The notes beneath the pieces are model-generated. The model saw nothing but the letters and a program-made list of their open reading frames with translations, had not been told where the DNA came from and ran no database searches. Below are positions 1 through 64,000 of a stretch of DNA of 64,000 nucleotides, piece after piece. The stretch lies in contig JAZLDI010000008.1 of the NCBI GenBank assembly GCA_045614665.1, forward strand, positions 1,084-65,083, read 5' to 3'. This stretch comes from Candidatus Enterousia sp. (lineage in GTDB: Bacteria; Pseudomonadota; Alphaproteobacteria; Rs-D84). Made by a program: the position numbers and the translations under genes. Each line of letters starts with the position of its first letter. The first letter of the stretch is position 1.

Positions 1-338
1 TGGGCACAATCAGCACGGATATGTTAATGTCAGCGATTGCAACGGGTGACGCCAAAACAATCGCCACCGCACCCGGCGTTGGTAAAAAAGTCGCCGAAAA
101 AATTATTGTTGAATTAAAGAACAAGGTTGGTGGTGTGTCGGCAACATTGTTTGCACCGGACACGGGTGCAACGGGCACGTCATCTGCCCTACCCGATTTA
201 TTGATGGCGTTGGAATCACTGGGGTATCGTCGATTAGACATCTTGGAAATGGCACAAAAATTGGTAAATCAAAATCCAACCGCCGATGTATCAGCCCTGG
301 TCCCAATGGCATTAAAAGAAATAAGCGGAAATAAATAA
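1..338 (+). CDS. ruvA: Holliday junction helicase subunit RuvA, C-terminal part (5' end outside window)
   Basis: The ORF is open to the window start. It carries the HhH motif APGVGKKVAEKIIVELKNK and a C-terminal domain III-like tail. Stop is TAA. Confidence 0.85.
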   Translation, partial: GTISTDMLMSAIATGDAKTIATAPGVGKKVAEKIIVELKNKVGGVSATLFAPDTGATGTSSALPDLLMALESLGYRRLDILEMAQKLVNQNPTADVSALVPMALKEISGNK

Positions 339-1640
339 ATGAATAACAACGATACTATTTTTGCATTATCCAGTGGACACGGAAAATCCGGCGTTGCGGT
401 TATACGCATATCTGGGGAAAAACTTGGTGATATATTCGCACGGTTTGTGAATAAAACGAACATTGTACCGCGCCACGCATATTTTACAAACCTGCGTGAT
501 AACGCGGGCGAACTGATTGACCAATGCCTGGCAATTTATTTTTCCACCCCACACAGTTTTACCGGCGAAGACGTAATCGAATTACACACCCACGGCGCAC
601 CCGCGGTAATCAGCGCGGTATTTGAATATCTGGGCACAATGGGTATGCGCATGGCGACACCTGGCGAATTTTCACGGCGCGCATTCTATAACAACAAAAT
701 GGATTTGGCTGATATTGATGGATTGGCGGCACTGCTGGATGCCCAGACAGATATACAGCGTAAACACGCCCTGCAATCTATGTTGGGACGGGACAGCGAA
801 ATTTATAACACCTGGCGCAATCAAATGGTTGAAATATCTGCCTTTGCGGCGGCTACGCTGGATTACAGTCCCGACGACCTGCCACCAAACATTGGGGAAA
901 CAATTCAAAAACGAACCCAGAATCTATACGATGAAATTGGGGCAGCGTTGCGTGGATATCGTACGGCGCGTGCAATTCGTGGTGGGGTTAATATCGTATT
1001 GGTTGGCGAAACAAATGTTGGCAAATCATCGATATTTAATCACTTGGTTGGATCTAATCGTGCTATTGTGTCAGACATAGCCGGAACAACACGTGACATA
1101 GTATCTGCAACAATCGACATTGATGGCTATATGGTAAATTTATCTGATACCGCCGGCATCCGCGAAACAGATGACATCATAGAAAACATTGGTATTGAAC
1201 GCACAAAAAACGAAATAGAAAACGCAGACATTGTCATTCGTGTCTATACGCCGGAAAATATGCTTTACAACGATTGCGCGACAAATGAAATTATTGTTAT
1301 AAACAAATCGGATACGATTTCAATTTCTGAATATGCAAACGCCATCTATACATCGGCACATACGGGTGATGGCATGGACACTTTGATGAATATGTTGCGT
1401 GAAAAAATTCACAAGATGTTCGATGGGCAGGAATCTGAATTGGTGATTAACGCACGAACAAAATCATTATTGGAAACCGCACATAGCGAATTGGCAAGCG
1501 CAATTAGTGCGGGCGATAATTATGACATATTTGCCGAACACACACGTCGTGCGTCGGATGCCATTGGCAAAATATTGGGAACAATAACAGCTAATGAAAT
1601 ATTAGATATGACATTTGGGCAATTGTGTTTGGGGAAATAA
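339..1640 (+). CDS. mnmE: tRNA modification GTPase MnmE (TrmE)
   Basis: 433 aa. G-domain motifs GETNVGKSS, DTAGIR and NKSD are present, with the C-terminal C-x-G-K (CLGK) typical of MnmE. Confidence 0.95.
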   Translation: MNNNDTIFALSSGHGKSGVAVIRISGEKLGDIFARFVNKTNIVPRHAYFTNLRDNAGELIDQCLAIYFSTPHSFTGEDVIELHTHGAPAVISAVFEYLGTMGMRMATPGEFSRRAFYNNKMDLADIDGLAALLDAQTDIQRKHALQSMLGRDSEIYNTWRNQMVEISAFAAATLDYSPDDLPPNIGETIQKRTQNLYDEIGAALRGYRTARAIRGGVNIVLVGETNVGKSSIFNHLVGSNRAIVSDIAGTTRDIVSATIDIDGYMVNLSDTAGIRETDDIIENIGIERTKNEIENADIVIRVYTPENMLYNDCATNEIIVINKSDTISISEYANAIYTSAHTGDGMDTLMNMLREKIHKMFDGQESELVINARTKSLLETAHSELASAISAGDNYDIFAEHTRRASDAIGKILGTITANEILDMTFGQLCLGK

Positions 1641-1670
1641 AAAATCCCGCCGAACGGCGGGGATTTTTTT
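1641..1670. terminator. bidirectional rho-independent terminator between mnmE and secB
   Basis: A-run, then GC stem CCCGCC/GGCGGG with loop GAAC, then T-run. It sits between convergent genes. Confidence 0.75.
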
Positions 1671-2094
1671 ATTTTGCTTGTTTCTGTTCATACAGTTGTG
1701 CAAAATCCACCGGTTGCATTGTGAACGTTGGGAACCCAGATTCACTTGTCAAACGGGTAATCAGACCACGTACCGCCGGGAACAACAATGTTGGTACATC
1801 AATTAACAATGTACGTTTTTTTGCCTCTTCGTCTTTTTCTTCTTCCATTTGAACCAAACCGGAATATGTAGATTCAATCAAGAAAATAGACTTTTCACCC
1901 GCCTCTAACTTGGAATGAACTTTGGTAATCAAATCAACCATAAACAGATTGTTTTCAGCACCCTTGATTTGAATATCAATATTGATTTCTAATTTTGCCT
2001 GACCGTTGTCTTGTTTGAAAAACAATTCTGGCACATTTGGACTTTCAAAAGAAATGTCTTTCAAAAACTGGGATATAATATTGAATTTTGCCAT
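1669..2094 (-). CDS. secB: protein-export chaperone SecB
   Basis: 141 aa. The N-terminus FNIISQFLKDISFESPNVPE and the overall acidic profile are typical of SecB. Confidence 0.85.
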   Translation of the reverse strand: MAKFNIISQFLKDISFESPNVPELFFKQDNGQAKLEINIDIQIKGAENNLFMVDLITKVHSKLEAGEKSIFLIESTYSGLVQMEEEKDEEAKKRTLLIDVPTLLFPAVRGLITRLTSESGFPTFTMQPVDFAQLYEQKQAK

Positions 2095-2200
2095 TATTTA
2101 ATCTCCTTTTCTGGCGTTTTAAGACACTGGACTTACATTTGTCTTTTATGATAATATAGCATTATAAAAATATTTTACAAGTGGGGGATGGGTACAAAGT

Positions 2201-3289
2201 ATGAGAAATTTATGTTTTAGGATTTTAGGTATTATTTTTGCGGTTTTAACACTGGCGTCTTGCGACCTGTCGACACCAACATCATCAACGGATAATGCGG
2301 TTGTGCCATCTAATTTCAAGCGTGTTTCTTATTCCCAATTACCTGGTTGGCGTGATGACGATGTACGCTATGCCCTGCAAGCATTTCGTAATTCGTGCCG
2401 CGCAAAAATTCAATATGTTGGCCGCGTAATACCAGACAAAGAATTATTTGATGAAAAATGCCGTATGTTACCATCTGCGTCGGCGGATGTCGCAACGGTG
2501 CGTGCATGGTTTGAATCACATTTTCAGCCATATCAAATTTTTAACGACAATGGTGGGGACCGCGGAACATATACCGGATATTATTCGCCGGTGATTCCGG
2601 GGTGTCGTACAAAAACAGCCCAGTGTAACGAACCCCTGATGGGAATCCCAACTGATGGACGTGGATACAAGGGTGTTGCAAAAAAAGACATTGTTGAAAA
2701 ACAAATCGGCCGCGTATTGTATTGGGCAAATATTGTCGACGTACAAAATATTCAGATTCAAGGCTCTGGTGTGTTACGTCTGGAAGACGGGACGAATGTG
2801 AAGTTAAACTTTGCGGCTGTGAATGATATGCCATTCAAATCCATTGGCGAAGAATTGCGTCGTCGTGGCATTCGCCCGGCGGGTGGATATTCGGCGGATG
2901 CGGTTTGGACACACTTGAAACAAAATCCGTCATTGGCACGTGATGTGATTTACACAAATCCACGCTATGTTTATTTCTATGAATCAAAACCGGCCGACGT
3001 AATCGGAAAACTGGGTACACCATTATCCAAGATTCGCAGTGTCGCAATGGATGATGATTTGTACACATTGGGGTTGCCGGTTTATATAAATACTAATTTA
3101 TCAGATGGTCGTCCATTCCGTCGCCTTATGATTGCCCAGGACACCGGCAGTGCAATCCGCGGTTGGATTCGTGCAGATATATTCTTTGGCTCGGGCGACG
3201 AGGCATATAAATTAGCCCAGGGTCAACACGCCCAGGGACAGATGTTTATCCTGATGCCGAAAGTATACAGTTATGTCAAACCAGAATAA
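2201..3289 (+). CDS. mltA: membrane-bound lytic murein transglycosylase A (MltA family lipoprotein)
   Basis: 362 aa. Lipobox LTLASC is present. MltA/3D-domain motifs are present (TGYYSP, IQGSG, AQDTGSAIRG, RADIFFG). Confidence 0.85.
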   Translation: MRNLCFRILGIIFAVLTLASCDLSTPTSSTDNAVVPSNFKRVSYSQLPGWRDDDVRYALQAFRNSCRAKIQYVGRVIPDKELFDEKCRMLPSASADVATVRAWFESHFQPYQIFNDNGGDRGTYTGYYSPVIPGCRTKTAQCNEPLMGIPTDGRGYKGVAKKDIVEKQIGRVLYWANIVDVQNIQIQGSGVLRLEDGTNVKLNFAAVNDMPFKSIGEELRRRGIRPAGGYSADAVWTHLKQNPSLARDVIYTNPRYVYFYESKPADVIGKLGTPLSKIRSVAMDDDLYTLGLPVYINTNLSDGRPFRRLMIAQDTGSAIRGWIRADIFFGSGDEAYKLAQGQHAQGQMFILMPKVYSYVKPE

Positions 3290-3608
3290 CGACGATAAAT
3301 TTTCACGACGCGCCGCACGACCACAAAGTATGGCCGGTGTTATGGGTGGTTTTTTGAAAATGTTTGGCGCACGCGCATCAGATTCTGATTTGGTGGCACG
3401 CTGGGTTGAGATTATGGGGTCGGATATTGCGGCGGTGGCAACATTGGCGGCAATAAAAAAAATGCGTGATGATAAATTTAACGTTACAATTCGTCCCGCA
3501 AATCCGGCATATACATTACAATTGTCTTATATGGCAGATGAAATCACACAACGCATAAATAAATACTTTGGATATGATGCGGTCGGTAAAATAAGTTTTA
3601 GAAAATAA
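3273..3608 (+). CDS. DUF721 / DciA-like protein
   Basis: 111 aa. The pattern W..IMG..IA...........F.V.IRP.......L.......I..RIN...G....I.F resembles the DUF721 (DciA) family. It overlaps the mltA stop. Confidence 0.55.
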   Translation: MSNQNNDDKFSRRAARPQSMAGVMGGFLKMFGARASDSDLVARWVEIMGSDIAAVATLAAIKKMRDDKFNVTIRPANPAYTLQLSYMADEITQRINKYFGYDAVGKISFRK

Positions 3609-3627
3609 AAAATCCAAGGGGGATGAT

Positions 3628-4032
3628 ATGGAAGAAAAGTTAATAGAAACACTGGGTGTCGGTATCTTTGTAGGCTTGGTATTGACGTTAATGCTAATTC
3701 ATTGTTTGTGGTGTCGGCTTACTGTTGCTAAGGATACTATTACAGTGTCCGACAAAGGGATGGTTGTATCAAGTCGCGGTACAGGTGAAAATCGTACAAC
3801 AGTATCGCACTATATGGTTTATACAACCAAAGGTCAGGCAATCAAGAACACAAACTGTGTTTGGTTTTGGAAATTCAAAAGTGATGAATTACAAGGTAAA
3901 TTGAAAAAAGGAAAAAAATATAAAATAAAAACATGGGGTGTACGTATTCCATGGCTGGGATTGTATAAGCATATTATTTCTGCAACAGAAGTTAAAACAA
4001 ACAAAAAACGTGTTGTGAAAAAATCAAAATGA
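3628..4032 (+). CDS. small membrane-anchored hypothetical protein (DUF1523-like, tentative)
   Basis: 134 aa with one N-terminal TM helix and RBS AAGGGGG. Its TGA stop overlaps the ruvC ATG (ATGA). Confidence 0.5.
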   Translation: MEEKLIETLGVGIFVGLVLTLMLIHCLWCRLTVAKDTITVSDKGMVVSSRGTGENRTTVSHYMVYTTKGQAIKNTNCVWFWKFKSDELQGKLKKGKKYKIKTWGVRIPWLGLYKHIISATEVKTNKKRVVKKSK

Positions 4033-4505
4033 CAAAGCGTGTATTGGGGATTGACCCCGGACTTTTACATACGGGATGGGCGGTTGTGGATACCGTGGGT
4101 CAATCACGCAAATATGTCGCCAGTGGTGTAATTTTGCCGAAAACAACCCTACCTATGTCGAAAAGGTTGGTAATGATATTTCGTGAACTGTCACAAATTT
4201 GCGAAACATTTTCACCCGACGAATGCAGTATTGAAATTATATTTGTAAACAAAAATCCAAAAACTACATTAATCCTTGGTCAGGCACGTAGTGCCGCTAT
4301 CGTTGCGGTGGCGAACAACAATATCCCGGTGTTTGAATATGAACCCAATGTTATAAAAAAGGCCCTAACCGGGGCGGGACACGCGGATAAATCAGCCGTT
4401 GATAAAATGGTTAAAATTTTACTGCCGGTTGCCAATCCCAAAACCCCGGACGAGGCCGACGCCATCGCCATCGCATTGGCACACACCAATACGATGCGTA
4501 TATAA
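4029..4505 (+). CDS. ruvC: crossover junction endodeoxyribonuclease RuvC
   Basis: 158 aa. It has GIDPGL at the N-terminus and the C-terminal DEADAIAIALAH acidic catalytic motif. Confidence 0.92.
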   Translation: MTKRVLGIDPGLLHTGWAVVDTVGQSRKYVASGVILPKTTLPMSKRLVMIFRELSQICETFSPDECSIEIIFVNKNPKTTLILGQARSAAIVAVANNNIPVFEYEPNVIKKALTGAGHADKSAVDKMVKILLPVANPKTPDEADAIAIALAHTNTMRI

Positions 4506-4513
4506 AAATATAT

Positions 4514-7039
4514 CTAGTCCTTTACCCGGGCCAGGTCATCATAAACCTTGTACTTTTCTTCGCCGGTTTCGCGATATTCATACGGTGCATTCCCAACGGT
4601 ATAGATATTGAACAAATCTGAAACCTTGGCGACGGCGGCATCAATCATTGTTTGTGTTGTGTCACCATCATATGCAATCGGTTCAACCGCACCATTTTTC
4701 ATCTGTAAAAACATCATTATTGGCGTGGACGACACACGCACATCAGGCGGCAAATCAAATCCACCAGATTTCAGCATCAATGCCTCTAACGGTAATTGTG
4801 GCATATTCCCCTTGGTCAACTGTCCCTTGTTCGGGGCAGCACCCGTTTTAAAATCCATTACCCCGCCGTCCCAAACCAAATCTGCGCGCGCACGCACATT
4901 ACGGAAAGACGCACCAATCGGAAACTTTATCCGCCCCCCTATTTCGTGATATCGCACGGGCAAGGCACCCAAAACATTCGATACGACCGGCGCAATTTCT
5001 AAAAATCTTTTATGCCAAAAATGATATAGAACGCTTTTTTCACCAATCATTTCACGTGCACGCGCATCCATTTGTGCAACCAAAACATCTGGATTTAAAT
5101 CGGTTGCGTTTTCGATAACATCGTGCACCAGATTTCCAAACTTTTTTGCATCCGCCGTAACCCACCAATCATCCAGAACCTTTAGCCGCAAAATATGCTT
5201 AACATAGAATGCATACGGATTATGAATTAACAATTCTAATTCAGTTACATAAACATCACTCCAATCCGGGGTGTCCAGTTGTGGTGGCGAATAATCCAAA
5301 CCATTTGGTGTGGGATTATCACGCGCCGCCACCGCCCCCAGAATGTCGGCCCCCGCCCCATCATCAAACACACCACCGCGCGCCATAATACGGGAAATAA
5401 ATCGAGACTCGGTCGTTTGAACACCACCCGACACACTCGAACGCAGCCAATACACATCCCCGCCACACGACAAATTCATAAAATCTAATGATTGCAGTGA
5501 TACTTTTCTATTTGGTGACGGCAAACCAATCTGTTCCGCGACCCGACGTGGCAACCAAGCATTTTCATACCCGCGCGCGGGAAACATCCCCTCGTTCAAA
5601 CCGGTCAGGATTACAACATCTGCGGTCTGCATACGTGATTCAATCGTACCCAAAACAACCACACGCGCATCGCCATCTGGCATACTACGCACCGACACAG
5701 ATGAAATTGCATCCGCAATAAACGTACGCGCATCAGACACACTTAAACGCAATCCAACAACATTTATCGCATTTGATAATTCGCGTATTTTTTCCCAGAT
5801 ATCTACAACATCATCTGCAACAAATTGTGGTGCAAATTCAGAATCATAATTTTGAATAATTTCAGCAATTGTATTAAATAAATCATATCCATTTTTTTCA
5901 TAAAACTTATCAAATACATCTGATGAATTTTCAATCCACCCATCTAATAAATTCAATATAGCGCGCCCCGCAGGCGTCATTGTGCCAGGCACACCACCTG
6001 AAAAATCCCCCACTATTCCACGTGCACGCAACGCCGCCGCAATACGCTGATTTCCGGCGGCATCCGGCGTTATAACCAAGACATTTTTATCCCGCGCCAA
6101 TGCCCGCGTGGCAATTTCTGCAACAGCTGATGCCTCAACTGCTTCGCCACCACACTTGACTAAATGACAATGGGATAAATTTTTATTTCCCACATATTGT
6201 GCAGGATTATTACCAAATGCATAATTCATAAAATCAATTGCCGATGTTCCCACATCAATTGGAATGACATCAGATGCATCACAACCGATACGCGTTAAAA
6301 ACCTATATTCTGAATTATATGGATTTGTATCCAGCGCAAAATCATCAACCCGCCCATCAATTTTACCAGATAATATAATTCGTCCATAAGGCAACCTGGC
6401 CACCGCCGCCATTAAATCTGCGGTTGGCGGAACACTGGCGGTGGAACCACACACGACAACCAACTTGTATTTATCCAGAACATTTATCCAGGCACGAATA
6501 TCGCTGTTTCTTTGTTGTGTCTGTGTTACACGCCCCGCCCCAAATTCCGTCATCACCCGCGACATAATATTCAGCATTTGCGCCTTGTCCATAAAATGTG
6601 TGGCATATTTTTCATCTACCAAAGACGCCCAATCTATATCTGCGACATCTATCCCTTCGTTTTCAAGATAATCACACATACGCACCAAATCGCGTGCAAT
6701 CGGCAACGCCGTCGTCAGGTTATGTATCTTAGCATCCGCCGTCAACAAATGCGCCACAACAACAACACGTTCCATATTTGAAATAACATCTGGGGTATCT
6801 AATTCATCTGCATATTCGGCTTCATCTACCCCTTCGCCCAGGGCGACCAAATGTGGCAACAAAACCGCCGTCCCCGCACGTTTTACCAACGCCATCTCTA
6901 CCGTACGAACTGCACGACGACTGGGCAAAAATATCAGCATATCACGCAACTCCACCCCTGATGCATCCATAACCTGAAATAATGCATCAATCATTTTTGC
7001 CGGATTTGTCGCACAAAAGATATTTTTATTTAATCCCAA
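4514..7039 (-). CDS. addB: AddB-type double-strand break repair protein (PD-(D/E)XK nuclease C-terminus)
   Basis: 841 aa. It has a degenerate helicase-like N-terminal part and a C-terminal nuclease motif ..RADLVWDGGVMDFKTG.. as in alphaproteobacterial AddB. No addA is adjacent. Confidence 0.65.
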   Translation of the reverse strand: MGLNKNIFCATNPAKMIDALFQVMDASGVELRDMLIFLPSRRAVRTVEMALVKRAGTAVLLPHLVALGEGVDEAEYADELDTPDVISNMERVVVVAHLLTADAKIHNLTTALPIARDLVRMCDYLENEGIDVADIDWASLVDEKYATHFMDKAQMLNIMSRVMTEFGAGRVTQTQQRNSDIRAWINVLDKYKLVVVCGSTASVPPTADLMAAVARLPYGRIILSGKIDGRVDDFALDTNPYNSEYRFLTRIGCDASDVIPIDVGTSAIDFMNYAFGNNPAQYVGNKNLSHCHLVKCGGEAVEASAVAEIATRALARDKNVLVITPDAAGNQRIAAALRARGIVGDFSGGVPGTMTPAGRAILNLLDGWIENSSDVFDKFYEKNGYDLFNTIAEIIQNYDSEFAPQFVADDVVDIWEKIRELSNAINVVGLRLSVSDARTFIADAISSVSVRSMPDGDARVVVLGTIESRMQTADVVILTGLNEGMFPARGYENAWLPRRVAEQIGLPSPNRKVSLQSLDFMNLSCGGDVYWLRSSVSGGVQTTESRFISRIMARGGVFDDGAGADILGAVAARDNPTPNGLDYSPPQLDTPDWSDVYVTELELLIHNPYAFYVKHILRLKVLDDWWVTADAKKFGNLVHDVIENATDLNPDVLVAQMDARAREMIGEKSVLYHFWHKRFLEIAPVVSNVLGALPVRYHEIGGRIKFPIGASFRNVRARADLVWDGGVMDFKTGAAPNKGQLTKGNMPQLPLEALMLKSGGFDLPPDVRVSSTPIMMFLQMKNGAVEPIAYDGDTTQTMIDAAVAKVSDLFNIYTVGNAPYEYRETGEEKYKVYDDLARVKD

Positions 7040-7580
7040 GTATTGCCCTTATTGGTTCTAAGCCCGTCTTTTTTTCCGCCGATGTTTCCAAGATTTCTGG
7101 CACCATTGCACCATGTTCTGTATGCTTGATTTGCGTTTGATTTGCCTCTCGTACCTTTTTATCTTTTTTTGTATAAACAATCTGATACGGAATTGCATTT
7201 GCATCACAAAAATCCATTAAATCTAAATCTGCATCTTTGACGCCAACCCGCGAATCAATCAGTATAAACAGGCGTTTTAATTGCCGCCGATTTAACAAAT
7301 ATTCTTCCAACCTTTGCAGCCATCGCATCGCATCCGCCCGTGACACGCGCGCATATCCATAACCCGGCAAATCAACAATCATAACCCGGTCATCCATATT
7401 AAACATATTGATACTTTGCGTGCGCCCCGGGGTGTTTGACGTACGTGCAATTTGCACCCCAACAACCGCATTAACCAGGGATGATTTACCAACATTACTG
7501 CGTCCAATGAACGCATATTCAGCAAATTGCGTCCGCGGCAGGGATTTAACTGTTTCAAAACTGCCAACAAACTTAATCAT
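7026..7580 (-). CDS. engB: ribosome biogenesis GTP-binding protein YihA/EngB
   Basis: 184 aa. G motifs GRSNVGKSS, DLPGYG and TKKD are present. It overlaps the rsmI stop (ATGATTAA). Confidence 0.92.
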   Translation of the reverse strand: MIKFVGSFETVKSLPRTQFAEYAFIGRSNVGKSSLVNAVVGVQIARTSNTPGRTQSINMFNMDDRVMIVDLPGYGYARVSRADAMRWLQRLEEYLLNRRQLKRLFILIDSRVGVKDADLDLMDFCDANAIPYQIVYTKKDKKVREANQTQIKHTEHGAMVPEILETSAEKKTGLEPIRAILGIK

Positions 7581-8373
7581 CTTCCCCCCCTTGATTCAAC
7601 AAACGCTTATAAGCTTCTTTCTTTGAAATACCGCTGCGCGCGGCCAGTTCCGCCGCCGCATTTTTCGTGCGCCCACCCACAATATCATTTACAATTTCTG
7701 ATATTTCATCATCCGTCATTTTTTTATCAGGTGCCGGCCCCACAACAATAACAATTTCGCCACGCGGCGGCTCTATACGCAACAAATCTGCGGGATATCC
7801 AATAATGGTCTCTTCGTGAATTTTTGTAATTTCACGCACAATTGCAATTTGACGTTCGGGCATAACACGTGCAAATTCCGCAATTGTTTTCATAACACGG
7901 TTTGGACTTTCATAGTACACAATAGTATGACGAATTTTATTATCATCACGTAATTTCTTTTCATCAAAGAAACCACAGAACGTAAATCTGTCAGTTGGAA
8001 ATCCAGATAATACCAGCGCACTTATCACCGCCGTTGGTCCTGGTACAACAAACACATCTACACCAGCCGCACGTGCCGCACGCACAATACGAAATCCCGG
8101 ATCACTTACCCCCGGCATCCCAGCATCTGTCACAACCGCAATCGATTGTCCCATTTGAATTTTTTCAATCAGTCCATCGATAACCTCACGTTCATTATGT
8201 TCATGACACGACACGCGTTTTGTCTTTATATCAAAATGCGTGGCCAGTTTTCCAAACACCCGTGTATCTTCGGACGCAATTAAATCGACGTTTTTTAAAA
8301 CATCTATCGCGCGTGGCGACATATCAGACAAATTCCCAATCGGTGTTCCGACAATGTAAAGCCCTGATTGCAT
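7573..8373 (-). CDS. rsmI: 16S rRNA (cytidine1402-2'-O)-methyltransferase RsmI
   Basis: 266 aa. It has LYIVGTPIGNL at the N-terminus, AEDTR-like SEDTR, and SDAGMPGVSDPG. Confidence 0.92.
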   Translation of the reverse strand: MQSGLYIVGTPIGNLSDMSPRAIDVLKNVDLIASEDTRVFGKLATHFDIKTKRVSCHEHNEREVIDGLIEKIQMGQSIAVVTDAGMPGVSDPGFRIVRAARAAGVDVFVVPGPTAVISALVLSGFPTDRFTFCGFFDEKKLRDDNKIRHTIVYYESPNRVMKTIAEFARVMPERQIAIVREITKIHEETIIGYPADLLRIEPPRGEIVIVVGPAPDKKMTDDEISEIVNDIVGGRTKNAAAELAARSGISKKEAYKRLLNQGGEDD

Positions 8374-8409
8374 TCAAAATCCTTTTATAGTAAAATGATA
8401 CAAAATAAA

Positions 8410-10026
8410 ATGGATTTTTCAATGTATATGAATAAATTTTTACAATTTTTAGGCTTGATTGGATTATTGGCTGGATGCGCAACAACCGCGCCCGATGGCA
8501 CCTGGTCTGATGGTTATGATACAACCCAGGTGGGCCAGCCTATAAATATGCAATACGGTCGCCCAATGGATGAATATGGCACATTGGCACCCGACGACAC
8601 AACGCCACATCGTATTGCGGTATTATTACCAACATCTGGAAAGAATTCACAAATCGGCAAAAGCATTCAAACATCCATTACAACGGCGGCACTGGAACAC
8701 AATATGCCAAACCTGTCTATTGCGTTTTATGACACCGCAAGCGATGCCTCCACCGCAATCAGGGATGCCCTGGCCACGAATCCAGAAATAATAATCGGTC
8801 CGGTTTTTGCCGAAAACGCACGTATTTTACGTGACGCAAAACCTGAAAATATTCCGGCCCTGTCCTTTACATCGGATGCGATGGCGGTTGGCAATGGTGT
8901 TATGACAATGGCGTTAATGCCGACAAATTCCGTTGAAACAATCGTCAGTCAAATGTCCGCCGACGGCGTAAAGTCATTTATCATTCTGTCACCAAACACA
9001 ACGTCTGGGAAATTGATGGCGGCCGCGGCCACAAATGCAGCGGATATTTATAACGTGCCAGTGGGCGGCCTGTTCTATTACGACGAAGGCAACGCAAATT
9101 CTATCAAAGACACATCCAAGACCGCGTCTATGAACACAGCACGCGCGGCGGCAAACACACGCGCCCGCGAAATTTTGTCTGATATTTTAAGTAACGAACG
9201 CCTAACCGCATTGGAATATTCCAACCTGAATATGCAGCTGGAAAAGATTTCCCGCACCGACACATTGGGTCCCATACCATATGATGCGATATTATTCCTG
9301 GGCAACGCAGATGATACAAAAAAATTGGCATCGTTTATGCGATACTATGGCGTATCATCACGCGACGCGGCACATTATGGTACCGCAATGTGGGATGGCA
9401 CGGATATTGCGAACGACCTGACTCTGACTGGGGCAAAATATGCCAGTTTGCCCACAACAAGTGAAACATTTTCCAACACATACACCAATGTTACGGGAAC
9501 AACACCATCGCGAATGGCAACATTTGGATATGATGCAACCAATATGGCAATCGGTATGCTAAAATCCGACAAAAGTGATGCCGCATACCTACTGGACCCC
9601 AGTGGTTATATCGGCACAGACGGCCTGTTTCGCCTTAAACCAAACGGCGATAATGAACGTGCATTGCGTATTGTAAAATTAAATGGCGACGGCACAACCA
9701 CAGACATAAAAACCGCACCAACAAATTTCATTCGCCCAATATATAATATTGAACCACGTCGCATTACCCCCGCCGAACCATTTAATTTAAAAACCCGGGG
9801 CATAAATCCAAACGATTATATTCGTATCCCAGAACGCCTGATGGAAAAATATAAATCACAAACATTTGGTGCAAATATGACGGCCGAACCGGCACAACGA
9901 CCAACAAACGTCGTAACCGTTGTCCCCACCGATGAAAGCGCCCCCGTGCGCGTATCGGAATACACACCGGTAAAATTAGAATCTGTTAACAGAAAATATA
10001 TCGACGAAATTGAAATAGAAGAATAA
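8410..10026 (+). CDS. LpoA/LppC-like lipoprotein (periplasmic-binding-protein fold)
   Basis: Lipobox LLAGC is present. It is divergent from rsmI, as lpoA (yraM) is in E. coli. The fold looks like a type I periplasmic binding protein. The exact start is uncertain (8410, 8422 or 8428). Confidence 0.55.
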   Translation: MDFSMYMNKFLQFLGLIGLLAGCATTAPDGTWSDGYDTTQVGQPINMQYGRPMDEYGTLAPDDTTPHRIAVLLPTSGKNSQIGKSIQTSITTAALEHNMPNLSIAFYDTASDASTAIRDALATNPEIIIGPVFAENARILRDAKPENIPALSFTSDAMAVGNGVMTMALMPTNSVETIVSQMSADGVKSFIILSPNTTSGKLMAAAATNAADIYNVPVGGLFYYDEGNANSIKDTSKTASMNTARAAANTRAREILSDILSNERLTALEYSNLNMQLEKISRTDTLGPIPYDAILFLGNADDTKKLASFMRYYGVSSRDAAHYGTAMWDGTDIANDLTLTGAKYASLPTTSETFSNTYTNVTGTTPSRMATFGYDATNMAIGMLKSDKSDAAYLLDPSGYIGTDGLFRLKPNGDNERALRIVKLNGDGTTTDIKTAPTNFIRPIYNIEPRRITPAEPFNLKTRGINPNDYIRIPERLMEKYKSQTFGANMTAEPAQRPTNVVTVVPTDESAPVRVSEYTPVKLESVNRKYIDEIEIEE

Positions 10027-10072
10027 CATCCTTTTGCGATATATCCCGACGCATTATAGAATATACCGGGAT

Positions 10073-11221
10073 ATGCGCATTTGTTTTTTTATCTTCTGTA
10101 TTTTTATAATATTATCGCGCCACGTATACGCATCAAACAACATTGCCACCCTTTCCGACACGGTTCGCAAAAACCCATCCAATGTGGATGCACGATATGA
10201 ATTAGCAAAACTATATTTTGATACACACCAATATTCCGCCGCACAATACAATTTTGAATTCGCCACCGCACAATACGACGCACCAGATGATATAAATAAA
10301 TACCTGTCAGACATTCGACGATTTAAAAAAGTGGATACCGAATTTGGTATCGGTGCCATCCCCGACAACAGTATCAATTACACCCCATCAAATCGTCACG
10401 AATGCACACAAACACCAAATGGCCCACTGTGCCAAGAATTGGAATACAATCCATCTGGCTTTGGTCTAAACATAAATGGCGCAGTAAACTATTATGCTAA
10501 TATTTATAAAGACTTTGGATTACGTACAACATTTGGTGGCGCAATTTTAAACACATCAAACGATATCCCGACGGATTATTCCACCCGATTTGCCATCGGC
10601 CCACGATATATATTTTCCCACGGCGATATATTTTTTCAGCCATCTTTTGGTACACGTTTTTATAATAATCATCTTTACAACACAACATACGGTGCGCGCC
10701 TTGGTGGCACATTGCAATTTCCATCCAGATTATTTACCGATTTCGCCCTGGATATTCAAAAGAGCCATTATCACAACGAAACAATAAATGATATTCTGTC
10801 GGGCTTTGATTGGACGTTCTATGTGCACCCAAAATATTATCTGACCAATCACAGTTTTTTTTCATTTACCGCCGCCATATCACACAATGACACGGCCATT
10901 TCTGCGCTGGGGTCCGACACAGGACGCATTGCCATTGGATATTTTTATAAAATTCCATACGGATTTAATTTTTATATAAACGCAATGTACACACATAATG
11001 CATACCATACATCTGGCACATTTATCATAGACAACACATTTCATCATGCAACCAGACGTGACAACATATACCAAATATACACCAGAATTTATAACAGCTA
11101 TATAAACCTGTATAACTTTATCCCCGCAATCAGTTATACATACACCATTCAAAAATCAAACATCCCAACATACAACCACCACACACACCAGGCAAGTCTT
11201 GAAATCGTCCGGATGTTTTAA
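10073..11221 (+). CDS. outer-membrane beta-barrel with N-terminal TPR (DUF560 / Slam-like)
   Basis: It has a signal peptide and a TPR-like segment (DARYELAKLYFDTHQY). A Tyr/Asn-rich beta-barrel follows. The C-terminus carries R-R-D...P-x-x-S-Y...SN.. and a terminal F. Confidence 0.5.
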   Translation: MRICFFIFCIFIILSRHVYASNNIATLSDTVRKNPSNVDARYELAKLYFDTHQYSAAQYNFEFATAQYDAPDDINKYLSDIRRFKKVDTEFGIGAIPDNSINYTPSNRHECTQTPNGPLCQELEYNPSGFGLNINGAVNYYANIYKDFGLRTTFGGAILNTSNDIPTDYSTRFAIGPRYIFSHGDIFFQPSFGTRFYNNHLYNTTYGARLGGTLQFPSRLFTDFALDIQKSHYHNETINDILSGFDWTFYVHPKYYLTNHSFFSFTAAISHNDTAISALGSDTGRIAIGYFYKIPYGFNFYINAMYTHNAYHTSGTFIIDNTFHHATRRDNIYQIYTRIYNSYINLYNFIPAISYTYTIQKSNIPTYNHHTHQASLEIVRMF

Positions 11222-11247
11222 AAAACACCCCGAATGGGGTGTTTTTA
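11221..11247. terminator. bidirectional terminator
   Basis: The sequence is AAAAACACCCC-GAAT-GGGGTGTTTTT, flanked by the OMP gene (+) and the tRNA pair (-). Confidence 0.8.
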
Positions 11248-11251
11248 TTTC

Positions 11252-11338
11252 TGGTGGGAGTGGCTGGATTCGAACCAGCTCAGGCTTAAGCCAACAGATT
11301 TACAGTCTGCCCCGGCTCTCCAACTCCGGCGCACGCCC
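11252..11338 (-). tRNA. tRNA-Tyr (anticodon GTA), class II with long variable arm
   Basis: The reverse complement folds as a cloverleaf with anticodon loop CTGTAAA. The T-arm is GCTGG-TTCGAAT-CCAGC and CCA is encoded. There is one C4:U69 mismatch in the acceptor stem. Confidence 0.9.
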
Positions 11339-11345
11339 AATCCCT

Positions 11346-11420
11346 TGGTGCGGGCAGCGGGAATCGAACCCGCATTTCAAGCTTGGAAGGCTTGCATACT
11401 AGCCTTTGTACTATGCCCGC
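11346..11420 (-). tRNA. tRNA-Gly (anticodon TCC)
   Basis: The acceptor stem is GCGGGCA/TGCCCGC and the anticodon loop is CTTCCAA. The T-arm is GCGGG-TTCGATT-CCCGC and CCA is encoded. Confidence 0.93.
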
Positions 11421-11476
11421 AACAAATTCAAAGCTCATTGATTATATATTATCTAGACATAAAATCAAGTATTTAT

Positions 11477-13252
11477 TTATTCGTGTTTTAACAAACTTTG
11501 TACCGCCAATGGAAAATCGGAACTGTTCGCTAAATAAGAACCACTGACTAATAAATCCGCCCCTGCCCCCCAGCACATTTGTGCCGTCTTGTCATTTATT
11601 CCACCATCAACCGATATCAAGAATTTTAATCCATACTTTTTACGTGTCGCTGCCAACACCGAAATCTTGTGTAAACAATCTGGTCTAAAATCTTGGCCCG
11701 CCGCGCCCGGCACAACCGTCATAACCATCACTTCATCCAAATCACGCAAAACATCTTTTAAAATCGTCACCGACGAATCTGGATGCAACGCAATCCCCAC
11801 GCGTTTTCCGGCATTTTTCACCACACGCACCGCATTACGCACCCCTGATGTATTTGTTGATAAAATCACCGTATCTGCCCCGGCTTTGATTGCATCAGAT
11901 GCCCACACAGCGGGACTTTCCGTCATCAAGTGCACATGCAAATGCGCATCCGTATGTGTTCTGATAAATTTAATAAAATCAATACTGCCCGCGACCCTAT
12001 CAACATAGAACCCGTCCATAATATCAACGTGAATCATTGATATTCCACCCGCTTTGAACAAAGAATAAGTCTCTGGTCGCTTCATATTAAAGCACATAGA
12101 ACTTGGCAAAATTGGGATAAATTTCGGTTTTGCGGTCTTCTTCTGACGTTTAAATATAGCACCGACACGCGCCATAACCGAATTTATTTTTGCATGGCGT
12201 GCCAAATAGGCACTACGCTTGGCTGCAAACATATTCCAAACATATTGCGACAACGCACGAACAGTTGCATCGCCCCCCATAACCTCGGTTGGGACGGCAA
12301 ATGTATTTTCAATTAAATCACGCACACCGCCCATTTCGGCCCCACCACCAGTCAAGACAATGCGCCCCGGCCGATATTTTTCAAATGCCCCGTTCCCAGA
12401 ATCACGAATTTTACCAACAACATCCAAAACTACCGGCAACACAATGTCATTTACATCACCACGTGAAAATCCATATGCGGTATCAGCGGGCGTAAACCTA
12501 TCCATTTCCTTTGGTATTAAATCTGCAACCGCTTGTTTAATACGCGTAGCCTCTTCAAAATCTATATTGAACGCACTGGCAATATCGCTGGTTATCTTTG
12601 TGCCACCAACCGGAACTTTGATATGCCATACCGGCCCCCGATCCGTCCAAATCGACGCAGATGTAAATTCCGCCCCAAAATCTATGAACATAGTATTTTG
12701 TTTTGGCTTTCTAAAAGCGGCATTTTGCACAAATTGTGGGTCAAAAAACGCGCGCGGTTCAATATACGCGTGATGCATTAACGAATGCAGATTATCCAGT
12801 CTGTCTAATCTATAAAATATTGCCCCAAACAAAGCTACAAGTTGTCGGTCAACACTGCCCACTGGATTCAACATATCACGTGCCCCGGGCCGACTGTACG
12901 CCAATGGCACTATATGAATTGGATGAAAATCATTCGGTGGCAAAATTTGCGATACAAGGTTACGTACATCTGATTGATTGATTTTATGTTCCCCTGACCA
13001 AGTTGTACTCTTAACTGTCGCCTGATAAATCGATGGACCAAAATTTCCAGTAATATATGCCGAATCCAGATTTCTGCCAATTTGCTTTTCCAGTGCCGAT
13101 ACAACCGATTTTATGGCAAAAATAGTATCAAAACTGTCCACAGAAAAAACAGCAGACTTAGCAATATTTCCAGATTTAATATGATGCGCAATACCACGAA
13201 CGCCCGCCGTGCCAATATCCAGACACAAAAAACAAGAATCCATCATATTCAT
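11477..13252 (-). CDS. ftsA: FtsA-like cell division protein fused to a ribulose-phosphate 3-epimerase (Rpe) domain
   Basis: A single 591-aa ORF. Residues 1-~370 carry FtsA actin-fold motifs (LDIGTAGVRG, FIDFGAEFT, VPVGGTKITSDIA, IVLTGGGAEM). Residues ~377-591 carry Rpe motifs (HVDIMDG, HVHLM, MTVVPGAAGQDF, VDGG, GADLLVSGS). Confidence 0.8.
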   Translation of the reverse strand: MNMMDSCFLCLDIGTAGVRGIAHHIKSGNIAKSAVFSVDSFDTIFAIKSVVSALEKQIGRNLDSAYITGNFGPSIYQATVKSTTWSGEHKINQSDVRNLVSQILPPNDFHPIHIVPLAYSRPGARDMLNPVGSVDRQLVALFGAIFYRLDRLDNLHSLMHHAYIEPRAFFDPQFVQNAAFRKPKQNTMFIDFGAEFTSASIWTDRGPVWHIKVPVGGTKITSDIASAFNIDFEEATRIKQAVADLIPKEMDRFTPADTAYGFSRGDVNDIVLPVVLDVVGKIRDSGNGAFEKYRPGRIVLTGGGAEMGGVRDLIENTFAVPTEVMGGDATVRALSQYVWNMFAAKRSAYLARHAKINSVMARVGAIFKRQKKTAKPKFIPILPSSMCFNMKRPETYSLFKAGGISMIHVDIMDGFYVDRVAGSIDFIKFIRTHTDAHLHVHLMTESPAVWASDAIKAGADTVILSTNTSGVRNAVRVVKNAGKRVGIALHPDSSVTILKDVLRDLDEVMVMTVVPGAAGQDFRPDCLHKISVLAATRKKYGLKFLISVDGGINDKTAQMCWGAGADLLVSGSYLANSSDFPLAVQSLLKHE

Positions 13253-13264
13253 TGTTCATATCGC

Positions 13265-13990
13265 CTATTTAACCAATATACGTGCATCGTCACGCATATC
13301 AATAACCTGAATTTTTTTGCCCAGAATCCCATGATTTTGATTCAGGGATATAAGTGTACTTATTGCCTGAACCGGGTTGTTTTCTGGCAACATAACGGTA
13401 ATTCCACCCATCGTAACCAAGTTCCAGCGTCTGTTTTCAATCCATTCTAAATATGCCACGTCTGCCACCATATTGCGCGCGGCCACCGTTATATCTGAAA
13501 TATCATCTGGCAACGTACCAATAAACACCACCGCGCCCAAATCGCGCACATCGCTTGGACTATTTACAACCGTACCATCAGCCGATAGTGGAAAATAACT
13601 TGCCCCATCGGACCACTGGGCCACCGCACGATACATATCTGCACGTACCGCCAAATTTCCATTTGGCAAACGCCGCACCGCCGATTTTTTAACCCCCGGC
13701 ACCGCCCCAATTCGCGCATTCAGCGCATCCAAGTCCACATTATAAGAATTTCGCACCAATCCACCCGCGGCCGCACGCATTGCATCCATATCCGCATCAC
13801 GAGAATCCGTAACAATAGAAATACTATGTATCTGGGCCAGTTTTCCACGTCCCATTCCAACCATAATAATTCGTGTCGCAAAATATATCGCCATAAATAT
13901 GGCAACCACAAAACATACCCAAAACCAGATTGAACGTTTCATAACTGACATTATATCATAAAAAACAAGAGACATAAAATTTAATTTCAT
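13265..13990 (-). CDS. ftsQ: cell division protein FtsQ
   Basis: It has a single TM helix followed by a POTRA-like region and lies upstream of ftsA. The start is chosen at the ATG behind RBS AAGGGA. The ORF is open up to 14050. Confidence 0.75.
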   Translation of the reverse strand: MKLNFMSLVFYDIMSVMKRSIWFWVCFVVAIFMAIYFATRIIMVGMGRGKLAQIHSISIVTDSRDADMDAMRAAAGGLVRNSYNVDLDALNARIGAVPGVKKSAVRRLPNGNLAVRADMYRAVAQWSDGASYFPLSADGTVVNSPSDVRDLGAVVFIGTLPDDISDITVAARNMVADVAYLEWIENRRWNLVTMGGITVMLPENNPVQAISTLISLNQNHGILGKKIQVIDMRDDARILVK

Positions 13991-14010
13991 GTCCCTTGCC
14001 TCATCTCTTA

Positions 14011-14400
14011 CTACATTGCGCGCAACAAATATCCACGCCGGAACATACACCGCCTGTACGCCCCAACCGTCTTAGACGATTGATTTCTTGGCACAGACAA
14101 CAATGCACGCTGACCAACGTCTTTGTATTCATTTGATTGAAATGTTACCCATAACCCATCCCAATCTGGCATCAACGAGCTTTGATTTGGTGATAATAAC
14201 TTTGCAATACGTGACCGCGGCAGATAAGACGGTTCATTTATCCCCAGGCACGACCGATGATCGCGTACAAACTGTTCCATTGTTACCGCTTCATTTTCCC
14301 AGTTAAGAATTGTTGCATCATCAATACTGCCCCGGTTTGGTGATGCACACCCCCCCAGCGCAAAAACAGTCAACAAAACCCCCAGGAATTTTATTCTCAT
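14011..14400 (-). CDS. hypothetical lipoprotein
   Basis: 129 aa with a signal peptide carrying lipobox ALGGC. Confidence 0.5.
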   Translation of the reverse strand: MRIKFLGVLLTVFALGGCASPNRGSIDDATILNWENEAVTMEQFVRDHRSCLGINEPSYLPRSRIAKLLSPNQSSLMPDWDGLWVTFQSNEYKDVGQRALLSVPRNQSSKTVGAYRRCMFRRGYLLRAM

Positions 14401-14475
14401 ATTTGTATTATAATTTATTTGCGTTTATGGGGCAATAGTTTTTATAATACCATAAAAGGACAAAGGAATTTATAT

Positions 14476-14799
14476 ATGGCATTGACCGTTCAGAACTTTA
14501 TTAAGTTTGCAAACTATTATAACCAGACCGCAATGCTTATGTCGGCTATCTGCGTGCAAAAAGGTGGCATCGCAATAGAAAACTATGTTGGTCGCTTTTA
14601 CGCGGCAGACGTACTGGAATTTATAGTTGAATATGGTCGCCGCCTCATTAAAAGTAATCCAAACATATCGCCTGAAATCGTATCATTGGTTGAACGTTTC
14701 AGTGCCCAATTTGAACAGGTTCGCGATTTAGCAACGCCAACCCAGAAACCAATTCACGAAATGACATTGGCAGAGTTTGAAAAACTTATGAACATCTAA
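14476..14799 (+). CDS. hypothetical protein, operonic with the pilN-like gene
   Basis: The ATG follows RBS AAAGGA. The product is 107 aa with no signal peptide. Its stop lies about 20 nt upstream of the next gene's ATG (14819). Confidence 0.4.
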   Translation: MALTVQNFIKFANYYNQTAMLMSAICVQKGGIAIENYVGRFYAADVLEFIVEYGRRLIKSNPNISPEIVSLVERFSAQFEQVRDLATPTQKPIHEMTLAEFEKLMNI

Positions 14800-14818
14800 T
14801 GTGGGAAAAGGGGACATT

Positions 14819-16168
14819 ATGAAAATCATTAACAAATATTTAACATATTTTTCAATTGCAATATCTGGGCTGATATTGATATCTGGGTGCACTAAACAGA
14901 ATCAACACGCCCTTCAACACCCACAATATGATAATATAACTGTTGTTGATACGTTGGTTATTGATGAAAACTCGGTTCCAATTTTCCCGAAAAAAGCGGC
15001 ACTGACCACCGACACTGCGCGACGTTTTTCAATTGATTTACCAAAACGGTGCAATGTCGACTGGAACAATCAAAATATCGTTTCCATTGTCCCAGAAGAA
15101 AAGATTGAAATCGTACGCCTGGAAACGGGTGATCCCCTGCCCGATTTACAGGTATCTGATTATGAATTTAAAAAACTAACCGTAAAACAAGCCTTGGACA
15201 AATTGCTGGACGGCACAGACATTTCTGTTGTCGAAGATGGTGAAATGATTGAACATATCACCGGCACAATTTCATCGGGCGCATTATCAGATGCGGTTGA
15301 ATTAATGGCAAAAATGGGTCACGCATATTATTCGTACGATGAAACCGTTGGTGAAATTCACCTGACTCATCGTGGAAAATGGCTGGTCAAAATGCCAAAA
15401 AACGAAAGCATAATTATGGCATTACTAGATGCGATGCACGGTGCAGATATGCGTAACCTACTGGTCAACTGGGACGATAAAACTGTAACATTTGAAGGCA
15501 ATTATCAGACCGAGCGCGAAGTTGCAAAGATTATATCCGACATAGCGTCTAAAAAATATATGATTGGTTGGGATATTGATGTGTATCGTGTTTATCCCCG
15601 CACAGACAACCCAATAATCTGGATGAATATGTTACCGGCATTTGGCGACAAGAATATCAAAATGTCCATTCCGGGCGTTGTTGGACGTACGCTTGTCACC
15701 AGTTCCGAAATTAACACAAAAACTCTGCAAGAATTCTTGTCGCAACAGGCAAACGTTGTTTTGATATCCCAGGGTCAATTTGTAATCCCGAACGGTTGGC
15801 AATCACGCTTTGATATTGGTCAGTGCAGCAAAGAAGAACGCCTTGAAACAGACCTGATAATTGGCGCAACGGCAACATATGGTGATTATGCGGGACGTGA
15901 CAAAATCGATGCTAAAATTGTTCTGCGTACCAGCAATGGTGAATTATCATCGTTCTCCATTCCATCCAGTGTTGGTGATAACTATGTAATTGTCGGTATT
16001 CCAACGCACTCATTTGTTACAACACCAGAAACTTTAATAAGTCCTTTTGCAGAATTGGTTGTATTTATGTCGCCACGCCTGATTTCAATCGTAGATCCGG
16101 CGACAATCCCAGACAATGCATTAACCCCATTGGCGGGTGATGCATTGCGTGCATTTCTAAGTGAATAA
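14819..16168 (+). CDS. lipoprotein, possible PilN/BfpB/TcpC-type (type IVb pilus) secretin-like outer membrane protein
   Basis: Lipobox LISGC is present. The C-terminal ...VGDNYVIVGIP.....ELVVFMSPRLI resembles the end of secretin domains, though the similarity is weak. It would complement the pilOPQR-like block at 34.8-39.5 kb. Confidence 0.4.
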   Translation: MKIINKYLTYFSIAISGLILISGCTKQNQHALQHPQYDNITVVDTLVIDENSVPIFPKKAALTTDTARRFSIDLPKRCNVDWNNQNIVSIVPEEKIEIVRLETGDPLPDLQVSDYEFKKLTVKQALDKLLDGTDISVVEDGEMIEHITGTISSGALSDAVELMAKMGHAYYSYDETVGEIHLTHRGKWLVKMPKNESIIMALLDAMHGADMRNLLVNWDDKTVTFEGNYQTEREVAKIISDIASKKYMIGWDIDVYRVYPRTDNPIIWMNMLPAFGDKNIKMSIPGVVGRTLVTSSEINTKTLQEFLSQQANVVLISQGQFVIPNGWQSRFDIGQCSKEERLETDLIIGATATYGDYAGRDKIDAKIVLRTSNGELSSFSIPSSVGDNYVIVGIPTHSFVTTPETLISPFAELVVFMSPRLISIVDPATIPDNALTPLAGDALRAFLSE

Positions 16169-16183
16169 AGGAATTAAACAAAA

Positions 16184-17437
16184 ATGTTTTCAAAACTGGA
16201 ACGAAAAATAGCATTCAGATATCTTGGCGCAAAACGTCGTGGTTTTGGTTCAGTGATTTCATGGGTGTCGCTTATCGGAATTATGTTAGGTGTCGCAACA
16301 TTGATTGTTGTGATGTCTGTTATGGGGGGATTTCACGACACGCTGCTGGGGCGCATTATCGGAATGAATGGTCATGTTGTTGTTTATCACCAAGATGGCG
16401 CAATATCAGATTTTGATTTCCTGATTGATAAAATGAACCAGAACAAGGTTGTTTCAACCCATGCCACCGCTATCGTCCCCATTGCCGAGGGTCAGGTTAT
16501 GGCAACCGCCAACGGCAACAATACCGGTGCAATGATACGTGGCATCCGTATGTCGGATTTACAGAAAAAAACGAATTCCGGAACACGAATTTACGGCAAA
16601 CCATTGGATGGAATCAAAGATGGTGAATTGGTGGCGGGTGCATCACTGACACGGGCCCTGCATGTGACAATGGGCGACAACATCTCATTGGTATCGGCGA
16701 ACGCTGCAACCCCAACACCATTTGGTTCTATGCCACGCATTATGTCATATCCGGTAATGTCATCTTTCTTTATGGGAATGTATGAATATGATTCCGGATA
16801 TATTTTTATGCCATTGGAAACGGCGCAAAAATATTTAAACATTGGTAACGCGGTCACACATATTGACCTATTCCTTGAAAATCCCGAAGACACCACCGCC
16901 GTTCAAAAATCATTATTGGAATTATTACCCGACGGCTTTGTTGTACGTGATTGGCGTGAATTAAACCGCGGGTTTGTTGGCGCATTACAAGTTGAATCGA
17001 ATGTAATGTTCTTGATATTAATGCTGATTGTAATTGTGGCGGCGTTTAACATAATCTCGTCCCTGGTTATGTTGGTCAAAGACAAAAACAAAGATATTGC
17101 GGTCTTGCGTACATTTGGTGTTTCACGCAAATCAATGATGCGTATATTTATCTTGTGCGGTTCGTCGATTGGCGTAATTGGAACATTCTTTGGTACAATA
17201 TTTGGCACATTGATTGCGATTTATATTGAACCAATCAGACAATTTGTTCAGATGTTAACCGGACGTGATTTATTTCCGGCGGAATTATATTACCTGTCTG
17301 AATTACCATCCAAACTAGAATTATCAAGTGTTGTTGGCATTGCAGTATTGGCGATTGCATTGTCTTTCTTGGCGACATTGTATCCGGCTTGGAAAGCCGC
17401 CAACACCGACCCCGTAGAGGTATTAAGAAATGAATAA
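16184..17437 (+). CDS. lipoprotein-releasing ABC transporter permease (LolC/LolE family)
   Basis: 417 aa. It has MacB-like 4-TM FtsX topology with a large periplasmic loop. The N-terminus FRYLGAKRR is typical of LolC/E. Confidence 0.88.
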   Translation: MFSKLERKIAFRYLGAKRRGFGSVISWVSLIGIMLGVATLIVVMSVMGGFHDTLLGRIIGMNGHVVVYHQDGAISDFDFLIDKMNQNKVVSTHATAIVPIAEGQVMATANGNNTGAMIRGIRMSDLQKKTNSGTRIYGKPLDGIKDGELVAGASLTRALHVTMGDNISLVSANAATPTPFGSMPRIMSYPVMSSFFMGMYEYDSGYIFMPLETAQKYLNIGNAVTHIDLFLENPEDTTAVQKSLLELLPDGFVVRDWRELNRGFVGALQVESNVMFLILMLIVIVAAFNIISSLVMLVKDKNKDIAVLRTFGVSRKSMMRIFILCGSSIGVIGTFFGTIFGTLIAIYIEPIRQFVQMLTGRDLFPAELYYLSELPSKLELSSVVGIAVLAIALSFLATLYPAWKAANTDPVEVLRNE

Positions 17438-18155
17438 AAAAGAAACAGAATTATTGTTTAAAAAAATTATACTTGAACTTTTCAACCTAACTTGGGGCAA
17501 CGATACTTTATCGGCAAAAAAAGCCGAAGAACGTTATAAATCCTATGGTGTCACACCACCACATAAAATATATTACGAATATAAATTTCCAGACGGTCTA
17601 TCTAATTATACATTGTTAATGAATTATAGCTATATGTATGACTACCAAGATTTTGAACGTGGTGATATTGTATCACGACTCAAACATATAGATAAAATAC
17701 ATCCAGATCAACGCAAAAAACTGACACAATATACCCCCGAACAATTACAAGACATAGAAGATTATATCTTGGAACACAAACAAGAGTGGGCAAAAAAAAT
17801 ACAGTACTATTCTGATGAAATACGAAAATTAAACCCAGAACTGGCACACATCAATGTCACCCAAGAAAAATTGGACGATATTTCAAAAAACAACAAATGG
17901 CTATCCCCAACAAAATATAAAAAAATGGCCGAAAAAAATTTCATACACGGTGTTGTTTTTGGTTTTTCGCCCGCCGACATTAATTATTTTATGAACAGAA
18001 CCGAAGCGCAATGCATACTAGACCAAGACGATGAACGATTAAACTTTATCCGCATTGGCCATATTATTGCACCACAACACCGCGATGACTTTGTACGCAC
18101 GGAACAACAAATTCAACAAATTGAAAACGCACGCAAAAACAACGGACACGAATAA
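17430..18155 (+). CDS. hypothetical cytoplasmic protein embedded between lolC/E and lolD
   Basis: 241 aa, rich in K, Y, N and E. Its start overlaps the lolC/E stop by 8 nt, and its TAA stop directly abuts the lolD ATG. Confidence 0.5.
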   Translation: MNKKETELLFKKIILELFNLTWGNDTLSAKKAEERYKSYGVTPPHKIYYEYKFPDGLSNYTLLMNYSYMYDYQDFERGDIVSRLKHIDKIHPDQRKKLTQYTPEQLQDIEDYILEHKQEWAKKIQYYSDEIRKLNPELAHINVTQEKLDDISKNNKWLSPTKYKKMAEKNFIHGVVFGFSPADINYFMNRTEAQCILDQDDERLNFIRIGHIIAPQHRDDFVRTEQQIQQIENARKNNGHE

Positions 18156-18866
18156 ATGACCAGTATATTAAATTCTTTATCAAAAATTCAAACAGGCGAC
18201 ATTGTTATGTCGGTGCGAGATATAAAAAAAACATTCATAGAGGGTGGACAACCCCTGCACATTTTACGTGGCGGCGGGTTTGACCTGCATCGCGGTGAAA
18301 TCATCGCATTGGTTGGTACATCTGGTTCTGGCAAATCTACATTACTGCAATGCGTGGGTCTGTTGGACAAACCTACATCCGGCAGTATTATGATAAATGG
18401 CGCATCGGTCCAGAAAATGGACGAAGATATGCGCACACAAATCCGTCGTAAAAAAATCGGCTTTGTATACCAGAAACACAATCTGTTATCTGATTTTACA
18501 GCACTTGAAAATGTGATGTTACCAATGCTGGCAAACGACATGTCCGAAATTGACGCACGTGCGCGCGCGTTGAAATTATTACGTGCGGCAAATGTTGCAC
18601 ATCGTGCAAATCACCTGCCTGGGCAAATGTCTGGCGGCGAACAACAACGCACCGCCGTTGCACGCGCATTGGCAAATAATCCTGATATCTTGCTTGCAGA
18701 CGAACCCACCGGAAATCTAGACCCAAATCATGCAATGACTGTATTTGATTTATTACTAGATTTGGTTCGCAAAAACAAAATGGCTATGTTATTTGTGACC
18801 CACGACATGACACTGGCCCAGCGCGCAGATAAAATTATTACAATTCGTGATGGAATTGTGGCATAA
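18156..18866 (+). CDS. lolD: lipoprotein-releasing ABC transporter ATP-binding protein LolD
   Basis: It has Walker A GTSGSGKST, the signature LSGGEQQR-like MSGGEQQR, and Walker B ILLADEPTGNLD. Confidence 0.92.
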   Translation: MTSILNSLSKIQTGDIVMSVRDIKKTFIEGGQPLHILRGGGFDLHRGEIIALVGTSGSGKSTLLQCVGLLDKPTSGSIMINGASVQKMDEDMRTQIRRKKIGFVYQKHNLLSDFTALENVMLPMLANDMSEIDARARALKLLRAANVAHRANHLPGQMSGGEQQRTAVARALANNPDILLADEPTGNLDPNHAMTVFDLLLDLVRKNKMAMLFVTHDMTLAQRADKIITIRDGIVA

Positions 18867-18897
18867 TACATACAACAAATAAAAAACGGAGAGAGTA

Positions 18898-19464
18898 ATG
18901 AAAAAACAACCAAAAGCAACAACGAAAACACAATATTGTATAACCCACACCCCTGCCCAGCGTTTTTGGGGCATTATGGCGTTTGCGGCATTATTTATCT
19001 GTGGCGTTATGGTCGGAATGGGCATGAATAGCAATCAAAATTATGGTACAAACGTTGCTCACGCTTCTGAAAATCCGGCAACAACAGAAAATGTCACCAC
19101 AAACACAGACAAACAAACCTGCACATTAATCGAAGAATCCTTACTGGTACGTTTACCAGATGGTGATGAATTTGCATCATCATACGATCGTATCAACCGT
19201 GCAAAAATCTATGCAAATTTATCTGAACGAGGTTGTGCCGAAAACGCACAAAAATACCATGACATGGCAAAACAAGAATTAGCAATCGCACGCGCCTTGC
19301 AAGACGATGAATTTTCAGAACCAGATACAATCGAAGTCGTTGAAACATACAAACGTTTAAATATGCAAGCCGCCGCCGAAGAAATCTTTGAAACGGCAAA
19401 AAAATTAACCAACCCAACTATTGACTTTATCTTGGCGGTTGAACAAATTATTAACGAGCAGTAA
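18898..19464 (+). CDS. hypothetical membrane-anchored protein
   Basis: 188 aa with one TM helix and RBS GGAGAG. Its stop abuts the next ATG. Confidence 0.45.
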   Translation: MKKQPKATTKTQYCITHTPAQRFWGIMAFAALFICGVMVGMGMNSNQNYGTNVAHASENPATTENVTTNTDKQTCTLIEESLLVRLPDGDEFASSYDRINRAKIYANLSERGCAENAQKYHDMAKQELAIARALQDDEFSEPDTIEVVETYKRLNMQAAAEEIFETAKKLTNPTIDFILAVEQIINEQ

Positions 19465-20124
19465 ATGAAAATCTATAAACTGGCCATTGCATCGATGGTT
19501 GCGGGCTTTGCGACCGCGGCATTTGCGGCGGAAATCGCCACAACATCAAACGTTACCGAACGCAAGTCTTGTGATCAAATCGCATCTGAAATTGCGGAAC
19601 TGTCCGCAATAATCGAACCTGACACCGAAACAATTGACGCATTAACAAAACTAAAACAGCAACAGCGCAGTTTATGTCAGAAACGTGCCGGTTCTCGCGG
19701 TGTGGTGGCAAAGAATGCTCGACGCACACCGATTGCAACAACAAATTCTGAAACAAAAGAACCAGATACAGTGTTAATTACAAAAACCTGTGACACACCA
19801 GATGAAAATGGTTGTTGCCCGGATGAAATATATACAGATATGGGGGACCTGGGATTTAATTGCTGTCCGGAAATCGGCGGTGATTGTTTTCCGCCAATTG
19901 TTATCTCTGTGTCTGATACAACATCACTGGAAACTGCCCCAACCCCATCACCAGAATTATCAGACGAACAAATCAAAGACAACATTGAAGCGGGCCTGTG
20001 TGCCGACGGCAGCGCCCCGAACAAATTCGGATGCTGTGGAGACGAGATATTCAAAGATATGGGCAACACAGTGTTTGCATGTTGTCCGAAATCCGGTGGC
20101 GATTGCTTTCCACCGATTAAATAA
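19465..20124 (+). CDS. secreted cysteine-rich protein with two internal repeats
   Basis: A signal peptide ends at AFA-AE. There are two copies of GCCxDEI[YF]xDMGxxxFxCCPxxGGDCFPPI (nt 19789-19899 and 19999-20118). Confidence 0.55.
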   Translation: MKIYKLAIASMVAGFATAAFAAEIATTSNVTERKSCDQIASEIAELSAIIEPDTETIDALTKLKQQQRSLCQKRAGSRGVVAKNARRTPIATTNSETKEPDTVLITKTCDTPDENGCCPDEIYTDMGDLGFNCCPEIGGDCFPPIVISVSDTTSLETAPTPSPELSDEQIKDNIEAGLCADGSAPNKFGCCGDEIFKDMGNTVFACCPKSGGDCFPPIK

Positions 20125-20150
20125 AAAAATCCCCGTTTGGGGATTTTTTT
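20125..20150. terminator. rho-independent terminator
   Basis: The sequence is AAAAAATCCCC-GTTT-GGGGATTTTTTT. Confidence 0.8.
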
Positions 20151-20252
20151 AGGGATGTGGGTTCGGGACATCAGAAAATCATACATCTGTATCCGCATCA
20201 AATATTGTATCAAATAACAAATATTATACCACAGGCACCTATTCTCAGGTAT

Positions 20253-20651
20253 TTATTCTACGACAATTTTTCGACCATCACCATTTTGTGTTATATGAAC
20301 ATTGATTGTATTTTCCGGCAACATATGCTTTGCAATTTGTGGCCATTCTATCAGCGTAATATCATTTTCAATTGCATGCACTAATCCGATTTCAACCAAC
20401 TCGGACTCGTCCTCGACACGATATAAATCAAAATGTGAAATTCCATCATAATTTTGTACAATCGTAAATGTCGGACTGGGGACAACGGTGTCCGCCCCAC
20501 GCAGGGTTTGAATTATTGCACGTGCAATTTCAGATTTTCCCATTCCCAAGTCACCGTACAACGCAACCACACACGGTGCAGATAATGTTCTTGCAAAATC
20601 ACGTGCCCAACAACGCATTTCATCAACATTGTTTAAAATATATTCTTTCAT
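20253..20651 (-). CDS. tsaE: tRNA t6A37 biosynthesis ATPase TsaE
   Basis: 132 aa with P-loop GDLGMGKSE and the HFDLYR motif. Confidence 0.88.
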   Translation of the reverse strand: MKEYILNNVDEMRCWARDFARTLSAPCVVALYGDLGMGKSEIARAIIQTLRGADTVVPSPTFTIVQNYDGISHFDLYRVEDESELVEIGLVHAIENDITLIEWPQIAKHMLPENTINVHITQNGDGRKIVVE

Positions 20652-20654
20652 ACC

Positions 20655-22646
20655 TTACTCCACCAATAACAAATCATCTTCAAGTTTATGAATTTCATCA
20701 CGGATTTTCGCTGCCAATTCAAATTCCAGGTCCTCTGCCGCGCTACGCATTTTCTTGGTCAGTTTTGCGATTTCTTTACGCAGTGTTTCCGCATCCATAA
20801 CCCCACCAGATTTATCATATACAAATCGATGCGTTTTGTCAGTTTTTTCTTGTTGTTCCCCAACCTGTGCAAATACCGCCTTGGTCACTGTCTGTGGTAC
20901 GATTCCATGTTCCGCATTATACGTCATTTGTTTTTCACGGCGACGTGCTGTTTCATCCAATGCCGCACGCATAGAATCCGTAATTTTATCAGCATACAAA
21001 ACAACCAAACCATTTGCATTACGCGCCGCACGCCCGATTGTCTGAATCAACGAACGTGTTGAACGCAAGAAACCCTCTTTATCTGCATCCATAATCGCAA
21101 CCAATTCACATTCGGGAACATCTAACCCCTCGCGCAACAGGTTAATTCCAACCAATACATCAAATTTTCCCAAGCGTAAATCACGCAACAATTCAATACG
21201 TTCCAGTGTTTCAATATCACTGTGCAGATATTTAGCCCGCACCCCATTTTCATTCAGATAATCTGTTAACTGTTCTGCCATTTTTTTGGTAAGCGTTGTC
21301 ACCAACACACGCCCAGATGTATTTTTTATCTGGTCCAGCAAATCATCCACCTGATGCGTTGTTGGTCGCACATCACATACCGGATCCAGTAATCCCGTTG
21401 GTCTTATAACCTGTTCGGAAACAATACCACCCGATTGTTCCAATTCCCATGTGCCCGGCGTTGCCGAAACAAAAATTGTTTGTGGTCGCAACACGTCCCA
21501 CTCATCAAACGTTAATGGACGGTTATCAATACAGGCCGGCAATCTGAACCCATATTGCGACAATGTTTCTTTGCGCGCACGATCGCCACGACTCATTGCA
21601 CCAATTTGTGGAACGGTTACGTGGCTTTCATCAATAAACAGAACCGCATCTTTTGGCAAATATTCAAACAATGTCGGCGGCGGCATTCCCGGGGCACGCC
21701 CTGATAAATATCGTGAATAATTTTCAACCCCACGACACGTACCTGTATTTTCCATCATTTCTATATCGAAATTCACACGTTCTCGCAGACGTTGTTCTTC
21801 TATATACTTCATGTTTTCATGAAAGTATTCCAAGCGTTCTTTTAAATCTTTTTTAATTTCGCCAATTGCTTGCAAGACACTGGGCATTGGGGTTGCATAA
21901 TGTGTATTTGGATAAATCGCAACCCGATCCAACCTTTGTAATTTTGCCCCGGTCAATGTATCAAATTCCCATATTTCTTCAATTTCATCACCAAAGAAAG
22001 ATATTTTCCAGGCCCTGTCTTGGGCATGGGATGGGAACAAATCCAGCGTATCACCACGCACACGAAATTCACCACGCTCAAACGACATATCGTTACGTTT
22101 ATATTGAATATCAACCAATGCACGCATAGTATCTCGCATCGAAATATTATCCCCCACGCGCAAGACCAATCGCATTCCCGCATACTGTTCGGGCGACCCC
22201 ATACCATAGATAGATGATACGCTGGATACAACGATAACATCGCGTTCTTCCAGCATTGCGCGGGTTGCACTGTGTCGCATACGATCCAACTGTTCATTTA
22301 TCGATGCATCCTTATCAATATAGGTATCGGTTGTGGGCATATATGCCTCTGGCTGATAATAATCATAATAAGACACAAAATATTCCACATGATTATTTGG
22401 AAAGAACGACCGCATTTCCGTGTACAATTGCGCCGCCAGAATCTTGTTCGGTGCCATAATCAATGCCGGCCGCCCAAGTTCCGCAATAACATTTGCCATG
22501 GTAAATGTCTTGCCTGAACCGGTTACACCCAACAATACCTGGGACCGGCGACCATCATTTACACCGGACACTAATTCAGATATGGCGGTCGGTTGATCGC
22601 CCATTGGTTTGTAATTACTTTCAAGATTAAATATTTTTTTGTTCAC
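20655..22646 (-). CDS. uvrB: excinuclease ABC subunit B
   Basis: 663 aa. It has [10 protein letters not shown], the DESH box, helicase motifs and a C-terminal UVR domain. Confidence 0.97.
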
Positions 22647-22692
22647 AACACTTAGTATAATTCATTATAATCAAAATACAAGGGACGAGAGA

Positions 22693-25167
22693 ATGGCTTT
22701 AAAACCCAGACACAAACGCAGAATTATTTGGTCGATTATATCAATAATCGCCGCTGTTGTGTTGGCCTTTATCATTGTACCATCAATGATAACATTAAAT
22801 AAATTCAAACCTATGATAGAACGGGCAATTGCAAATCAAACAAATGTTGAGGCAATTCTGGATGGTGATATACATTTTAGTTTATTGTCCGGTGCAAAGA
22901 TTGTTGCACACGACGTACACGTACCCACGGCCAAAATTGGTTCTGTTATGATATCGATCCCGTTCAGCACTCTGTTTAACCTGAACAATCCTGAAATTCA
23001 ACCATCCGTTACCGTATATGATGCGGATATAAATATTCCAAAATTAGCCCCGGCAAACTTCAATCATACTGTAAACATTTTTGATTCAGACATACACTTT
23101 ATGGGACGTGATTTTCACATAATAAGCGCAAAAATGCAGGACAATAAATTCAACGGAATTATTCGAACAAAAAACCATAAATATGATGTTGAATTTTCCG
23201 GCAATACATTTCATATAACTAATAAAAATAATGACTTGGATATTGTTGGACAGTTCTTTGATAACGGTACAATGCGTGGTCACATGTCTTTTAAAACAGA
23301 TAATTTAAACAGTTGGCTGGATATCGAACAACCAAAATTATCAATTGATTCTGATGTCACATTAAACTTTGAATGGGATGGTGGCAACGGATTTAAATAT
23401 ACAAATATTCGTGCAGGCACCATAACAGGAAACATAGAAACAAAACCAAATGGAATAAAATTCATTCAATTAAAATCAGATAACATCAATTATGATTTTT
23501 CAAACATTTTGGATTTCGGAAACGCATTGACAAACACACAATACGACTTGGATTTTTATGGTAACTTAAAATTTATGAACCATACGTTCAAGCATGTTCG
23601 TATAAATATAATTGCTGTAAATAATTCAATCCAAATAACAAACATTGTCGCGGACGATATTGCAATAACTGGTGGTCATATTGATTCATCTGGGGCACAC
23701 GACATCTTGGTTACAATGCCATTTGACGGGATAGATTCAACATGCCTATTTTCGGGCACCCCATCCAATTGGAAATGCGCACCATATTCGTATGGCGACA
23801 TAACAGGGGATGTTTCTGTGAATAACAATTCATTTGATATGACAATTAAATCTGATAAAAAAATGCCAAAATCCGGAATATTCAACGAACGCATAAAAAG
23901 ACTTGGCGCCCATGGAAAAATTAGTTTCGATTTCTCAGATGTCGCCGGCACATATCATATTACACCTGAAAATATAGAGCCAGAATTCAAGTTTGCAAGA
24001 AACAAAACTTTACAATGGGCAAACGTAACCCTGCCCTTTTTACCAGATTTTATGAACCGTGATATTGGTGATTTCACTTGGTTCGGAAAAGTTATGAAAT
24101 TTATCCCCCATAACAAAAAATGGCAAATTCAGATTGATGGTAAAAAATTTACACTAAGTGGCACATCGTCACATACTTGGGTACCAAATCTGGACTTGCG
24201 TGCAATTAACGATATGCCGTACACAATATCAGGTATATATGACAATGGAAAAATTTCAGATTTTACCCTGGATTTATCAGGAACAATATTTTCTGGATCT
24301 ATCAATGGAAACAATATAACCATTCACACAGATTTATTAAATCTGGACAAATTTATATCTGATGAATTTATTGCACGCTATGATGAATTAGAATTTTTAA
24401 CAAACGCGCCGATTTTAATTCCATTTGATATTAACGCAAATATATCCTTGTCTGCGGATAAAATTATTTACAACAATATAGAATATGCAAACTTTGCTTA
24501 TTCGTTAAAGAATAACGCAATAGTATTTTCGATCACAGATAATGCACGCGGAAACGTACTTGTAACCATTGAAAAAGATAAAAACAATTACGACATATTT
24601 GCGCAAATGAATAAATTTGTAATCAATGGCGAATTGCTTAGTAAAAATATGCCATTAAACCTGCGCGATACAATGATAACGGCTGAAATTCATATGAAAA
24701 CATCTGGCCAAATTGCACACGACATCTGGTACAATATGGCGGGCGAAATGGACTTGTCATTCGATGGTGGAACTATTATAGGGTTGGGACTGGATGGTTT
24801 TTACGCATCTGCCAAAGATCTAGGTAAATTAAATATGGAATTCGCCTTATCACGTGCTTTAAACGGTGGCGAAACCAAATTAAAAAATTTACATATTGTC
24901 GGCCAATATGAAAATGGTAACTTTATCACCACTGAACCGATGTCTATATCTATGCGACATGTTAATGGTATTGGAACGATAGAATTAGAAAACGGCGAAA
25001 TGTATACAACATTAGATTTGACAATGCGTGGCACATCCCCATCAGCAACCACAATACAATTAGATATAATGCCAGATGGCACACGCCGTTATTCACTGTC
25101 TGAAATTTTGATAAATTTTGACGGAGACTATCTGCGTGAATTTATCAAGACACATGATAAATTCTAG
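22693..25167 (+). CDS. AsmA-family outer membrane biogenesis protein
   Basis: About 824 aa, with an N-terminal TM anchor followed by a long beta-rich repetitive body. The start is chosen at the ATG behind RBS GGGACGAGAG. Confidence 0.6.
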   Translation: MALKPRHKRRIIWSIISIIAAVVLAFIIVPSMITLNKFKPMIERAIANQTNVEAILDGDIHFSLLSGAKIVAHDVHVPTAKIGSVMISIPFSTLFNLNNPEIQPSVTVYDADINIPKLAPANFNHTVNIFDSDIHFMGRDFHIISAKMQDNKFNGIIRTKNHKYDVEFSGNTFHITNKNNDLDIVGQFFDNGTMRGHMSFKTDNLNSWLDIEQPKLSIDSDVTLNFEWDGGNGFKYTNIRAGTITGNIETKPNGIKFIQLKSDNINYDFSNILDFGNALTNTQYDLDFYGNLKFMNHTFKHVRINIIAVNNSIQITNIVADDIAITGGHIDSSGAHDILVTMPFDGIDSTCLFSGTPSNWKCAPYSYGDITGDVSVNNNSFDMTIKSDKKMPKSGIFNERIKRLGAHGKISFDFSDVAGTYHITPENIEPEFKFARNKTLQWANVTLPFLPDFMNRDIGDFTWFGKVMKFIPHNKKWQIQIDGKKFTLSGTSSHTWVPNLDLRAINDMPYTISGIYDNGKISDFTLDLSGTIFSGSINGNNITIHTDLLNLDKFISDEFIARYDELEFLTNAPILIPFDINANISLSADKIIYNNIEYANFAYSLKNNAIVFSITDNARGNVLVTIEKDKNNYDIFAQMNKFVINGELLSKNMPLNLRDTMITAEIHMKTSGQIAHDIWYNMAGEMDLSFDGGTIIGLGLDGFYASAKDLGKLNMEFALSRALNGGETKLKNLHIVGQYENGNFITTEPMSISMRHVNGIGTIELENGEMYTTLDLTMRGTSPSATTIQLDIMPDGTRRYSLSEILINFDGDYLREFIKTHDKF

Positions 25168-25514
25168 TCTGCGATTCCACGCAAAAACGCATTACGTGAA
25201 ATACCGCGTCCCATCGCATCTGCATAATATACAAAACGTCCAAGTTTAATTCGATAAAATCCGTTTTTATAAAATTTAATATTACGCTTGTTTTTTACCA
25301 GTATTTTGTTTTGTCCAATTAAATCTGCACGCACGCCGTAAAATAATTTAATAACCCAGTCGATAAATCCGCGGGACATATATGGCACATAAATTACGCC
25401 ACCCCTTTTTATTACGCGTCCCATATTATATTCGTTACTGTTTTTATTCAACATTTCTGATTGATATTGTGTCAATCGTAACGAATAAGACAAGTTATCA
25501 ATATAATTGTGCAT
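25164..25514 (-). CDS. hypothetical basic protein
   Basis: 116 aa. It shares a palindromic CTAG stop overlap with convergent asmA. No recognisable motif was seen. Confidence 0.35.
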   Translation of the reverse strand: MHNYIDNLSYSLRLTQYQSEMLNKNSNEYNMGRVIKRGGVIYVPYMSRGFIDWVIKLFYGVRADLIGQNKILVKNKRNIKFYKNGFYRIKLGRFVYYADAMGRGISRNAFLRGIAD

Positions 25515-25583
25515 GTAAAACTCTCCTGTGATGAATTATATTTATTTTTGCCAACATTCCCACAGGTATGAATTCCTTATCAT

Positions 25584-25610
25584 AAAAAATCCCCCAACTG
25601 GGGGATTTTT
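25584..25610. terminator. rho-independent terminator after the 186-aa gene
   Basis: The sequence is AAAAAATCCCCC-AACT-GGGGGATTTTT. Confidence 0.8.
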
Positions 25611-26169
25611 ATTCTATACAACAATTAACCGCATTTTTAACCCAGGCTTTTAATTTGCCCATTCCACCGGATTTTGGTGTGGGTTCGACGGATTGTTTTG
25701 CAACTTCTTGTTTTGTTTCATTGACCACCTTTGTGGATGGTTTTGATTTTTGTGCCTCACCACCAAGCATTCCCATATTCAACCCCCAGAACATACAATA
25801 CAATCCATATGATTGATCGAATAAATCATATGCGGTGTCTTTGTCACCCGCGGCCAGTGCCTTGGTACCAACTTCGAATACTCGCATTGATGCCGCCAAC
25901 AGATGTTTGGATATACACCACACTTCACCTTCATAAGATGGGATGATTTTAAGCATTGCGTTTTTGCGCATTTCACGTACCTGGTTAATCAAATCATAGT
26001 ATTCGTGTTTACCTGTTTTTGCGCCCGAAAACATCAAATGTTCTTCAATTGAAATCAGGTTCATGATGGCAATTGTCAAATCCTGATCGGACGATAAATC
26101 CTTTGGGTTAACCTTTTTTGCGGCATCCAGTTTTTCAACAAATTCTTGAACGGATTCTATTTTTTTCAT
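25609..26169 (-). CDS. hypothetical protein (C-terminal CC-I-E)
   Basis: 186 aa with RBS AAGGGGA. It lies 15 nt downstream of the preceding membrane-protein gene. Confidence 0.45.
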   Translation of the reverse strand: MKKIESVQEFVEKLDAAKKVNPKDLSSDQDLTIAIMNLISIEEHLMFSGAKTGKHEYYDLINQVREMRKNAMLKIIPSYEGEVWCISKHLLAASMRVFEVGTKALAAGDKDTAYDLFDQSYGLYCMFWGLNMGMLGGEAQKSKPSTKVVNETKQEVAKQSVEPTPKSGGMGKLKAWVKNAVNCCIE

Positions 26170-26184
26170 CGATTTCCCCTTAAT

Positions 26185-26682
26185 TTAAAAACAAATCATC
26201 ATCAACCAACTGGCCAGTAACAAAGCAACCAATGGCAATACCACCTTTTCAAATGGAAAGTGTGCATGTCCACCATTTCGTGTTTTCATCCATTGATACA
26301 GTTTTCCAGTACCGATAAATATTAACGCACCACATATTGTACCAAACAAAACCGGATCCATTGTGAACATTCCACAAATTGATGTTGGTGCATATTCTAC
26401 CGCACCCATATAAACAAACCCAATCATTGCAACAGATGCCAGAATAACAATTGTGTCACGACCGCGGAAATGCCAATTTTTTTTATCCATAAATTTCAGT
26501 GTCCAATAACCAACCAATGTCAATAACGCACCCGCCCACAGGCCAACAATGCTGTCCGGCACCCCCATACGACGTGCAATATCCAACCCCGCACCAACCG
26601 CAATTGTGCATACGGGACACGCCGGATTCGCCAGTGCACCAAACGGTAAAAATGCAAACAAAGTTGCAATTAATTTACGCAT
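26185..26682 (-). CDS. hypothetical polytopic membrane protein with CPVC motif
   Basis: The start is chosen at the ATG behind RBS AAGGGGA. It has a signal or TM segment, NPACPVCT, and about 4 TM helices. Confidence 0.45.
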   Translation of the reverse strand: MRKLIATLFAFLPFGALANPACPVCTIAVGAGLDIARRMGVPDSIVGLWAGALLTLVGYWTLKFMDKKNWHFRGRDTIVILASVAMIGFVYMGAVEYAPTSICGMFTMDPVLFGTICGALIFIGTGKLYQWMKTRNGGHAHFPFEKVVLPLVALLLASWLMMICF

Positions 26683-26711
26683 AAAAATCCCCTTTCGCAT
26701 ATATCGTGTAC

Positions 26712-26740
26712 ATATTAGAGAATATCTAAAAAAAAGTCAA
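26712..26740 (-). promoter_or_regulatory. sigma70-like promoter for the 26682 operon
   Basis: On the minus strand the sequence is TTGACT, a 17-nt spacer, then TAATAT. Confidence 0.5.
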
Positions 26741-26749
26741 CTGTACAAG

Positions 26750-26905
26750 AATGGGGTACAGCGGAGGGATTGATTCCGCTGTGCTTCATTCCCCTGGGCA
26801 AATCCCCCTTCGTTAAAACTTCGGGGGACCAGCATCCGCCCGTCTGCCTTTTGCCTGCGGGTCGGACCCCCAACTGGGTGTCCATCACCACCCCGACGCA
26901 CAGAA
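26750..26905. other. GC-rich structured intergenic element containing a split copy of the adjacent tRNA T-arm/acceptor
   Basis: It is visibly GC-rich relative to its surroundings. CAGCGGAGGGATT (26759-26771) equals tRNA positions 26951-26963. TCGGACCCCC (26862-26871) equals tRNA positions 26963-26972. Hairpin CAGCGGA/TCCGCTG is present. Confidence 0.4.
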
Positions 26906-26906
26906 T

Positions 26907-26934
26907 AAAAAAAAAAAACGACCCATCGGGTCGT
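26907..26934 (-). terminator. rho-independent terminator after tRNA(CAT)
   Basis: On the minus strand the sequence is ACGACCC-GAT-GGGTCGT followed by T12. Confidence 0.8.
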
Positions 26935-26944
26935 GTGTTTATTC

Positions 26945-27019
26945 TGGTAGCAGCGGAGGGATTCGGACCCCCGACCAAAGGATTATGATTCCTCTGCTCT
27001 ACCACTGAGCTACGCTGCC
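26945..27019 (-). tRNA. tRNA with CAT anticodon (elongator Met or Ile2/lysidine type)
   Basis: 75-nt cloverleaf with G1:U72 and anticodon loop ATCATAA. The variable loop TGGTC is Ile2-like. The T-arm is GGGGG-TCCGAAT-CCCTC, with C at position 55. CCA is encoded. Confidence 0.85.
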
Positions 27020-27128
27020 AAGCGAAGTGCATTATAACAGACTTTTTTCGGATTGCAAGTGACAATTTTTACTGGGATTTTGTTCGTGTTTACAATATTT
27101 GGTCTTTTTTATAAATTGTATATGTGTC

Positions 27129-27692
27129 ATGAAATATCTCATCTGTATTTTTGTTGGTATTTTTATCACGACAAATGTCGCACGGGCCGAATGCATAAAT
27201 CCGTTCTTGAACGGATATCAAAATCAAGTCGCTTTGAATGTTGGAACTGGGGTAAATGATGGCTTCTTAATCCCGTCCCCGTCCGAGTTTGTACCGTTTA
27301 ATATCTTGCATTTGCAATATTCACAAAATATGACTTTTTTTGGTATCCAGGCACGTAAATCACTAAATGTTATTCAAACAATAGGTTGGGGTAAAAAGTA
27401 TGGGTGGAATTGGGAAAAATATACAATTCCAATCGCAATGCTTAGTATAGATGTGTCGCCATTTTATGGGGATGATTGGTATACATTTATTGGTGTTGGT
27501 TCTGGATTCCAGGCACAGCAAAATAAACGTATTGGCTCAAAATTGATTTTTAGTTTTAAACTGGGGCTGGGGTACAGATTATCTGAATGCACATCGATTG
27601 AGGTTTTTGCACATCATTTTTCAAATGGAAATACTGCGCCTGAAAATAATTCTTATGCATTCTATGGTGCAGGGTTAACATACAGTTTTTAA
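27129..27692 (+). CDS. acyloxyacyl hydrolase / lipid A 3-O-deacylase (PagL-like) outer membrane protein
   Basis: It has a signal peptide and a small beta-barrel. The C-terminal HHFSNGN motif (His-x-Ser-Asn-Gly) is typical of the PagL family, and the last residue is F. Confidence 0.6.
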   Translation: MKYLICIFVGIFITTNVARAECINPFLNGYQNQVALNVGTGVNDGFLIPSPSEFVPFNILHLQYSQNMTFFGIQARKSLNVIQTIGWGKKYGWNWEKYTIPIAMLSIDVSPFYGDDWYTFIGVGSGFQAQQNKRIGSKLIFSFKLGLGYRLSECTSIEVFAHHFSNGNTAPENNSYAFYGAGLTYSF

Positions 27693-27702
27693 AAGAATTT
27701 TA

Positions 27703-27730
27703 TTGCAAAAAATATTTATCAAATTATAAT
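27703..27730 (+). promoter_or_regulatory. sigma70-like promoter of the aspS leader
   Basis: The sequence is TTGCAA, a 16-nt spacer, then TATAAT. Confidence 0.55.
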
Positions 27731-27750
27731 CTGTGTCAGAATTTTGTGTG

Positions 27751-27848
27751 TGAATGCGATGACGTGACTGACAACCATTGAGCATTCATAGACATTAGTA
27801 AAGTTATAAGCCAGGGTGGCACCGCGCTGAAAAATCTTAGCGCCCCTG
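27751..27848 (+). promoter_or_regulatory. T-box-like riboswitch (short Stem I with Asp codons plus canonical T-box antiterminator)
   Basis: AAGCCAGGGTGGCACCGCG lies at 27808-27826. Helix A1 is CAGGG/CCCTG, the 7-nt bulge is TGGCACC, and helix A2 is GCGC/GCGC. Upstream stem TGAATGC/GCATTCA closes a loop holding GAT, GAC, GAC and GAC-A. Confidence 0.6.
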
Positions 27849-27922
27849 ATGATTTAACAAGAAATGGGTGCCGAAATTCCAATTAAATTTTTGCGCCCGA
27901 AACAAAAAAAAGGGACCAAAAA

Positions 27923-29692
27923 ATGTTATCTTTGAAATCAAAGTTCAGAACACATACGTGTGGTGAATTAAATGCAAAAAATGTCGGCGAGGTGGTAACA
28001 CTGTCCGGATGGGTTCATCGTAAACGTGACCATGGGGCATTGTTGTTTATTGACCTGCGTGATAATTACGGTATTACACAGATTGTTTTTGATGGCGGTA
28101 ATGAGGCACTTGAACGCATTCGTCCAGAATCTGTGATTAAAGTTGTTGGAAACGTTGTTGCACGTGATGCGTCGGCGGTTAATGATAAAATCCCAACGGG
28201 TGAAATTGAAATTCAAGCAACCTCATTCGAAGTTCTGACCAATTCAGAGGTTTTGCCATTCCAGGTATTCGGTGAAGACGAAGTTGGCGAAGAATTGCGT
28301 TATAAATATCGCTTCTTGGACTTGCGTCGTGAAAAATTACACAACACTATTTTGACGCGCAATAAAATGATGAAATGGTTGCGTGATAAAATGTGGGATT
28401 TAGGTTTCTCGGAATTCCAGACACCGGTTTTAACCGCATCCAGCCCAGAGGGTGCACGTGACTTTATCGTACCATCTCGCTTACATCACGGTAAATTCTA
28501 TGCCCTGCCCCAGGCACCACAGATGTTCAAGCAATTACTGCAAGTGTCGGGTTTTGACCGCTATTTCCAGATTGCACCATGTTTTCGTGATGAAGATTTG
28601 CGTTCAGACAGATTACTGGAATTTTATCAGTTGGATATGGAAATGTCGTTTGTTGACCTGGCTGATATTCAGGCCGTCGGTGATGAAATTATGCCAAATC
28701 TGGTTCGTGAATTTGCACCGGATGCAAATGTATACGCCGAAATTCCACATATCACATTTGATGATGCAATGTTGAAATATGGTTCAGATAAACCAGATTT
28801 ACGTAACCCAATTATTATCCATGACGTGACAGATGTTTTCCGTGGATCTGATTTTGGAATCTTTGCAAACGCAATTGAAAATGGCAGTGTTGTTCGTGCT
28901 ATCCCGGCACCAAACAGTGCAGACAAACCACGTTCTTGGTTTGATAAATTGGGTGAATATGCGGTCAAAGAATTGGGCCTGGGCGGTCTGGGGTACATCG
29001 TATTCGCAGACGAGGCCAAAGGACCCGTTGCCAAGAAACTAGATGCGGCACGCATTGAAAAACTGCATGAAATTGCAGGTGATAATTCATCCCTGTTCTT
29101 TGTTTGCGACAATGTTGAACCTGCATCCAAGGCGGCTGGAAAATTGCGTAATAAATTAGGTGCAGATTTAGGTTTGGTAAATCCACGCGACTTTGCATTC
29201 TGTTGGGTGGAATCATTCCCGTTCTTTGAACCAGACGAAGAACGCGATGGCGCACCAAAGTTTACACACAACCCATTCTCGTTTCCAATGGCGACATTAG
29301 AGGAACTGGACACAAAAAATCCATTTGATATCAAAGCAGCTCAGTTCGATATGGTATTAAATGGTTTGGAAATTTGCAGCGGTGGTTTACGTAACTATAA
29401 CCCAGACATTATGAAGAAGTGTTTTGAAATCGCCGGTTATCCGATTGAGGCGGTTGAAAAGAATTTCAGTGGTCTGTACACTGCGTTCCAATATGGCGCA
29501 CCACCGCACGGCGGATGTGCGTTCGGTATTGACCGATTAGTATCAGAAATTACCGGATTCGGTGACAGTGTACGCGAAGTGGTTGCATTCCCAGCCAACC
29601 AACGCGGACAAGACTTGTTAATGGGCAGTCCGAACGAGGTCACTGAACAACAATTACGTGATGTTCATATCACAATTCGCAAAAAGAACTAA
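27923..29692 (+). CDS. aspS: aspartate--tRNA ligase
   Basis: 589 aa with N-terminal RTHTCGEL. Class II motifs are present (FRDEDLRSDR, GGLRNYN.., FGIDRL). Confidence 0.97.
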   Translation: MLSLKSKFRTHTCGELNAKNVGEVVTLSGWVHRKRDHGALLFIDLRDNYGITQIVFDGGNEALERIRPESVIKVVGNVVARDASAVNDKIPTGEIEIQATSFEVLTNSEVLPFQVFGEDEVGEELRYKYRFLDLRREKLHNTILTRNKMMKWLRDKMWDLGFSEFQTPVLTASSPEGARDFIVPSRLHHGKFYALPQAPQMFKQLLQVSGFDRYFQIAPCFRDEDLRSDRLLEFYQLDMEMSFVDLADIQAVGDEIMPNLVREFAPDANVYAEIPHITFDDAMLKYGSDKPDLRNPIIIHDVTDVFRGSDFGIFANAIENGSVVRAIPAPNSADKPRSWFDKLGEYAVKELGLGGLGYIVFADEAKGPVAKKLDAARIEKLHEIAGDNSSLFFVCDNVEPASKAAGKLRNKLGADLGLVNPRDFAFCWVESFPFFEPDEERDGAPKFTHNPFSFPMATLEELDTKNPFDIKAAQFDMVLNGLEICSGGLRNYNPDIMKKCFEIAGYPIEAVEKNFSGLYTAFQYGAPPHGGCAFGIDRLVSEITGFGDSVREVVAFPANQRGQDLLMGSPNEVTEQQLRDVHITIRKKN

Positions 29693-29720
29693 AAAATCCG
29701 CCGATTGGCGGATTTTTTTT
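29693..29720. terminator. bidirectional terminator aspS/ung
   Basis: The sequence is AAAAAATCCGCC-GATT-GGCGGATTTTTTTT. Confidence 0.85.
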
Positions 29721-30381
29721 ACCATTCAATTGGCGTTCGTCCATGTTGTTGTAAATATTCGTTTGCCTGGCTAAAATGTTTACAACCAAAAAAACCACGA
29801 TACGCAGACAGCGGTGACGGATGCACGCTTTTTAACACCAGGTTCTTGTCCTGGTTCACAAAAGCCGCTTTTTTCTGTGCATAAGACCCCCACAACATAT
29901 AAACAATATTTTCACGCGTTGCAACCGCACGAATAACACTGTCTGTAAATTCTTCCCAACCATGCCCCGCATGCGATGCCGCCGCATGTGCACGCACAGT
30001 TAATGTTGAATTCAGTAATAACACACCCTGGTTTGCCCAATATGTCAAATCACCGTTTGTGACCGATTTTCGTCCTAAATCAGATTCTATTTCTTTGTAA
30101 ATATTAACTAACGATGGTGGCACTGGTGTTGGTGGCAGCACAGAAAAACAAAGCCCGTGAGCCTGACCAGGTTCATGATATGGATCTTGGCCAATTATCA
30201 CAACCTTGACATCATCAATCGGACACAAATTAAAGGCATTAAAGATATTTTTAGGTTCTGGATAAATTGCCCGCCCAGACAAATATTCACCGCGCACAAA
30301 ATCCGTCAGTTTAACAAAATAATCTTTATCAAATTCCGCACTTAATGCATCTTTCCAAGATTGTTCAATTTTCACATTCAT
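29719..30381 (-). CDS. ung: uracil-DNA glycosylase
   Basis: Motifs VVIIGQDPYH, GVLLLN and HPSPLSA are present. The start is taken at the ATG in an ATGA overlap with the upstream gene. The ORF is open up to 30414. Confidence 0.92.
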   Translation of the reverse strand: MNVKIEQSWKDALSAEFDKDYFVKLTDFVRGEYLSGRAIYPEPKNIFNAFNLCPIDDVKVVIIGQDPYHEPGQAHGLCFSVLPPTPVPPSLVNIYKEIESDLGRKSVTNGDLTYWANQGVLLLNSTLTVRAHAAASHAGHGWEEFTDSVIRAVATRENIVYMLWGSYAQKKAAFVNQDKNLVLKSVHPSPLSAYRGFFGCKHFSQANEYLQQHGRTPIEW

Positions 30382-31037
30382 AACCTTATCAGTCCTTGCT
30401 GTAAAGCTTTCCACAACACCACATCAATATACCCTCGTGGCAACCCAGTTTCCTGTACTAAATATTCAAACATATCATCACAGGCACATTTTATTTCCTG
30501 TGCCAATTTTCCATTATTTATCTTTTCTTCTAAATCTATACCCTGTGTTTGCCGCGCAAATACAACCCCTAAACGTTGAATCCAGACATCATATTTAACC
30601 AAATCTTCACCCAGATTTCGTGCCAAATGATGCGCGGTTATTTTCCCAATATGTGGCAAGTTTTCTAAAAAACTTACACGCGTATCAACATTATCACACT
30701 TGTAATATTGATTGCAAAACAGATCACGATTTTCCCATATTTTACAAATCGCATTTATTTTATTTTTGTTGTTGAATATTTTTATAAGGCTATCAAAATC
30801 CGCCCCAACCTGAGACAACAAATCCATAATATTTTTATGAATTTTTTTAGCCGTTTTTTGTGAAAAACCACCGGCCAGAATTACATAAGTACAATGCCAC
30901 GCAAATTCATCCGCCGAACAAATTTTACGCATACGCAGGTTATCTAATATTTCATCAAAACTTTGTGCATCACTGTCCAGGCCACTTATGCGCAATTGTG
31001 AATCAATTTCAAAAAACCATTGACGCGAAAAATCCAT
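30378..31037 (-). CDS. HhH-GPD-superfamily DNA glycosylase-like protein
   Basis: 219 aa with helix-hairpin-helix LPHIGKITAHHLARNLG followed by an Asp (YDVWIQR). It is translationally coupled to ung (TGA within ATGA). Confidence 0.45.
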   Translation of the reverse strand: MDFSRQWFFEIDSQLRISGLDSDAQSFDEILDNLRMRKICSADEFAWHCTYVILAGGFSQKTAKKIHKNIMDLLSQVGADFDSLIKIFNNKNKINAICKIWENRDLFCNQYYKCDNVDTRVSFLENLPHIGKITAHHLARNLGEDLVKYDVWIQRLGVVFARQTQGIDLEEKINNGKLAQEIKCACDDMFEYLVQETGLPRGYIDVVLWKALQQGLIRL

Positions 31038-31313
31038 TTATTGCCTATCATCTGAAAATTGTGCCATCTGCATATCATACATCGCAGCTTTATCTTTGAC
31101 GTTTTGTTGTCCACGCGCAAATCCGCCTGTTAAGTCTTTTTTCTGCTTGCGCTTTGCAATTGCATCTTGCAGTTGTTTTTTTCGAGATTTCTTAAATTCA
31201 ATTTCAGATGCCGAATAACGTTCTGGATTTTTTAACTGTTCATCCAATTGGTTGATTTCGCGTTGCCATACGGCTTCTTGCGAATTATCAAAAACCTTTT
31301 CATTATCCGACAT
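31038..31313 (-). CDS. hypothetical charged coiled-coil protein
   Basis: 91 aa with an RBS. Its TAA abuts the next ATG. It lies between gyrB and the glycosylase genes. Confidence 0.4.
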   Translation of the reverse strand: MSDNEKVFDNSQEAVWQREINQLDEQLKNPERYSASEIEFKKSRKKQLQDAIAKRKQKKDLTGGFARGQQNVKDKAAMYDMQMAQFSDDRQ

Positions 31314-31328
31314 CTGATTTTCCTTTTA

Positions 31329-33779
<2,451 letters not shown>

Positions 33780-33802
33780 TTATCAAGAAAAAAGGGATAA
33801 AA

Positions 33803-34075
33803 ATGGCAAACAATTATACAAAACAAACTTTCAAAAAAGACGATTTTTTGAACGCTATTCAGCTTGTTGACAAACTAAATCGGCCCGCCGAAGAAATCCA
33901 TAAAGCAATGATACGCGAATACAAAAACAACTCACAAATTCGTGTTGGAAATATTTGCTATCCTGTTGTAATACGAAACAGAGATTGTCACGTACAATTA
34001 TCTAATCCGAAACGTTTATTATTACACCCACTTGGTTTACCAAAGTTAAAGGAAATATTAGAAAAAGGTAAATAA
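33803..34075 (+). CDS. hypothetical small protein
   Basis: 90 aa. Its stop is 1 nt before the next ATG. Confidence 0.4.
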   Translation: MANNYTKQTFKKDDFLNAIQLVDKLNRPAEEIHKAMIREYKNNSQIRVGNICYPVVIRNRDCHVQLSNPKRLLLHPLGLPKLKEILEKGK

Positions 34076-34076
34076 T

Positions 34077-34646
34077 ATGAAATTTAAATTACTTTATTTT
34101 GGTGATATTTTAATCAATCCAAAAAAACGGGCCCAGCATATCGCTGATATTCGTATGCAATTTCATCCTCAACTTAAAAAACTGGTCGAACACAGTCCTT
34201 GGAACAACTTGACCCAGTATATGGTACCAAACCCAACCAAAAGCCCAATTACCACACGTCACATTGGTGGCATTGATTGGAATCCAATTATTACACCAAA
34301 CCTAAAATTGATTGCAGAACTAGATATTCAAATGTTACACCCTGAAATTATTGGTGTGCCACGTTCGGATATCGATAACCGTGTAAAAACAATTATGGAT
34401 GGCCTGCGTTGCCCTCAAAACGAGCACGAAATTGGCGCAAACACACCACGTAACATTGGTCCGATTTACACTTTATTGGATGATGACCATTTAATCACAA
34501 AACTGTCGGTTAACACCAGTCACCTGCTGGATGCTGGTATATTTTCAGAAAATATTCAGCGCACCCCAGATTCAATATTTATGATGATTGACGTAAACGT
34601 CAGGGTCGCCGAGGGAACACTTGAAAACCTGCCTTTTATGGTATAG
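34077..34646 (+). CDS. RusA-like (Holliday junction resolvase fold) protein
   Basis: 189 aa. D-I-D-N-R-V-K-T-I-M-D-G-L (aa 98-110) matches the spacing of E. coli RusA D-L-D-N-L-Q-K-A-A-F-D-A-L. LLDDDHLI (aa 133-140) matches WLDDAQVV. Confidence 0.5.
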   Translation: MKFKLLYFGDILINPKKRAQHIADIRMQFHPQLKKLVEHSPWNNLTQYMVPNPTKSPITTRHIGGIDWNPIITPNLKLIAELDIQMLHPEIIGVPRSDIDNRVKTIMDGLRCPQNEHEIGANTPRNIGPIYTLLDDDHLITKLSVNTSHLLDAGIFSENIQRTPDSIFMMIDVNVRVAEGTLENLPFMV

Positions 34647-34672
34647 AAAACCCGCCGTTTGGCGGGATTTTT
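34647..34672 (+). terminator. rho-independent terminator
   Basis: The sequence is AAAACCCGCC-GTTT-GGCGGGATTTTT. Confidence 0.8.
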
Positions 34673-34677
34673 CATTC

Positions 34678-34751
34678 TGGTGCCCTAAGCAAGAATCGGA
34701 CTTGCGACTCGTCCTTACCAAGGACGTGTTTTACCACTAGACTATTAGGGC
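34678..34751 (-). tRNA. tRNA-Thr (anticodon GGT)
   Basis: 74-nt cloverleaf with acceptor GCCCTAA/TTAGGGC and anticodon loop TTGGTAA. The T-arm is GCAAG-TCCGATT-CTTGC, with C at position 55. CCA is encoded. Confidence 0.88.
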
Positions 34752-34811
34752 AATAAAACGTGTCTTATTATACGGGCATACAGATAAAAATCAAGAATAA
34801 AAAATACCCGA

Positions 34812-35882
34812 CTATGACAATGCAGCAGTAATTTGATCTTGCATCTGGAATGTCCCCAAAACAACCCACGCAATAATCAATGACACGAACAAAATCCCTG
34901 CACTATTCATTATATTGGATATAGATTCCATTTTTCGAACCGATTCCGCCAAATAATCATTAGCAACCTGACTCAAGTTTTTATCAAACCCATTCATATC
35001 AGCATAAACAGTCAAATCACCAACTATATCTGCATCTGGAAATTCTCGCTCTGTTTTATTTAACGCAACCCCTAAATTATCCCCATTTGCAATAAAATGC
35101 AGCGCACTTTCCAATATAGACCGCAGATATTTATTCGCATTATCAGCCAACATTCGCATCGCATCTGGTATCGTCACACCCGAACCAACCATCGCAGACA
35201 AAGCCATCATCCAACCAACACCCATATGAATTTTATAAACACTCCACGGGGGCAATTTATCAAATATCGCTCGCAAACGTCCCGACCAATTTGCCAAACT
35301 TATCCAACCAATCAATACCAATACAAAAAACACACCTATAATCCACGGCCAATAAGCAATTGAAAAATCAGACAACGCAATTAACGAACGCGCCGAACCA
35401 CGCCAAACAATATTATCACCGGCAACCTCGGCCAACGGCGGCACCAGATAAATTCCCACCATTAAAATAATTCCAAATGTCAATGCTAATAAAAATAACG
35501 GATAGATTATAGCACCACGCATTGCGCGCGAAATACGTTGCGTACCATCAACCACACGACCAACATTTTCCAACGCCAACACCAGATTTGAAATATTACC
35601 ACTTGTTACCAACAGCGTTTCATTTGGCGGTACCCAGCCACGCGTTGCATCTGAAAAACTCATCCCACGTTCCAGATTTTTTTGCCATTGGCGCATAACA
35701 ATTGCGAACGGTTCATTGGGCTTTTTCCCGTTCTTGGATTCGATCATTTCAAGACGTCCCAACGCATCCATCAACGTAAAATCATTACGCAACAATGATG
35801 CCAGTTTTCGACATATCGCCATACGTCGTTCTGTATTTAATCTGAATACCAGTTTTGCATAAAGCATTTCCAGTTTATTCAT
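34812..35882 (-). CDS. type IV pilus / T2SS platform protein (GspF/PilC family; R64 PilR-like)
   Basis: 356-aa polytopic membrane protein with the GspF-type duplicated architecture. It lies directly downstream of the ATPase. Confidence 0.7.
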   Translation of the reverse strand: MNKLEMLYAKLVFRLNTERRMAICRKLASLLRNDFTLMDALGRLEMIESKNGKKPNEPFAIVMRQWQKNLERGMSFSDATRGWVPPNETLLVTSGNISNLVLALENVGRVVDGTQRISRAMRGAIIYPLFLLALTFGIILMVGIYLVPPLAEVAGDNIVWRGSARSLIALSDFSIAYWPWIIGVFFVLVLIGWISLANWSGRLRAIFDKLPPWSVYKIHMGVGWMMALSAMVGSGVTIPDAMRMLADNANKYLRSILESALHFIANGDNLGVALNKTEREFPDADIVGDLTVYADMNGFDKNLSQVANDYLAESVRKMESISNIMNSAGILFVSLIIAWVVLGTFQMQDQITAALS

Positions 35883-35883
35883 T

Positions 35884-37518
35884 TTAATACACCCCCGGCT
35901 GGTCCAGTTGTCCGACCCAACGTTCTAATTCATCAACACCAATTATTCCCTGTAACATCAAGGCAGACGCAGCCTCTTTTAATGTACGCCCATCCATTTC
36001 TTCCAACCAATAACGCACTGCGCCATCGGTATTCCCAGACAACGCCAGTCGTAAAAATTCACTATTTGTAATAATAACCTCGCCGGCTTTGATACGTCCC
36101 AACGTCCCCGTCCCCTTGCAATGTTCACAACCCGTACCACGGATATATACCTGACTTAAACCAATATCACCAAATGCATCACGCACGCGACGATACGCCG
36201 AACGATGTGGATTATCAGATAATTTTTGGCGACAATGTGGGCACAGTTTTTTAAACAATCGCATAGACACCAATCCGCGCATCAATGTTTCTTCTTTTAA
36301 TTTAAAAGGCTCAATTCCCAAATCCAACAAACGCGTCAACGCCGCCAACGCCGAATTTGCGTGCAAGGTTGTCCAAACATTATGCCCAGACAATGCACCA
36401 CGCACCGTCAATTCTGCCGCCGCCAACGTACGAATTTCCCCAACCATTAATGTATCAGGGTCACTACGCAATGCTGCCGCCAATGCTTCTACATATTTTT
36501 CATCACGTTGTTCTTCGCTTGTGGTATTTACCACCGGCATTTGACGTGCACCAAAAATCTTTTGTTCAACCGGATTTTCCACCGTAATCATATTAATTTC
36601 ATAATTGCGTTCTTTCAACATCATTGACATATTACGAACCAATGTTGTTGATTTACCAGAACTGGTGGGCCCAGCCACAATAACTAATCCTGTTGGAAAA
36701 GAACGCATACGTGCCAATAAACGCTGTTCATATGGGCCAAACTCTTGTTCAGTTTTAATCCCTTCGGACGGGTTATCATACAACAATCGCATAACTACAT
36801 AACGCGACCCAAATGCAATTGGATTAAATTGCATACGAACACCCAATACCCCCGCTGGCAAATACAAATCCTTGGTTCCACGCAGTGGTGTATGTCCATC
36901 TTTTTGTGCCGATTGATATTCATTCTGGGCATAGTTTGCATTTGACATATCAGCCGACGCAAACGCAGCACGAACAAACGATTCACCCCACCCTGAATTA
37001 TATTCCAAGACTGGTTGCATACTGCCATCTATACGGAAATAAATCGTCGTCTGGTCGGCAACCTCTATATGAACGTCCGACACCTTTTGCGCTGCGGCAC
37101 GCGCAATAATATCAACAAAATCCTTCTGCATCTGGTTATCATAATCCTGACGCGAACGATGCATACCACCCAATGTCGCCTCATACATTTTATAGATACC
37201 AGATATCAATCCTAAGTCTGAATAGAACGGTTCACGCACTACACGTCCGCGCTTTTTAAGTAAATCTATAAACGCTAACACACGACCATCATATTGATGC
37301 GTGCGCGATACAATAATTTCACCACCGGAAAAATACGCAACCGTCCCCTGAGTATCGCGAGGCAATTCGAATTCCGCCCCCGTCGCAGTCAACAGGCGAT
37401 TTCCATTTTCAAACAAATAATCAATAATATCCTTTGGGTCAGAATTTTCTAAACCAATTGGCACAGACAATTTCACTGTATTAGTTTGTTCGCCCAAGAT
37501 ATTATTTTCTTTATCCAT
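35884..37518 (-). CDS. type IV pilus / T2SS assembly ATPase (GspE/PilB family; R64 PilQ-like)
   Basis: Walker A GPTSSGKST, Walker B LMVGEIR and His box TTLHAN are present. A tetracysteine CPHC...CEHC is present. The start is taken at the ATG behind GGGGG. Confidence 0.88.
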   Translation of the reverse strand: MDKENNILGEQTNTVKLSVPIGLENSDPKDIIDYLFENGNRLLTATGAEFELPRDTQGTVAYFSGGEIIVSRTHQYDGRVLAFIDLLKKRGRVVREPFYSDLGLISGIYKMYEATLGGMHRSRQDYDNQMQKDFVDIIARAAAQKVSDVHIEVADQTTIYFRIDGSMQPVLEYNSGWGESFVRAAFASADMSNANYAQNEYQSAQKDGHTPLRGTKDLYLPAGVLGVRMQFNPIAFGSRYVVMRLLYDNPSEGIKTEQEFGPYEQRLLARMRSFPTGLVIVAGPTSSGKSTTLVRNMSMMLKERNYEINMITVENPVEQKIFGARQMPVVNTTSEEQRDEKYVEALAAALRSDPDTLMVGEIRTLAAAELTVRGALSGHNVWTTLHANSALAALTRLLDLGIEPFKLKEETLMRGLVSMRLFKKLCPHCRQKLSDNPHRSAYRRVRDAFGDIGLSQVYIRGTGCEHCKGTGTLGRIKAGEVIITNSEFLRLALSGNTDGAVRYWLEEMDGRTLKEAASALMLQGIIGVDELERWVGQLDQPGVY

Positions 37519-37530
37519 TTGTGCCCCCAA

Positions 37531-38199
37531 TTATTTAGCGGCCCCAACGTTCAACGTCTGTGTTGCACCATCTTTTATAAAAACAATTCCTTCATCCAAT
37601 GATATAGATTTTACCGTATATCCATCCAAAGATTTACCAACACCAACACGTTTTGTTTGACCGCTTGCAACATCTGTAATTGTTGCCTGTAACTGAGATC
37701 CCGCCCCAATAACATTAACTAATTTGTATTTTTTCGCCAAATCTGTTTCTGGTTTAACTTCTTCTTTTTGCGAATAAGATTCTGAATACGATGCTGGTTT
37801 CTCTTCTTCCGCAAGTATTTTTTCCTTCTCGCGTTCCAGGCGTGCCGCCTCCGCTTCTAACTTTGCTTTTTCTGTTTCAATTTGTTGCTGCTGCTGTTCT
37901 GCACGCCCCGACAATGTATCAATTTCCATATGCAGCTTAATTTTTTCCGCCGCCAACCTATCTAATTCCAAATCCAATTGCGCACGTTCTTTTTCCAACT
38001 GCATCAAAACCTTTTCCTGTTCCAGGTCTGTAATCTGTTGAAACAAAGAACCCTCTACCTGATAATCTGCAATCGCATCGGCCGACACTTGTTCAACATC
38101 CGTGACAACAACTTCGTCTAAGACAACATCATCCGCGGCGCACGCCCCAGAAAACACAACACACACCCCAATCAAAGCCACCAATATTTTATTTTGCAT
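37531..38199 (-). CDS. periplasmic coiled-coil protein, PilP-like (type IVb)
   Basis: It has a signal peptide and a long E/K/Q coiled coil. The C-terminal beta domain (KLVNVIGAGSQLQATITD...YTVKSISLDEGIVF) resembles PilP. Confidence 0.4.
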   Translation of the reverse strand: MQNKILVALIGVCVVFSGACAADDVVLDEVVVTDVEQVSADAIADYQVEGSLFQQITDLEQEKVLMQLEKERAQLDLELDRLAAEKIKLHMEIDTLSGRAEQQQQQIETEKAKLEAEAARLEREKEKILAEEEKPASYSESYSQKEEVKPETDLAKKYKLVNVIGAGSQLQATITDVASGQTKRVGVGKSLDGYTVKSISLDEGIVFIKDGATQTLNVGAAK

Positions 38200-39451
38200 A
38201 GATTATCACCTCATAGTTCCAAATACGTCTGGCTGCATCCCATGTACAACTTGTCATATAGACACCACCAAAATCTTGAAAAATTTTCATAAACTGCATA
38301 GGCACCAGTTTTGATGACGCTGCAATTTCAACCACATTTACCGTCGCCACATCAACACCATTAGTTAATGTATCAACAACAATATTTGCCTCTATATTTG
38401 TATCAATCCCCTGAAAAGAACTTGTAATATCACGAACAATTGTTTCCGCATCACGTTCATCTTGGGACGCAATCGTTTCAACCGTTGGTAACTTGGCCTG
38501 AACAATCAAATAATCTTCTGACTGTTCCGATACTAATACCCCCGGCATTAAATCAGCCGCAATATTATAAAATTCAGACAATGTTCCAAAACCGCGTTGT
38601 AATTCCGCATCAACATGTGTCTCTCCACAAGTTGCCATCACCTGATTCCACCCTACAATCGGTTGCATAACAAAACCAATCGCCTGATAACAGCTTTGTG
38701 CCCGCAGAACCGGGTCTGGTAAATTTTCAAATGGCATAACAATCGGTTCCGGTGGCAACGGCTTTTCAATCTCAAACTGTGCGTCCAATTCTTTGTTTTT
38801 TTCTTCAATTTGCCGCTTATATTCCGCAATCAACTCTGGATTAACATCCGCAACTTGTGGACGCGGTGACAACATCTGCCCAATCGGTTCACGCAAAAAA
38901 TAAAGCATCAAAACAACAAACACCGCCAACATCAAAACAGCTGTCATACGCGATCCAAACCGACTTATTGTATGCAAAACTGCATGCGACCCCGACCCTA
39001 TTATATCATAAAGCGTACGCTCAATTGCACGCGGCATCCCCCAGACACCTGGCGCAATCAAAGCCCCCCAATCAGGGATTTGTGATAATTTAACATATTC
39101 TTCACGGGCCTCTGCTTCTGTATCAAAAACCTTATCTTCCAGAATAACACCATTACGTACCGCAATAATAACATAACGTTTATCTGTTGCGAACGCCCCC
39201 AGGAACGACGTATATTCCGCCATAGATTCCATAACCTCTGCGGCAATTGACGGCATCCCCGCACGATGTCCAATGCGACGCGCCCCCAAACCAATCATTC
39301 CCCGATATTCCGTGAACAGATTTAATTTTTTATCGACTGATTTTGCTAATTTTTTTGCATAATTACGCGCAACAAATCCCGCCCCGATTGGTTGCCAAAA
39401 CAGACCGGTTGCGTACTTTTTATGATGAACTTGTACAACTTGATTAATCAA
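38189..39451 (-). CDS. PilO (type IVb, R64 PilO/PilO2-like) pilus accessory protein
   Basis: 420 aa with N-terminal YATGLFWQP and a central TM helix. Its position upstream of the pilP/Q/R-like genes matches the R64 order. Confidence 0.45.
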   Translation of the reverse strand: MINQVVQVHHKKYATGLFWQPIGAGFVARNYAKKLAKSVDKKLNLFTEYRGMIGLGARRIGHRAGMPSIAAEVMESMAEYTSFLGAFATDKRYVIIAVRNGVILEDKVFDTEAEAREEYVKLSQIPDWGALIAPGVWGMPRAIERTLYDIIGSGSHAVLHTISRFGSRMTAVLMLAVFVVLMLYFLREPIGQMLSPRPQVADVNPELIAEYKRQIEEKNKELDAQFEIEKPLPPEPIVMPFENLPDPVLRAQSCYQAIGFVMQPIVGWNQVMATCGETHVDAELQRGFGTLSEFYNIAADLMPGVLVSEQSEDYLIVQAKLPTVETIASQDERDAETIVRDITSSFQGIDTNIEANIVVDTLTNGVDVATVNVVEIAASSKLVPMQFMKIFQDFGGVYMTSCTWDAARRIWNYEVIIYAK

Positions 39452-39536
39452 TTTCTCTCTCTAATATAGGCCCTGTTGTAAAATTATAACATAAAAATCC
39501 CCACCCCCGCAACACTAAAACCAAAATGTAAAGTTT

Positions 39537-39561
39537 AAAAAATCCCCACACGGGGGATTTT
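39537..39561. terminator. rho-independent terminator
   Basis: The sequence is AAAAAATCCCC-ACACG-GGGGATTTTT. Confidence 0.75.
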
Positions 39562-39914
39562 TATTTATCTGCTGCGGTTCTTACCCTTTGCGGATTTGGA
39601 CAGTCATATACATTCGCAACCAGTATAAAAGCACGTTCCGGTCCAAAAATCACCCATTCGTTTGGACGTGTACGCTGACTGGTAATCCAATATGCATTAC
39701 CCGGACGCGCCTGGTCAACAATACGATTTTCCATATATCTGCGCGCATCATCCGCATCATAAACAGATACTTCTGATTCCAGTTTATATAAATACGTACA
39801 ACCAATTGGTTCAGCATCCAATTGCACTAAATATTCGCTACCATTTTCATTTTTAATCAATCCACCACAGGCACCTAATAAAAACAATACAAATAACGCA
39901 AATATTTTTTTCAT
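39561..39914 (-). CDS. small lipoprotein (DUF4156-like, tentative)
   Basis: 117 aa with lipobox LLGAC and two further Cys residues. Confidence 0.45.
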   Translation of the reverse strand: MKKIFALFVLFLLGACGGLIKNENGSEYLVQLDAEPIGCTYLYKLESEVSVYDADDARRYMENRIVDQARPGNAYWITSQRTRPNEWVIFGPERAFILVANVYDCPNPQRVRTAADK

Positions 39915-39936
39915 CCATCTTTCCTTTTTTTATTTC

Positions 39937-40872
39937 TTATTCAACTATATCATAATTAGACGGGTCGCTGAACAATTTTTTAAGAACTATATTATTTAAT
40001 GCATGACTGCCCTTGTATGATTCCAGTTTACCACAAATCATTCCACCCGCTGTAAACATATCACCAATTGCATCAATAATTTTATGACGCACGAATTCAT
40101 CTGGCCAATTTAGTTCATTTATTGTGCCGTCACCCGCATCATTCAGCGCAATAACATTTGTTTCATCTGCGCCACGCCCCATACCACGCGCCTTTAAATA
40201 TTCCCATTCAGAATATTTTCCAAAAGTACGTGCACGAGCAATATTTTTTATAAAATCATCTATTGATTTTTTTGTCCCATTAAAAGAATATTCAAAACTT
40301 TGTTTACCAATAATTTTTTCCGAATAGACCAAGGTCGCAACAACATCTAATGATTTTCCATCATTTGGATTCAAAGACACAAACCCATCCGCCTTGCGAC
40401 CTGAAATTTTATTCATAACCCAGATTTGCGCACGCACAAATAAAGGTAATTGTTTTGTTACCTCGCATGCGTTGGCAATAACCGGCTTACGCACAACAAT
40501 CTTTTTCATCTTTGCTTTTGATTGCACTGCTTCACTAATTAATTTATAAAACTCGGCCGCACTGCCGTCCAGAATTGGTGTCTCTGGTCCATTGATTTCA
40601 ATAATCGCACTGTCCACACCACACATAAATAACGCCGCCATCAAATGTTCAACTGTCTGAACATGCGCAGAATCCGTTTTTCCAACGGTGGTATTTCGCA
40701 TTTTTGTTTCACCGACATTATCAAAACGCGCTGGTATCAGCCCTGTCCCCAACATATCAACACGTCGAAAGAAAATCCCAGGCCTATTCGATGGTTTTAT
40801 AACCATACACACCGGCAACCCAGAATGAATTCCACGCCCATTTATTTCTATACTTTTTGTAACTGTATTCAT
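39937..40872 (-). CDS. lpxC: UDP-3-O-acyl-N-acetylglucosamine deacetylase
   Basis: Motifs GRGIHSG and VEHLMAAL are present, with a C-terminal HALNN-type motif. The ATG lies in an ATGA overlap with the lpxK stop. Confidence 0.92.
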   Translation of the reverse strand: MNTVTKSIEINGRGIHSGLPVCMVIKPSNRPGIFFRRVDMLGTGLIPARFDNVGETKMRNTTVGKTDSAHVQTVEHLMAALFMCGVDSAIIEINGPETPILDGSAAEFYKLISEAVQSKAKMKKIVVRKPVIANACEVTKQLPLFVRAQIWVMNKISGRKADGFVSLNPNDGKSLDVVATLVYSEKIIGKQSFEYSFNGTKKSIDDFIKNIARARTFGKYSEWEYLKARGMGRGADETNVIALNDAGDGTINELNWPDEFVRHKIIDAIGDMFTAGGMICGKLESYKGSHALNNIVLKKLFSDPSNYDIVE

Positions 40873-41771
40873 TTTAATTTTTCCCCCAGCCAATTCCAAA
40901 ACGCACCATCTATTTCAGTATCCAGTTTTGCAAATTTAATCTTTTCTTGTGCATATTCTGGCAACCGCACCCAATCCTTTTCTGTCGTGACTAATTTAGC
41001 CTTATGTTTATCCGCCAACGCAAACAATTTTTTCAAATCATCTTCTGTATATTGCCAATGGTCTGCAAAAGACCGCGTTGCCACCACATTGTTTAAACAG
41101 CGAAAAAATTTTTTCGGATATCCAATCCCCGCAAAAGCAACAACCTTAACCTTATCATCATATGGCGATTTTGTTGTGTTTTTTGCAAAAAAAGTTGGTA
41201 TACCAACCGGTAAACTAAAATTCTTTTTATGTGTTGAATTTTTAATAACAATTATCGCATCTGCACGACTTACAGCACCCTTTGGTTCACGCAGTGGACC
41301 GGCCGGTAATAAAAAACCATTACCATATCCCAAAGCCTCATCAAACACCAGAACAGAAACATCTTTTTTTATCGACGGATTTTGAAATCCATCATCCATA
41401 ACAATTGGTGTATTTTCTGATTGTTTGTCCAGCAAAATAATATTACTTTTTCTGTCACCTACATGTACAACCAATCCATTCTGCGCCAACATTGTTGCCT
41501 CGTCCCCGGCATCGGCAAAATCTTTACTTTTTTTATAACCACGCATAACCACCGGTGCATCCAAACGTGTGGCAATTTGACGCACGATTGGTGTTTTACC
41601 AACACCCCCCGCTAAAATATTTCCAACACAAATAATCTTGCGACGTGATTTTAACGGTCGAATTGAACGCAACGCAAAAACCACCCGACCAATTAAGTAA
41701 TACAACCAACCAACCGGCCATAAAACAAAAGACAACGGTGTCTTACGCATAAACCACCATGGCGTTTTCAT
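40869..41771 (-). CDS. lpxK: tetraacyldisaccharide 4'-kinase
   Basis: P-loop GNILAGGVGKTP is present. The TGA stop overlaps the lpxC ATG. The start is chosen at M12 of the ORF. Confidence 0.88.
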   Translation of the reverse strand: MKTPWWFMRKTPLSFVLWPVGWLYYLIGRVVFALRSIRPLKSRRKIICVGNILAGGVGKTPIVRQIATRLDAPVVMRGYKKSKDFADAGDEATMLAQNGLVVHVGDRKSNIILLDKQSENTPIVMDDGFQNPSIKKDVSVLVFDEALGYGNGFLLPAGPLREPKGAVSRADAIIVIKNSTHKKNFSLPVGIPTFFAKNTTKSPYDDKVKVVAFAGIGYPKKFFRCLNNVVATRSFADHWQYTEDDLKKLFALADKHKAKLVTTEKDWVRLPEYAQEKIKFAKLDTEIDGAFWNWLGEKLK

Positions 41772-41772
41772 C

Positions 41773-42561
41773 TTATTTATCCTTCTTTTTATTTTCGTGC
41801 GCATCGCGCATTTTTTTCTTAAACTCGCTCGCGGTCAAATCCTGCTCAACAATTGGTAAATTAAATTCTGCATCTAAATCACGTACCTGTTTTACCATAA
41901 CATCTTCCAGGTTTTTACGTACACGTTCAAATTCTTCTGCGGTGGCATTTGGCGCAATAAACATCGGCTTTCCGATTACACATTTTATACGCGAAAAATG
42001 CAATGCCAACAGGTATCTATCCCATCTTTTCTGAACCCAGGCACGCGAAGACGAATAACATACTGGAATAATTGGTGCACCGGTCATTTTTGCAAAATAC
42101 AACGCACCATCTTGAACACGCATCGATGGACCACCGGGACCATCAGGCGACAAACATAACGCATAACGCCCATCACGTAATACACGCACCCCCTGACGCA
42201 GGACAGAAATTCCACCTTCGCTTGTTGAACCATATATAGCCTTTAATCCAAACAAACGCTGAATTTTTGCCATCATACGACCATCTTTATGGCGACTGGC
42301 AATAGCATATCCACGCATCCCCCTCATACGAATTATCGGACTTAACATCATAGAACGTCCGTGCCAAAACACAAAAACAGCTGGCTTATTACGATATTGT
42401 TCAAAATATTCCATCCCTTTATATTCTTTACGCGAAGTAAAATACACAGTCCACATTGGAATCGACATAAAAATTGCAATAATCCACTGAATTAATCTGC
42501 ATCCCAATATAGGATTCCAGAATTTTTTCCATGCTTTTCTGAATTTTTTATTATGTATCAC
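41773..42561 (-). CDS. DUF374 / lysophospholipid acyltransferase-family protein
   Basis: 262 aa with an N-terminal TM helix and an FWHG motif. It lies upstream of lpxK, a common location for this family. Confidence 0.6.
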   Translation of the reverse strand: MIHNKKFRKAWKKFWNPILGCRLIQWIIAIFMSIPMWTVYFTSRKEYKGMEYFEQYRNKPAVFVFWHGRSMMLSPIIRMRGMRGYAIASRHKDGRMMAKIQRLFGLKAIYGSTSEGGISVLRQGVRVLRDGRYALCLSPDGPGGPSMRVQDGALYFAKMTGAPIIPVCYSSSRAWVQKRWDRYLLALHFSRIKCVIGKPMFIAPNATAEEFERVRKNLEDVMVKQVRDLDAEFNLPIVEQDLTASEFKKKMRDAHENKKKDK

Positions 42562-42671
42562 ATTAAATCCTTGTCTTGTTATGGCAGTTTAGCAACAAAA
42601 AAAACACAATTCAAGAAATGGGTTATGATAAAAATCATTAACCCGTAAAAACAATTGATTATTTTTTTTAT

Positions 42672-42699
42672 TTGACTATTACCTAAAATAGTATATAAT
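42672..42699 (+). promoter_or_regulatory. near-consensus sigma70 promoter of tRNA-fMet
   Basis: The sequence is TTGACT, a 16-nt spacer, then TATAAT. It lies about 20 nt upstream of the mature tRNA 5' end. Confidence 0.65.
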
Positions 42700-42720
42700 A
42701 CACAGGCTTTTAATCAGTGA

Positions 42721-42797
<77 letters not shown>

Positions 42798-42803
42798 AGA
42801 TTC

Positions 42804-42831
42804 AAAAAAATCGCCCCGTTTGGGGCGATTA
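42804..42831. terminator. bidirectional terminator tRNA-fMet/rfbB
   Basis: The sequence is AAAAAAATCGCCCC-GTTT-GGGGCGATTATT. Confidence 0.8.
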
Positions 42832-43839
42832 TTAATTCAAATACCATTCAACTGTTTTAATTATCCCTGTATCAAACGTTTCATCTGCGCGCCAACCAAG
42901 TTCTGTTTCCAGTTTTGTCGCATCAATCGCATATCTGAAATCATGCCCAGCCCGGTCGGCAACAAAGGTAATTAATTCTTCGTATTTTTTACCGTCGACA
43001 CGTGGTTTCTTTTCATCTAGGATTGCGCAAATAGTTTTCACAATTGTGATATTATTGCGTTCATTTCGACCACCAATATTATATGTTTCACCAGATTTTC
43101 CATTATGGAAAATTAAATCAATCGCCTTGCAATGATCCAGAACATATAACCAGTCACGAACATTTTCCCCTTTGCCATAAATTGGTAATGGCTGTAATGT
43201 CAACGCCTTGGAAATAATATGCGGAATCAGTTTTTCATTATGCTGTTTCGGTCCATAATTATTTGAACAATTTGACGTTGTCACATTCATACCAAATGTG
43301 TGATGATATGCACGAACCAAGAAATCAGACGATGCCTTGGATGCAGAATATGGACTGTTTGGTGCATATGGTGTATCTTCACAAAACATTCCGGTTGCCC
43401 CCAACGCACCATAAACCTCGTCTGTGGAAATATGATGAAAACGCGCATCTTCATAGCCTGGCTTTACCACACCTGGCCCATCCATCCAATGGCGACGTGC
43501 CGCATCCAGCAAATTAAATGTTCCAACAATATTTGTGTTAATAAATGCGCGTGGGCCCTTAATCGAATTATCAACGTGACTTTCCGCCGCAAAGTGAATT
43601 ACACCACGAATATCATTTTCATCAAACAGTTTATCTATTAATTCTGCGTCGCAAATATCACCCTGAACAAATTTATAGTTCGGCATATTTTCGCATTCAT
43701 GTAAATTATCCAGATTCCCAGCATACGTCAATTTATCTAAATTAATAATGTTATATTCCGGATATTTTTCACAAAAATAAGGCACAAAATTTGAACCTAT
43801 AAAACCCGCACCACCGGTAATTAAAATTGTTTTAGACAT
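42832..43839 (-). CDS. rfbB: dTDP-glucose 4,6-dehydratase
   Basis: The N-terminus is MSKTILITGGAGFIGSNF and the YSASK catalytic motif is present. Confidence 0.93.
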   Translation of the reverse strand: MSKTILITGGAGFIGSNFVPYFCEKYPEYNIINLDKLTYAGNLDNLHECENMPNYKFVQGDICDAELIDKLFDENDIRGVIHFAAESHVDNSIKGPRAFINTNIVGTFNLLDAARRHWMDGPGVVKPGYEDARFHHISTDEVYGALGATGMFCEDTPYAPNSPYSASKASSDFLVRAYHHTFGMNVTTSNCSNNYGPKQHNEKLIPHIISKALTLQPLPIYGKGENVRDWLYVLDHCKAIDLIFHNGKSGETYNIGGRNERNNITIVKTICAILDEKKPRVDGKKYEELITFVADRAGHDFRYAIDATKLETELGWRADETFDTGIIKTVEWYLN

Positions 43840-44642
43840 TTTTCCAATCCTTTTTTCCAATGTTGAATTTTTATATTAAAAACTTTTTGAATTTTAGATT
43901 TATCCAAAACGCTATAAAACGGTCGCACCGCACGTGTTGGATATTCGCTTGATTTAATTGGATTTACAGTGCACGTCAAACCCGAAATTTCCATAATTTC
44001 GGATGCAAAATCATACCACGAACAAACCCCCATATTTGTAAAGTGATAAACACCACTGTTTTCACGTGTCATTTGCGGAATAATTTGCACAATTGCATCC
44101 GCTAAATCACCCGCATATGTTGGGGTTCCGATTTGATCAGAAACAACATTTATTGATTCTTTTTCTGCCCCCAATCGACGCATAGTTTTTACAAAGTTGT
44201 TTCCATACGGACTATACAGCCATGCGGTACGAATAACAACCGCGACCGGCGCATTTTCCAACACCGCCAATTCCCCAGACCGCTTGGTTTTACCATACAC
44301 AGATATCGGATTTGTTTCATCATCCGGCGAATACGGCACATGCCCCATCCCATCAAAAACATAGTCTGTAGAAATATGTATGATTTTAGCACCTGTTTTT
44401 GCCAAGTTTAACGGCCCATCAACATTGATTTTTGTGGCCATTTCTATATCATCTTCGGCTTTATCAACGGCGGTATATGCCGCACAGTTAATAATTAAAT
44501 CAACATTATTTTCGCGTACAAATTTTTGGACGGCTGTTTCATCTGTAATATCCAGCATATCAACATCTGCACAAATTGCATCCGGCAAACGCCTTTTTAA
44601 TTCGGTCCCTAATTGCCCATTACATCCCGTAATCAGGTACAT
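43821..44642 (-). CDS. rfbD: dTDP-4-dehydrorhamnose reductase
   Basis: 273 aa. It has [18 protein letters not shown] and a C-terminal PRPFYSVLD-like motif. Confidence 0.9.
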   Translation of the reverse strand: MYLITGCNGQLGTELKRRLPDAICADVDMLDITDETAVQKFVRENNVDLIINCAAYTAVDKAEDDIEMATKINVDGPLNLAKTGAKIIHISTDYVFDGMGHVPYSPDDETNPISVYGKTKRSGELAVLENAPVAVVIRTAWLYSPYGNNFVKTMRRLGAEKESINVVSDQIGTPTYAGDLADAIVQIIPQMTRENSGVYHFTNMGVCSWYDFASEIMEISGLTCTVNPIKSSEYPTRAVRPFYSVLDKSKIQKVFNIKIQHWKKGLEKCLKQF

Positions 44643-45171
44643 CTTTTAACCCCTTGGCTATATTATCTTTGGCCGATGTAATAATTTTATCTGCTGGCAC
44701 CATCCAGTCTATTCCAATATCCGGATCATCGAATCGAATACCAAATTCAGCCTGTGGCGCATACAGATTATCACACTTGTAAGCAAACACTGCTGTTTCA
44801 CTTAATACCGAAAATCCGTGCAAGAATCCACGTGGAATAAATAATTGCCGTTTATTTTCGTCCGATAATTCAACCGCGACATATTTTCCAAATGTGGGCG
44901 AATTTTTTCTTATATCAACCGCCACATCCAGCACACGTCCCTGTAACACCCTTACTAACTTTGCCTGAGCATGCTCACCCAATTGACAATGCAGACCACG
45001 CACCACCCCATAAGATGACTTTGATTGATTATCCTGTACGAATTTTGCAGTTATGCCATTTTTTATAAATTCGGCCTCGTTATAAGATTCAAAGAAATAT
45101 CCGCGCGCATCTTCGAAAACACGTGGTTCAACGATGACAACCCCATCAATTTCAGTTTTAATAAAGTTCAT
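44620..45171 (-). CDS. rfbC: dTDP-4-dehydrorhamnose 3,5-epimerase
   Basis: 183 aa cupin with [14 protein letters not shown] and [16 protein letters not shown]. Confidence 0.93.
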
Positions 45172-46045
45172 GTTTTTCCTCGTACACTTTTTGTAAATAA
45201 TCTTTATATGTGCCCGACTTTAATTCATCAATCAACGCACGCATTTGTTCATCACTAATAAAGCCCTGACGATATGCAATTTCTTCAATACATGCTATTT
45301 TTAATCCTTGTCGTGCTTCAATAATTTGAACAAATTGTCCCGATTCCATAAGGCTGTCCGGTGTTCCCGCATCCAACCACGCATTACCGCGCCGCATTGG
45401 CACAACAGACATACGCCCTTCGCGCAGGTAAATATTATTAAGATCTGTAATTTCCAATTCACCACGTGCAGACGGTGTTAAATTGCGCGCTTTTTCAACA
45501 ACATCACCTGGATAAAAATACAGTCCGACAGATGCATAATTTGATTTTGGATTTTTTGGTTTTTCTTCGATTGAAACCGCTTTCAGGTTTTCATCAAATT
45601 CCACAACACCAAATCTTTCCGGATCAGAAACATGATATGCGAATATGGTTGCACATTTTCCGGTATTCTTTTTAACCTCTGCCTCAAACATTGGGAATTG
45701 TCCCCCCATATAGAAGATATTATCCCCAAGAATCAAACATACATCATCGGTCCCAATAAAATCCGCCCCGATTGTAAAGGCTTGTGCAATTCCCTTTGGT
45801 TCTGGCTGAACCGCATATTGAATATTCAATCCAATCTTAGAACCATCACCAAATAACTTTTCAATATTAGGTGTATCAACCGGCGTAGATATAATAAGAA
45901 TATCTTTGATACCAAATTGCATCAATGTTGATAAAGGATAATAAATCATTGGTTTATCATAAACCGGTAATAATTGTTTTGATGTTGTCTTAGTTAATGG
46001 ATAAAGACGGGTACCACTGCCCCCAGCCAAGATAATTCCCTTCAT
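45158..46045 (-). CDS. rfbA: glucose-1-phosphate thymidylyltransferase
   Basis: [18 protein letters not shown] follows RBS AAGGA. The ORF is open to 46096. Confidence 0.94.
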
Positions 46046-46124
46046 AACCAATCCTTTTTCGTTTGAAGTCAAAGAACTTATAAGTATCTTAGCCATAAAA
46101 AGACCAGAAAATCAACCTATTTTA

Positions 46125-46772
46125 TTAAAAACACTTCTTTAATGTTTCACCCTTATCATTTTTATCAATACGCTTATTTCGTATTTCTTCATCAGCCTTT
46201 ATTTTTTGCTTAATGATAACCATTTCTGGATGTGATTGAATTTTGTTATTAATCTCTTCAATCGCCAAATCTATATCCGATGAATTATAAACAAAAATTG
46301 GCATTACCGAATCCGCCGCACTGTAAAGCGCGTTGTGCAAATCCACCTGAAAATCATCAATAACAGATAAATATTCGCGAATATGTTGATCTTCGTGCGC
46401 CAACACCGCATCATAAGAACAAGTATTTGGCACATGCCTGATATCAACCTGGACCAAGAAATTTGAATACCCTATTTCCGCATCAACCTGTTTAATTCCA
46501 ACACAAAAACCATCTTCTACCGATGTAATATCGGCCACAACATCATAATTATCAACCATTGTTGCAACAACATTTCCATGCCACAAATTCATTGGTTCCA
46601 GGGGTTGAACAACCTCTTTGGTCCATGTTGGTACAGATATTGTAATCTTTGGTGTTATTTTATACGATACACATTCATTGGCAAACGCCGGTAAACACAG
46701 AAAGCCAAATAAAATACCAAAATATTTTAACACCGGCTTAATCCAACGCCCCTTGTTTTTTAAGGTATTCAT
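46125..46772 (-). CDS. secreted HExxH protein (DUF922-like predicted Zn-protease)
   Basis: 215 aa with a signal peptide and the motif AHEDQH. It overlaps the virB4 stop by 35 nt. Confidence 0.45.
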   Translation of the reverse strand: MNTLKNKGRWIKPVLKYFGILFGFLCLPAFANECVSYKITPKITISVPTWTKEVVQPLEPMNLWHGNVVATMVDNYDVVADITSVEDGFCVGIKQVDAEIGYSNFLVQVDIRHVPNTCSYDAVLAHEDQHIREYLSVIDDFQVDLHNALYSAADSVMPIFVYNSSDIDLAIEEINNKIQSHPEMVIIKQKIKADEEIRNKRIDKNDKGETLKKCF

Positions 46773-49158
46773 TTACAAAATTATTTCCGTACATTTTGTA
46801 TAATTCTTCGGCCAAAAGAACAGATGAACGTCCCGATTCAAACAGGCGCAACATATTCCCCAGCCCCCCTAATTCTGTATTTAAAATTACAGATTCACCA
46901 TTAACTGGACGCGATAATAATACCGCACGTTTCAAGTTCGGATACGCCTTGCCTTGGATAAACGCCATTTCCAATGGATTTAAATTCCAGTGTTCATAAT
47001 CACGTGCATCCGCCGCCGGATTACGGAAGAATAAAACAGTCTGTGCCTGACCACGAACAACGTCACCAATTCCCAACTTATCCAAAACATTTGCACGTTG
47101 AAACGCAGCCATATACGCTTGGCGATTTTTACGTCCTTCTTGCAGCCCCGCTATAAAATTATCACGGAACATTTTATTTTCCAACATTGGCGCCGTTTCA
47201 TCGATCATAATTAGTGACGGATTTCCCCCCGCAACCGTTGTTGTGTTAATACGATGCAGAATATAAGAAATCACCGCAGGGGCCAATACTTCATCCTGCA
47301 AGATTTCTGTAAAATCAAACGTTGTCAAACGTGATTGCAAATCCAACGTATCTTCTTTTTCATTAAACATAAAACCATATTGCAACGGATCTATCCACTT
47401 TTTCAGTGCCGGACGCATATTTCCCGCAGACGAAAAACAACTTTCCCACAAATTTGTTAATAATCTATCCTTATCAGACAAATAATCAAAATTTACCGAA
47501 ACCGCACGCGCAATTTCATCCATTGACGCCGCATCGTTTTGCCCCGTAATAATAGAAAACCACCGACGCAAAAATGCACGATTTGCCGCACTATCCGGCA
47601 TTTTAAGGGGATTTAAGTGTGTCTGGAATGTATTTGCCATTGGGTCTGAATTTTTCTCTTTACCCTGCATTGTTATATATTTACCCCCCACGGCCAGTGT
47701 AAATATCTCAGCCCCTTTGTTACGATCAAAGAAGAATGCTTTTAATTTCGGAAAACGTAAACTTTGCGCAATCAGAAACGAAAATAAAGTTGTCTTACCA
47801 CCACCGGTTGGACCAATTGTCAATGTATGTGCCACTGCGGCTGGCTTATCAGATACATGAAATTGGAATTGATAAGGTGTTCCTTGGGCGGTTGGGAAAA
47901 TCACCAACGGCCCCGCCCCCCAATCTGAATTTGCAACACCACGTGGTGTGCTGGACATTGGGATACTGATTGCAGCAGTACGGGATAATAACTTGAAACT
48001 GCGTGGAAACACATCAAATCCTGGAATTTGTGAGAACCAGGCCACCTTGGCTGCAAAGGTTTCCACAACCGGCGAAATACCAAAAGACGCCGCAATTTTC
48101 TTAAATTCTGCAACATATTTTTGTAATTCTTCCATCGTCGCACCAAAAATCAAAAACATCGGATAATAATTTACCAGCGTCTGATTTCCAGAAATATTTT
48201 CATCCATTGCGGATTCAACAGCATAAATCTGTTCTTCGGTTGATTTTTGAACCTTCTCATCGGCGGTTGTACGACGTTGAGTAATTGTACGTTCAACGTC
48301 TGATGCCCCCATAATACCAAACCCATTCATACAAATCATTTCTGTCTGAATGGTTGATATAGTGTCATAAAACTCTTCATCTAAATAATCTGGTGAAATC
48401 TTAAAAGACATTGCCGCGGCAAAAGATTGTGTCCCACCACTTATATATCTTATAACACCATCATGTAAAAATTCAACATCATCAACCGTCACCAAATTTG
48501 AAATATTGTTATTACATGTCTTTGGCTGTGGCTTACTGATTGGTGATAAAATACGGCCAAAGAAACGCGCCATATTATCCGGTGTATTATTTTTAAGAAC
48601 CGTTGGCTTGTACGCAGCCAATATTGATTCAATATAGTTTCCATATTGATTTAACTTTGCGCGTGCGTCACCACCCGCAACCGAAATTACAATATAATAA
48701 TTATTTAAAAATATACGCAGACCCTGGCTTTTCCATTTATTATAAATCCGCTGTAATGTTGGCTGATCAAATTCATAGTTTGTATTTTCATCCACCGCAT
48801 CACGCACGGTATAGAACCGCAAAGTTACCCCTGGACTGCGAATTTGATTAAATAATTGTGCCCGCAAATCCAGAAATTTTGCCTTTGTATCGTCATCTTG
48901 CATACTGGTCTGAACACCTTGAACCCTATACGCCCGAATAAGTGTCCCATCCGTTAATTCAATAGAATTATCCGAATACACGGTTTTAAAAGGCAAATAA
49001 TTTGCATACTTTGCATATCCAAATTTTGGAAAAATCTTGCGCGTTAATGCCGGCACATACATCATCAACCCCAAGAACACCAACAGCACCATCATAACCA
49101 TAATAGTTGTGGTAACTGTAAACTCACCGCCTGCAAAATATTCAAAGAAATTATTCAT
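46738..49158 (-). CDS. virB4: type IV secretion system ATPase VirB4
   Basis: 806 aa with Walker A GPTGGGKTT and Walker B-like LIMIDETA. The overall architecture is CagE/TrbE/VirB4. Confidence 0.9.
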   Translation of the reverse strand: MNNFFEYFAGGEFTVTTTIMVMMVLLVFLGLMMYVPALTRKIFPKFGYAKYANYLPFKTVYSDNSIELTDGTLIRAYRVQGVQTSMQDDDTKAKFLDLRAQLFNQIRSPGVTLRFYTVRDAVDENTNYEFDQPTLQRIYNKWKSQGLRIFLNNYYIVISVAGGDARAKLNQYGNYIESILAAYKPTVLKNNTPDNMARFFGRILSPISKPQPKTCNNNISNLVTVDDVEFLHDGVIRYISGGTQSFAAAMSFKISPDYLDEEFYDTISTIQTEMICMNGFGIMGASDVERTITQRRTTADEKVQKSTEEQIYAVESAMDENISGNQTLVNYYPMFLIFGATMEELQKYVAEFKKIAASFGISPVVETFAAKVAWFSQIPGFDVFPRSFKLLSRTAAISIPMSSTPRGVANSDWGAGPLVIFPTAQGTPYQFQFHVSDKPAAVAHTLTIGPTGGGKTTLFSFLIAQSLRFPKLKAFFFDRNKGAEIFTLAVGGKYITMQGKEKNSDPMANTFQTHLNPLKMPDSAANRAFLRRWFSIITGQNDAASMDEIARAVSVNFDYLSDKDRLLTNLWESCFSSAGNMRPALKKWIDPLQYGFMFNEKEDTLDLQSRLTTFDFTEILQDEVLAPAVISYILHRINTTTVAGGNPSLIMIDETAPMLENKMFRDNFIAGLQEGRKNRQAYMAAFQRANVLDKLGIGDVVRGQAQTVLFFRNPAADARDYEHWNLNPLEMAFIQGKAYPNLKRAVLLSRPVNGESVILNTELGGLGNMLRLFESGRSSVLLAEELYKMYGNNFVNEYLKKQGALD

Positions 49159-49166
49159 TTTTCAAC

Positions 49167-49463
49167 CTATGCCGCCAATTTGTTTGGGATTTTTTTCTTC
49201 ATCAATTGTATTTTTGCCGAAATAATTTGCCCAATCTGTGGATCCCGCTTGGAATAAATAGCCAATATAGAATGCACAATAATAACCGAGATTAAGAAAT
49301 AAAGTGGACTAACCTCTGAATCTGTACCATAAATCAACAAACTGGCAACAAAAACAACAATAAAAATAATGAATTGAACCGCAAAATTAAGCACAGCCAA
49401 CGAATACGGCACATAAAATATGCGCGACGGGTTCGCCAAAGCCTTTAAAACTTGCTGTTTCAT
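49167..49463 (-). CDS. virB3: type IV secretion system protein VirB3
   Basis: 98 aa with two TM helices and the N-terminal L..P......VP motif. It lies directly upstream of virB4. Confidence 0.7.
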   Translation of the reverse strand: MKQQVLKALANPSRIFYVPYSLAVLNFAVQFIIFIVVFVASLLIYGTDSEVSPLYFLISVIIVHSILAIYSKRDPQIGQIISAKIQLMKKKIPNKLAA

Positions 49464-49497
49464 CTCTCTTATCCCTTATTTAATTGAATTATAACAA

Positions 49498-49691
49498 TTT
49501 CAACAATTTTCAACAAGCATAAAAACATCCACAAACAAATTGTTAATTGTGTTAAAAACTGTGTGTTTTTTAACAGTTGAATTAACATGGGGATTTTTCA
49601 ACAACGACCACAAAACACCTCGGAAATAAAGGAAAAAAATGTTTAAAACTTGTTAATAAAAAGTAAAAAACTGTTTTCAACACTTTCAACA
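49498..49691. repeat. five copies of TTTCAACA in the virB3/rpmJ divergent intergenic region
   Basis: Copies lie at 49498, 49508, 49596, 49675 and 49684. Two tandem pairs have 10- and 9-nt periodicity. Confidence 0.7.
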
Positions 49692-49726
49692 GCCCCTACA
49701 AAAACAACAAAATATAATATTAATAT

Positions 49727-49754
49727 TTGATTTTTCACAAAAAGTGTTTATAAT
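49727..49754 (+). promoter_or_regulatory. candidate promoter of rpmJ
   Basis: The sequence is TTGATT, a 16-nt spacer, then TATAAT. Confidence 0.45.
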
Positions 49755-49778
49755 AGCCCCGTACCAAAGGATTAAGAC

Positions 49779-49913
49779 ATGAAATTTTTAAGTTCATTAA
49801 AAGCTTGGAAGAAACGTGGAAATGTAAAACAGATCCGTCGTGGCAAGCAGGTTATCTTAATCGATCCTGAAAATCCAAAGTTCAAAGCGAAACAGGGTTT
49901 TAAAAGAAAATAA
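49779..49913 (+). CDS. rpmJ: 50S ribosomal protein L36 (non-zinc, alphaproteobacterial type)
   Basis: 44 aa: MKFLSSLKAWKKRGNVKQIRRGKQVILIDPENPKFKAKQGFKRK. RBS is AAGGA. The ORF is below the ORF-track length cutoff. Confidence 0.85.
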   Translation: MKFLSSLKAWKKRGNVKQIRRGKQVILIDPENPKFKAKQGFKRK

Positions 49914-49927
49914 GATTAAGACCAAAT

Positions 49928-49953
49928 AAAAAATCCCCGATTGGGGTTTTTTT
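49928..49953 (+). terminator. short-stem terminator after rpmJ
   Basis: The sequence is CCCC-GATT-GGGG followed by T7. Confidence 0.5.
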
Positions 49954-49995
49954 ATTGCCCCATCCGCCCGGCGCAGGCGTGAACTTACTCATTTA

Positions 49996-50022
49996 TCATC
50001 CCGTGGTCAAGCCACGGGATGA
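49996..50022. repeat. perfect 11-bp GC-rich palindrome (REP/MITE-like element)
   Basis: The sequence is TCATCCCGTGG-TCAAG-CCACGGGATGA. Confidence 0.6.
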
Positions 50023-50054
50023 CAAACATTGTAAATACAAAAATTTATTAACAA

Positions 50055-50083
50055 TTGAATAAATCTAACATTTACGATATAAT
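50055..50083 (+). promoter_or_regulatory. sigma70-like promoter
   Basis: The sequence is TTGAAT, a 17-nt spacer, then TATAAT. Confidence 0.55.
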
Positions 50084-50089
50084 TTTTCC

Positions 50090-50285
50090 TGAATTCACAA
50101 GGATGTGGGTTCGGGGCTGTCGTAAGCCTGCTTTATCCGGTGTAATTATACACTGTTCTACCCCGACTTTGGTCGGGGAGCTGTTGATATATAAAATACA
50201 GGAAACTGAAAAATCATCAGAATCAATGATAAAGTGATTTACGAACTCCCCGACCGCCATATTCCGTGGCGGTTTAATTTTTTTT
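50090..50285 (+). promoter_or_regulatory. structured leader or small RNA with terminator/antiterminator alternatives
   Basis: There are four complementary G4/C4 segments. The 10-nt pair GGTCGGGGAG (50171-80) and CTCCCCGACC (50246-55) is a perfect complement and overlaps the terminator stem ACCGCCA/TGGCGGT plus its T-run. Confidence 0.5.
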
Positions 50286-50303
50286 AAAAAAAAGGGGATA
50301 AAA

Positions 50304-50765
50304 ATGAAAAAAATAATGTTGTGTTTGTTGCTTTGTGGATGCTCTACAATAGAGTTTATTCCATATGATGGTCAAAGAGAGATTATAGGAAAAGGTGGAC
50401 TTTATAATAAAGTTATTTCAATAGAAGATATAAAAAAATCTAGATGTATTGGTATTTTTAGTACATGTGATATTGAAGACACAGAGTATACAAAAGTAGA
50501 TATTTATTATAATGGGTTACCAAAGAATAAAAAATGTAAATTTATAGGCAAGATAGAATCAAATAATGTATATGATACAGAATTAGCATTACAAGTTATT
50601 AAACTTGGTGGCAATGTAATAACATCAAGTGATATTGAATTTAATGATAGTTTTTTAGATACAGGTGTTTTACGTGGTGGCAGTTCTGCAGGTAATGTTT
50701 ATACAATATTACAAGGGAATTTATACAAATATAGAACGCATCATAATATATTTGAATGTAAATAA
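50304..50765 (+). CDS. small lipoprotein, compositionally atypical (AT-rich)
   Basis: 153 aa with lipobox LLLCGC and RBS AAGGGG. It uses AGA and ATA codons that are rare in neighbouring genes. Confidence 0.55.
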   Translation: MKKIMLCLLLCGCSTIEFIPYDGQREIIGKGGLYNKVISIEDIKKSRCIGIFSTCDIEDTEYTKVDIYYNGLPKNKKCKFIGKIESNNVYDTELALQVIKLGGNVITSSDIEFNDSFLDTGVLRGGSSAGNVYTILQGNLYKYRTHHNIFECK

Positions 50766-50792
50766 AAAAACACCGGAAAACGCCGGTGTTTG
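50766..50792. terminator. bidirectional terminator lipoprotein/ychF
   Basis: The sequence is AAAAAACACCGG-AAAACG-CCGGTGTTT. Confidence 0.7.
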
Positions 50793-50802
50793 CTAAAATA
50801 AC

Positions 50803-51882
50803 TTAATTATTAAACAAGAAATGGCATATGTCGCCGTTTTGCATGACGTAATCACGCCCAACCAGTCGCATTTTACCCGCTTCTTTTACGGCAACCTCGC
50901 CCCCGTGGGCAATGTAATCTGCGGGGCTTATAACCTCGGCCCGGATAAAGCCCTTTTCAAAATCGGTGTGGATTTTTCCGGCCGCCTGGGGCGCGGTCAT
51001 ACCAACCGTGATGGTCCAGGCATGTGCTTCCTTTGGCCCGATTGTGTAATATGTTTGCAGGCCCAATGTTTTATACCCGGTCTTAATAACCTGGTCCAGG
51101 CCGGATTCAGCCAACCCCAAATCGTCCAGGAACATTTTTCTTTCGTCCACATCAACAATTTGTGAAATTTCCATTTCAATCTTTGATGAAATAACCAAAA
51201 CGTCGGCGACCGATCCAAATTTTTCACGCACCATATCTGAATATTTGTTGCCTGTGGCCGCCGCCGCTTCCTCTACATTACAAACATAGATAACCGGTTT
51301 TGCGGTTAATAAATTAAATGGCGCGGCATCAATATCACCATCACGTGCCGGAATCGATTTTTCCAGATTTGATTTTATTGAATTTGCATCTGCCAATAAT
51401 TTTGCCGCGTCTTTATCAAGCCCTCTTGCCTTTTTTTCAAGGTTTTTAATCTGTTTTTCCAGGCTTTCCATATCCGCCAGCATAAGTTCCGTTTCAATTG
51501 TTTCAATGTCACCAATCGGATCTATACGGCCATTAACATGAACAATATCATCGTTTTCAAAACAGCGAACAACATGAATAATCGCATCTGTTGATAAAAT
51601 ATTACCCAGGAATTTATTACCCAATCCTTCGCCGGCCGATGCCCCCTTGACCAAACCCGCAATATCAACAATTTCCAATTGCGTTGGAATAATTTTTTGA
51701 GAACCCGCAACGCGCGCCAATTCGTGTAATGTTGCATCCGGAACAACAACGCGTCCTGTATTTGGTTCGATTGTACAGAATGGATAGTTTTGTGCGTCTG
51801 CCGCCGCACTTTGTGTTAACGCATTAAACAGTGTTGATTTACCAACGTTTGGCAATCCAACAATTCCACAATTGAATCCCAT
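50803..51882 (-). CDS. ychF: redox-regulated ATPase YchF
   Basis: 359 aa with GIVGLPNVGKST, DIAGLVKGAS and a C-terminal TGS-like domain. Confidence 0.95.
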   Translation of the reverse strand: MGFNCGIVGLPNVGKSTLFNALTQSAAADAQNYPFCTIEPNTGRVVVPDATLHELARVAGSQKIIPTQLEIVDIAGLVKGASAGEGLGNKFLGNILSTDAIIHVVRCFENDDIVHVNGRIDPIGDIETIETELMLADMESLEKQIKNLEKKARGLDKDAAKLLADANSIKSNLEKSIPARDGDIDAAPFNLLTAKPVIYVCNVEEAAAATGNKYSDMVREKFGSVADVLVISSKIEMEISQIVDVDERKMFLDDLGLAESGLDQVIKTGYKTLGLQTYYTIGPKEAHAWTITVGMTAPQAAGKIHTDFEKGFIRAEVISPADYIAHGGEVAVKEAGKMRLVGRDYVMQNGDICHFLFNN

Positions 51883-51909
51883 ATCTAAATCCTTTATAAT
51901 GTGGATAAT

Positions 51910-52590
51910 ATGTCATACATGTGGAATGAATTCAATATAAAAACCTTTCCTGCGGAAACAATTGTTTACCGCGATGGTGAATATTGTCCAGACCTGTCGA
52001 CACTAAAATCCGGTCAAATTGATAAAAAATACGATTTGCCAGTACATATAATATATGTTGGTGAAATTTCAGAAAACAAAGAATTAAATATTGATATCAA
52101 TGTTGAAAATCAACCGGTCTTTTTATCTGTTGATATAAAAAATAAAAAGCCGGCCTTTTTGAATATTTTTATCAAAAACACCGGGAAAAATTCTGAACTA
52201 AGGGGCCACGTTTTTGTTGAAAACTATGACCGGTTGGAATTAGATGTAAATGCCGGCCATTTGTGTGAAAATACCGGTATTTTGGTGCATACAAAACTGA
52301 TTGCGCATAAAAATACATATTCCAAGTTAACGGGAAATGCTAAAATTGCCGGCAATTGCCGGGAATGTATATCAGATATTGGCTTTTGCGCTATTGCGGA
52401 TGAAACGGCAAAAATTGAATTTTTACCGGCACAATTTATAAAATCAGAGCCAAAATTGGCCGAACATTCTGCATCAATTTACCGGCAAACGCCGGCACAA
52501 ATTCAGTTTTTAAGAATGGCGGGGCTGTCAACCGCTGAAATTCATGATGTCGCTTTTGAATCATTTAAAAAAGATTTTTCACTTTTTTAA
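51910..52590 (+). CDS. SufB/SufD-family (FeS assembly) beta-helix protein, short
   Basis: The C-terminal ...EHSASIYRQTPAQIQFLRMAGLSTAEIHDVAFESF resembles the SufD/SufB C-terminus. No other suf genes are nearby. Confidence 0.5.
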   Translation: MSYMWNEFNIKTFPAETIVYRDGEYCPDLSTLKSGQIDKKYDLPVHIIYVGEISENKELNIDINVENQPVFLSVDIKNKKPAFLNIFIKNTGKNSELRGHVFVENYDRLELDVNAGHLCENTGILVHTKLIAHKNTYSKLTGNAKIAGNCRECISDIGFCAIADETAKIEFLPAQFIKSEPKLAEHSASIYRQTPAQIQFLRMAGLSTAEIHDVAFESFKKDFSLF

Positions 52591-52648
52591 TTGTTAAAAA
52601 TTCTCGGCCTTTTTGATAAAAATGTTTAAAAAAGCCGGGAAAATATTC

Positions 52649-54259
52649 TTACAAAGAAATTAATTTTTCCATTTTTTCACGTGCTTTTGCCAGGTCTTCA
52701 TCTATTTGATTCAATTCTTCGCGTACGGATGCATTACCGGCCAATAATTGTGCGGTTAATTCTTTCTTTTGAATATTTAATTTGTCTAAATATCTCTGCA
52801 GTTTAAGTGACACAATATACTTTTCTGCATCCCCCAGGCTTAAATCCAAATCCGCCGCCGTACCGTCAAAATCAATGTTCAGTGTTGATAAAAATTCACC
52901 ATAACGTTCAACGATTTCCGGATAGGTGTTCACAATATAAACCAGGGTATTTTGCGTGACATTGTCTATGTCTGGTAATTTGATTTTTACCTCGGTTCGG
53001 TCACGCTTCCACCTGCGCCAGGATTCAAATTTACGTTTTTCGTATTCTTTATTAATCTCGCTTTTTAAATCAGGATCTGTGATTTTTTCGGTTTCATTTT
53101 TAAGGAATTTTTCCGCCTGAACACGTCCGCCTGGGGTTGATACAATAAAGTTTTTGTTTGCCAATTCCCACAAGAAATCAACAAGTGGCATTGCATCATC
53201 AATAATTTTTTTCATCGCATCCACGCCACCGGTTTTCAGGATTTCATCTGGATCCTTGCCACCACTAACGAACGCAAATTTTACATCTGAATTATCACGC
53301 AGGAACGGCATTACAATACCGCATGCGCGTGCAGCGGCCTTTTGTCCGGCGTTATCGCCATCAAAACAAAAAATTATATTTCTGTTTGATTTGCAAAGAA
53401 TTGCAATATGATCTTCGGTCAGGGATGTTCCCAATGGCGCAACGGTTTCCGGGAATCCACCTAACTGCATTTTAATTGCGTCAATTTGCCCCTCGACCAC
53501 TATGCTGCGGTTGGTGCGATGAATTGCATCACGTGCAAAATTTAAACCGAACACAGTTTTACGCTTGTGGAAAATTTCAGTGTCGGTTGTGTTTATATAT
53601 TTTGGTTCTGACCCATCCAGCGAGCGTCCAGAAAACGCAACAATTTTTCCATTTGGATTAAAAATAGGAAACATTAATTTATCACGGAAAAAATCGTACA
53701 TTCCATAATCGCCACGACGACACAGACCAGATTCAATCAAGAACTTTGAATTCGCAAATTTATTTGCAATTATGTTATTTTTTGGCGCATAACCGATGCG
53801 ATATTTTTTTATATCTTCATCCGAAAAGCCCCGTTTTCTTGCGTATAGCAACGCTTGTTCACCATCGGGGGTAAATAATTTTTCGGTATATGTCTGGGCG
53901 GCTTTTTCGCAAATTTCAAACAAAGAATCTTCGCGTTGTACAATTTTTGGATCACGTGGTTTATAATCTGGCATCTTTACGCCGGCAATGTTTGCCAATT
54001 CTGTAATTGCCGCCTTGAAATCCATATGATTGTGTTTCATTGTGAATGAAATAATATCACCGTGTTCACCACAACCGAAACAGTGGTAAAACCCCTTGTC
54101 TTCATTCACAGAAAAACTGGGGGTTTTTTCATTATGAAATGGGCAACATCCCCACCAATTTTGCCCCTTTTTAGTAAGTGGCACCACACGCCCCACAACA
54201 TCCACCACCGACAGGCGTTCACGTAATTCATCGGTAAAGTTGCGGTTAAATTCAGCCAT
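52649..54259 (-). CDS. dnaG: DNA primase
   Basis: It has a zinc ribbon CPFHNEKTPSF..CFGCG and a Toprim domain EGQIDA...FDGDNAGQKAA. Confidence 0.95.
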   Translation of the reverse strand: MAEFNRNFTDELRERLSVVDVVGRVVPLTKKGQNWWGCCPFHNEKTPSFSVNEDKGFYHCFGCGEHGDIISFTMKHNHMDFKAAITELANIAGVKMPDYKPRDPKIVQREDSLFEICEKAAQTYTEKLFTPDGEQALLYARKRGFSDEDIKKYRIGYAPKNNIIANKFANSKFLIESGLCRRGDYGMYDFFRDKLMFPIFNPNGKIVAFSGRSLDGSEPKYINTTDTEIFHKRKTVFGLNFARDAIHRTNRSIVVEGQIDAIKMQLGGFPETVAPLGTSLTEDHIAILCKSNRNIIFCFDGDNAGQKAAARACGIVMPFLRDNSDVKFAFVSGGKDPDEILKTGGVDAMKKIIDDAMPLVDFLWELANKNFIVSTPGGRVQAEKFLKNETEKITDPDLKSEINKEYEKRKFESWRRWKRDRTEVKIKLPDIDNVTQNTLVYIVNTYPEIVERYGEFLSTLNIDFDGTAADLDLSLGDAEKYIVSLKLQRYLDKLNIQKKELTAQLLAGNASVREELNQIDEDLAKAREKMEKLISL

Positions 54260-56499
54260 TATTTCTTTTTGGTTTTATTGTTAATAAGTTTGATTGCTGT
54301 TTCTAAATCAGGCATTTCTTTGACCGATACATTTACCCGATTTGATGAAATATATGGACCATATCGTCCCGTTGGATAAAAGAATATCATCTTTTTGGTT
54401 TCTGGATTTTCGCCAATTTTAACAGGTTCGGATTTTTTTCCTGCGTTTGTTAATAATTCACGTGCAATTTCCAACGTGATTGTTTCCGCAGTATATTGTT
54501 TAGCGGCAACATTTTTTGCACCGTCGGTCACATATGGACCAAATTTTCCAACACGAAATTCAATGCCATCACCCAATTCAATGACATCTGAAATATTGCG
54601 CTGTACACCGGATTCTGTGGTGTCTGTCGGTTTATCATTTTTGTTTAATTGTTTAGTATATTTGCAATTTGGATAATTTTCACAACCAATAAATGGTCCA
54701 AATTTAGATAATTTAATACCTAACTTTTTACCACATTCCGGGCATATATCACCCGTTTCTGCAAATAAATGTTTATGCATAAATTCGTTGATTTCATCGA
54801 TAATATCCGATGTTTTTACGCCACGTGCCCCTTCTATCATTTCATTTGTTGGACGCCAGAAATTTTCCAGCGCGGTGATTTTTTTTACCTTGCCATTTGA
54901 AACATCGTCTAATGTATCTTCGGTTTTTGCGGTAAAGTTCACATCAACTAAATCTGTAAAATATTTATTCAGGTATGAAGCAATGACCCAACCGCCACTT
55001 GTTGGATGGAAACGACGTTGTTTATCTTGTTCAACATATACACGATCAACAATTGTTGACATAATTGTCGCATATGTAGATGGACGTCCAATCCCCAGTT
55101 CTTCTAATTTTTTTACCAGTGATGCTTCTGTATATCTTGGTGGCGCCTGGGTAAAGTGTTGTTCGGGGATGATTTCAGTAATAGAAATATTATCACCAAC
55201 ATTTAATACCGGTAATTTAGATTCTTTCTTTTCATCATCATCATCTTTATCTTCGGTATAAACTTTCATAAAGCCATCAAATGTGCGGGTTGACCCAACT
55301 GCATGAAATACCGCAACTTTGTTTTCTGTTTCGATATCTGCGGCAACTGAATCAAATTCTGCATTTTTCATTTGGCACGCGATTGTACGTTTCCAAATTA
55401 AATCATACAGTTTTGCCTCATCTCCCGTCAGTCCCTTAGCCGGTGCATCAAAGTGTGTTGGACGAATTGCTTCGTGTGCTTCTTGGGCGTTCTTGGATTT
55501 TGTTGCATAAACATTTGGCGAAGACGGTACAAAATCCGCCCCATAAGTATTTGCAATAAAACCGCGAATTTCATTTACTGCATCAGCATTCAGGTTTGTT
55601 GCGTCCGTACGCATATATGTAATTAAACCCTGTTCATAAAGGTGCTGGGCGGCACTCATTGTGCGTTTAGATGCAAAGTATAATTTACGTGCAGCTTCCT
55701 GTTGCAGGGTTGATGTCGTAAATGGTGCGGCGGGTTTACGCTGTGTCTTTTTCTTTTCAATATCAATAACAGTTGCACGGATTTCAGGATTACCAATTTT
55801 TGTCAGGATATTATCAACCTGTCCCTGATTTTCAATGGTCATTTTTTCAATTTTTTGTCCATCGAATTTTGACAGATTTGCTCTGAATTCTGCATTATGC
55901 AAATTACAAACAGATTCAACAGACCAATATTCCACCGGTTTAAAATCTTCGATTTCTTTTTCGCGGTCAACGACCAGTTTTACCGCCACAGATTGCACAC
56001 GACCCGCAGATTTTCCCAGGTTTCGCCGCCACAATAATGGTGAAATACCAAATCCAATTAAATAATCCAATGCCCGACGCACTAAATATGCATCAACCAG
56101 GTTTTTATCAATTTCACGTGGATTTTCAATTGCAGTCTGTACCGCTTTTTTCGTAATTTCATGGAACGCAACACGATACACAGGTTTATCTGTTAATAAT
56201 TTTTTTGCCTTTAATATATCCAATAGGTGCCATGCAATAGCTTCCCCTTCGCGGTCCGGGTCGCTTGCCAGATATACTGCCTCAGCCTTTTTTAGTTCAT
56301 CAGTAATAAGCTTAATTTGTTTTTCTTTGCCTGGCATAATTTGCCAGCGCATTTTAAAGTTATTTTCTGTATCAACACTGCCGTTTTCTGGAACCAAATC
56401 ACGTACGTGTCCAACAGACGCAATAACACGCCACCCCGCCCCCAGATACTTTTCAATAGTTTTGGCTTTTGATGGTGATTCCACAATAAGCAGTTTCAT
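54259..56499 (-). CDS. topA: DNA topoisomerase I
   Basis: The start MKLLIVESPSKAKTI follows RBS AGGGGAG. Toprim, the catalytic Tyr region and C-terminal zinc ribbons are present. The TAATG overlaps dnaG. Confidence 0.95.
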   Translation of the reverse strand: MKLLIVESPSKAKTIEKYLGAGWRVIASVGHVRDLVPENGSVDTENNFKMRWQIMPGKEKQIKLITDELKKAEAVYLASDPDREGEAIAWHLLDILKAKKLLTDKPVYRVAFHEITKKAVQTAIENPREIDKNLVDAYLVRRALDYLIGFGISPLLWRRNLGKSAGRVQSVAVKLVVDREKEIEDFKPVEYWSVESVCNLHNAEFRANLSKFDGQKIEKMTIENQGQVDNILTKIGNPEIRATVIDIEKKKTQRKPAAPFTTSTLQQEAARKLYFASKRTMSAAQHLYEQGLITYMRTDATNLNADAVNEIRGFIANTYGADFVPSSPNVYATKSKNAQEAHEAIRPTHFDAPAKGLTGDEAKLYDLIWKRTIACQMKNAEFDSVAADIETENKVAVFHAVGSTRTFDGFMKVYTEDKDDDDEKKESKLPVLNVGDNISITEIIPEQHFTQAPPRYTEASLVKKLEELGIGRPSTYATIMSTIVDRVYVEQDKQRRFHPTSGGWVIASYLNKYFTDLVDVNFTAKTEDTLDDVSNGKVKKITALENFWRPTNEMIEGARGVKTSDIIDEINEFMHKHLFAETGDICPECGKKLGIKLSKFGPFIGCENYPNCKYTKQLNKNDKPTDTTESGVQRNISDVIELGDGIEFRVGKFGPYVTDGAKNVAAKQYTAETITLEIARELLTNAGKKSEPVKIGENPETKKMIFFYPTGRYGPYISSNRVNVSVKEMPDLETAIKLINNKTKKK

Positions 56500-56503
56500 A
56501 TCT

Positions 56504-57649
56504 CTAACTCCCCTTGGCCGATAATTGTTGGTCTTTGTGAATATGTGCGTTCTGGGCCAAACCGAATCCAAACATCAGGGAAAGTAAACTGCTGCCACCA
56601 AAAGACATTAACGGCAATGGTACCCCAACGGTTGGCATTAACCCTAAAACCATTGCGATATTTATAAAATAATAAATGAAAAAGTTCAACATAAAACCAA
56701 AACATATTAATTGACCAAATCGATTTCGACACGTTTTTGCGGCCCAAAACAATACGATAATAATCCAAGAGTATATAAATAATAATCCAAATGCCCCGGC
56801 AAAACCAAATTCTTCGCCCAGCATTGTGAATATAAAATCTGTGTGTTTTTCCGGCAAAAAAGATTGTTGTGATTGTGTACCAGACATATACCCCTTGCCC
56901 AGCATTCCACCCGAACCAAATGCAATTTTAGCCTGGTTAATTTGGTAACCTGCCCCTTGGACATCGCTGTCGGGATTAAGAAAGGTTATAATTCGTCCAC
57001 GTTGATAATCATGCAATCCACCATACCAAACAACTGGTGCCGCCATTATCCCCAATATCGCCGCAATAACGAACCATTTTTTATTTGCGCCGACAATATA
57101 AAACACCCCAACTGTAATCATCCCCAGGGATAATGCGGTACCTAAATCCGGCTGCGCAACAATCAAACCAAATGGCACCAATAACATCAAGGCGGGGATT
57201 AAATAGTTTTTAAACTGCCCTAATTCAACCGAATTCATCCATGCAAAATACCGGGCCAGTGCCAACACTAACGCAATCTTTATTAACTCTGATGGTTGAA
57301 TATGAAAGAACCCCAGGTTTAACCAACGCTGTGCCCCCATTCCGGTATGCCCAACAAACGTCACCAACACAATCATAACCAACGCAATTGCATAGATTAC
57401 ATACGCAGACTTAATCCAGGTTTTTATATTTGTAAATGCAACAAAAAAGAAAACACAAAATCCCGCAATAATTTTTAATAACTGAGACAAAGCAAATGGT
57501 CGCCACGCCCCACCCCCAGCCGAATACAGAACAACAATAGATATTGCCAATACGATACACATTGGTACAAACATACCCCATGTAAACCGGGACAGTTTTT
57601 CATTAAAACTCATCATAGATGCATTTGAAACACGTGTCTGTTTGGCCAT
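56504..57649 (-). CDS. mrdB: peptidoglycan glycosyltransferase RodA (SEDS family)
   Basis: 381 aa with about 10 TM helices and the SEDS motifs QPSELIK and TDFIF. It lies downstream of mrdA. Confidence 0.92.
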   Translation of the reverse strand: MAKQTRVSNASMMSFNEKLSRFTWGMFVPMCIVLAISIVVLYSAGGGAWRPFALSQLLKIIAGFCVFFFVAFTNIKTWIKSAYVIYAIALVMIVLVTFVGHTGMGAQRWLNLGFFHIQPSELIKIALVLALARYFAWMNSVELGQFKNYLIPALMLLVPFGLIVAQPDLGTALSLGMITVGVFYIVGANKKWFVIAAILGIMAAPVVWYGGLHDYQRGRIITFLNPDSDVQGAGYQINQAKIAFGSGGMLGKGYMSGTQSQQSFLPEKHTDFIFTMLGEEFGFAGAFGLLFIYSWIIIVLFWAAKTCRNRFGQLICFGFMLNFFIYYFINIAMVLGLMPTVGVPLPLMSFGGSSLLSLMFGFGLAQNAHIHKDQQLSAKGS

Positions 57650-57653
57650 TTTT

Positions 57654-59429
57654 TTATATTCCTCTTTTTAACAGTTCACGCATAACGGTGGCTGCGGTTC
57701 GTGCGGCGGGCGAACTGGAACCTGAATGCTCGGTAACAACACATATGGCATATTTTGGATTTTCCAGTGGTGCATATCCAACAAAAAGACCATGATTACG
57801 CATAGACCATTTTAATTGTTCATTGGTCAATACCCCGCTTTCGCGTTCTTTCTTAGAAATACTGCGCACTTGGGATGTACCGGTTTTTCCACCCATTTTC
57901 ATCCCTTTTACATCAACGGCACTGCCACTGGCGGTACCGCCACGTTGTAACACTTGTTCCAGACCTTTTAATACATATTTTATATTTTTATCTTTTAATC
58001 GCAGTGGTGAAAACTTTGGGCCATGTCCATTGTTGATGATTTTTGGCACCACCACACGATTAGATGCCACACGTGCCATCATTGTCGCCAATTGTAAACA
58101 GTTCGACAATATAAATCCCTGGCCAATACCGGAAATAATTGTATCCCCGTGTACCCATTTGACACCAACTTGTTTTTCTTTCCATTTTCTGTCTGGAATG
58201 ACGCCGGGCATTTCGCGCGCCAGAATATCATCCATAAACTTTTCAGTAAACCCCAGGCGTAACGCCATAGATTTTATTGCATCGATACCGATACGCAACG
58301 CCATCTGATAAAAATAAATGTCACACGAATGTTTTAATGCACCACACAAGTCAACTTTGCCGTGCCCCTTTTCTTCCCAACAGTGATAACGTCGGTCACC
58401 ATAATCCCAATGTCCCGGGCAAAATATTTTTTCCTTTGGGTTAATTGCACCTGATTCTAAACCCGCCAATGCAACAACGATTTTAAAGGTAGAACCTGGT
58501 GGATATAGCCCCTCAATCGCTTTGTTCATAAATGGTTTTGCAAAATCTTCGCGCAGAGTGTTTATATATTCGTCACCGTCTGCGGTGCGGAAAATATTTG
58601 GGTCAAAACTGGGGGTTGAAACCATCGCTAAAATATTACCAGTGTTAATATCCATTGCGACGCCGCAACCGGCACGATGTTGGGTTAATGCGTCATACAG
58701 TTTTCGTTGAATGTTATCATCAATGGTTGTCTTTATATCCCCGCCCGGAATAGATGGAATAAATTGTGTTTTGTCTTCGCCAGTGACGCGTCCCACCGCA
58801 TTTGTAATCATAACAGTCTGACCCGGTGTTCCCGCCAAATCATCATCGTATTTTTTTTCAAGTCCCGTAATACCTGTTGTAAAAAACGGTGCATTGGGTA
58901 CTGATTTATTTGGTGCACCAACGTATCCAAAAATCTGTGCCCCCGCCGGCCCCAGTTCATATACACGCCCATAACCACTTTCTACGTGCAACCCTGGCAG
59001 GTTTTTTGCCTGTAACCGGGCCAATGTTTCCCATTTCGCATTTTCGCTGACCAGAACGGGTTGAAACTTTGGTTGTTTCTGTATTTTCTTATATATATTT
59101 TTAACAGATTTTTCACGCAATCCCAAATCGGTGGCAACTGTTTTTACAAGTGTTTCAATATCATCTGATTCTTCGGGAACTATATAAATTCGATAAATCG
59201 GTGCATCACGTGAAATTGGATTTCCATTTGCAGATAAAATCTGGCCACGTATCGCCATATCTAATTGCATACGATAAGAATTATTCTGACTTTTCTTGGT
59301 ATATTCACGATAGTTAAACAGTTGCATTTGCAGCATACGCATAACCAACACAGACGTCAACACCACCCCGCCTGTTAAAAACAGTGCGCTGCGTCTGTCA
59401 AATGTTCGTGCAACCTCTTTATCTATCAT
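57654..59429 (-). CDS. mrdA: penicillin-binding protein 2
   Basis: 591 aa transpeptidase with the motifs STFK, SCD-like SxD and KTGT. Confidence 0.93.
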   Translation of the reverse strand: MIDKEVARTFDRRSALFLTGGVVLTSVLVMRMLQMQLFNYREYTKKSQNNSYRMQLDMAIRGQILSANGNPISRDAPIYRIYIVPEESDDIETLVKTVATDLGLREKSVKNIYKKIQKQPKFQPVLVSENAKWETLARLQAKNLPGLHVESGYGRVYELGPAGAQIFGYVGAPNKSVPNAPFFTTGITGLEKKYDDDLAGTPGQTVMITNAVGRVTGEDKTQFIPSIPGGDIKTTIDDNIQRKLYDALTQHRAGCGVAMDINTGNILAMVSTPSFDPNIFRTADGDEYINTLREDFAKPFMNKAIEGLYPPGSTFKIVVALAGLESGAINPKEKIFCPGHWDYGDRRYHCWEEKGHGKVDLCGALKHSCDIYFYQMALRIGIDAIKSMALRLGFTEKFMDDILAREMPGVIPDRKWKEKQVGVKWVHGDTIISGIGQGFILSNCLQLATMMARVASNRVVVPKIINNGHGPKFSPLRLKDKNIKYVLKGLEQVLQRGGTASGSAVDVKGMKMGGKTGTSQVRSISKKERESGVLTNEQLKWSMRNHGLFVGYAPLENPKYAICVVTEHSGSSSPAARTAATVMRELLKRGI

Positions 59430-59877
59430 TTTGTGCCCATTTTATAATTCGTGTTATCGGGATATAAAGCAACCCCGCCCACAATATAATCCACAATGTT
59501 TCAAGCATAACAATAAAACTAAAATTAGCAAACAACAATACCAGCATTCCAACACTAAAAAACGCAATAAAAATATGAATTGCCGCGCGGTCAATTTTTG
59601 TTAAATCAAAGAATGTCTGAAACCCGTTAATCGCATAAAACAGGCAATACCACGCCGTCCAAAACGCCAGTGTTTCAAACTTGTAATCAATTAAAAAACA
59701 AAACAATATGGCATATACTGTAAAATATGGCGTTGGTTGTACAAAAGAACAATAAAATATCGGAATCAGTGCCAATATTCCTGCTGGATTCCAAAAGGTA
59801 TTTGATAACCGCCACAGTACTATCACCGCCAGCCAAGGCGTTGAATCACGCAAAAATTTAATAATATTGTCTTTCAT
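59419..59877 (-). CDS. mreD: rod shape-determining protein MreD
   Basis: 152-aa polytopic membrane protein between mreC and mrdA. Confidence 0.75.
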   Translation of the reverse strand: MKDNIIKFLRDSTPWLAVIVLWRLSNTFWNPAGILALIPIFYCSFVQPTPYFTVYAILFCFLIDYKFETLAFWTAWYCLFYAINGFQTFFDLTKIDRAAIHIFIAFFSVGMLVLLFANFSFIVMLETLWIILWAGLLYIPITRIIKWAQNDR

Positions 59878-60699
59878 TTATCTATATTCGCCCAGATTAT
59901 CAAATTGTAAAACCATAACACGTGATAATTCATGCGGTGTGATTGTTTTTACATCTGTATCATTTATTATTTCACCAACAAATATACCATTTGGTAAAAC
60001 GCCACTGATGTTACTGGTAATCAGGCGCAAACCCGCAGATGGTTGAAATTGTGGGTCACTAAAAAAACCAATAGTTGTTGTGCCACTGCCGTTGCCAGCC
60101 AAAAATCCATATACCGGTGTTCCCGCCACACGCACTGCAATATTTGAATCTGTATCCGTCAGTGCGCGCACACGTGCAAAATTACCACCAGTATCAATAA
60201 CAATTCCGGCTAACTTATTATCCATAGATACAACCACATTACCGCGTACAACGCCATTGTCGGTACCGCGATTTATTACAAACGTTGCATTGTGAAATGC
60301 GCTATTGTCATAAAGGACATCAGCGATTATCGTTTTATGTGGTTGGGCTGATACCATATTTAATTCGTGGTTAAGTTTTTTGTTTTCTGCCAACGCAATA
60401 TCACACGCATATTTATTTGCCAGTGCCGCATCCAGACGTGCCTTTAATTCTTCGTTTTCATCGCGTAAATTTGATAATTCGCGAATCCCATCCACAGAAT
60501 TTCCAACCGCGCGAATGGGCCATGTAACAATATCACCAATGGTATTTGCGACCGGTAACACAATATGCGCTAAACCATTCAAAATTGTATAATCTGGCTT
60601 TGCGACCATAATGTATATAAATAAAATCGGCAGTACCGCCGCGGTGGCCGCTGATTTTATAATCGTATATACCCTGGAAGATAGTTTATTCTGGTTCAT
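59878..60699 (-). CDS. mreC: rod shape-determining protein MreC
   Basis: It has a TM anchor, a coiled coil (ENEELKARLDAA) and beta-barrel domains. The start is uncertain, and the ORF is open to a TTG at 60735. Confidence 0.85.
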   Translation of the reverse strand: MNQNKLSSRVYTIIKSAATAAVLPILFIYIMVAKPDYTILNGLAHIVLPVANTIGDIVTWPIRAVGNSVDGIRELSNLRDENEELKARLDAALANKYACDIALAENKKLNHELNMVSAQPHKTIIADVLYDNSAFHNATFVINRGTDNGVVRGNVVVSMDNKLAGIVIDTGGNFARVRALTDTDSNIAVRVAGTPVYGFLAGNGSGTTTIGFFSDPQFQPSAGLRLITSNISGVLPNGIFVGEIINDTDVKTITPHELSRVMVLQFDNLGEYR

Positions 60700-60838
60700 C
60701 ACGGATACTTTATACGTAAAAAATCCGATATTCAATAAAAACTTGATTTTTCCATAAAATATGCCACAATACCCCTAGCCAAAGTGGCAGGCATTGCCAC
60801 CAGGCATCAAAAACCTAGAAAAAATAAAAGGATATAAA

Positions 60839-61042
60839 ATGCCAAAATTAAAGACAAAGTCATACTTGAAAAAGCGTGCGTCTATGACTGCAACCGGTAA
60901 AATCCGTGTTGCCCGTAACGCCCATAAAAAACTGTTGCGCAAGAAATCTGCTCGTGCAAACAACGCGGGTTCTAAACCACAGTATTTGAATGATAACATG
61001 GTGGGTCAGGCAAAAATCCTGGCGCCATATGGTTTGAAATAA
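60839..61042 (+). CDS. rpmI: 50S ribosomal protein L35
   Basis: MPKLKTKSYLKKR... follows RBS AAAGGA. The product is 67 aa. Confidence 0.9.
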   Translation: MPKLKTKSYLKKRASMTATGKIRVARNAHKKLLRKKSARANNAGSKPQYLNDNMVGQAKILAPYGLK

Positions 61043-61054
61043 TAGGGGGCGATT

Positions 61055-61423
61055 ATGGCAAGAGTTAAACGCGGAACAACCGTAAAACAAAAACATAACA
61101 AGATTTTGGCGCGTGCCAAGGGTTACTTGGGCCGTCATCATTCAACATATCGTGCCGCTCGTGAAAAAACGGAAAAGGCGGGTCAGTATGCATATCGCGA
61201 TCGTCGTGTAAAAAAACGCGAATTTCGTGGTTTGTGGATTGTCCGTATCAATGCTGCGGTACGTCAAAACGGTATGACATACAGCCAATTTATGAACGGC
61301 TTGAAAAAGGCGGGTATTGCATTGGATCGTAAAGTATTGGCCGAAATGGCATATGCAGGCGATGCAAACTTTGTTAAATTGGTTGATACAGCAAAACGAT
61401 TTAGCGCCGGGGAATCTAAATAA
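61055..61423 (+). CDS. rplT: 50S ribosomal protein L20
   Basis: The sequence [24 protein letters not shown]... is typical of L20. Confidence 0.96.
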
Positions 61424-61454
61424 TCCCTTGTCGGCGGGGTATTTGTTTTGTAAT

Positions 61455-61482
61455 ATAAAGGTCGTCAATTGACGACCTTTAT
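61455..61482 (+). terminator. 12-bp perfect hairpin between rplT and pheS
   Basis: The sequence is ATAAAGGTCGTC-AATT-GACGACCTTTAT. The following T-tract is weak. Confidence 0.55.
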
Positions 61483-61514
61483 TCGTATTAAATAGAAGTC
61501 TTAAGGTAACAGTT

Positions 61515-62462
61515 ATGCAGGAACAAATTAAAAACATAAATACACTTGAAGAATTACAGGCACTGTATACCGCAACGTTCGGTAAAAATGGTACAATGAC
61601 CGCACGGTTAAAGGAAATGAAAAGTCTGGATAACGATGCACGTGCGGCATTAAATCTGGAAAACCAAACATTGCGCGAATTATTTAAAACACGTCAGACG
61701 GAAATTGAAAACGCGGTATTGATGGCGGGTCTGCAAAAACAGAAGTTGGATGTATCGTTAAATCCAATGCCTGAAAATCGTGGCACACTGCATCCAATGA
61801 CGCAAAGTTTAATTGAAATCTCAGAAATTTTACAATCTTTTGGTTATACGCCCCACACCGGTCCGGAAATCGAAGATGATTGGCATAACTTTACCGCGTT
61901 AAACACACCGGACTATCATCCGGCACGTGATATGCAAGATACGTTCTTTCTGGAAAATGGCAATGTTATGCGTACCCAGACATCTGCGATTCAAATTCGT
62001 ACAATGGAAAAAACAGGCGCGCCGGTAAAAATGTTTGGTATTGGTGCCGCATACAGAAAAGAAATGGATGCAACACATGCACCGATGTTCGGCCAGATAG
62101 AAGGGTTATATGTTAATAAAAATATCACAATGTCGGATTTGATTGGTGATATTCGTGCATTTTTAAAGCGCTTCTTTGAAATGGATGACGTTGAATTACG
62201 TATTCGTCCATCTTATTTCCCATTTACAGACCCATCGATAGAGGTTGACTTGAAATGGAAAAACGGACGTTGGTTGGAAATTATGGGTGCTGGTATGGTT
62301 CATCCAAATGTTCTGCGTAATTGTGGTATTAACCCAGACGAATACCAGGGATTTGCATTCGGCTTTGGTTGGGACCGCCTAGCGATGTTGAAATATGATT
62401 TGCCAGATTTGCGTGATTTTCGTGGCAATGACGTCAGATGGTTAAAAAGTGCTGGATTTTAA
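61515..62462 (+). CDS. pheS: phenylalanine--tRNA ligase alpha subunit
   Basis: 315 aa with class II motifs (HPARDMQDTFF, FRKE-like YRKE, GFAFGFGWDRLAM). Confidence 0.96.
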   Translation: MQEQIKNINTLEELQALYTATFGKNGTMTARLKEMKSLDNDARAALNLENQTLRELFKTRQTEIENAVLMAGLQKQKLDVSLNPMPENRGTLHPMTQSLIEISEILQSFGYTPHTGPEIEDDWHNFTALNTPDYHPARDMQDTFFLENGNVMRTQTSAIQIRTMEKTGAPVKMFGIGAAYRKEMDATHAPMFGQIEGLYVNKNITMSDLIGDIRAFLKRFFEMDDVELRIRPSYFPFTDPSIEVDLKWKNGRWLEIMGAGMVHPNVLRNCGINPDEYQGFAFGFGWDRLAMLKYDLPDLRDFRGNDVRWLKSAGF

Positions 62463-62477
62463 TGTGAGGGCAAACAA

Positions 62478-64000
62478 ATGAAATGGACATATGATTGGTT
62501 ACAAGAATATTTAGATACGGATTTATCACCCGAACAAATTTCGGATGAATTGACGCGCATTGGCCTAGAGGTTGAAGAAGTTTTTGCACCCATCGCACCA
62601 ATTGCGGCGCGTATTGTTGAATGTAAACCGCATGAAAACAGTGATCATTTGCACGTGCTGATGGTTGATGATGGAACGGGTACCCTGCGTCAAGTTGTCT
62701 GTGGTGCACCAAATGCACGTGTGGGACTGGTTTCTGCGCTGGCGGTACCAGGTTGTGTGATTGGTGGTCATGAAATAACGTCTGGCAAACTGCGTGGTGT
62801 GTTGTCTGATGGTATGATGTGTTCTGGTAAAGAGTTGGGGATAAGCGATGACCACAGTGGTATTATTGAATTAAGTGAAGATACAAAAATTGGTACGCCT
62901 GTATTAAATGTAAAAACGGTATTTGATGCCGGCATTACACCAAATCGTCCGGATTATTTATCGGTGCGTGGAATTGCGCGTGATTTATCAGCATCCGGTG
63001 CGGGCAAATATATCACGCCAACCGATACAGACTTTAAAACGGTTTCGGGAAATCGTCGTGCGGTTATTAAAACTGATAAATGTGCGACATATAAACTGAT
63101 TGAAATAAGCGATGTAAAAATCGCCCCCAGTTCGGATAAAATCGCATCGCGTTTGCGTGCGATTGGTATAAATCCGAAAAATGCTGCAATTGATGCAACA
63201 AACTATGTCTGCTATGATATGGCCCAGCCTATGCATTGCTTTGATGCGGACCAAATTCATGGTGATATCGTTGTACGTATGGCTGAATCTGGCGAAAAAT
63301 TCACAGACTTGTTTGGTGCTGAACATGAATTGACGGATATGGATATGGTGATTGCCGATGATATGGGAATCTTAGCATTGGCGGGTGTTGTTGGTGGTGC
63401 GCGTGGTTCGACAACCGAAAATACCAAGAATATTATTTTGGAATCTGCGTATTTTGACCCGGTATCTGTTCGTAAATCTGCAAAAAGAATCGGTATGTCA
63501 ACCGATGCATCATATCGCTATGAACGTGGTATTGATCCAACAATAACTGGCATGGCGGCAATGATGGCGGCAAATATAATAATGGACGCATGTGGCGGTA
63601 AAATCACAACTGCATATGTTGCGGGTAGTGACAAAATACAGAATATACAAATTAAATACAATCCAAATATCTTTGCGCAAAAAACAGGCGTAGATATAGA
63701 TAAAAAAATCCAACACGATATTTTGGAAAAGTTGGGATACACGCTGGAAATTAACGGTGACCAATGGCTGGTTACACCGCCAACACGTCGTGTTGATGTT
63801 CAGATTCCGGAAACAATTGTGGCGGATTTGCTGCGTATATACGGGTATGAAAAGTTAGCATTGTCTGCCACACATACTATTGGGGATGCGGATAAAAAAT
63901 ATAATCATGAATTATATTTAAAGCGTCATCTGGCATCACGCGGGTTGAATGAATGTTGTTCATATGCGTTTGGTAACAGTACAACAGAACTATTATTATC
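62478..64000 (+). CDS. pheT: phenylalanine--tRNA ligase beta subunit (3' end outside window)
   Basis: The ATG follows RBS GAGGG. The N-terminus is MKWTYDWLQEYLDTD, and a tRNA-binding domain and B3/4 domain are present. The ORF is open to the window end, so it is absent from the ORF track. Confidence 0.93.
   Translation, partial: MKWTYDWLQEYLDTDLSPEQISDELTRIGLEVEEVFAPIAPIAARIVECKPHENSDHLHVLMVDDGTGTLRQVVCGAPNARVGLVSALAVPGCVIGGHEITSGKLRGVLSDGMMCSGKELGISDDHSGIIELSEDTKIGTPVLNVKTVFDAGITPNRPDYLSVRGIARDLSASGAGKYITPTDTDFKTVSGNRRAVIKTDKCATYKLIEISDVKIAPSSDKIASRLRAIGINPKNAAIDATNYVCYDMAQPMHCFDADQIHGDIVVRMAESGEKFTDLFGAEHELTDMDMVIADDMGILALAGVVGGARGSTTENTKNIILESAYFDPVSVRKSAKRIGMSTDASYRYERGIDPTITGMAAMMAANIIMDACGGKITTAYVAGSDKIQNIQIKYNPNIFAQKTGVDIDKKIQHDILEKLGYTLEINGDQWLVTPPTRRVDVQIPETIVADLLRIYGYEKLALSATHTIGDADKKYNHELYLKRHLASRGLNECCSYAFGNSTTELLL

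Follow-up and report, generated by a model that had tools for sequence, protein, structure and literature searches.

A putative, drastically reduced T-box leader upstream of aspS in a Candidatus Enterousia-like alphaproteobacterium

A T-box-like leader upstream of aspS, in a 64,000-nucleotide stretch of alphaproteobacterial DNA (the window), raises the question of whether such an element is a T-box at all and, if so, how it could act on its gene with most parts of a canonical T-box missing. In a survey of 2008, T-boxes were found in 2 of 125 Proteobacteria, both of them deltaproteobacterial leuA leaders (PMC2494555). According to the published rules, holding a tRNA requires the elbow platform or Stem II, and the readout of aminoacylation requires Stem III and a G.U pair. 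The leader described here appears to be a naturally selected T-box without all four of these parts, conserved across a genus-level clade and echoed on unrelated contigs, at least one of them from a second phylum.

The aspS locus and the architecture of its leader

The leader lies at 27741-27925, 5′ of aspS, and its transcribed part spans about 27737-27922 on the + strand, to which all features described below belong. It is preceded by a promoter-like site at 27703..27730 (TTGCAA, a 16-nt spacer, and TATAAT; 10/12 hexamer matches), which is the top sigma-70-like match on the + strand of the scanned stretch and gives a predicted start near 27737. The putatively regulated gene, aspS (27923..29692), encodes, as judged by domain search, a bacterial-type aspartyl-tRNA synthetase (AspRS) of 589 aa with the domains tRNA_anti-codon, tRNA-synt_2, and GAD (PF01336, PF00152, and PF02938). 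The protein shares 96% identity with AspS from a Candidatus Enterousia MAG. The host is a gut alphaproteobacterium, Candidatus Enterousia-like, and the alphaproteobacterial origin assumed in the preliminary description of this DNA is borne out. A similar -35/-10 pair was seen by eye directly 5′ of Stem I in several orthologues. In other orthologues, as in many relatives, the leader is adjoined by a tRNA-Thr gene.

The 5′ part of the leader is predicted to form Stem I (27746..27795), which was delineated with RNAalifold and by pair counts in a MAFFT alignment of 25 leaders. Briefly, an outer helix (27746-48 with 27793-95) is followed by the C-stem (TGAATGC at 27751-57 with GCATTCA at 27782-88), a predicted K-turn of the GA motif (bulge GAU at 27758-60; G.A/A.G pairs of 27761-62 with 27780-81), an NC stem of four positions (27763-66 with 27776-79), and a 9-nt terminal (specifier) loop, ACUGACAAC (27767..27775). 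The preliminary description had recognized the 7-bp stem and placed an open 24-nt loop above it; the stem stands, and the loop is replaced by the K-turn, the four-position helix, and the 9-nt loop. The choice of GAC at 27770-72 as the candidate specifier was sound: of the four Asp codons, no other occupies the specifier position inside the terminal loop. This GAC is followed by a purine (A 27773) and adjoins an invariant AAC (27773-75).

A purine-rich conserved linker, AAAGUUAUAA (also AAAGUNAUAA; 27800..27809), composed of invariant or near-invariant columns, is located directly 5′ of the antiterminator-like domain (27812..27848). This domain, identified by alignment to the Rfam T-box model and by covariation, is comprised of helix A1 (CAGGG at 27812-16 with CCCTG at 27844-48), a 7-nt bulge (UGGCACC, 27817-23) whose UGGC is predicted to pair with the tRNA 3′ end GCCA, and helix A2 (27824-30 with 27837-43), which has 7 bp here and closes a 6-nt loop. 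The canonical T-box sequence, A1, the bulge, and the basal part of A2 (GCGC at 27824-27 with GCGC at 27840-43) are all present where they had first been placed, with AAGCCAGGGTGGCACCGCG at 27808-27826 and GGGUGGCACCGCG at 27814-26. The 12-nt loop formerly drawn on A2 is narrowed by the extension of this helix to 7 bp.

Most other parts of the T-box family (RF00230) are missing, and the absence of Stem II, IIA/B, Stem III, and distal Stem I noted earlier is supported by both RNAalifold and the alignment. The distal Stem I platform (AG bulge, distal loop) has no counterpart: the 9-nt loop caps Stem I four pairs above the K-turn, and the Rfam alignment deletes the model positions of distal Stem I. 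The 16 nt between Stem I and A1 (27796-27811) contain no Stem II with S-turn, no IIA/B pseudoknot, and no conserved helix, and in place of Stem III with its flanking purines (RRRxG-Stem III-AA) there is no hairpin, the purine-rich AAAGUNAUAA at 27800-09 alone occupying this position.

A scan of the whole window at the Rfam gathering threshold returned five tRNAs, and neither a T-box nor any other cis-regulatory family. In a permissive scan, the leader matched the T-box model with 26 bits (E = 4.6e-4 in a 341-nt search; gathering score 93), the antiterminator part being aligned with high posterior probability; the remaining matches on the leader (mir-186, snR56 etc.) were noise (E > 0.3). The preliminary description had made its T-box proposal depend on a covariance-model match; one exists, far under the threshold, and by that measure the outcome is borderline.

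Conservation, covariation and codon specificity

The element was found upstream of aspS in 44 of 44 related (Enterousia-type) aspS loci and 5′ of aspS in all 11 close genome relatives, with AspS identity down to 76%; approximately 30 further metagenomic contigs carry it, and the GGGTGGCACCGCG core is present in every Enterousia-type locus examined. Pairing is seen in 86.8% of the cells of the 25-leader alignment, against 37-54% in slid controls; the covariation score reaches 0.435, whereas no control exceeds 0.158. Compensatory changes occur in 15 pairs, two of them in A1, which covaries with CG:19/UA:5 at one pair and AU:17/CG:4/GC:3 at another, and include 7/7 C-stem pairs and 2/4 NC-stem pairs (e.g., UA:13/CG:12). 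None of the 25 aligned leaders departs from the bulge sequence or from the basal 4 bp of A2; the basal A2 pair is G-C in all of them (G27824-C27843), and the G.U wobble sensor pair is absent. The K-turn flanks NNUGA...GA are found in 36/39 leaders and agree with the Rfam T-box consensus gCgaUGAa...GAGc. The T-box proposal, made from a single sequence, is thus sustained by the orthologue alignment, in which A1 and Stem I covary and the motif is kept in all 44 loci. In addition, GGGTGGNACCGCG occurs once in the window, where the expected number of matches with at most one mismatch is 0.15, and a search for further T-box cores (GGTGGNACC) across the window and ~355 kb of Enterousia-type DNA yielded nothing but incidental coding-region matches, such as one in gyrB.

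With regard to the specifier, loop positions 4-6 read GAC in 27/39 and AAC in 12/39 distinct leaders, followed by A, and a pyrimidine at position 4 occurs in none (0/39). The sequence ACAACC is invariant in 12 genome-derived leaders, which were retrieved via the protein and not via a DNA pattern. Because AAC occurs in both platform subtypes, the change between GAC and AAC arose at least twice, and the element, carrying the Asn codon in 12 of 39 orthologues, is better called Asp/Asn-specific than Asp-specific; of the Asp-specific features first ascribed to it, GAC holds for the other 27 leaders and the restriction to Asp does not. Such a specificity fits a non-discriminating AspRS, the putative enzyme type of this lineage. 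A His in the RDHG motif is a candidate mark of non-discriminating AspRS. Among the 20 ORFs scanned in the window, there were no genes for GatCAB, AsnRS, or other aminoacyl-tRNA synthetases (aaRS), and the tRNA-Asp gene of the lineage was not found in the window and 49 loci. Bacterial tRNA-Asp carries G73. The tRNA-Asn(GUU) on an Enterousia-type contig (L161) ends in G73-CCA, which is complementary to the bulge UGGC.

Known T-boxes and compact relatives

Like the canonical T-boxes of Firmicutes, the window leader has the T-box sequence (AGGGUGGNACCGCG), the fold of A1, 7-nt bulge, and A2, a UGGN predicted to pair with the NCCA end of tRNA, a predicted K-turn in basal Stem I, a candidate specifier with following purine that matches the aaRS gene, and a 5′ leader location. 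Unlike them, it is devoid of distal Stem I (including the elbow platform), Stem II, IIA/B, and Stem III, has G-C for G.U at the A2 base, lacks an intrinsic terminator, and resides in an alphaproteobacterial host. It was reported that Stem II is essential once Stem I has no elbow-binding platform, that the isolated antiterminator without Stem III and purines shows no appreciable tRNA binding, and that the G.U pair at the bulge-proximal end of A2 is the primary steric sensor of the aminoacyl group (PMC7583486). The window leader, in which both Stem II and the elbow platform are lacking, is in conflict with these rules.

The actinobacterial ileS T-boxes with ultrashort (US) Stem I, for which structures from Mycobacterium and Nocardia exist, resemble the window leader in having a Stem I cut to a K-turn and a short helix, a specifier in or near the terminal loop, and no elbow platform; their control is translational, as predicted here for the window leader. 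Sherwood, Grundy and Henkin reportedly described such translational ileS elements in 2015. Unlike the window leader, this class retains Stem II (S-turn), the IIA/B pseudoknot, and Stem III, all of which it requires for tRNA binding (PMC7583486), and all of its members have been reported as ileS regulators (bioRxiv 10.1101/2023.02.28.530422), whereas the regulated gene in the window would be aspS. The sequestrator also differs, being the antisequestrator's own 3′ strand in the actinobacterial class, whereas an extra relay hairpin would be interposed in the window leader.

The glyQS T-boxes share with the window leader the natural absence of Stem II and IIA/B, parts not known to be missing from T-boxes other than those for glycine, and a short linker between Stem I and the discriminator, but possess a full-length Stem I with a tRNA-elbow platform, Stem III, and a terminator. 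The dispensability of Stem II in glyQS was ascribed to strong GGC:GCC codon-anticodon pairing (PMC7583486), an argument that fails for the GAC or AAC of the window leader. Another relevant system is the two-codon "NT-box" of Clostridium acetobutylicum (Saad et al. 2013), a T-box on the indirect Asn pathway with a non-discriminating AspRS and GatCAB, whose specifier loop holds codons for two tRNAs and uses AAC as a specifier (PMC4052509). The NT-box is full-size and transcriptional, with overlapping AAC/GAA, whereas GAC (27770-72) and AAC (27773-75) are adjacent in the window leader; what is seen in the window lineage is a G/A change at loop position 4 between lineages.

Compact aspS leaders with true terminators, apparently previously undescribed, were found on the metagenomic contigs L183, L184, L189, L196, and L088. 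They share with the window leader the K-turn flanks, the loop GAYURACAACC, the spacing, an AAAG-type purine linker, CAGGGUGGCACCGCG...CGCCCCUG, the G-C basal A2 pair, and the absence of Stem II and Stem III. In contrast to the window leader, which has no U-tract, an added hairpin 3, and a bacterial-type AspRS, they end in classical terminators (hairpins plus U-tracts), and the AspRS encoded downstream is of a short archaeal type (~440 aa). Five unrelated compact relatives with intact downstream sequence all lie 5′ of AspRS genes, and in the one relative traced by protein search, the AspRS is annotated as aspartate--tRNA(Asn) ligase, a non-discriminating enzyme. L183, the sole one of the five contigs with a taxon assigned, is from Paceibacterota (Patescibacteria) and has the stretch AAAGUUAYAAAUCAGGG in common with the window-type leaders. 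The window supplied the search pattern by which the terminator-type relatives were retrieved, and the shared 19 nt are therefore no independent evidence; a covariance model built from these sequences for scoring the window was discarded as circular on account of the same pattern. The distribution of the compact leader in Patescibacteria appears sporadic: it is missing from three intact aspS upstream regions, a fourth locus being cut at the contig end.

Expression platform and alternative readings

Downstream of the antiterminator, a near-invariant segment referred to as box 2, GGGUGCC(G) (27866..27873; core GGUGCC at 27867-72), is complementary to the bulge GGCACC (27818-23), to the antiterminator 3′ strand GCGCCC (27840-45), and to box 3. 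In MFE folds, it closes hairpin 3 (27866..27898), in which GGGUGC (27866-71) pairs with GCGCCC (27893-98; box 3) and GAAAUU (27873-78) with AAUUUU (27886-91); RNAalifold pairs box 2 with the T-box bulge. The three strands previously pointed out as possible partners in alternative helices (GCGCCC at 27840, GGGTGC at 27866, and GCGCCC at 27893) are present, and the helix between 27866 and 27893 covaries. Box 3 is variable (GCGCCC, GGCACC, GACACC, GGUACCC, AGCACC, and others) yet still complementary to box 2. The invariance of box 2 alongside a variable hairpin partner indicates a second, invariant partner; the bulge:box 2 pairing is beyond the reach of covariation, because only invariant bases take part in it.

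The Shine-Dalgarno (SD) sequence GGGA is located at 27912-15. In an alternative state modelled by constrained folds, a candidate sequestering helix (27888..27922) would pair UUUUUG (27888-93) with CAAAAA (27917-22) and CCC (27896-98) with GGG (27912-14). The box 3-SD complementarity goes far past composition: shuffling box 3 raises the mean duplex energy from -7.7 to -4.1 kcal/mol (z = -12). Own-sequence box 2:box 3 duplexes were better than orthologue-permuted ones in 500/500 trials, and the box 3-SD duplex gave -7.7 versus -6.9 kcal/mol when permuted (6/500), a weak co-evolution signal; these permutation figures, and the Wilcoxon figures as well, were computed on related orthologues and overstate independence, because the orthologues are kin. 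In mean energy, the antiterminator state (-50.8 kcal/mol) and the bulge:box 2 state (-49.4 kcal/mol) are nearly equal, with a modelled SD accessibility of 0.41 in the former and 0.21 in the latter; modelled accessibility goes up by more than 0.1 in 23/39 leaders and down in 3/39. For the window's own sequence, it is the same between the states (0.29 versus 0.33), and the antiterminator state is favoured by ~4 kcal/mol without ligand.

The modelling suggests that the platform may be a translational relay switch built of four boxes: the bulge GGCACC, GGUGCC at 27867-72, the 3′ strand of hairpin 3, and the SD region with the A-run that precedes the AUG. In the absence of uncharged tRNA, box 2 would pair with box 1 or, less favourably, with GCGCCC of the antiterminator 3′ strand; box 2 being so engaged, box 3 would be free to cover box 4, and expression would be low. 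An uncharged tRNA (tRNA-Asp or tRNA-Asn), anchored through its anticodon to the specifier codon, would lay its GCCA end on the bulge and stabilise A1/A2, upon which box 2 and box 3 would close hairpin 3, the ribosome-binding site would open, and expression would be high. Both tRNA-pairing elements needed for this would have been retained, namely the specifier loop of the ultrashort K-turn Stem I and the antiterminator bulge, whose UGGCACC would pair with the free G73-C-C-A end of either tRNA; the losses would comprise the G.U sensor pair, Stem III, the distal part of Stem I, and Stem II together with the IIA/B pseudoknot.

Support in silico comes from homology of the T-box core, conservation, covariation in Stem I, A1, and hairpin 3, the absence of terminators, and the G73-CCA end of tRNA-Asn. 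On sequence comparison, the leader is a real and conserved element, a putative and drastically reduced T-box in a class without T-boxes known before, and it is very probably selected, T-box-derived, and tRNA-directed. We infer that the leader binds tRNA and senses its charge, that the relay operates, and that regulation has the direction given above. A reduced T-box descendant with a translational switch, its tRNA binding included, is the best explanation overall and probably the correct one, while the specific translational relay is advanced tentatively. A further idea is more doubtful: the leader might be a minimal "two-contact" T-box that uses only codon-anticodon and NCCA-bulge pairing, in which box 2 (GGUGCCR) would be an internal acceptor-end mimic competing for the bulge, and tRNA-Asp at GAC 27770-72 and tRNA-Asn at AAC 27773-75 would tune a non-discriminating AspRS. 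The class would then have spread between Patescibacteria and gut Alphaproteobacteria, with the terminator rewired into a translational relay.

It is unlikely that the T-box-derived sensor acts on transcription or mRNA fate instead, e.g., through Rho-dependent termination or attack by RNases within the A-rich, unstructured segment 27899-27922 in the absence of hairpin 3. The closest core relatives do use intrinsic terminators, and the 3′ strand of these (GGGGUG or GGGGCG) is the counterpart of box 2, so that box 2 looks like a terminator strand minus its U-tract; most orthologues have a conserved (G)AAACAAAA tract 3′ of hairpin 3, and the unchanged modelled SD accessibility of the window points the same way. 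However, the window contains no intrinsic terminator, as had been stated from the start, U-tract terminators are essentially absent from 39 orthologues (3/39 after box 2 and 1/39 after hairpin 3), and the terminator-like helix GCGCCC:GGGUGC is the least stable modelled state (mean -45.4 kcal/mol); a classical attenuator was rejected on these grounds. A typical Rho loading site is C-rich, whereas the tract downstream is A-rich. Box 3 shows specific complementarity to the SD region.

It is also improbable that the element is a T-box relic without tRNA sensing, whose conserved hairpins act constitutively as leader structure, be it in mRNA stability, in processing from the upstream tRNA-Thr, or as a ribosome standby site. 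A purely structural leader would be expected to keep its pairing and not its loop and bulge sequence, whereas the single-stranded putative tRNA-contact parts are the most conserved ones here (the bulge in 25/25 leaders and the GGGTGGCACCGCG core in every locus), and the only variable codon position in the otherwise preserved loop core admits G and A alone, so that the codon is either Asp or Asn. The same pair of loop and bulge precedes AspRS genes on unrelated contigs, at least one of them from another phylum. On the side of a relic are the loss of Stem II, Stem III, distal Stem I, and the G.U pair, which are reported as needed for tRNA binding or charge discrimination (PMC7583486), the prediction of the antiterminator plus hairpin 3 as the ground state already, and the tRNA-Thr gene next to the leader in many relatives.

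Autoregulation by tRNA mimicry is encountered in some aaRS genes (E. coli thrS is an example), and Stem I could by analogy be an anticodon-arm mimic within an operator for AspRS or another protein; by eye, its loop CUGACAA is shaped like an anticodon loop of 7 nt, the central triplet being flanked by U on its 5′ side and a purine on its 3′ side. This is very improbable. The central triplet is the codon GAC/AAC and not the anticodon GUC/GUU, and the wrong strand would therefore be mimicked; moreover, the T-box bulge, the A1/A2 covariation, and the K-turn would be left unexplained, and homology to terminator-type T-boxes favours an RNA-RNA mechanism. A chance likeness to the T-box consensus in an AT-rich intergenic region, to which the sub-threshold Rfam score and the presence of the 13-mer somewhere in 14% of shuffled windows with one mismatch permitted might point, has practically no likelihood and was ruled out by conservation in close relatives, at the same position in every orthologous locus, together with covariation.

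If tRNA is bound by the T-box-derived leader, it would be the smallest natural tRNA-sensing riboswitch, and either two base-pairing contacts would suffice or the AAAGUNAUAA linker, hairpin 3, or a protein would substitute for the lost parts. The GAC/AAC alternation would provide a clean natural case of a specifier that alternates between both substrates of a single enzyme, and the 110-nt core is attractive as a small scaffold for engineered tRNA sensors. The range of T-boxes would be widened to Alphaproteobacteria and Patescibacteria; the Rfam model, and the databases derived from it, are blind to the compact class (12-26 bits). Among other alphaproteobacterial aspS loci (L012-L080), no upstream T-box core was found except in L057; a match in L078 was discarded, as it lies inside a high-GC ORF. 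The fold of the L057 leader is no more stable than that of shuffles (z = +0.43), and complementarity between its SD sequence and bulge was observed by eye.

Conservation and fold of the aspS leader

The preliminary description placed a T-box-like leader upstream of aspS, an interpretation that proves real and essentially right, and all its sequence features for this leader were recovered at their positions on re-reading the window. The aspS ORF (27923-29692, + strand) encodes an aspartyl-tRNA synthetase of bacterial type, made up of an OB anticodon-binding domain, the class II core, and a GAD domain, and is preceded by a sigma-70-like promoter found by promoter scan, TTGCAA-16-TATAAT (27703-27730, + strand). 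A PagL-like lipid A 3-O-deacylase gene (27099-27692; PF09411, E = 9e-9) lies immediately upstream of this promoter, as would fit a diderm host among the Alphaproteobacteria. A single copy of the 13-mer GGGTGGCACCGCG is present in the window; with one mismatch allowed, 0.15 matches are expected.

At curated Rfam thresholds, the whole window yields five tRNAs only (Tyr, Gly, Met, Thr, and Met). The anticipated hit to the Rfam T-box model (RF00230) was obtained as the sole meaningful match in a permissive scan of the leader alone, but at 26 bits (E = 4.6e-4) against a gathering score of 93. The alignment is confident only over the antiterminator (27811-27850); it skips ~85 Stem I model positions and matches the Stem II/III part to meaningless sequence. 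Taken alone, this match is a partial resemblance, and the case for a T-box therefore rests on comparative data.

A protein-guided scan with one genome per species gave 80 aspS loci, among which the closest AspS (96% identical) comes from a MAG of Candidatus Enterousia, a gut-associated genus of Alphaproteobacteria incertae sedis. GGTGGCACC is found ~100 nt 5′ of aspS in 11/11 loci with 76-96% AspS identity; it is absent upstream of aspS in the next relatives (60-67% identity) and present in a distant gut MAG, L057. A metagenome scan with the pattern ACAACC-N25-55-GGGTGGCACCGCG added ~30 further leaders of Enterousia type, and the comparative set comprises 39 distinct sequences, both genome-derived and metagenomic. 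Within ~355 kb of Enterousia-type DNA, the element is present at 44/44 aspS loci, and no other convincing T-box core was detected. A tRNA-Thr(GGU) gene immediately precedes the leader in many relatives, sometimes a few bases from Stem I (L007 2747-2820, L116 2989-3062, L117 3689-3762, L161 8635-8708, and others), so that leader and tRNA may share a transcript from which tRNA processing frees the leader. The window's own tRNA-Thr gene (34678-34751, minus) is ~7 kb away on the opposite strand, and the PagL-like gene precedes the leader instead.

The anatomy was derived from RNAalifold on 12 genome-derived leaders and from explicit counts of pairs in 25 leaders, which MAFFT had aligned without structural information. 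On the + strand, Stem I starts with 27746-48 pairing with 27793-95 (outer helix); above this come the C-stem of 7 bp (27751-57/27782-88), a K-turn made of a 3-nt bulge at 27758-60 and GA (27761-62) facing GA (27780-81), the short NC stem (27763-66/27776-79), and a 9-nt terminal loop (27767-75); the antiterminator follows, with helix A1 (27812-16 with 27844-48), the invariant bulge UGGCACC, and helix A2. The 7-bp stem reported earlier is thus retained, whereas its "24-nt loop" resolves into the K-turn, a short helix, and the 9-nt loop, and only the last of the four Asp codons assigned to it, GAC at 27770-72 followed by A, sits in the terminal loop. The K-turn flanks read NNUGA...GA in 36/39 leaders and agree with the Rfam consensus gCgaUGAa...GAGc at the base of Stem I.

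Among the 25 leaders, paired cells amount to 86.8%, versus 37-54% after shifting the partners by 1-3 columns; the same controls reach a covariation score of at most 0.158, against 0.435 for the actual pairing, and compensatory double changes occur at 15/24 pairs. One A1 pair is CG (19) or UA (5), and the adjoining pair AU (17), CG (4), or GC (3); Stem I and A1 pairs, for which covariation had been sought, do covary among relatives. The aspS leader is T-box-derived and under purifying selection.

tRNA match, compact relatives, and missing T-box parts

The specifier (loop positions 4-6) is GAC in 27/39 and AAC in 12/39 distinct leaders; position 4 is never a pyrimidine (0/39), and the following base is A throughout. 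AAC is seen in both expression-platform subtypes, implying that the G/A change occurred at least twice. GAC is read by tRNA-Asp(GUC) and AAC by tRNA-Asn(GUU), and the discriminator of bacterial tRNA-Asp is G73. The Enterousia-type contig L161 encodes a tRNA-Asn(GUU) whose acceptor end reads ...UGCCCGA-G73-CCA, complementary to the bulge UGGC. No tRNA-Asp gene of the lineage was found in the window or the 49 loci searched. The leader is organised for contacts with tRNA-Asp or tRNA-Asn at both the anticodon and the 3′ end. The alternation would make sense if the lineage's AspRS were non-discriminating and charged both tRNAs, as is usual in bacteria without AsnRS (PMC4206432). Neither gatCAB nor asnS is present among the window ORFs. 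A T-box with codons for two tRNAs, the NT-box of C. acetobutylicum, is known to serve the tRNA-dependent Asn pathway (PMC4052509), but it is a full-size transcriptional T-box, whereas the aspS element is reduced.

The pattern scan also gave five unrelated T-box-like leaders with the same loop and an intact downstream region (L183, L184, L189, L196, and L088), all followed by a short archaeal-type AspRS gene, which is independent support for the specifier assignment. The AspRS of L183 is a Candidatus Paceibacterota protein; its homologues carry the annotation aspartate--tRNA(Asn) ligase or that of a non-discriminating AspRS. A further locus listed alongside, L180, is a compact Asp/Asn T-box with a classical terminator and a downstream archaeal-type AspRS. 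The terminator-bearing leaders share with the window the K-turn flanks, the loop GAYURACAACC, the spacing, the core CAGGGUGGCACCGCG...CGCCCCUG, the G-C basal A2 pair, and an AAAG-type linker (near-identical to the Enterousia consensus in L183), but finish in classical U-tract terminators, which the window leader lacks. Their Rfam scores fall below that of the window (12.3 bits for the L183 leader alone), and a pooled scan gave nothing at E <= 1e-3; this compact type escapes the Rfam T-box model (12 bits or less). The compact leader is missing at three intact Patescibacteria aspS upstream regions (L202-L204) and hence is not universal there. Because these relatives were retrieved with a window-derived pattern, the shared 19 nt are not independent evidence; their gene context, K-turn, 3′ strand, and terminators are.

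A fuller T-box (2831-2975; 49.4 bits; aspS start near 2998) occurs in L057, a MAG from deer colon that carries the label Rickettsiales and whose AspS is 53% identical. Both Stem II and Stem III are present in this T-box, together with an F-box-like CCGUCA; its Stem I is ultrashort, with AAC-A (Asn) and no GAC in the loop region. By eye, its Shine-Dalgarno (SD) sequence UGGUG is complementary to the bulge CACCA, which suggests direct sequestration.

In the window, A1 follows Stem I after just 16 nt (27796-27811), which indeed leaves no room for further domains: distal Stem I, Stem II, IIA/B, and Stem III are all absent, and the remaining linker is the conserved purine-rich AAAGUNAUAA (27800-09). 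The A2 pair next to the bulge is G-C in 25/25 leaders, in contrast to G.U in canonical T-boxes. According to a 2020 review (Zhang, PMC7583486), an antiterminator without Stem III shows no appreciable tRNA binding, and steric sensing of the aminoacyl group falls primarily to the G.U pair. The class of T-boxes known for an ultrashort Stem I reportedly comprises ileS leaders only (bioRxiv 10.1101/2023.02.28.530422), and these retain Stem II, IIA/B, and Stem III, whereas the aspS element has none of them. Given the absent stems, the G-C pair, and the aspS gene, the element fits no described T-box subclass. Several features that define the curated family are missing from it, and it contradicts current structural requirements for a T-box; sub-threshold and without the four defining features tested, it lies outside the family as currently defined.

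A non-sensing T-box relic is a main but less likely rival reading, which the missing parts would suit and against which stand the invariant bulge and the restriction of the specifier to two codons. The leader is very probably a selected, tRNA-directed element; it likely works like a T-box and is best described as a new, minimal variant.

The element widens the phyletic range of T-boxes. A 2008 survey detected them in 2/125 Proteobacteria, both deltaproteobacterial leuA leaders (Wels et al., PMC2494555), and no paper that ties T-box riboswitches to Alphaproteobacteria, to Patescibacteria, or to a Gram-negative aspS turned up in the literature searched. Sequences in the T-box database (TBDB) were drawn from Rfam and related sources, and its translational-class model was run on Actinobacteria and class I-detected sequences only (PMC7778990); with this design, elements at 12-26 bits would be missed.

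Expression platform

No terminator-like site was found between 27000 and 28200, and the orthologues have essentially none, with U-tract matches in 3/39 after box 2 and 1/39 after hairpin 3. Box 2 (GGUGCC, 27867-72), 3′ of the antiterminator, is nearly invariant in the aligned leaders and has three pairing options: the T-box bulge GGCACC (RNAalifold's preferred consensus fold), GCGCCC of the antiterminator 3′ strand (a terminator-like helix), and box 3 downstream (27893-98; hairpin 3). Box 3 is highly variable (GCGCCC, GGCACC, GACACC, GGUACCC, AGCACC, and others) and keeps its complementarity to box 2, the duplex averaging -11.5 kcal/mol for own sequences versus -10.2 when permuted among orthologues (0/500 permutations as good). 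That box 2 is invariant while this partner varies indicates a second, invariant partner; the bulge:box 2 pairing is not itself open to covariation testing.

Box 3 and its preceding U-run are also complementary to the SD region and the A-run before AUG; in the window, folding pairs UUUUUG 27888-93 with CAAAAA 27917-22 and CCC 27896-98 with GGG 27912-14 (+ strand). This duplex averages -7.7 kcal/mol, versus -4.1 with shuffled box 3 (z = -12) and -6.9 when orthologue-permuted (6/500). Being related, the orthologues do not count as independent samples. The two platform subtypes alter box 2, box 3, and SD jointly (GGGUGCC+GGGACC versus UGGUGCC+GG(G)UGU). In the UGGUGCC-type subclade (e.g., L002), the A2 loop AAAUCUUA has a perfect complement in UAAGAUUU, immediately 3′ of A1, a pairing that would offer a further alternative hairpin disrupting the antiterminator; the counterpart in the window (27830-27839) is weak.

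Constrained partition-function folding of all 39 leaders gave mean energies of -50.8 kcal/mol for the antiterminator state with open bulge, -49.4 for the bulge:box 2 state, and -45.4 for the terminator-like state. Among the alternative helices suggested for GCGCCC, GGGUGC, and GCGCCC, 27866:27893 covaries, while the one at 27840 is the least stable state. Mean modelled SD accessibility is 0.41 in the antiterminator state versus 0.21 in the bulge:box 2 state; in the former it is higher by >0.1 in 23 leaders and lower in 3. Modelled on the window's own sequence, accessibility is no different between states (0.29 vs 0.33), and the antiterminator state is favoured from the outset.

Overall, the modelled folding and pairing pattern fits a thermodynamic translational relay, in which uncharged tRNA would hold the T-box bulge, box 2 would then close hairpin 3, and the ribosome-binding site would open. 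That the element acts in this way is plausible, if unproven, and is held at slightly less than an even chance. The other main rival, likewise less likely, is an expression platform acting on transcription or RNA fate, a reading that the unchanged accessibility in the window would suit and the scarcity of U-tracts would not. The proposed tRNA-directed function of the element is directly testable.

Other features of the window

The gyrB gene (31329-33767, minus) is interrupted by a single in-frame TGA (32319-32321) in the Toprim region, leaving two same-frame ORFs of 482 and 319 aa. Possible causes are an error in sequencing or assembly, a pseudogene at strain level, and a recoded or read-through stop; the aligned E. 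coli GyrB residue is Ser, not Trp or Gly. In addition, a 591-aa ORF (11477-13252, minus) joins an N-terminal part resembling FtsA/PilM to a C-terminal ribulose-phosphate 3-epimerase part. It may represent a gene fusion, or the mechanical ORF call may have run two neighbouring genes together.
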